A stretch of DNA of 24,415 nucleotides from a virus (lineage: Duplodnaviria > Caudoviricetes): positions 1 through 24,415 of IMG/VR virus record IMGVR_UViG_3300020045_011032, one strand, 5' to 3'. The translations under genes were made by a program, and so were the position numbers. The notes below the pieces were generated by a model. That model had not been told where the DNA came from and searched no databases. It saw nothing but the letters and a program-made list of their open reading frames with translations. Of this stretch, positions 1-24,415 are shown in pieces (position 1 is the stretch's first letter; each line of letters opens with the position of its first letter).

Positions 1-1
1 T

Positions 2-88
2 TTTGAATTTGCTGTTTTTGTTGGATTAATAAAAATTGATAGTGGCGGAGAAGATTGTCAGCATTATATTTTCAACGCTCCTACATAA
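2..88 (+). CDS. 3' end of a gene truncated by the window edge (...GGEDCQHYIFNAPT*)
   Basis: Frame open from position 2 to TAA at 86-88; hand translated. Confidence 0.45.
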   Translation, partial: FEFAVFVGLIKIDSGGEDCQHYIFNAPT

Positions 89-137
89 GCTATCGTTCTA
101 ACTACTTAATAACATCAATTCAATAAATTGCACCAAT

Positions 138-383
138 ATGTCAACACCAGTAAACACAACGGAAAAAGGAAGTATATTATGTAAATTTTTACATGATAAA
201 ATGCAACTAGGTGATTATACAAATGATGATTTAGTGTAAATTATTGAACTAGCTGGAATGTTTTTAAACTTGAAAACTATTCCAAAATATCAGGAAGACA
301 ATAAAATGTCCTATAATGGTGTTAAAAAGCACCGTGAAATAAGAGAACTATTTAATGTTAAATTTGTAATTGATAACGAATAA
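138..383 (+). pseudogene. 81-codon phage gene interrupted by an in-frame TAA at 237-239
   Basis: MSTPVNTTEKG...NDDLV*IIELAGMFLNLKTIPKYQEDNKMSYNGVKKHREIRELFNVKFVIDNE*; frame continues protein-like up to the next gene. Confidence 0.6.
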
Positions 384-395
384 ATATAAATAATA

Positions 396-827
396 ATGGA
401 AAAATGGAAAATAGAAGTTAAGCGATTAGATGAAATTCGTTTAAAGTTGGGATTGTCTTATTATCAGATTGAGAAGTCAACTGGAATAAACAGAAGTAAA
501 ATAGGTCGTTTTTTTAATTGCGATAATGAGCCTGGACTTGGATTTTACATTGAAGTAAAAGACTTTTTGGAATCGCAAGTTGAGGTAAACAAAAAAGAGG
601 AGGTTTCTGAAATTAGAAATGTATTAAAAACTGCAAGAAGTACTATTAGAAAAATTGTTCCAAAAGTAGAATTTATTGATGATATTGAGCAAGTAAAAAC
701 ACCTATTCCAAAATATAAAGAGGATTATCAATTTCAAAATGATTGCGAATGCAAATTAGACGACAAAGGTTTGTTGCGTAGAGGAAAAATCAAGTGTACA
801 AAAAGAAAAGAGGAACATAAATTTTAG
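396..827 (+). CDS. XRE/Cro-like HTH DNA-binding protein
   Basis: N-terminal LDEIRLKLGLSYYQIEKSTGINRSKIGRFFN..EPGL fits the XRE HTH pattern; Cys-containing C-terminus. Confidence 0.7.
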   Translation: MEKWKIEVKRLDEIRLKLGLSYYQIEKSTGINRSKIGRFFNCDNEPGLGFYIEVKDFLESQVEVNKKEEVSEIRNVLKTARSTIRKIVPKVEFIDDIEQVKTPIPKYKEDYQFQNDCECKLDDKGLLRRGKIKCTKRKEEHKF

Positions 828-831
828 TATT

Positions 832-1065
832 ATGACCCCAAAAGAAGAAGCGAAAGAAATCTTTGATAGTTTTGAACAACATTGTCAATGGATTGAAAAT
901 AATGGAAAGCCTTGTGTAGAATCACAAAAGGAATGTGCTTTGGTTTGTGTTGAAAAAATAAGAGAGATTTATGTTAAGCTAACTCCAAAAGATGATGCTT
1001 ATTGTTTTTTAATGCAATTGGAACATTATGAAGAAGTGGTAAAAGAAATAGAAAATCTATGTTAA
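832..1065 (+). CDS. Hypothetical phage protein
   Basis: 77-aa ORF (MTPKEEAKE...), tightly packed, A-rich start. Confidence 0.7.
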   Translation: MTPKEEAKEIFDSFEQHCQWIENNGKPCVESQKECALVCVEKIREIYVKLTPKDDAYCFLMQLEHYEEVVKEIENLC

Positions 1066-1093
1066 AAGATATAATTTTAGAAAACGATAATTT

Positions 1094-1261
1094 ATGAAAA
1101 AACCATATTTAGATTCAGAAGCTCGTTGGCATATAATAAATAACACTTTATTTGGAAATATGATTTACTCAAATTTTTTATTGTTGAAGCAGTATATTTT
1201 ATTACTTAAAATATTGCGAATAGAAAATATTTTAAATTGGTTGAATAAAAAATTATGCTAA
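1094..1261 (+). CDS. Small hypothetical protein (55 aa), overlaps the terL start
   Basis: Hand translation MKKPYLDSEARWHIINNTLFG...LNWLNKKLC*; fills the gap between 1065 and 1255. Confidence 0.55.
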   Translation: MKKPYLDSEARWHIINNTLFGNMIYSNFLLLKQYILLLKILRIENILNWLNKKLC

Positions 1262-3294
1262 ATAAAATATTTCTACAAAACATAAAAGAAATCCAAGAAG
1301 CTATTTTCAGTTTCAATCCAATAAAACTTGAACCAAGCGAATGGGTTGAGCAAACTGTTTATTTGACTTCTGCGGAATCTAGGTATGCAGGATTTTTTAG
1401 TTATGACCGTTCTCCTTACTCAAAAGAAATATTAGATAATTTAAGTCCTTCATCTGATGTGGAAATGCAAGGAATTATGAAATGTGTTCAATCTGGATTT
1501 ACAGCAGGTGTTGTTGTGAATATTATTGCCTACATAATGTCGCAAAATCCTTCACAAGTAATTTTTGTTTCGGGTTCAGACCAACTTGTAAGAGATACGA
1601 TTCGAGATAGACTTGATCCCGTTATTCAAAATTCTGGAAATCTTAAAGATTTGATAAGACCAAATTCATTAAAAAAAGCAAATCATAGAACGGGAGATAC
1701 TGACATAAAAAAAGAATTTGTTGGTGGAGCTTTGACTTGTTTAACTTATAAACCTTCAAAATTACGTCAGTATTCAGCAAAAATAGTGTTAGCTGATGAA
1801 TTTGATGATGCTCCAAGAAACAACTTATTAGAAGGCTCAATTCGTATGCTTTTGCAAGGTCGTACAGTTTCTTTTGGAAATTCTAAAAAACTTTGCTATA
1901 TTTCTTCTCCAACAACTAAAGGAGTTTCTAACATTGAGGAGGTTTACGAAATGGGAGATAAGCGTAAATGGAATTGGATTTGTCCTCATTGTAACGAATA
2001 TATTCCAATTTTATGGAGGATTGAACGTGAGAACGGAACTCATGGAGGGATTAAATGGGAACTTGATGCAGATGATAAATTAATTGAGGAATCGGTACAT
2101 TATGAGTGCCAAAAGTGTTGCGGTAAAATTGAGTACAAGCAAAAAGCAAAACTTAATCTAACAGGAAAATGGATTCCGACAGCAGTTCCTTTACGACCAC
2201 AATACAGAAGTTATAGTTTCAATGCTATTTGTATTCCAAGTGGTTTTGATGATTGGGTTACTTTGGTTAACGAATGGATATTGGCTTGTCCTAAAAACGA
2301 GCCAATTGATATTGGATTATTAAAAACATTTACTAATACACGTTTGGGAGAGCTTTGGGAGGATAGAGGTACAACACCAAGAGCAATTGGACTTATGAAC
2401 AACGTAGGTTCTTACGAAATTGGCAAAATACCTGACGTTACTTGTGAAACTGATGGAAACGGTAAAATAGCATTAATTTCACTTTGTTGCGATTTAGCAG
2501 GTATAATGGATATGCCAAATAAAATAGAAGATGTTAGGATAGATTGGGAAATAGTTGCACATACTTCTAACGGACAAACTTATTCTATAAATCACGGCAG
2601 TATTGGAACATTCAAAAGAAGCCGTTGGAGAAACAAGCAGGATAGAGAAAAGGAATCTGATAGAGAAATGTGGACTTTCAATCATGGATTACCAAATTCA
2701 GTTTGGAATAAGTTTAAGGAAATAATCTATAATTCTTTGGAAGGAGAAAGCGGAATGTTCTACGATATTGACATTACTTTAGTTGATACAGGAAACTTTA
2801 CCAAATTGGCTTATAATTTTATTACAAGTATAAAAGATAGACGTATTTTTGGTATAAAAGGAGATACCGTAGAAAAACCAAGAGCAAATGACAAAAATAG
2901 TCCCGTAATAAGTCATTCAAGAGAAAATAAAGGACTTTTATATATTTTGGATGTAAATATGCTTAAAGAACAAGTTGCTGCCAATATGGCTTTAATTCAA
3001 GGTTCTGATGGAACACAACCGAGTGGTTTTATGAATTTTCCACAACCTTCAGATGGTCAATATAACTTGAAAAACTTCTTTTCTCACTACGAAAGTGAGG
3101 TTAGAGTGCCTGTATTTAAAAATGGAGTTGAAATAGGTTATGGTTGGAAGAAAAAACGTGAGGACAATCACTTTTGGGACGTAAGGGTGTACGGAGAGGC
3201 TTCAAAGGAAATATTTATAGCTGATTTAAAGCTTCAAGACCCAAAAAACAGAAACCTTACTTGGAATTTATTTTGCGATTTAATTAATGATTAA
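1255..3294 (+). CDS. terL: Terminase large subunit, lambda GpA family
   Basis: 679 aa; GpA-type Walker A region MKCVQSGFT, Walker B IVLADEFD, ISSPT motif, CPHC/CQKC zinc pair, FTNTRLGELW, LVDTG and C-terminal NHFWDVRVY nuclease motif. Confidence 0.93.
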   Translation: MLNKIFLQNIKEIQEAIFSFNPIKLEPSEWVEQTVYLTSAESRYAGFFSYDRSPYSKEILDNLSPSSDVEMQGIMKCVQSGFTAGVVVNIIAYIMSQNPSQVIFVSGSDQLVRDTIRDRLDPVIQNSGNLKDLIRPNSLKKANHRTGDTDIKKEFVGGALTCLTYKPSKLRQYSAKIVLADEFDDAPRNNLLEGSIRMLLQGRTVSFGNSKKLCYISSPTTKGVSNIEEVYEMGDKRKWNWICPHCNEYIPILWRIERENGTHGGIKWELDADDKLIEESVHYECQKCCGKIEYKQKAKLNLTGKWIPTAVPLRPQYRSYSFNAICIPSGFDDWVTLVNEWILACPKNEPIDIGLLKTFTNTRLGELWEDRGTTPRAIGLMNNVGSYEIGKIPDVTCETDGNGKIALISLCCDLAGIMDMPNKIEDVRIDWEIVAHTSNGQTYSINHGSIGTFKRSRWRNKQDREKESDREMWTFNHGLPNSVWNKFKEIIYNSLEGESGMFYDIDITLVDTGNFTKLAYNFITSIKDRRIFGIKGDTVEKPRANDKNSPVISHSRENKGLLYILDVNMLKEQVAANMALIQGSDGTQPSGFMNFPQPSDGQYNLKNFFSHYESEVRVPVFKNGVEIGYGWKKKREDNHFWDVRVYGEASKEIFIADLKLQDPKNRNLTWNLFCDLIND

Positions 3295-3316
3295 TAACTA
3301 AAAAACAATAAAAATT

Positions 3317-3751
3317 ATGTTTGGAATTACAAAAAAAAGAGGAAATTATAATGATGCAATTAGCACTTTTGTAGCTATACCTCCACCACCAAGAAAAGAA
3401 TTTGTTACAATCAGAAATTTAGTAGATAATATTGAAAATTATGATAATCGTTCAGAATTTGAAGTTAGAAATAATTCTATTGATAGTTTAATTCAGTATT
3501 TAGAAAAATATAAATCTATTGTTCCAAAAAAAAGTAATTTTAACAAAACGGAAGAAATTTATCAAAACTTAAAAGATAAATTAACGTCAGAAAAAACAAT
3601 AAACAGACAACCACATACTTTTTGTGAAACGCCAGAAGTAAAATGCACAATGAATTATTGCAATGAAAATGGTTGTCAAAATAGAAAACGAGAAATTGTT
3701 GATGAATGTCTGCTTCCTAATTTTCCACCAGACAAACCAACTAAATGTTAA
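3317..3751 (+). CDS. Hypothetical protein with Pro tract and Cys-rich C-terminus
   Basis: 144-aa ORF; PPPPR; HTFCETPEVKCTMNYCNENGC. Confidence 0.65.
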   Translation: MFGITKKRGNYNDAISTFVAIPPPPRKEFVTIRNLVDNIENYDNRSEFEVRNNSIDSLIQYLEKYKSIVPKKSNFNKTEEIYQNLKDKLTSEKTINRQPHTFCETPEVKCTMNYCNENGCQNRKREIVDECLLPNFPPDKPTKC

Positions 3752-3754
3752 GCT

Positions 3755-3820
3755 ATGAAAACACCATATTACAAACTATGCTACAGAAAGTGGATTTTGG
3801 TAGGATATATAACTGAATAA
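3755..3820 (+). CDS. Possible 21-aa micro-ORF (MKTPYYKLCYRKWILVGYITE)
   Basis: Exactly fills the gap between neighbours with 3-nt and 2-nt spacing. Confidence 0.4.
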   Translation: MKTPYYKLCYRKWILVGYITE

Positions 3821-3822
3821 AA

Positions 3823-4053
3823 ATGAAATGCTATTATACAATTGATCCAAAAACTAAAAATAAAGTATTTATACCAATGTGCTATGGAACTATTCATAGT
3901 TTAGACAAGGATGATTGTTGTTGTGAAAATCCATTAACTGAATATCATTTTGAAAAAGAACGTTTCAATAAAATAGTTAAACAAAAAAATGATACTATTT
4001 TAGCAATGGAATCTGAATTAAGCCGATTGAGAAAAATTCTCAAAATAAATTAA
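3823..4053 (+). CDS. Hypothetical protein, Cys cluster and C-terminal coiled coil
   Basis: 76-aa ORF; FIPMCYG...DDCCC. Confidence 0.65.
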   Translation: MKCYYTIDPKTKNKVFIPMCYGTIHSLDKDDCCCENPLTEYHFEKERFNKIVKQKNDTILAMESELSRLRKILKIN

Positions 4054-4125
4054 TTGTTAAAAACAACAAAAAAAATCACTACGTTTGTAATCACTTATTC
4101 ATGTTGTTTTTTTTGTTTTCTGATG

Positions 4126-4159
4126 AAAAGCTATTCGATTTATTTCGAGTAGCTTTTTT
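4126..4159 (+). terminator. Intrinsic terminator after the terminase unit
   Basis: AAAAGCTATTCGA-tttat-TTCGAGTAGCTTTTTT hairpin with T tract. Confidence 0.8.
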
Positions 4160-4174
4160 ATTCAAATAAATTTC

Positions 4175-4182
4175 TATATTTG
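4175..4182 (+). promoter_or_regulatory. Bacteroidota -7 promoter element for the structural/lysis operon
   Basis: TATATTTG matches TAnnTTTG, directly after a terminator; -33 element not clear. Confidence 0.6.
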
Positions 4183-4227
4183 TAAAGAATTTAAAGTCAA
4201 TGTTGTGATAACATCGAATAAAAATAT

Positions 4228-4274
4228 AGATAAAGGAATACTTGCTTTAGGGTAGGTGTTCCTTTATTTGTTTT
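4228..4274 (+). terminator. Long leader hairpin, possible attenuator, upstream of the gpW-like gene
   Basis: ATAAAGGAATACTTGCT-ttag-GGTAGGTGTTCCTTTAT, 17 bp with four G-U pairs, followed by TTGTTTT. Confidence 0.6.
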
Positions 4275-4292
4275 AAGCTAAAGCGAAAAGAT

Positions 4293-4586
4293 ATGAATGC
4301 AGAATTTACAACAGTATCAGCTTATTTTGAATGCAAATCTAAATTAATTGGTAAAATAGCTACCTATGATTTATTGATTGAATCAATGGAGAAAACTTTA
4401 CTGACAGGTATTGAATCAGGTCACTTACTTCAATGGGAGCTTGATGACGGACAAATGAAAGTTAGAAGTCAGTATCGAAATGTAAATGATTTATCTAAAG
4501 CAATGCAAGGCTTAATTAAATTACGTCAATATTACATAAACAAAGCCAACGGAAGCTCTTTAAGGTTAGTTGGAGGAAAATTTTAA
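4293..4586 (+). CDS. Head-tail joining / head completion protein (gpW-like position)
   Basis: 97 aa, immediately upstream of a lambda-type portal; helix - beta hairpin (WELDDGQMKVRSQY) - helix layout. Confidence 0.6.
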   Translation: MNAEFTTVSAYFECKSKLIGKIATYDLLIESMEKTLLTGIESGHLLQWELDDGQMKVRSQYRNVNDLSKAMQGLIKLRQYYINKANGSSLRLVGGKF

Positions 4587-4595
4587 AAAAACAAG

Positions 4596-6233
4596 ATGGG
4601 AATATTAAGTATTTTAGGATTAAAAAAAATATCCAAAGAAGAAAGTTTAGAAACGTTTCAGCCAAAAAGCAGTACAGCGTATCAAAACAATGACTTTACT
4701 TATGGACCAAGTTATCCAATTATAAGTAAAGATTGGGACGGAGAAAAGAATCTTGGAGAGCTTGGAGTTATCATTAAAAATATTCCAGACTACAAGAAAT
4801 TAAGATTGCGTTCTTATTATGCTTATTCAAGTATAGACACTTTCAAAACTATAGCTTCAAAGTATTTTTATTGGAAAATTGGTTCTGGATTAAAGTTACA
4901 AGCAGAGCCAAATTTAACTGTATTAGAATCTGAAGATATAAACATAACCGATCAACAATCGGCTGAACTTCAAAAAGTAATTGAAGCAAGATTTATGATT
5001 TGGGCGAACTCAAATCAGTCCGATTATCTTAAACAAAAAAACCTACACCAATTAGCAAGTGATTTTGATAAAGGTGCTTTTCTTGGAGGGGATAATCTAT
5101 TGATTGCACGTTTTGATGATAGTGGTCCAACTATTCAATTTGTATCAGGAGAATTTGTTGAGAATCCAGGAATCGATAATAAATATTTTGCAGAAGCAGA
5201 AGCAAAAAAGAATACTATTCAACATGGAATAGAGATTGATGTAAATGGAAAACATATTGCTTATTTTGTTAGAATTAAAAAGAATAATGATTTTGACAAA
5301 TACGAAAGAATACCTGCTTATGGCGCAAATTCTGGTAAAAAATTAGCTTGGTTAGTTTCTGGTAAAAAAGTTAGTCCAGACCATTTGAGAGCAGTTCCAG
5401 AAATGTCGCAATCACTTGAAAAGATTAACAAGCTTGACAGATATGTTGAGGCTGCTGTTACTAAAGCAGAGCAAGGAGCAAATGTTGTTTACTCTATTGA
5501 ACATGAAGATTATTCAGATGGTAGTAGTCCTTTGCAAGATGAGGTTAATAAAAAGAAAGGAATAATTGTAAGTCCGCAATTAGATGATGAACAACAAAGA
5601 GTTTTGGCAGATGGTTTAGCGAATAAAATTTCACAACAAACATCTGGAAAAGCCTATAATATGACACAAGGCGCAAAGCTAAAGTCATTTAAATCAAGTA
5701 TTGAAACAAATTTTGCTGATTTTCATTCAACTGTATTCAATGGAATTAGTGCAGGTGCAAATGTTCCTCCAGAAGTAGCAATGCAAAGTTTCAATTCTAA
5801 TTATTCAGCATCGAGAGCAGCAATCAATAGTTTTGGATATTTCATTACAGTTGATAGACAAACTTTGGCGGAACAATTTTACATTCCTATTTATAAATTG
5901 TGGTTGGAGTTTCAGATTTTGAACAAAAAGATTATTGCTCCAGGCTATATTGAAAATATAAATAATCCAATGGTAACAGAGGCTTATACACAATGTAGAT
6001 TTTTAGGAAAAGATATGCCACATATCGATCCGTTAAAAGAAGCAAAAGCAATTGAGTTGATGTTAGCTTTAAAATTAATTTCACACGAACAAGCTACTGA
6101 AAACTTAGGTCAAGGAAGTTGGGATGAAAACTTTAAGAAATGGCAAATGGAGGACAAATTAATGCCTAAAGAAGAAGTTGTGAAACCTACTTTGCCTACT
6201 AAAAAATCAAATAGTAATTCTGTAAAAAAATAG
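4596..6233 (+). CDS. Portal protein, lambda family
   Basis: 545 aa; IGSGLKLQ, HGIEIDVNGKHIAY, SNYSASRAA and MPHIDPLKEAKA motifs typical of lambda gpB-like portals. Confidence 0.92.
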   Translation: MGILSILGLKKISKEESLETFQPKSSTAYQNNDFTYGPSYPIISKDWDGEKNLGELGVIIKNIPDYKKLRLRSYYAYSSIDTFKTIASKYFYWKIGSGLKLQAEPNLTVLESEDINITDQQSAELQKVIEARFMIWANSNQSDYLKQKNLHQLASDFDKGAFLGGDNLLIARFDDSGPTIQFVSGEFVENPGIDNKYFAEAEAKKNTIQHGIEIDVNGKHIAYFVRIKKNNDFDKYERIPAYGANSGKKLAWLVSGKKVSPDHLRAVPEMSQSLEKINKLDRYVEAAVTKAEQGANVVYSIEHEDYSDGSSPLQDEVNKKKGIIVSPQLDDEQQRVLADGLANKISQQTSGKAYNMTQGAKLKSFKSSIETNFADFHSTVFNGISAGANVPPEVAMQSFNSNYSASRAAINSFGYFITVDRQTLAEQFYIPIYKLWLEFQILNKKIIAPGYIENINNPMVTEAYTQCRFLGKDMPHIDPLKEAKAIELMLALKLISHEQATENLGQGSWDENFKKWQMEDKLMPKEEVVKPTLPTKKSNSNSVKK

Positions 6234-6236
6234 ATT

Positions 6237-6581
6237 ATGAGTTGTTTGAAAACATGGGATATGAATTGCGTAAAAAAAGGCGATACAAGAAAATCCAATT
6301 TGATTACATTGCCTTATGATATTACAGGAATGACTTTTTTGATGCAATTTAGAAAAGCAGAAATAGGTACAAATAACAATCCTGTAGCTTTTGAGTGGTC
6401 AACTGCTGATGGTTCTTTTGTGATTTCTGACGCTTTAAATGGAAAGTTATTGATGAATAAAAAAGTAATTCAAGCAGAACAAGGATTGTATGTTTCAGAT
6501 TTTCAGCAAACAAAAGCAAATGGAGATATTGAAACTTTGTATGATGCAAAAATTAAAATAATCGAAGATATTTCAAGATAA
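6237..6581 (+). CDS. BppU N-terminal-like (baseplate/fibre attachment) virion protein
   Basis: KKGDT, YDITG.TFLMQFR, YVSDFQ pattern; beta-rich 114 aa upstream of a fibre gene. Confidence 0.6.
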   Translation: MSCLKTWDMNCVKKGDTRKSNLITLPYDITGMTFLMQFRKAEIGTNNNPVAFEWSTADGSFVISDALNGKLLMNKKVIQAEQGLYVSDFQQTKANGDIETLYDAKIKIIEDISR

Positions 6582-7942
6582 TGAATATAATCATAGAAGA
6601 AATAGTAAGTGAATTTCCTGTTTTAATCACAGAAGAAGTTGTGCAGATAAAAATATCTGATGCAACTTCTTATTTCGATTTAATAGAGGTTTCTGATGTT
6701 GATTTTGAAGGCAAAAATGGTTATATTCCAACAGTAAATGAATCTACAAAAAAAATAGAATTGCAACCGAAAGATGGAAGTAGTTTTAGTGGAAGTTATA
6801 ATGATTTAACTGATGTACCGCAAGATATAGTTCACGATTCTGATTATATACATACTGACAACAATTATACGGATTCCGATAAACAAAAAGTTCAAGATAT
6901 TGATAATTTAATATCAAATGTAAACACAAATTCAACAACAAAAATAACTGTTAAATTATCAGAAGGTGTAAATAAAGGTCAAGCGGTTTATATTTCAGAA
7001 GCAAATGGAACAAATATAATTGTTTCAAAAGCTTCAAATAATTCAGAATCTACATCAAGTAAAACATTAGGGTTATTAGAAACAACAGGAGTAACAAACG
7101 CAATAGTAAATGTAGTAACTAAAGGTTTTTTAACAGGGCTAAATACTAATTCAGCAACTATAGGTGATGCTGTTTGGTTAGGTACAAACGGTAATTTAAT
7201 ATTTGGATTATCAAGCAAACCAGTTGCGCCAGCTCATTTAGTTTATATTGGAGTTGTATCAAGAGTTCACACTATAAACGGAGAAATACTTGTTAGTATT
7301 CAGAATGGTTTTGAAATGAACGAAATACACGATTTTAGTGATGTTAATTATACTACACCAATAGATACAGATAGTTTAATGGTTAAAGATGTAAGTACTA
7401 ATTTATGGAAAAGATTAACTTTTGCTAATTTAAAAGTATTTCTTAATAATATATATGCTTCAAAATCATTATCAGCTTATTCTTTAAGAGTAAATAATAC
7501 TAATGCTGTAGCTAATGCATCGGAAGTTACTTTTAAATCAGTAGATCCAATAGATTACACAGAAACACCAACTTTTACATTTACAGGAACACAACCAACT
7601 AATTTAACAGAAGCAAAAATCAGCTTCCAACAAATAAATAAAGTAGTTACTATTTCTTTCAATATGTATTATACAACTCAAGGTAATTCTGTTACACAAG
7701 TTGTATTACCACTTCCTGCTACTTTTCCAGTGCCTTATGTAATGAGTACGTTGGATGTTAATTCAGGTAAAATCGCAGTTGGAAAAGGTTTATTATCTTC
7801 TGATAAAACAACTGTAGTAGGTACTTACAATATTTGTTTTTTACGTAAAAATTCAGCGGGTACAGGTTACGAAATAGTATTAATGCAAGCTACTGGAAAC
7901 GTTAGACAAATACAATTTAATTTAACATATCAAACCATTTAA
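6581..7942 (+). CDS. Tail fibre / receptor-binding-like structural protein
   Basis: 453 aa, Thr/Ser/Asn-rich; SGSYNDLTDVP and HTDNNYT motifs, central KGQAVYI...KTLGLL module, beta-rich C-terminal domain. Confidence 0.65.
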   Translation: MNIIIEEIVSEFPVLITEEVVQIKISDATSYFDLIEVSDVDFEGKNGYIPTVNESTKKIELQPKDGSSFSGSYNDLTDVPQDIVHDSDYIHTDNNYTDSDKQKVQDIDNLISNVNTNSTTKITVKLSEGVNKGQAVYISEANGTNIIVSKASNNSESTSSKTLGLLETTGVTNAIVNVVTKGFLTGLNTNSATIGDAVWLGTNGNLIFGLSSKPVAPAHLVYIGVVSRVHTINGEILVSIQNGFEMNEIHDFSDVNYTTPIDTDSLMVKDVSTNLWKRLTFANLKVFLNNIYASKSLSAYSLRVNNTNAVANASEVTFKSVDPIDYTETPTFTFTGTQPTNLTEAKISFQQINKVVTISFNMYYTTQGNSVTQVVLPLPATFPVPYVMSTLDVNSGKIAVGKGLLSSDKTTVVGTYNICFLRKNSAGTGYEIVLMQATGNVRQIQFNLTYQTI

Positions 7943-7946
7943 AACC

Positions 7947-9191
7947 ATGAAAAAAATCATTTTACTATTATCAATCGCTCTATTTTCTTGTGGAAATCCA
8001 CAGAAAGAAAAATTAACAAATGATGTTGAAAATCACTTTGCGAAATTAGCGGATAGTTGCCAGGTTGTAACTTCTAATCTATACAACAAAGAAACTGCAA
8101 CAATCGGACAAGCTATCTTATCTAATGGAACTTTTACCATAAACACGAATAACGTTGTTTCCGAATTTATTCAATTAGAACCAAGTACAACGTATAGCTA
8201 TTCAGGAGCAAAAGGATTAGGAAATTACAACTACCTATATGATAGTAACTATAATCCAGTACGTTCACTTGGAGCGTTAGTAAATGGAAGTTTTACCACA
8301 AATGCTACTACCGAAATTTATGCAAGATTTACAGTTGGAAATGCATCATTTGGAACTGGAACTGATAAAGGAATGCTTCAAATCAATAAAGGAGCTACAG
8401 TTGATTATCTACAGCCATTTGGGGTTCAAAGGTGTTTAAGTTTTACTGATTTTCTTCCTGAAAACGCAGTACTTGTTTTAATTGATTTGGGTCAAAGTAA
8501 TGCTTTAGGAGCATGCGTAAACAATACAGGTGGGTCTTTTAAATCTGAACGCCAACAAACTAACATTGTTCAAGAATGGAATAAAACCGCTGGTGTATTT
8601 CAAAACCAAAACATTGACTCTCGTGGAAGTCATGGAATTAATTTAACACTTCAAAAGTTGGCTTACAAACTTTCACGACCATTTTACTATGTTAATTGTG
8701 CTGTCGGTGGCACAAATATTTCGAAACATTTACCACCTAACGGTTCCGTTTATTTAACAACCAATACTGCTATTGTCAATTCAATTAATCAACTTATTGC
8801 ATCTGGGAAACGACCTTTTGTATGGGTAAGATGGGTTCAAGGCGAAAGCGATAGCACATCACAAACAGGAGTAAATGCTTATACTAACAAGCAAATAAGC
8901 TGGCTTAATTTCTGGAAATCTAAATTAGGTCAAAACGTACCTTTTATTTTTGGAGGAATAAATGTTTGGGGAATTGAACCAAATCCAACCTATGATGTAG
9001 CAATAAATCAAACTAAAATTAATTTAGCAAATCAAGGTTTGGTAACTTTTTATGATGTAACTCAATTCTCGTTTACAGTAGGTAATGATGAACACCGAAA
9101 TTATAATGGCTATGCTCAAGAAGCAAATTATGTTTGGAATTTACTAAATCAAATTCAACCTACAGAAATTACACAAACTTTAAATTTATAA
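7947..9191 (+). CDS. Lipoprotein with SGNH sialate/carbohydrate O-acetylesterase domain
   Basis: Signal peptide II MKKIILLLSIALFS-C; blocks GQSNA, CAVGGT, WVQGESD and a C-terminal His (NDEH). Confidence 0.78.
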   Translation: MKKIILLLSIALFSCGNPQKEKLTNDVENHFAKLADSCQVVTSNLYNKETATIGQAILSNGTFTINTNNVVSEFIQLEPSTTYSYSGAKGLGNYNYLYDSNYNPVRSLGALVNGSFTTNATTEIYARFTVGNASFGTGTDKGMLQINKGATVDYLQPFGVQRCLSFTDFLPENAVLVLIDLGQSNALGACVNNTGGSFKSERQQTNIVQEWNKTAGVFQNQNIDSRGSHGINLTLQKLAYKLSRPFYYVNCAVGGTNISKHLPPNGSVYLTTNTAIVNSINQLIASGKRPFVWVRWVQGESDSTSQTGVNAYTNKQISWLNFWKSKLGQNVPFIFGGINVWGIEPNPTYDVAINQTKINLANQGLVTFYDVTQFSFTVGNDEHRNYNGYAQEANYVWNLLNQIQPTEITQTLNL

Positions 9192-9196
9192 ATATT

Positions 9197-9328
9197 ATGA
9201 AAGCAATTTTAGCATTAGATCAAGAGGCGACAAAAGAGCAATTAGAATTTACAGAAAAAACAATTGCCTTAGCAAAAGAAGTAGGATTGGAATTAGAATT
9301 AATTGGTGGTCGTCCAAATGACAGATAA
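9197..9328 (+). CDS. 43-aa peptide ending ELIGGRPNDR (start corrected from 9134)
   Basis: ATG in typical AATATTATG context 5 nt after the upstream stop; overlaps the next ATG. Confidence 0.75.
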   Translation: MKAILALDQEATKEQLEFTEKTIALAKEVGLELELIGGRPNDR

Positions 9329-9635
9329 ACTATTTAATATAATTGTATTTTTCTCACTGTTATTAGATATAGCAGTGAGAAATTATAGTTATATGTTTCC
9401 GCAACACTTTTACTATACTGGCGAGGCTATTTTAATACTTTCAATTGCAAGTTTTTTGTATTATGTAAAAGATACAGCAATAACTTTTTTAGTATTTATG
9501 TTGGCTTTAAACAACTTATGTGACGAGTTATTTTTCAATCCAAAAGAATTAAGTTATAATGAATTATCGTTTGCTGTAATAGCTATTGCAATGTTGATTT
9601 TAAGACGAATTTTAAAAATAAACTTGTATGATTAA
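9318..9635 (+). CDS. Four-TM membrane protein (105 aa; start corrected from 9303)
   Basis: About four hydrophobic segments; polar motif LNNLCDELFFNP...SYNE. Confidence 0.75.
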   Translation: MTDKLFNIIVFFSLLLDIAVRNYSYMFPQHFYYTGEAILILSIASFLYYVKDTAITFLVFMLALNNLCDELFFNPKELSYNELSFAVIAIAMLILRRILKINLYD

Positions 9636-9861
9636 ATTTATAAAAGATACACTTCAAACCAATGGTAAATGGTCGTTAAAACGATGTTTAGCGGTGTTGT
9701 TTTCGCATTATGTTATAGTTTACACTTATACACCATCTTGGAATAGTGCCTTTGAAGTTTTAGAGTTTGTTGTTGCTTCAATATTAATGTTTGTGGCTAC
9801 ATTGTTAGGATTGAATGAATATGCAAAAAGATTACAATTGAAAAATAAAAGCGAAGAGTAA
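9628..9861 (+). CDS. Putative holin (2 TM)
   Basis: 77 aa, NGKWSLKR then two hydrophobic segments and a charged tail; upstream of the endolysin. Confidence 0.6.
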   Translation: MIKFIKDTLQTNGKWSLKRCLAVLFSHYVIVYTYTPSWNSAFEVLEFVVASILMFVATLLGLNEYAKRLQLKNKSEE

Positions 9862-10214
9862 TGCATTATAAATTTTTACTAAAGTTTAGCGATGCTTTTT
9901 TTGGTTTAATAGCTGGAATTAATTTTTTGCAGTTTTTACCTTTAATTGCGCAACAACCAATGTCTGTTTTGTCGGAAGTTGACAATTCGATAAAGGTAGG
10001 AATGTCTTTATTTGGATTTATATATTTTGGTTTAAGAATTTATTACTATCATCAAAATCAAAAAACAGATATTAAATTAAAAAACGAACAAATTAGACAA
10101 CTTGAAATTGATAACAACGCAAAAATAATGCCTCAATATTTATTTAAAAACGACATTGAAAGCCTTAAAGAAAGCGGAGAATATGAAATTAGTGAGGAAC
10201 GATTAAAAAAATAA
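9861..10214 (+). CDS. Two-TM membrane protein, holin/antiholin-like
   Basis: Two hydrophobic helices plus charged coiled C-terminus, adjacent to the endolysin. Confidence 0.55.
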   Translation: MHYKFLLKFSDAFFGLIAGINFLQFLPLIAQQPMSVLSEVDNSIKVGMSLFGFIYFGLRIYYYHQNQKTDIKLKNEQIRQLEIDNNAKIMPQYLFKNDIESLKESGEYEISEERLKK

Positions 10215-10220
10215 AACATT

Positions 10221-10766
10221 ATGATATTTATTTCAGCAGGACATAATCCAAAAGGGATTAAAAAAGATAGTGGAGCAGTAGGCAACGGATATACAGAAGC
10301 TAATTTAGCGGTTGAATTCCGTAATTTAGTAATAGCACAACTAAAAAATAAAAAAGCTCCTTACGTTTCAGATAATGACGACGAAAGACTGTCGGAATAT
10401 TTAGAACGCATTAAAACTGGAAATGCTTCGGTTGTGTTGGAATTTCATTTTGACGCTTCGGACAAACCAACAGCAACTGGAACAACAGCTTTAGTCGGAA
10501 CAGATGCGGACAGATTAGATAATGCTTTTGCTAAAGAATTGGTTAATGCTACGGCTTTTAGGTTAGGTATTAAAAATAGAGGCGTTATAAATGAGGCTCA
10601 AAGTCATAGAGGACGTTTAGGATTGATGCGTGAAAACGGAATAGTTTGTTTATTAGAATTGTGTTTTATTTCAAATATTTATGATTTAACAGCGTATCAC
10701 GAAAATAAACAACAATTAGCAAAAGACATAGCAGAAATTGTTATAAAATATGATGCTTTGATTTAA
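10221..10766 (+). CDS. Endolysin, N-acetylmuramoyl-L-alanine amidase (Amidase_3)
   Basis: IFISAGH, GA.GNG.TE, LEFHFDA and LLELCFISN zinc/catalytic motifs; no cell-wall-binding domain. Confidence 0.93.
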   Translation: MIFISAGHNPKGIKKDSGAVGNGYTEANLAVEFRNLVIAQLKNKKAPYVSDNDDERLSEYLERIKTGNASVVLEFHFDASDKPTATGTTALVGTDADRLDNAFAKELVNATAFRLGIKNRGVINEAQSHRGRLGLMRENGIVCLLELCFISNIYDLTAYHENKQQLAKDIAEIVIKYDALI

Positions 10767-10784
10767 TTCATACACTAACGCTAA

Positions 10785-10846
10785 ATTAAACCAAAAGTTT
10801 GGGTATAGCCACCAAATAAAAAACGTGAGGTACTTTTGGTTTTAAT
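10785..10846 (+). other. Structured intergenic element (11-bp stem enclosing a small hairpin and A tract)
   Basis: AAACCAAAAGT (10788-10798) is the perfect reverse complement of ACTTTTGGTTT (10832-10842). Confidence 0.55.
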
Positions 10847-10940
10847 CAAATAAGGTTTTAATTTTCAATATTTATAAAGCACATAAAATCAAATAATTAA
10901 CAAATGTTACCCCTATCAATAAGGGATACAAATCAAATAA
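10844..10940 (+). repeat. Three copies of AATCAAATAA at 43-44 nt period
   Basis: Copies start at 10844, 10887 and 10931. Confidence 0.6.
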
Positions 10941-10947
10941 CCATCAA

Positions 10948-11754
10948 ATGAAAAACAAAGAAGTATTAATATTACGTTGCTTGGTTGGCTTACTGCTTTT
11001 GTGGTTGGTATTATCGTTTTTAAAATACAACAGTCAAAGAAATTTTGACAGTTCGACACTGACAAAAAAAGAAACCGAAAACGTCGAAATCCAACACGCA
11101 AAAGATTTGCTACAGTCAAAGTATGACAATGTTTTAAATAGAGTTAAAAGTGATTCTATTAAATCAATTGCATCAGCTAAACAGTTGGAGCAAATGAAAA
11201 AACAAGCGGTCCAGAATCAGGCTAAACTAAAACTATTTGACAGTGGAGAAATTGCGATGTTTTACAAAGAGCGTTACGAGTTATGGAATGAAGTTAAAAC
11301 AACTGCCAACGGAACTGAAGTTAGCGATACGGTTGGAATTAAGATTATTTCCGATTTAGTTGCTGGTGACGATGCTATAAATCAATTAAGGTTTACAAAT
11401 GAAATTTTAAAGGATTGTGAATTGACATCGAAGCGAAAAGATACTTTGATTAATAATTGTGAAAAAAGGGTATTGCTAACCGAAAAACAATATGGAAATT
11501 CTTTAATCGATAATTATATTCTTAAAACTGAAAATTCAAAACTGAAAGCAGAAAACAACAGAGAGGTAAAATTTAGGCTTTTAGGAGGGCTTGAATACGG
11601 AAACAATGTTACACTATCAAATTCGATTTTTAAAGCTAATTTAAGCGGTCAAAATCGTAAAGGAAACATATATAGGTTTTCGGTTGATAATAATAAAAAC
11701 TACTATATCGGATATGATTTTAGCATATTCAGCATCAAAGGAAAAAAGAAATAG
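10948..11754 (+). CDS. Spanin-like lysis protein
   Basis: Single N-terminal TM, long helical/coiled region, C-terminal amphipathic beta strands; last gene before the terminator, after the endolysin. Confidence 0.55.
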   Translation: MKNKEVLILRCLVGLLLLWLVLSFLKYNSQRNFDSSTLTKKETENVEIQHAKDLLQSKYDNVLNRVKSDSIKSIASAKQLEQMKKQAVQNQAKLKLFDSGEIAMFYKERYELWNEVKTTANGTEVSDTVGIKIISDLVAGDDAINQLRFTNEILKDCELTSKRKDTLINNCEKRVLLTEKQYGNSLIDNYILKTENSKLKAENNREVKFRLLGGLEYGNNVTLSNSIFKANLSGQNRKGNIYRFSVDNNKNYYIGYDFSIFSIKGKKK

Positions 11755-11775
11755 TTTTAGTTTAAGTTAGTTTTG

Positions 11776-11806
11776 AAAAGTACTCATTAATTTGGGTGCT
11801 TTTTTT
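11776..11806 (+). terminator. Intrinsic terminator ending the structural/lysis operon
   Basis: AAAAGTACTCA-ttaatt-TGGGTGCTTTTTTT. Confidence 0.85.
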
Positions 11807-11833
11807 GTTTATTAAAAATTAATGAAAAATAAA

Positions 11834-11886
11834 TTAAAAGTTTAGTTGTTTATTAAAATAATATTATATATTTGCTAAACTTTTAA
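11834..11886 (+). promoter_or_regulatory. Bacteroidota-type promoter flanked by a perfect 12-bp inverted repeat
   Basis: TTG (11846-48), 18 nt, TATATTTG (11867-74); flanks TTAAAAGTTTAG / CTAAACTTTTAA. Confidence 0.78.
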
Positions 11887-11898
11887 AACAGAAAACAA

Positions 11899-12147
11899 AT
11901 GAGTAGTGAAAAATTTACAATCCAAGTATCGGGAGTTAGGGAATCTGATAATAGCATTGGGGCTTTAGTTGATTTAAAATTTAATGAAAAAGGAGATTGT
12001 ACAAGTGCAATGACTTTAGTTTGGTTTCCAAAGTCAATATGCAGTATTGCTTTAGTGGAAAAAAAAGGAGAAGAAATATGGAATAAATATTTCATTACTG
12101 CTCCAGAATGGTTTTTAATCAAAAATAATGTGCCTTATGAAAAATAG
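11899..12147 (+). CDS. Hypothetical early protein
   Basis: 82 aa; LVWFPKS...APEWF motifs. Confidence 0.7.
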   Translation: MSSEKFTIQVSGVRESDNSIGALVDLKFNEKGDCTSAMTLVWFPKSICSIALVEKKGEEIWNKYFITAPEWFLIKNNVPYEK

Positions 12148-12250
12148 AAAACCGATCACAAAACAGCAAATGAATCGACAAGGAATATTTAACATTGTAT
12201 TAGGATTCGTAATTTGGTTAGTCGTAATGTTTAAGCTAAAAGTATTTTAG
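12137..12250 (+). CDS. Small single-TM protein (37 aa)
   Basis: Hand translation MKNRKPITKQQMNRQGIFNIVLGFVIWLVVMFKLKVF*. Confidence 0.55.
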   Translation: MKNRKPITKQQMNRQGIFNIVLGFVIWLVVMFKLKVF

Positions 12251-12251
12251 T

Positions 12252-12431
12252 ATGGAGCGTACAGCAGAAATATTCCATGTAAACAACAATGTTAGATTGA
12301 TGCGAATTGCATTAAATCCGATAAAAGATTTTACTCCAAGAGTATTGATGGTTAGATTACCTAAAACACAAACTGATGTAAACGATAATCAGTTTAAAAA
12401 AACAATTTCAGAAACTACTAAAATATATTAA
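12252..12431 (+). CDS. Small hypothetical protein (59 aa)
   Basis: Hand translation MERTAEIFHVNNNVRLMRIAL...ETTKIY*; fills gap. Confidence 0.55.
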   Translation: MERTAEIFHVNNNVRLMRIALNPIKDFTPRVLMVRLPKTQTDVNDNQFKKTISETTKIY

Positions 12432-12433
12432 TT

Positions 12434-12850
12434 ATGAAAACTGATTATAATCAAAACAATTACTATACTAATGTGTTATTATCACTAAAAATAGCAGAAA
12501 ATGAAATACAAAAATTAGGATTTAATATTGTTAAAGATAATGATATTATAGATTTATTTTTAAACGTTAGCAAAAGTAAAATGATTGTTTTTTATAAAAA
12601 TAATAGAGTTTTAAAAAATAATGAAAAAGCTTTAAGAAATAGGAGAAATGAAATAAATATTGTTCAATATTATTATTATTCAGCTTATTTTGAAATAGAA
12701 AATAAAAAAACAGGACAAATACATACAATTAGAATATCAGACCATGAGCCTAATGGAGTTCCTAATGATTATATTTTTACCATTAAATCAACTAATGGAG
12801 ATTTTTTTATAAATTCAGTTCACGTAAATAAAATTTTAAAAAATAAATAA
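12434..12850 (+). CDS. Hypothetical protein with IRISDH motif
   Basis: 138 aa, very AT-rich. Confidence 0.65.
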   Translation: MKTDYNQNNYYTNVLLSLKIAENEIQKLGFNIVKDNDIIDLFLNVSKSKMIVFYKNNRVLKNNEKALRNRRNEINIVQYYYYSAYFEIENKKTGQIHTIRISDHEPNGVPNDYIFTIKSTNGDFFINSVHVNKILKNK

Positions 12851-12852
12851 TT

Positions 12853-13164
12853 ATGGCAGAATTTAAAGGAACTACGGAAGATTTAAAAATTAGAATTAGT
12901 AACGAAATAGGAATATCAATAGGTTCTGATAATGAATCAATATGTACTGTTTGGAATCATGAGAAAAAAGAGGCTAACGCCAATCTAATAATCGATGCTT
13001 TCAAAGTACGTCAACAAATCAACTGCGAGTTATCGGAGTTGTTGGAACAGAATAAGGAAATGTTTGAGATGTTGAGTGTTATTTTAGAGGGTAAATGTGA
13101 TATACCTGAATGGAAAAAAGAAAAAGCAAAACAAATACTAACTAAAATAACAGACAATGAATAA
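12853..13164 (+). CDS. Hypothetical phage protein
   Basis: 103 aa; MAEFKGT...EANANLI pattern. Confidence 0.7.
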   Translation: MAEFKGTTEDLKIRISNEIGISIGSDNESICTVWNHEKKEANANLIIDAFKVRQQINCELSELLEQNKEMFEMLSVILEGKCDIPEWKKEKAKQILTKITDNE

Positions 13165-13381
13165 GTTAAGAGAAAAATTTAGCGAATCATTTCCTCATTA
13201 TTCAAATGAACATTTTATTGACCAATGCGAACAAATAACAGACGATTTTAGTGTTGCATTATTAGTATGGTTGGTAAGAATAGACCCAAAAGATGTAGAA
13301 AAAGAAATTGACTATAATCAAAGTGATGAGATTGTCGCAAAAGAACTACAAAAATACTTCAAAGACAACATTTACAAATAA
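13157..13381 (+). CDS. Hypothetical protein
   Basis: 74-aa ORF overlapping the upstream stop. Confidence 0.65.
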   Translation: MNKLREKFSESFPHYSNEHFIDQCEQITDDFSVALLVWLVRIDPKDVEKEIDYNQSDEIVAKELQKYFKDNIYK

Positions 13382-13392
13382 CAACTTGAAAA

Positions 13393-13587
13393 ATGGCACA
13401 AGAAAGAAACAAGAAGCGCAAAGATGTTCCAGAAGAAACGATTTTTGAAAATCAAAAAAGAGCAAAGTTATCGGCTCAAAAAGTTTTGGAAATAGCAAAA
13501 GAGCAAGAGGCTGAAAAAATTAAAAACGGACATAGATACATTTCTAGTATTGATGGAAAAACGAAAACTTTAACTAAACAAAAATAA
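13393..13587 (+). CDS. Hypothetical basic protein
   Basis: 64-aa ORF, tightly packed. Confidence 0.65.
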   Translation: MAQERNKKRKDVPEETIFENQKRAKLSAQKVLEIAKEQEAEKIKNGHRYISSIDGKTKTLTKQK

Positions 13588-13589
13588 TC

Positions 13590-14066
13590 ATGGACAACAA
13601 AAAATTAATTAGCAGTATAGATTTCGGAAAACAATTAAAAGATGTTACGGATTCTGATTATCGTAGATTAAGAGATAATTATGATAAGTTTCTAAAACAA
13701 CAGAACACGTTATCAATGTTTGTTCCTTGTGATGATGAGGGTAATGTTTTGGAAGAGCCAAATCTATATAATGGAGGTTATATTTTTGAAATTCATGATG
13801 AACTCATTGGAAAACCAATAGAATACGATACTGAATTATTCGAAAGTGATTTGCAAGAATACCAACAAGCAAAAAAAAGAGTTTTATTTGATGGATTTGA
13901 TTTATTAGAAAAGCATTCTTGGGGATTTGTTTTAATAATGAGAGGAGAAGATTGGAGCGAAACTATATCGGTTATGTATGAAGATACAATTGAAGATTTA
14001 CTTACTTATTCTTTTGACCCACAATTTGAATTAACTCCAAGTGCATTAAAACAATTTAAAATTTAA
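13590..14066 (+). CDS. Hypothetical phage protein
   Basis: 158 aa; MFVPCDDEGNVLEEP, EYQQAKKRVLF. Confidence 0.72.
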   Translation: MDNKKLISSIDFGKQLKDVTDSDYRRLRDNYDKFLKQQNTLSMFVPCDDEGNVLEEPNLYNGGYIFEIHDELIGKPIEYDTELFESDLQEYQQAKKRVLFDGFDLLEKHSWGFVLIMRGEDWSETISVMYEDTIEDLLTYSFDPQFELTPSALKQFKI

Positions 14067-14071
14067 TAATC

Positions 14072-14506
14072 ATGGAAAATATATTAACATTAGAACATTT
14101 AGCGCCTTATTTGCCTTATGGTTTGAAAGTAAAGGTAGAAGATTATAAATGTGATTACGTAGGTCGTGAATTTGATGAAGTAATAGGATTTCATCAATGG
14201 GATAAAAGCGGTTTATTATGGTCAGTTTTAACAGAAGGTGGTGCAAAACCGAGTTTAAATAGAGTAAAACCAATCCTAAGACCACTATCAGACCTCACAA
14301 AAGAAATTGAAGTTGATGGAGAAAAGTTCGTACCTTTAAATAAATTAAGATTAGATTTTGATTTAGATTTTGATGCGGAAGAAAGAAGTTTTGTCAATAT
14401 GTTTGAAATATTAGAAGATTACAATAAACTTCTAAAATGGCACTTCGACGTTCACGGACTTATTCCGAAAAATTTAGCAATTGATATTAATACTTTAGAA
14501 AAATAA
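14072..14506 (+). CDS. Hypothetical phage protein
   Basis: 144 aa; LAPYLPYGLK, KPILRPLSDLTKEI, WHFDVHGLI. Confidence 0.75.
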   Translation: MENILTLEHLAPYLPYGLKVKVEDYKCDYVGREFDEVIGFHQWDKSGLLWSVLTEGGAKPSLNRVKPILRPLSDLTKEIEVDGEKFVPLNKLRLDFDLDFDAEERSFVNMFEILEDYNKLLKWHFDVHGLIPKNLAIDINTLEK

Positions 14507-14508
14507 TC

Positions 14509-14637
14509 ATGGAAAAGGAATTTTTAGAATTACCAACTTGCGATAAAATAGCCATTTTATTTACTTCATTAGCAATATTACTTTGCTTATTTGTATGGTT
14601 TAATAAAATTTATAAAAAGCATAAAAAATGGCACTAA
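14509..14637 (+). CDS. Small single-TM protein (42 aa)
   Basis: Hand translation MEKEFLELPTCDKIAILFTSLAILLCLFVWFNKIYKKHKKWH*. Confidence 0.55.
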   Translation: MEKEFLELPTCDKIAILFTSLAILLCLFVWFNKIYKKHKKWH

Positions 14638-14807
14638 AAAACGAACTTAAAGTGCCATTCAAAACACGAAAAGAAGGCTATTTAAACGATTTATATATGC
14701 GTTGGTTATCAAGTAATTAGATTATACCAAATGCAGTCGTAAATCGCTTTAAAAAAGACGTAGAAGAAATCAGAAAAGATAATCCAATTTATAACGGTAA
14801 AATTTAG
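14628..14807 (+). pseudogene. 59-codon gene interrupted by an in-frame TAG at 14718-14720
   Basis: MALKNELKVPFKTRKEGYLNDLYMRWLSSN*IIPNAVVNRFKKDVEEIRKDNPIYNGKI*, ending 2 nt before the next ATG. Confidence 0.5.
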
Positions 14808-14809
14808 TT

Positions 14810-15211
14810 ATGACAAAGCAAGAAAAAATACAAGAGGCATACGGAGATTATTGGGAGCAAGTGAAAGATTTTATGAAAGATGATTTTGGAACTTGTGATA
14901 ATTTAAAAATGGAAATTGGTAAAAAAATGGAGAAAAATGGCTTACCGATAAGATGGAGATTTTTAAAATACTTCAGACCTGTATCATTAGACAACATTGA
15001 AACCAACAATGGTTGGATTAAGATTGAAAGCGAAAATGATTTGCCGAAAACTGGAACTTATGATATGTCATCTGTAAAACTATATTATTTTACTAATAAT
15101 GGATTTTATGAAGCGAATGACTATAAAAAATGGAAAACACATTGTGATAATTTAGAAATCACACATTTCAGATTTGAACCAATTTTTAAACCAGAACAAC
15201 CAATTTATTAA
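14810..15211 (+). CDS. Hypothetical phage protein (DUF551-like C-terminal part)
   Basis: 133 aa; NNGWIKIESENDLPK...ITHF. Confidence 0.65.
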   Translation: MTKQEKIQEAYGDYWEQVKDFMKDDFGTCDNLKMEIGKKMEKNGLPIRWRFLKYFRPVSLDNIETNNGWIKIESENDLPKTGTYDMSSVKLYYFTNNGFYEANDYKKWKTHCDNLEITHFRFEPIFKPEQPIY

Positions 15212-15213
15212 TT

Positions 15214-15369
15214 ATGTCAAAAAGAGAGCAAATAATCGAGTTAAAAGATGGTAGAAAAATATTTAAAACTGATAATGGTTTTAAATATTATGTGGAAACT
15301 AAAAAAGGTGTTGTAACAGAAACAACAGAAGAATATTACAACAAAGCTAAAAATAATCGTAAAAAATAA
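15214..15369 (+). CDS. Small hypothetical protein (51 aa)
   Basis: Hand translation MSKREQIIELKDGRKIFKTDNG...NNRKK*; TAATG overlap with the next gene. Confidence 0.6.
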   Translation: MSKREQIIELKDGRKIFKTDNGFKYYVETKKGVVTETTEEYYNKAKNNRKK

Positions 15370-15605
15370 TGAAAAAAACAATTTATAATGTTTATGTGGT
15401 TATGGAATCACAAGAACAATGCGACAGAATGAAACAAGTTTGTGTTGATAATGGATTACCTATTGATTATGGATTTATTTTTGATTGTAAATATTTTGAA
15501 TATAGTGAACTTTTTCAAGAATGGAATGTTTGGTTAACTGTTGACCATGAAAAAACCAAAGTAACAGAATCAGAATTTTTAGAAATTTTAAAGACCACAA
15601 AATAA
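15369..15605 (+). CDS. Hypothetical protein
   Basis: 78-aa ORF with TAATG overlaps on both sides. Confidence 0.68.
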   Translation: MKKTIYNVYVVMESQEQCDRMKQVCVDNGLPIDYGFIFDCKYFEYSELFQEWNVWLTVDHEKTKVTESEFLEILKTTK

Positions 15606-15922
15606 TGGAAAAAGAAAAATATGTATCAACAACAAAGCAAGCTGTTGTTGAATGGAATAATGCAAATCCTACATTGAGAAAAAAGACAATGGATAGTACA
15701 GCAAAAGAGGTTGGAGTAACATCATCTGCTTTGATCCAAATGGAGGAAACAAATCAGTTTCAAAAACACGCTGCTGTAATTTTAAATTGCAAAAGCAAAA
15801 AGAAGCAAGTTGAGTGCTTTGAAACATTTAAGCAATTAGATATTCCTTTGATTAACAAATGGAAAAAAATTTGTGAGTACTTGGAATGTGATATTTACAA
15901 TATAATCGCTAAAAAAACTTGA
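15605..15922 (+). CDS. XRE/Cro-like HTH regulator with internal insertion
   Basis: TMDSTAKEVGVTSSALIQME (HTH) and KKICEYLECDIYNII (terminal XRE helices). Confidence 0.6.
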   Translation: MEKEKYVSTTKQAVVEWNNANPTLRKKTMDSTAKEVGVTSSALIQMEETNQFQKHAAVILNCKSKKKQVECFETFKQLDIPLINKWKKICEYLECDIYNIIAKKT

Positions 15923-15926
15923 AGCT

Positions 15927-16343
15927 ATGAAATTGATAACAATAGATTTGGATAAAGAATCAATTACTGATTTAAGTAAAGAGGAATTAAATTTATTGAA
16001 AAAATTGGTTGATAATTCTTTGAGTAAAAAAGTGGTTGATGAAGGTAAGTTGGACTATAAAAAGTTGATGGACTACTTCAATATTGTTTTCAAAAAACAA
16101 ACGAGAGTTGTAACTGATAAAGCCAAAAGTAATCTTGCTCAAAGATTAAAGGAAGGTTACGAAAAAAGTGCTATTCGTATTGTTATTGATAACGCTTCAA
16201 ATGATAATCATCACATCGAAAGCAATTACAAATACATTACATTGGAGTTTTTATCTCGTCCAAACATATTTGAGAGATATGCTTCACAGATACACCAGAA
16301 GCCATATTCGGTTAAAAAAGAAACAGGGCATACAAATCATTAG
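15927..16343 (+). CDS. Replication protein with Phg_2220_C-like domain
   Basis: DYFN...AQRLKEGY...VIDN...KYITLEFLSRPNIFERY; upstream of the helicase. Confidence 0.65.
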   Translation: MKLITIDLDKESITDLSKEELNLLKKLVDNSLSKKVVDEGKLDYKKLMDYFNIVFKKQTRVVTDKAKSNLAQRLKEGYEKSAIRIVIDNASNDNHHIESNYKYITLEFLSRPNIFERYASQIHQKPYSVKKETGHTNH

Positions 16344-16355
16344 AAATCTAAAATT

Positions 16356-16694
16356 ATGCCAATAGACTACAAAAAATATCCTAAAGATTGGAAACAAATT
16401 CGAGATAGAATTTTGGAACGCGCTGAAAATAAATGTGAATGTTGCGGTTTAAAGAATTATGAAAAAGTCCATTCTTTTAAGGTTAACGGAAAAACAACAT
16501 GGCAAAAATTAGATATTCATTGGAGTTATTTTGAAGGGATAAAACCAGTAAAAGTAGTTTTAACAATTGCTCATTTAGACCATGACGAAACTAATCATAA
16601 AGTTGCGGATGATAGATTAAAAGCAATGTGCCAACTATGTCACTTGCGATATGATGCTGAAGAAAAAAAACGTAGAAGAAAACTAAAAGTATGA
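16356..16694 (+). CDS. HNH endonuclease-like protein
   Basis: YPKDWKQIRDRILERA..CECC...VLTIAHLDH...LKAMCQLCHLRYD. Confidence 0.82.
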   Translation: MPIDYKKYPKDWKQIRDRILERAENKCECCGLKNYEKVHSFKVNGKTTWQKLDIHWSYFEGIKPVKVVLTIAHLDHDETNHKVADDRLKAMCQLCHLRYDAEEKKRRRKLKV

Positions 16695-17683
16695 GTTTTA
16701 AAATAAAAGAAGGATTTGATATTGCAAATTCTAATAATTCGAGAGAGAGTTTATTAGAATATCATAAAGAAGGAGCTTTACGTGGAATTTATTTGGGTTT
16801 TCCTGTTTTCAATGAAAAATATACAATGAGTTTGCCAGGAGCTACAGATTGGACAGGAATACCTTCAAGTGGTAAAACTGAATTTCTTTTGGAATGTTTG
16901 CTTAATGCGTCAGAATATTATGGTTGGAGGCACTTACTTTATGTTCCAGATGTTGGTAAAAAAGAAATGGCAATTGCAATGTTAATACATAAATTAAGTG
17001 GTAAGACATTTGACAAAAGATTCAAAAATCATATTACTGAAGCTGAAATTCAACGTCATTATGATTGGGTAATAGACCATTTTAAGATTCTTTACAAAAC
17101 TAATGCTAAAGCTAAAATAACGCCTTACGAATTTTGGGACATGGCAGTAGAAATTAATGATGCTTCTGTAAAAAAAGATGGTAGAAGAATCCATACAGCA
17201 ACCATTGATAGTTGGAAAGATATGCGTAGGTATGTTGGAGCTTCTGGAGAATCAATTCAAAGGGATGATTTATACTTGGAGGATGTTTTGGAATATCGAA
17301 ATACGTTGTCGGAATTACATAAGATGCACTTTCACATTGTAATACACCCATTGAAAACTGAAACTGATAAAAATGGAGTTCGTAAAGCACCAACACCGTA
17401 TGAATTAAAAGGTGGACCAACTTGGTATGATATGGGTAAAACTCAAATTACAGTTCATAGAATTGATGGAGAGCCAAATGAAGTTGATATTATTGTAACA
17501 AAAGCAAAGCCTGAATCAGTCGCTTCTGTTGGTCCGACAAAAATGTTTTTTGATAAAGTTTTAAGGCGTTTTTATTGGGAATACAACGGAGAAAAAAAGT
17601 ATGCACAAAAAGAATATTTTGAACCAACAGGATTAGCAATTTCTAATGACAATGAAGAAGAAGAAGATGATCTTCCATTCTAA
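16691..17683 (+). CDS. Replicative helicase, DnaB/T7 gp4-like ATPase domain
   Basis: Walker A TGIPSSGKT, ATIDSW (Walker B position), HIVIHP, YELKGG, ITVHR; acidic tail EEEDDLPF. Confidence 0.8.
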   Translation: MSFKIKEGFDIANSNNSRESLLEYHKEGALRGIYLGFPVFNEKYTMSLPGATDWTGIPSSGKTEFLLECLLNASEYYGWRHLLYVPDVGKKEMAIAMLIHKLSGKTFDKRFKNHITEAEIQRHYDWVIDHFKILYKTNAKAKITPYEFWDMAVEINDASVKKDGRRIHTATIDSWKDMRRYVGASGESIQRDDLYLEDVLEYRNTLSELHKMHFHIVIHPLKTETDKNGVRKAPTPYELKGGPTWYDMGKTQITVHRIDGEPNEVDIIVTKAKPESVASVGPTKMFFDKVLRRFYWEYNGEKKYAQKEYFEPTGLAISNDNEEEEDDLPF

Positions 17684-17694
17684 AATATAAGCTT

Positions 17695-18132
17695 ATGGAT
17701 AGTAAAGAACAGCAAGAACAGCGAAAGATTGAACGCCACCAAGTAAAGCTAATTTTAGAACAGTCAAAAAAAGTTCGTGAAAGGTTTGAATATGCAGATA
17801 CAGCACAATGGTTGTTACAAGATAAAAATTTGGAAGATTTAACTTTGGTTTCTAATGCTATTTCAGAATGGCTTTTAAATCCTAAAATTAAAGATGCTCA
17901 AAAAAAGGAATTAACAGATTTGTTAATGTCAACTTGGAGAGTTATGGCTTACTGCCAAAATTTGGAAACATTGTGTAAAACTACTGTTTCTAGATATATT
18001 GATGCGGAAAGTAAGTTTGATAAATTACAAACTGAAATTAGTAAGTTGAAATTAGAGAAACATAATCTTGAACTATCAAAAAATAAAGATATTGAAAACC
18101 TCAAAAAAGAAATCGAGTTCATATCAAAATAA
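17695..18132 (+). CDS. Hypothetical coiled-coil protein
   Basis: 145 aa, helical. Confidence 0.7.
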   Translation: MDSKEQQEQRKIERHQVKLILEQSKKVRERFEYADTAQWLLQDKNLEDLTLVSNAISEWLLNPKIKDAQKKELTDLLMSTWRVMAYCQNLETLCKTTVSRYIDAESKFDKLQTEISKLKLEKHNLELSKNKDIENLKKEIEFISK

Positions 18133-18343
18133 GATTACTTGTGATAAGTTTCAGTTTCTTTTGCAGAATGAAGTTAAGATTTATCCAATTTCAATTGGAA
18201 CTTCTAAAAAGTGGAAAATTCAAGTTTCTATTTATGGAAAAATAGACAAAACATTCAGCAAGGAATTAATGGAATATGAAGTACAAGAAGCTCTTGACAA
18301 AACATTGCTTCATTATTATAATAAACTTAAAAATCCAAAGTAA
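18068..18343 (+). CDS. Hypothetical protein (start uncertain; TTG at 18068 or 18092)
   Basis: ORF fills the gap to 18346. Confidence 0.55.
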   Translation: MNYQKIKILKTSKKKSSSYQNKITCDKFQFLLQNEVKIYPISIGTSKKWKIQVSIYGKIDKTFSKELMEYEVQEALDKTLLHYYNKLKNPK

Positions 18344-18345
18344 TT

Positions 18346-18567
18346 ATGAAGTATTTTTCAAAAAGAGATATAATGGAGTTGTTATGTATTACGGTAGCAC
18401 AATTTGAATGGTCTGTAATGCAAATTGTAATTACACCAAAAATTGATATTGAAAGATTTTATTCTTACAGCGTTGGAGATTTAATATTGATTTACAACTT
18501 TGTTTACAACAGAAAACGAGTAATAACATTAGAAAGCAAAATTAACTATAAAGAAATGCAACTATGA
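18346..18567 (+). CDS. Small protein, possible MerR/excisionase-like HTH
   Basis: YFSKRDIMELLCIT...YSYSVGDL pattern. Confidence 0.45.
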   Translation: MKYFSKRDIMELLCITVAQFEWSVMQIVITPKIDIERFYSYSVGDLILIYNFVYNRKRVITLESKINYKEMQL

Positions 18568-19181
18568 ATGTAGAATTTGACAAAGATTTTTTCAATAAAT
18601 TAATAGAGTTATCAATTGATAAAAAAAATCAATTAATAAGATATGTTTCTGAATTGTTTAAATCAGATTTAGTTTTGATTAAGGAGATTGTGATAATTGA
18701 TCCTCCAACAAAATGGACTTTAAATTACAAAAAAGAAAAGTTTGATTACAAAGGAAATAAAGTTGAAAAGCAAGATTTCTATTTAACAGGAAACTTGTTT
18801 TATTCAGATAGAACTTCTTATCACATCACATCAAAGATAATTACTGAAAGCAAAGAGTTTCTTCTTCCTTACTTGAAAGGACTTCCAGAATTGGATAAAA
18901 TGAGATTAGATTTTGAATATCACAAAACAAGTCATATTGATTTGGATAACAAAGCGAATTATTGGATTAAGTTGCTTTTGGATATTTTGAAAACTCCAAC
19001 GGCACGTCAAGAAAAAAATTCCAAAAAACAAATTATAACTACCAATACAATTGCTGATGATAATACCAAGTGTATTGATGCAATTAACCTTAAATTTGTG
19101 CTTGGAGAACATAAGATGATTTTCAGAATTTACGGCAGAGCAAAAGCAGAACAAAAAACAATGGACTTATTTTTTAAATAG
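18564..19181 (+). CDS. RusA-like Holliday junction resolvase
   Basis: DLDN...KLLLDIL...IADDN acidic motif of the RusA family. Confidence 0.65.
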   Translation: MNVEFDKDFFNKLIELSIDKKNQLIRYVSELFKSDLVLIKEIVIIDPPTKWTLNYKKEKFDYKGNKVEKQDFYLTGNLFYSDRTSYHITSKIITESKEFLLPYLKGLPELDKMRLDFEYHKTSHIDLDNKANYWIKLLLDILKTPTARQEKNSKKQIITTNTIADDNTKCIDAINLKFVLGEHKMIFRIYGRAKAEQKTMDLFFK

Positions 19182-19188
19182 AAGAATT

Positions 19189-19584
19189 ATGAATTTACAA
19201 TTATCACTTAAAAAGCAATGGTTTGAAATGACAAAATCAGGAATTAAAACCGAAGATTATAGAGAGATTACGCCTAATTGGTGTAATAGATTTTTACTTT
19301 TTAATGGCAAAAAACAAAATAGAGATTTTTGGAGAAGGTTTTTTGTGTTTTACAATAAAGAAGATTTACCCAAAATAATGAGTATTGATAATGTTGAAGA
19401 TAAAATAACATTTGAATTTTTTACTCAAAACAAAATGACTTTAGGCTATCCAAAAGAAACAGATGCCGAAAGAATTATCAAGTTTGAACACGCAGGAATT
19501 GAGATAAGAATAGGTAATCCTGATTGGGGCGCAGAACCTGAAAAGCTTTATTTTGTTATTAAGCACGGAAAACAGATAAAATAG
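19189..19584 (+). CDS. ASCH-domain protein
   Basis: LSLKKQWFEMTKSGIKTEDYRE...LGYPK...GNPDWGAEP..YFVIK. Confidence 0.8.
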   Translation: MNLQLSLKKQWFEMTKSGIKTEDYREITPNWCNRFLLFNGKKQNRDFWRRFFVFYNKEDLPKIMSIDNVEDKITFEFFTQNKMTLGYPKETDAERIIKFEHAGIEIRIGNPDWGAEPEKLYFVIKHGKQIK

Positions 19585-19613
19585 AATTATTAATAACTTA
19601 AATATAATTAACA

Positions 19614-20174
19614 ATGGTAAAAATTGATTTAAAAAACTTCGACTTACAGGAGTTAAAATTGGGTAAAAAGAATATCCATATTGAGTATTATGACCTCAAT
19701 AGAAAAAATGATTTGGTAACGATTGATTCTGATTCAAAACCAAGTGATGATTTGAAATTAAAATTGGATTTGCTGAAAGAAGTGTTTGCTGATTCGTTAG
19801 GTTTAACAGAGGGATGGAATCATGCTATTGACAACATCAAGCAAAATGAAGAAGCACTGAAATTAGCAATCAACAAAAAGAAATTGGTTATTGGAGAATG
19901 TGAAATTTCTGGTTTAAAATTAGTTGGTGGAGAAGATAACGAATGTATCGTTATTACAGGTAGCTTTGAAACTGACTATGGAACTATTGGTACATCTACC
20001 AAACCAATAGCAATTGATGAAGTTGAAACTTTGTCTGAAATCATTTCAGAAATCACAAATGAAGTGTTTATGTTTCTTTTCAAAGGTAAACGAGATAATG
20101 ACTTGTTCAACCAAAAAGAAACTCCAAAGTCAGGATTGAATAACGCTGAAGATAAGCACTTGAAAGCGGTGTAA
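19614..20174 (+). CDS. Hypothetical acidic protein
   Basis: 186-aa ORF. Confidence 0.7.
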   Translation: MVKIDLKNFDLQELKLGKKNIHIEYYDLNRKNDLVTIDSDSKPSDDLKLKLDLLKEVFADSLGLTEGWNHAIDNIKQNEEALKLAINKKKLVIGECEISGLKLVGGEDNECIVITGSFETDYGTIGTSTKPIAIDEVETLSEIISEITNEVFMFLFKGKRDNDLFNQKETPKSGLNNAEDKHLKAV

Positions 20175-20563
20175 TGGCACACAAACTAAAAGTTTGTAAA
20201 AGTTGCGGAGCTGAATTTAAACAATACACTTCTTTTACGAAATGTAAATGTAAAGTTTCAGCTCCAAAACTTAAACAACCAAAAAAGTACATTATTCCGA
20301 AAGTAAGTGATAAACGTAAAATAGAAAACCTAAAGTATTCAGTTTTACGGACAGAGTTTTTAGGCAAAAAAGAAAATCAGATTTGCCCGATAACAAAAAA
20401 ACCAACTACTGACATACATCATAAAAAAGGACGTGTAGGCAGTTTGTTTTTGGACACAAAGTATTGGGTTGCTTTAAGTAGGGAAGGACATAAATTTGTA
20501 GAAGAAAACCCAGAATGGGCAAAAGAAAATGGTTATTCATTAAATAGATTATCAAATGACTAA
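20174..20563 (+). CDS. HNH/NinG-like nuclease
   Basis: N-terminal CKSC; CPIT...TDIHHKKGR...WVALSREGH...ENPEWAKENG. Confidence 0.62.
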   Translation: MAHKLKVCKSCGAEFKQYTSFTKCKCKVSAPKLKQPKKYIIPKVSDKRKIENLKYSVLRTEFLGKKENQICPITKKPTTDIHHKKGRVGSLFLDTKYWVALSREGHKFVEENPEWAKENGYSLNRLSND

Positions 20564-22073
20564 AATAAAAGTAGGTTCAGATTTTTCTGGAGTAGGAGCG
20601 TTTAACCAAGCGTTAATTCGATTAGGTATTTATTTTGAGGAAATATTTGCTTGTGATATGGATCGATATGCAAGACAAACGTTTGAATTAAATTATGGTA
20701 CACCAAAGTATTTTCCAAAAGATGTTTACGAGCGTGAAATACCAACCGAAAGTTTAGATATTTATATGACTTCTCCGCCTTGCCAAAGTTTCAGTTTAGC
20801 AGGAAAGCGTTTAGGGAAAGAAGATAAACGAGGTATATTGTTTTTCAATTCATTGGAGTTTATTCAAGTTAACAAACCGAGATACTTTATTTTCGAGAAT
20901 GTAAAGGGATTGCTTTCACATGACAAAGTTGATAAAAATGCAGAATTTGGCAGAACGTTCCAGGAATGGATAAACTATTTAGGAGGTAAATCAGTTAATG
21001 GAGTGCATACATTTTTTCCTTACAAAGATTCAGTTCCGTATCACATTTACTTTCAAGTTTTAAACGCAAAGCATTATGGCATTCCGCAAAATCGTGAGCG
21101 TATTTTTATTATTGGTATTCGTGATGATGAAGATAATGACTTTCAATTTCCAAAGCCGTTTCCATTAGAAAAAAGATTGAAAGACGTTCTTGAAAGTGAA
21201 GTTGATGAAAAGTATTTTTTGAGTGATAAATTGCTTAATTGGATTTCAGGACATAGAGAAAAAAGAGATTCTAAAGGTAAATATCCATATACTGAAGATG
21301 ATTCCACAAGTGGATGTATAACAGCTCGTTATCATAAAATGGGTGCGGAAGATGTATTTATAGGTACTTCTAAAGTTCCAGAAGCTCCAATAGTAGAATT
21401 TCAGTTAACAGGTGGTAAGTGGGATAAAACTCACGAACAATCTGGACGAGTTTATGATAAAAACGGAATTGCACCAACTATACATACAATGGGCGGTGGA
21501 AATCAAGAACCAAAAATAGCAATCGGAGCAATTAGAGGTCGTAATCCAGAGAATCCAAAAAGCAGACAAAGTGGATTAGAAACGGAGCAAATGTTGGAGA
21601 TAAACGAAAACGGAACTTCAAATGCTTTGACTACTGTTCAAAAAGATAATGTGGTTGTTTATGATTTAACTAATGATTTTGGAGAAGAAAGTCCTAGAGA
21701 ATATACTGAATTTTCTACTACTTTAAGAAGTTCAAGAAGTGGATTAGCTACAAAACAACTTTCAAAGCAACAACTTGAAAAATTAGAGAATTTACAAGTT
21801 GATGAAAATATAGCAGGTTGTATTACTCACGCAATAGGTAGAGCAGGTTCAAGTGACGAATATATTGCATCTGTAAAAAGAAACGCAATGATTACTCAAA
21901 GAATCCGTAGATTAACTCCAAGAGAATGTTTTAATTTGATGGACTTTAATCCAGAAATGATTGACAAAACAATTGAATCAAAATTAATATCAGATAGTCA
22001 ACTTTACAAACAAGCAGGAAATTCAATTTGTGTTGGAGTACTTGCTGCAATAATTCAAAAATTTAAACTATGA
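20556..22073 (+). CDS. dcm: Orphan DNA (cytosine-5) methyltransferase with long variable region
   Basis: Motifs FSGVGA (I), PPCQSFS (IV), FENVKG (VI), PQNRERIF (VIII), RRLTPRE (IX), YKQAGNS (X). Confidence 0.93.
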   Translation: MTKIKVGSDFSGVGAFNQALIRLGIYFEEIFACDMDRYARQTFELNYGTPKYFPKDVYEREIPTESLDIYMTSPPCQSFSLAGKRLGKEDKRGILFFNSLEFIQVNKPRYFIFENVKGLLSHDKVDKNAEFGRTFQEWINYLGGKSVNGVHTFFPYKDSVPYHIYFQVLNAKHYGIPQNRERIFIIGIRDDEDNDFQFPKPFPLEKRLKDVLESEVDEKYFLSDKLLNWISGHREKRDSKGKYPYTEDDSTSGCITARYHKMGAEDVFIGTSKVPEAPIVEFQLTGGKWDKTHEQSGRVYDKNGIAPTIHTMGGGNQEPKIAIGAIRGRNPENPKSRQSGLETEQMLEINENGTSNALTTVQKDNVVVYDLTNDFGEESPREYTEFSTTLRSSRSGLATKQLSKQQLEKLENLQVDENIAGCITHAIGRAGSSDEYIASVKRNAMITQRIRRLTPRECFNLMDFNPEMIDKTIESKLISDSQLYKQAGNSICVGVLAAIIQKFKL

Positions 22074-22447
22074 CACAATCAGAATTAACACCAGAGCAAG
22101 AGCGTAATTTCAATTTAATAGAATTGCGAATAGTTAACCAAAGGTATGTTGAGATACTTGATGATTTACTGACTTATAATTTACCAACAAACAATAAGAA
22201 GTTGAAAAGTCAATTGAAAGGTACTTATGAAATGTTAAAAAAAGAAACCAAAAAGTATGATGAACTATTTGATGCTACTTCTGAAGGAACAACTGCTTTT
22301 TATAATATCTGTTGTGATAGTGCGCAAATAGTAATGAGTAATAACATCATTGATAAAAACTTAATCAATAAATGTTTAACGGCAAACAAGCTAAATCCAA
22401 AAGCTTTAGAAGGAATTTTGGATAAAATTTTAAAAGAGAAACAATAA
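22070..22447 (+). CDS. Hypothetical protein
   Basis: 125 aa, ATGA overlap with the methyltransferase. Confidence 0.7.
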   Translation: MTQSELTPEQERNFNLIELRIVNQRYVEILDDLLTYNLPTNNKKLKSQLKGTYEMLKKETKKYDELFDATSEGTTAFYNICCDSAQIVMSNNIIDKNLINKCLTANKLNPKALEGILDKILKEKQ

Positions 22448-22463
22448 TTAAAAACAATTAGAA

Positions 22464-22919
22464 ATGAGAAAACTAATTTTAGCAGGATTCATTGGAAACG
22501 ATGCAATCGTAAATGATTTACCGAGTGGTAATATGCAAGTTATAAACTTCAATGTAGCCACAACGGATAAGTTTAAAGACGAAACTCGAACAACTTGGGT
22601 AAGATGTTCACGCTTTACAAATAATGTCGCTATATCGCCTTATTTAAAGAAAGGAACTTATGTTATCGTTCAAGGTAGAGCAGAAGTTGAAACATACACA
22701 GACCAAAACCAACAAACTCACGCAGTTTTAAAATGTATTGTTGATGAAATTGAGTTTGGTGGGGCAAAGAATGAAAGTTCAGAAAGTAGTAATGTTCCTA
22801 GTACTCCGACAAGAGATACAAGTAATGCTGTTGCAAACAATGAAGAAGCACAACCTAATCAAAACTCTCAAACTCCACCTGTTGGAAATGGAGAAGAAGA
22901 AACGGATTTACCTTTTTAG
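22464..22919 (+). CDS. ssb: Single-stranded DNA-binding protein
   Basis: LAGFIGNDA, FNVAT, TTWVRC, YLKKGT.V.VQG OB fold; disordered linker; EETDLPF tip. Confidence 0.93.
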   Translation: MRKLILAGFIGNDAIVNDLPSGNMQVINFNVATTDKFKDETRTTWVRCSRFTNNVAISPYLKKGTYVIVQGRAEVETYTDQNQQTHAVLKCIVDEIEFGGAKNESSESSNVPSTPTRDTSNAVANNEEAQPNQNSQTPPVGNGEEETDLPF

Positions 22920-22940
22920 CATTAAATTTATCACTAAAAA

Positions 22941-22979
22941 TTTGGTTGCAAATATATAACGTCATATATTTGCAACTAA
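22941..22979 (+). promoter_or_regulatory. Bacteroidota promoter embedded in a 16-bp inverted repeat
   Basis: TTTG (22941-44), 20 nt, TATATTTG (22965-72); TTGGTTGCAAATATAT-aacgtc-ATATATTTGCAACTAA. Confidence 0.8.
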
Positions 22980-22981
22980 TT

Positions 22982-23209
22982 ATAAAAACAACATTTAAAA
23001 ACAAGTATTATGACAATAATTTTAAGCAGAAGAGATTTAGCAAAAGGAAGAGAAAATTTATCTTTTGAAGAAGTGGGTGTTTTCGATTTTAAAATAAGTC
23101 CAGAAACAATAGATTTAGCACACAAAATAACTTTTACTGATAGCTTTAAGGTAAAAGTTTTAAAAGAAAGAGCATAAACAAAATAAAAAACAACATTTAA
23201 AATAAGTAA
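22982..23209 (+). repeat. Direct repeat AAAAACAACATTTAAAA..AAGTA in front of two consecutive start codons
   Basis: Copies at about 22984-23007 and 23186-23208. Confidence 0.7.
23010..23177 (+). CDS. Small hypothetical protein (55 aa)
   Basis: Hand translation MTIILSRRDLAKGRENLSFEEVG...KVLKERA*. Confidence 0.62.
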   Translation: MTIILSRRDLAKGRENLSFEEVGVFDFKISPETIDLAHKITFTDSFKVKVLKERA

Positions 23210-23211
23210 AC

Positions 23212-24415
23212 ATGAGTATAGAAGAAAACAAAGGAATTGAAGTATTTGGAACTACCGAAGTTTCATTAAAGGAGTTTATGGGAACAAGTAAAAAGAATTT
23301 GGTTGTGTTGGAAAACTATGACAAAGCCAAAGAAAATTTACTTGAATTGAAAGTTAAGCACGAAGCAAGAATTACGGAATTAATTGCTAAAGAACGTTTA
23401 ACTAAAGAAGAGTTAAAAGAGCTGACTGCTATTCGTGGAGAATTAAGAAGTCCAAGATATTTGATACAAAATCTAAAAAAAGATAATGCTTCTGTATTTG
23501 CTACTTATAGCAAAAACGATAAATCAAAATGGGATGATTTGATTGACATAAACGAACCATTGGAAGATACTGCTGATGTCAAAATTAAAGCAGAAGAAGT
23601 AATTATTCAAGCCGAAAAGGAAGCCGAAGCAAAAGCAGAAGAAGTTCGTGTTGAAAAAATCAAAACAGACATTGATAATATCGAAACTTACTGTTATGAA
23701 GTTATCCAAAAAATGACTTTTGAAAACTTGAAATCATCTACTGAATTAGTTGAACAAAGTTTGAATGGAGATTATGATTTCCAAGAGTACGATTTGCTTT
23801 TAGACCAAGTAAAAGAGCGAGTTGGTAATTCTTTGACGAACAAAACAAACGACATTACGGAACGTGAGAAACAACGTCAAGAGAATGAATCAATGAAAAA
23901 AGAGATTTTCGAGGTTCGTGTTTCAAGAATTTCAGAATATGGTTTTATTGCTGATGGAGATAATTTCTTTTCAGAAACATCAAAAATTGGAATACAAAAA
24001 TCTACGTTATTAGGAGTTGATGCAGTAGGATTTGAAAAAATAATTTCAAATTTAAAACAAGAAAAACTGGATGCCGAACAAGCCAAACGTGATGCTGAAC
24101 TTAAAAAGCAAAAAGACGAGCAGTTTGATGTTCGTAAAAATAGACTTGCTGAAATTGGGGTTTTACTAATAGATAGGGATGGAGAACTTTGGTTTGATTA
24201 TAAAGGACGCAGTGTTTGTCTTTTTAATAAAAGTTTTGGCTATAACGCTTCTATTTCAGAATTTGAGCAACTTTTTAACAAAGCTAAAAATGAAATTATT
24301 GATTTTGAAAAAAAACAAGAGGTAAAAAAACTTGAACATAGAAAATCAATAGTAAATGAGTTATGTGATGCACTTCCTACTGATTTTCCTTATAAAGATA
24401 TTTCTGTTTTGACTG
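23212..24415 (+). CDS. Long coiled-coil protein, truncated by the window end (>400 aa)
   Basis: Open frame MSIEENKGIEVFG... to the edge; E/K/A-rich; loose internal repeat FEVRVSRISEYG / FDVRKNRLAEIG. Confidence 0.75.
   Translation, partial: MSIEENKGIEVFGTTEVSLKEFMGTSKKNLVVLENYDKAKENLLELKVKHEARITELIAKERLTKEELKELTAIRGELRSPRYLIQNLKKDNASVFATYSKNDKSKWDDLIDINEPLEDTADVKIKAEEVIIQAEKEAEAKAEEVRVEKIKTDIDNIETYCYEVIQKMTFENLKSSTELVEQSLNGDYDFQEYDLLLDQVKERVGNSLTNKTNDITEREKQRQENESMKKEIFEVRVSRISEYGFIADGDNFFSETSKIGIQKSTLLGVDAVGFEKIISNLKQEKLDAEQAKRDAELKKQKDEQFDVRKNRLAEIGVLLIDRDGELWFDYKGRSVCLFNKSFGYNASISEFEQLFNKAKNEIIDFEKKQEVKKLEHRKSIVNELCDALPTDFPYKDISVLT

Follow-up and report, generated by a model that had tools for sequence, protein, structure and literature searches.

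Introduction

A small peptide gene beside a membrane-protein gene is the arrangement found both for double-glycine leader peptides with their C39 peptidase-ABC exporters and for the agrD/agrB pair. Among phages, the arbitrium system of Bacillus phages (AimP-AimR-AimX) makes a density-dependent decision with a short C-terminal peptide encoded beside its receptor gene. AimP is secreted and processed and then enters cells through the Opp importer; its receptor AimR, a TPR-HTH transcription factor of the cytoplasm, sets lysis against lysogeny (PMC12472986). A second kind of density-dependent control is T4 lysis inhibition, in which the antiholins RI and RIII hold the holin T after superinfection. 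In T4, as in N4 and BSPM4 (ORF52), a phage membrane-level regulator delays the holin at high phage density. Superinfection serves as the cue in T4, where a periplasmic antiholin reads what is probably DNA in the periplasm (PMC11413866; 10.1101/2025.11.12.688109; PMC11657625).

Here we analyzed two overlapping genes of IMG/VR virus record IMGVR_UViG_3300020045_011032 (24.4 kb, completeness estimate 49%), of which the whole stretch of 24,415 nucleotides is referred to as the window. A preliminary description of the window had proposed that a 43-aa peptide and a 105-aa membrane protein form a signalling pair at the head of a lysis cassette, with cleavage after a double glycine releasing RPNDR and with the membrane protein as processor, exporter or receptor. 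The pair is real and part of a widespread, undescribed module that occurs in many phages of Bacteroidota. Its tag is a portable unit conserved at the peptide level and is tied to one membrane-protein family at the head of lysis cassettes, sometimes fused to a holin-like protein. The core of the earlier idea holds once the ligand is corrected and the double-glycine model dropped, and would amount to a new kind of system if the sensing function holds. A literature search, covering text outside subscription journals and supplements, returned no description of the module, of its motif strings or of the PHROG number.

Comparison of the locus with described systems

On our analysis, the module most likely works like T4 lysis inhibition, with which it would share a phage-encoded regulator at the membrane that delays the holin when phage density is high. 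It differs from T4 in its candidate cue, a dedicated peptide of the phage's own, and in its candidate reader, a four-helix membrane protein, for which neither homology to T, RI or RIII (Pfam, PHROG and PDB sequence searches) nor a fold match was found. The module did not fit the arbitrium, agr or double-glycine systems. It resembles arbitrium in having a short C-terminal peptide encoded beside a candidate receptor gene and in the density-dependent decision that it may serve, but the window peptide and 61 of 91 related tag-bearing proteins (carriers) lack a hydrophobic segment and so do not look like secreted pro-peptides, and the candidate receptor, a membrane protein of 105 aa, has no DNA-binding part, belongs to a phage of a Gram-negative host and has a holin as its likely output. 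A small peptide gene beside a membrane-protein gene is likewise shared with the double-glycine and agr systems. In contrast to double-glycine peptides, however, the conserved part is a C-terminal tag and not a leader (46 carrier clusters, one tag), and GG precedes RP in only 40 of 97 tags. In contrast to agr, the tag holds no conserved Cys or Ser that could form a ring, and neither an AgrB nor a kinase family was found in the searches given below.

Genes of the lysis cassette in the window

The 43-aa ORF (9197..9328, + strand) and the 105-aa ORF (9318..9635, + strand) translate as claimed and overlap by 11 nt. The 43-aa product is a tag carrier, for which structure prediction indicates a beta-alpha-beta body (E2-6, H13-28, E32-36) and a free C-terminal tail; hydropathy gave no hydrophobic export signal or segment. 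The tag itself, LIGGRPNDR, is encoded at 9299..9325 (+ strand), as delimited by the family consensus and by a nonamer unit deduced from tandem repeats in relatives. The 105-aa product is a four-helix membrane protein and candidate sensor with a predicted N-in/C-in topology (phrog_6635, AlphaFold2, charge counts), whose conserved motif NNLCDELFFNP...NE (residues 65-82; 9510..9563, + strand) is predicted to form an acidic pocket facing the periplasm. Just past the stop of the tag gene, the region coding for helix 1 also contains a long mRNA hairpin (9337..9394, + strand).

In the lysis cassette of the preliminary description, the endolysin is an N-acetylmuramoyl-L-alanine amidase (10221..10766, + strand; Pfam Amidase_3, E 8e-20; phrog_435 endolysin), whereas the window genes called holin-like and spanin-like carry these names by position and hydropathy only. 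They comprise a 77-aa small membrane protein (9628..9861, + strand) and a 117-aa membrane protein with a polar C-terminal half (9861..10214, + strand), both holin-like by position without a Pfam or PHROG match, and a 268-aa protein with an N-terminal hydrophobic helix (10948..11754, + strand), spanin-like by position and without a significant family. The 77-aa protein is weakly similar to a lysis-cassette gene of another locus (L188), and both it and the 117-aa protein fall outside the holin-like family that usually lies 3' of the sensor. No C39 peptidase-ABC exporter was present among the scanned window proteins of this 49% complete record or among the downstream genes of the relatives' loci.

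Terminase and portal genes lie upstream of the pair, and replication and methylase genes downstream. From 1255 to 7942 the window runs from terminase and portal to tail-like genes and on to the lysis cassette, with no capsid gene recognized in between, a layout that resembles the portal-lysis adjacency of phage FCL-2. Directly upstream of the carrier, between the tail-like genes and the lysis cassette, a 414-aa protein (7947-9191) combines a lipoprotein-like N-terminus (LFSC) with a SASA carbohydrate esterase domain (E 4e-10).

A conserved C-terminal tag is paired with the membrane protein

Using the membrane protein alone, 138 loci were fetched, 102 of which were non-redundant; 7 of these were cut off upstream, leaving 95. 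A short upstream ORF with the conserved tail, as anticipated in the preliminary description, was present in 93 of the 95 (recounted independently), compared with a G-x-R-P-type tag at 2 of 793 other ORF ends in the same loci. The pairing of tag and membrane protein is therefore far beyond chance, with the reservation that the first alignment was seeded from loci found through the tag and the sampling of the family may lean towards tagged members. Tag statistics refer to the 97 loci that remained after L145, L160 and one L169 row had been left out as spurious or duplicate; a further match, L003, was spurious. The two untagged loci are L077 and the degenerate L154. In L077 (2172-2647) the sensor stands without a tagged carrier. 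In the related locus L088, an 88-aa carrier accompanies the same 39-aa gene that precedes the L077 sensor; the carrier thus seems to have been lost from L077, a possible eavesdropper.

Searching in the opposite direction, a DNA pattern for the tag alone found 32 loci, 14 of which combined the tag with a phrog_6635-type membrane gene; the rest were short off-frame matches in one repeated phage gene (15) and others (3). Two further tag patterns yielded 11 loci, 5 of them ORF-terminal, and in all 4 that were checked a membrane gene of the same family followed.

The tag follows the consensus [IV]-G-x-R-P-[NDK]-D-R and in most carriers lies within 0-2 residues of the end of the protein, although the distance from motif to stop ranges from 0 to about 10 residues. 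For the G, R, P, D and R of the tag every synonymous codon is used. Gaps between tag gene and membrane gene range between -17 and +7 and fall in all three frames, which ruled out a conserved frameshift that would join tag and sensor. Nor is the tail a by-product of gene overlap, since 44 of 97 tags have no overlap with the membrane gene and the G-x-R-P core never overlaps it. The Asp and Arg are kept in 27 and 33 of the 44 non-overlapping tags, and in 45 and 49 of the 53 tags that overlap the start codon. The preliminary description had named, as findings that would speak against it, a tail that is not conserved beside homologues or is conserved only through the overlap; instead, the tag is kept beside the homologues and also where it is free of overlap.

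Three unrelated carriers (L082/L084, L103 and L164) contain the tag as tandem nonamers, namely TTGNRPDDR x3, IGGDRPDDR x2 and TVGNRP[NK]DR x3. These repeats suggest that the unit spans about nine residues, the invariant Gly among them, and corresponds to LIGGRPNDR in the window. Cleavage after GG to release RPNDR, as first proposed, is consequently unsupported, because the second Gly is found in only 40 of 97 tags (T, D, N, P, K, Q, E, S or A otherwise occupy this position); the nonamer, moreover, includes the invariant Gly and the residues before it. The tag has no conserved Cys or Ser, and tags of unrelated phages are much alike.

Two variations on the tag were also observed. In L050 (1338-1601), a second, off-frame upstream ORF ends in the tag-like GGRPENRG, which may be due to chance. 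The carriers of L155, L133, L156 and L141 extend the tag by proline-rich tails, e.g., GGRHDDRNPPPPPPTNP and GGRPDDRQPKKP, and such extensions may tie the system to proline-tailed peptides of other phages.

Tag carriers are freely exchanged

With the tag removed, 92 carriers fell into 46 clusters, in agreement with the variable N-terminus expected for the upstream ORF: the carrier N-terminus is freely exchangeable. Carriers are 27-161 aa long and either soluble or membrane-bound, including soluble peptides of 27-60 aa (the beta-alpha-beta type of the window among them), acidic disordered peptides, soluble proteins of 90 aa and membrane proteins with one to three helices. A crude hydropathy scan classed 30 of 91 as membrane carriers and the other 61 as free of hydrophobic segments. 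Where two or more helices were detected, the side bearing the tag was the more basic one in 17 of 20 carriers, and by this crude method the tag side is probably cytoplasmic; 10 of the 30 membrane carriers gave ties or the opposite orientation.

The 71-aa two-helix carrier of FCV-1 (L001:2219-2433) is off frame in an A run of the FCL-2 record (L002:2218-2433). The shorter ORF annotated as the FCL-2 carrier has its tag intact, and the difference may be a natural variant or a sequencing error.

The four-helix membrane protein is a candidate sensor

The 105-aa protein of the window matches phrog_6635 (E 5.8e-6), a family without annotated function in PHROGs whose profile also matches 92 of 97 relatives. 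A single-sequence homologue search with the window protein recovered only the query, and homologues were therefore gathered with profiles; the family comprises 50 representatives at 50% identity and 333 clusters at 90% identity. The AlphaFold2 model of the window protein (mean pLDDT 86) consists of helices 3-26, 31-50, 54-72 and 81-104. The unusually polar motif noticed earlier is a signature of the whole family, with N66, L67, D69, E70, F72, F73 and E82 each conserved in at least 90% of a 97-sequence alignment. Topology, here and for the carriers, was assessed from charge counts and a crude hydropathy scan. Loop 69-82 is acidic (mean of 3.9 D/E versus 0.7 K/R residues), whereas loop 49-54 and the C-terminus (mean of 4.1 basic residues) are basic, which by the positive-inside rule predicts an N-in/C-in arrangement. 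As the conserved positions (21, 24, 32-37 and 65-82) gather at helix ends on the acidic side, which is the predicted outside, we infer an outward-facing pocket.

Comparison with known families did not assign a function. Among the Pfam matches listed (25 of 34 families at E<=0.05, over 97 members), no family was common to the members and none matched more than three of them. No holin family of Pfam or PHROG matched any of the 97 sensors, and a PDB sequence search with the sensor gave no match. At the structural level, Foldseek found no fold match in the PDB at E<=0.001, the best VIA fold match (Z 8.3, rmsd 6.3 over 98 residues) was to generic helical bundles, and an ESM Atlas search returned nothing beyond unnamed clusters below 0.9 and a MerC-like model under the threshold. 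Proteins of Bacteroidota phages were among the named matches listed in a Foldseek search against viral models. A search of longer proteins, which is weak evidence, contained no sensor fusions of 224-2000 aa and no kinase fusion.

Holin-like partners follow the candidate sensor gene

The proposed link to holin-like genes proved strong, as one family lies next to the sensor in 82 of 94 loci (single linkage, redundancy included) and its gene usually overlaps the end of the sensor gene. This family, phrog_5883, matches holin PHROGs 2359 (up to E 3e-15) and 785, and 4 of 14 partners tested scored 19-21 bits against Pfam PF16083 (Phage_holin_3_3, LydA-type), below the cut-off of 28.4; the label "holin-like" is hence one of homology only, below the Pfam cut-off. 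In three proteins, which share about 54% identity with one another, the sensor is fused to the holin-like domain. They are singletons from one source, so that single-base errors in the overlap are possible. In the other 12 of 94 loci, the window included, different small membrane or coiled-coil genes lie downstream, and the output is accordingly not one fixed partner. An endolysin or amidase gene starts within 1.5 kb in 20 of 28 representative loci with enough DNA, and 8 of 28 have no annotated one nearby. In one locus (L049:2414-3877), baseplate genes, and not an endolysin, come directly after tag, sensor and holin-like gene.

Proposed mechanism

We consider it likely, from sequence conservation and pairing, that the tag is the ligand of the adjoining four-helix protein, so that the two would form a candidate ligand-sensor pair. 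Co-variation of tail and membrane-protein residues, raised in the preliminary description, was found as an association but failed a phylogenetic test. Across 57 representatives that share less than 60% identity, sensor positions 32-36 held an acidic residue alongside 10 of 17 tags without Asp versus 3 of 40 others (Fisher p 8e-5, for a pattern chosen post hoc), and those three exceptions carry a possibly compensating Arg21, as does the window. The phylogenetic test, by contrast, left 1 independent pair on well-supported branches (p 1), and the top mutual-information matches were confounded by kinship. The co-variation is suggestive, a lead and not proof.

More tentatively, and with somewhat less than even confidence, we propose that the pair acts between cells, with a peptide released by lysis and a minimal receptor that gates the holin. 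The tag would be made on the cytoplasmic side while the conserved acidic pocket of the sensor would face the periplasm, so that the inner membrane would separate tag from sensor as long as the cell is intact. When neighbouring infected cells lyse, the tag would be set free, unspecific proteases would trim it to about nine residues, and the basic tag could then bind the acidic outer pocket from outside and alter the triggering of the holin-like protein encoded next. Most likely, lysis would be postponed once many neighbours have burst, much as happens in lysis inhibition. Since there is no export signal and a third of the carriers are membrane proteins, the tag would need to be released and then to pass through the outer membrane of the recipient cell, and this passage, for which there is no known route, is the main difficulty of the between-cell proposal. 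The close likeness of tags in unrelated phages also implies little private specificity.

If true, this would be phage peptide communication in Gram-negative hosts that acts on lysis timing and not on lysogeny. The class of receptor involved would be linked directly to a holin and be far smaller than the peptide receptors known so far. The system would also provide a defined chemical signal for density-dependent lysis control, for which the T4 cue is only partly known. With a nine-residue synthetic peptide as candidate ligand and with the cultured phages P2559Y, Gundel_1, FL-1 and FCL-2/FCV-1, the proposal is directly testable. Should signalling not hold up, the portable tag and its partner still account for two PHROG families without annotation, spread over several hundred phage proteins (333 clusters at 90% identity).

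Alternative explanations

The same ligand and sensor might instead work within a single cell, either as a late-gene counter or through a tag that reaches the outer pocket at the first membrane lesions, and trigger or restrain the holin in the manner of an antiholin or an all-or-none switch. The missing export signal, the membrane-anchored carriers (30 of 91), the tight gene overlap and the low diversity of tags between phages would all be accounted for, and passage through the outer membrane would be unnecessary. However, tandem copies and free exchange of carriers fit a diffusible peptide that is read by dose, and a tethered tag facing the cytoplasm would hardly reach a periplasm-facing pocket of the same membrane; on balance, we regard action within one cell as rather unlikely.

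It is unlikely that the pair serves superinfection exclusion or another late membrane function and is just co-transcribed with the lysis genes, or that the membrane protein is a plain holin or antiholin with the tag as a docking motif. While the exchangeable downstream partner and the loci lacking a nearby annotated endolysin would be in keeping with such roles, the overlap with and fusion to the holin-like gene, as well as the failure of holin families to match any of the 97 sensors, argue against them.

The near-invariant N66, D69, E70 and E82 could also be catalytic residues, as they would be if the membrane protein were a miniature peptidase or exporter with an AgrB-like role that cuts or moves the tag, the true receptor lying elsewhere. 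One of the 97 members has a weak Peptidase_A8 match (E 0.006), and the motif bears a loose resemblance to signal peptidase II. Nevertheless, no AgrB, C39, CAAX or other peptidase family is common to the 97 members among the Pfam matches listed, which leaves the processor or exporter role of the preliminary description unsupported. Furthermore, the conserved face is predicted on the opposite side from the tag, the fusion to a holin-like protein fits a regulator, and no second conserved gene that might encode a receptor travels with the pair. We therefore rate a peptidase or exporter as quite unlikely.

The mRNA hairpin bears on a reading in which the tag acts in cis on the ribosome, as a nascent arrest or coupling peptide that, together with the hairpin, sets translation of the membrane and holin genes. 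The window hairpin (z -7.0) has a perfect 14-bp core (9350-9382) and was flagged as terminator-like. Strong hairpins of unrelated sequence are similarly placed after the stop in 17 of 58 diverse relatives, compared with 0-5 of 58 at other offsets, and the tag is a C-terminal Arg-Pro motif beside a tightly coupled gene. Yet the hairpin is missing in 41 of 58, the tag is tied to one protein family and not to any following gene, and both the distance from motif to stop and the gap to the membrane gene vary as given above. The tag also differs from the RAPP/RGPP motif (PMC10951233, PMC12992588), and a ribosomal role appears quite unlikely. Structures that follow stop codons in mRNA are reported to curb re-initiation (PMC7518266), and the hairpin may keep expression of the sensor and lysis genes below that of the tag. 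Promoter-like sites were at chance level.

Finally, that the tail is an artefact of overlap or a DNA or RNA signal has a negligible probability and is refuted by the use of all synonymous codons and a core that never overlaps the membrane gene, together with the tandem repeats, despite the somewhat better conservation of Asp and Arg where the tag overlaps the start codon.

Distribution and distant relatives

Among cultured phages, the order tag, sensor, holin-like gene occurs in FCL-2/FCV-1, FL-1, Gundel_1 and P2559Y. Their annotations list all these proteins as hypothetical (AIX11869.1 and AIX11870.1 for the FCL-2 sensor and next gene, AKH87447.1 for the carrier) and do not record the tag-family link. 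A search of 401 Bacteroidota genomes found one true member, in the Chitinophaga centre genome, which indicates that the module is rare in the prophages searched. Five weak matches were large soluble enzymes, which we take to be glucan phosphorylases, and not members; one match was broken by stops. A DNA pattern of the tag plus stop occurred in 2 of the 401 genomes, equal to the reversed control, and no host-made tag was thus found in the 401 genomes searched. Two candidates were rejected, L197 as a short off-frame match and L198 because its tag is not encoded in frame.

A distant four-helix relative was detected in the Cellulophaga phages phi19:1 and Nekkels_1 (14 and 7 bits). It is flanked there on one side by a carrier whose tail is different and rich in Lys and Pro, and on the other by the same holin-like family. 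Going further than the between-cell proposal, and held with correspondingly less confidence, is the conjecture that largely non-integrating phages of Gram-negative Bacteroidota share a peptide language, in which every lysing cell would spill a nonamer that any late protein can bear, a receptor of about 100 residues wired to the holin would read it in infected neighbours, and lysis would be postponed. Phages without a tag would then eavesdrop and those with tandem tags would shout, and the variant tail of the Cellulophaga phages would be a second dialect of a wider receptor superfamily.

Gene order in phi19:1 and Nekkels_1 (L184:751-1815 and L185:751-1815) is the same as in the other loci, and their four-helix protein has a DAIDRWLF motif. 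The sensor gene is unannotated in the Nekkels_1 record, and in phi19:1 the next gene encodes a 240-aa protein with an N-terminal helix.
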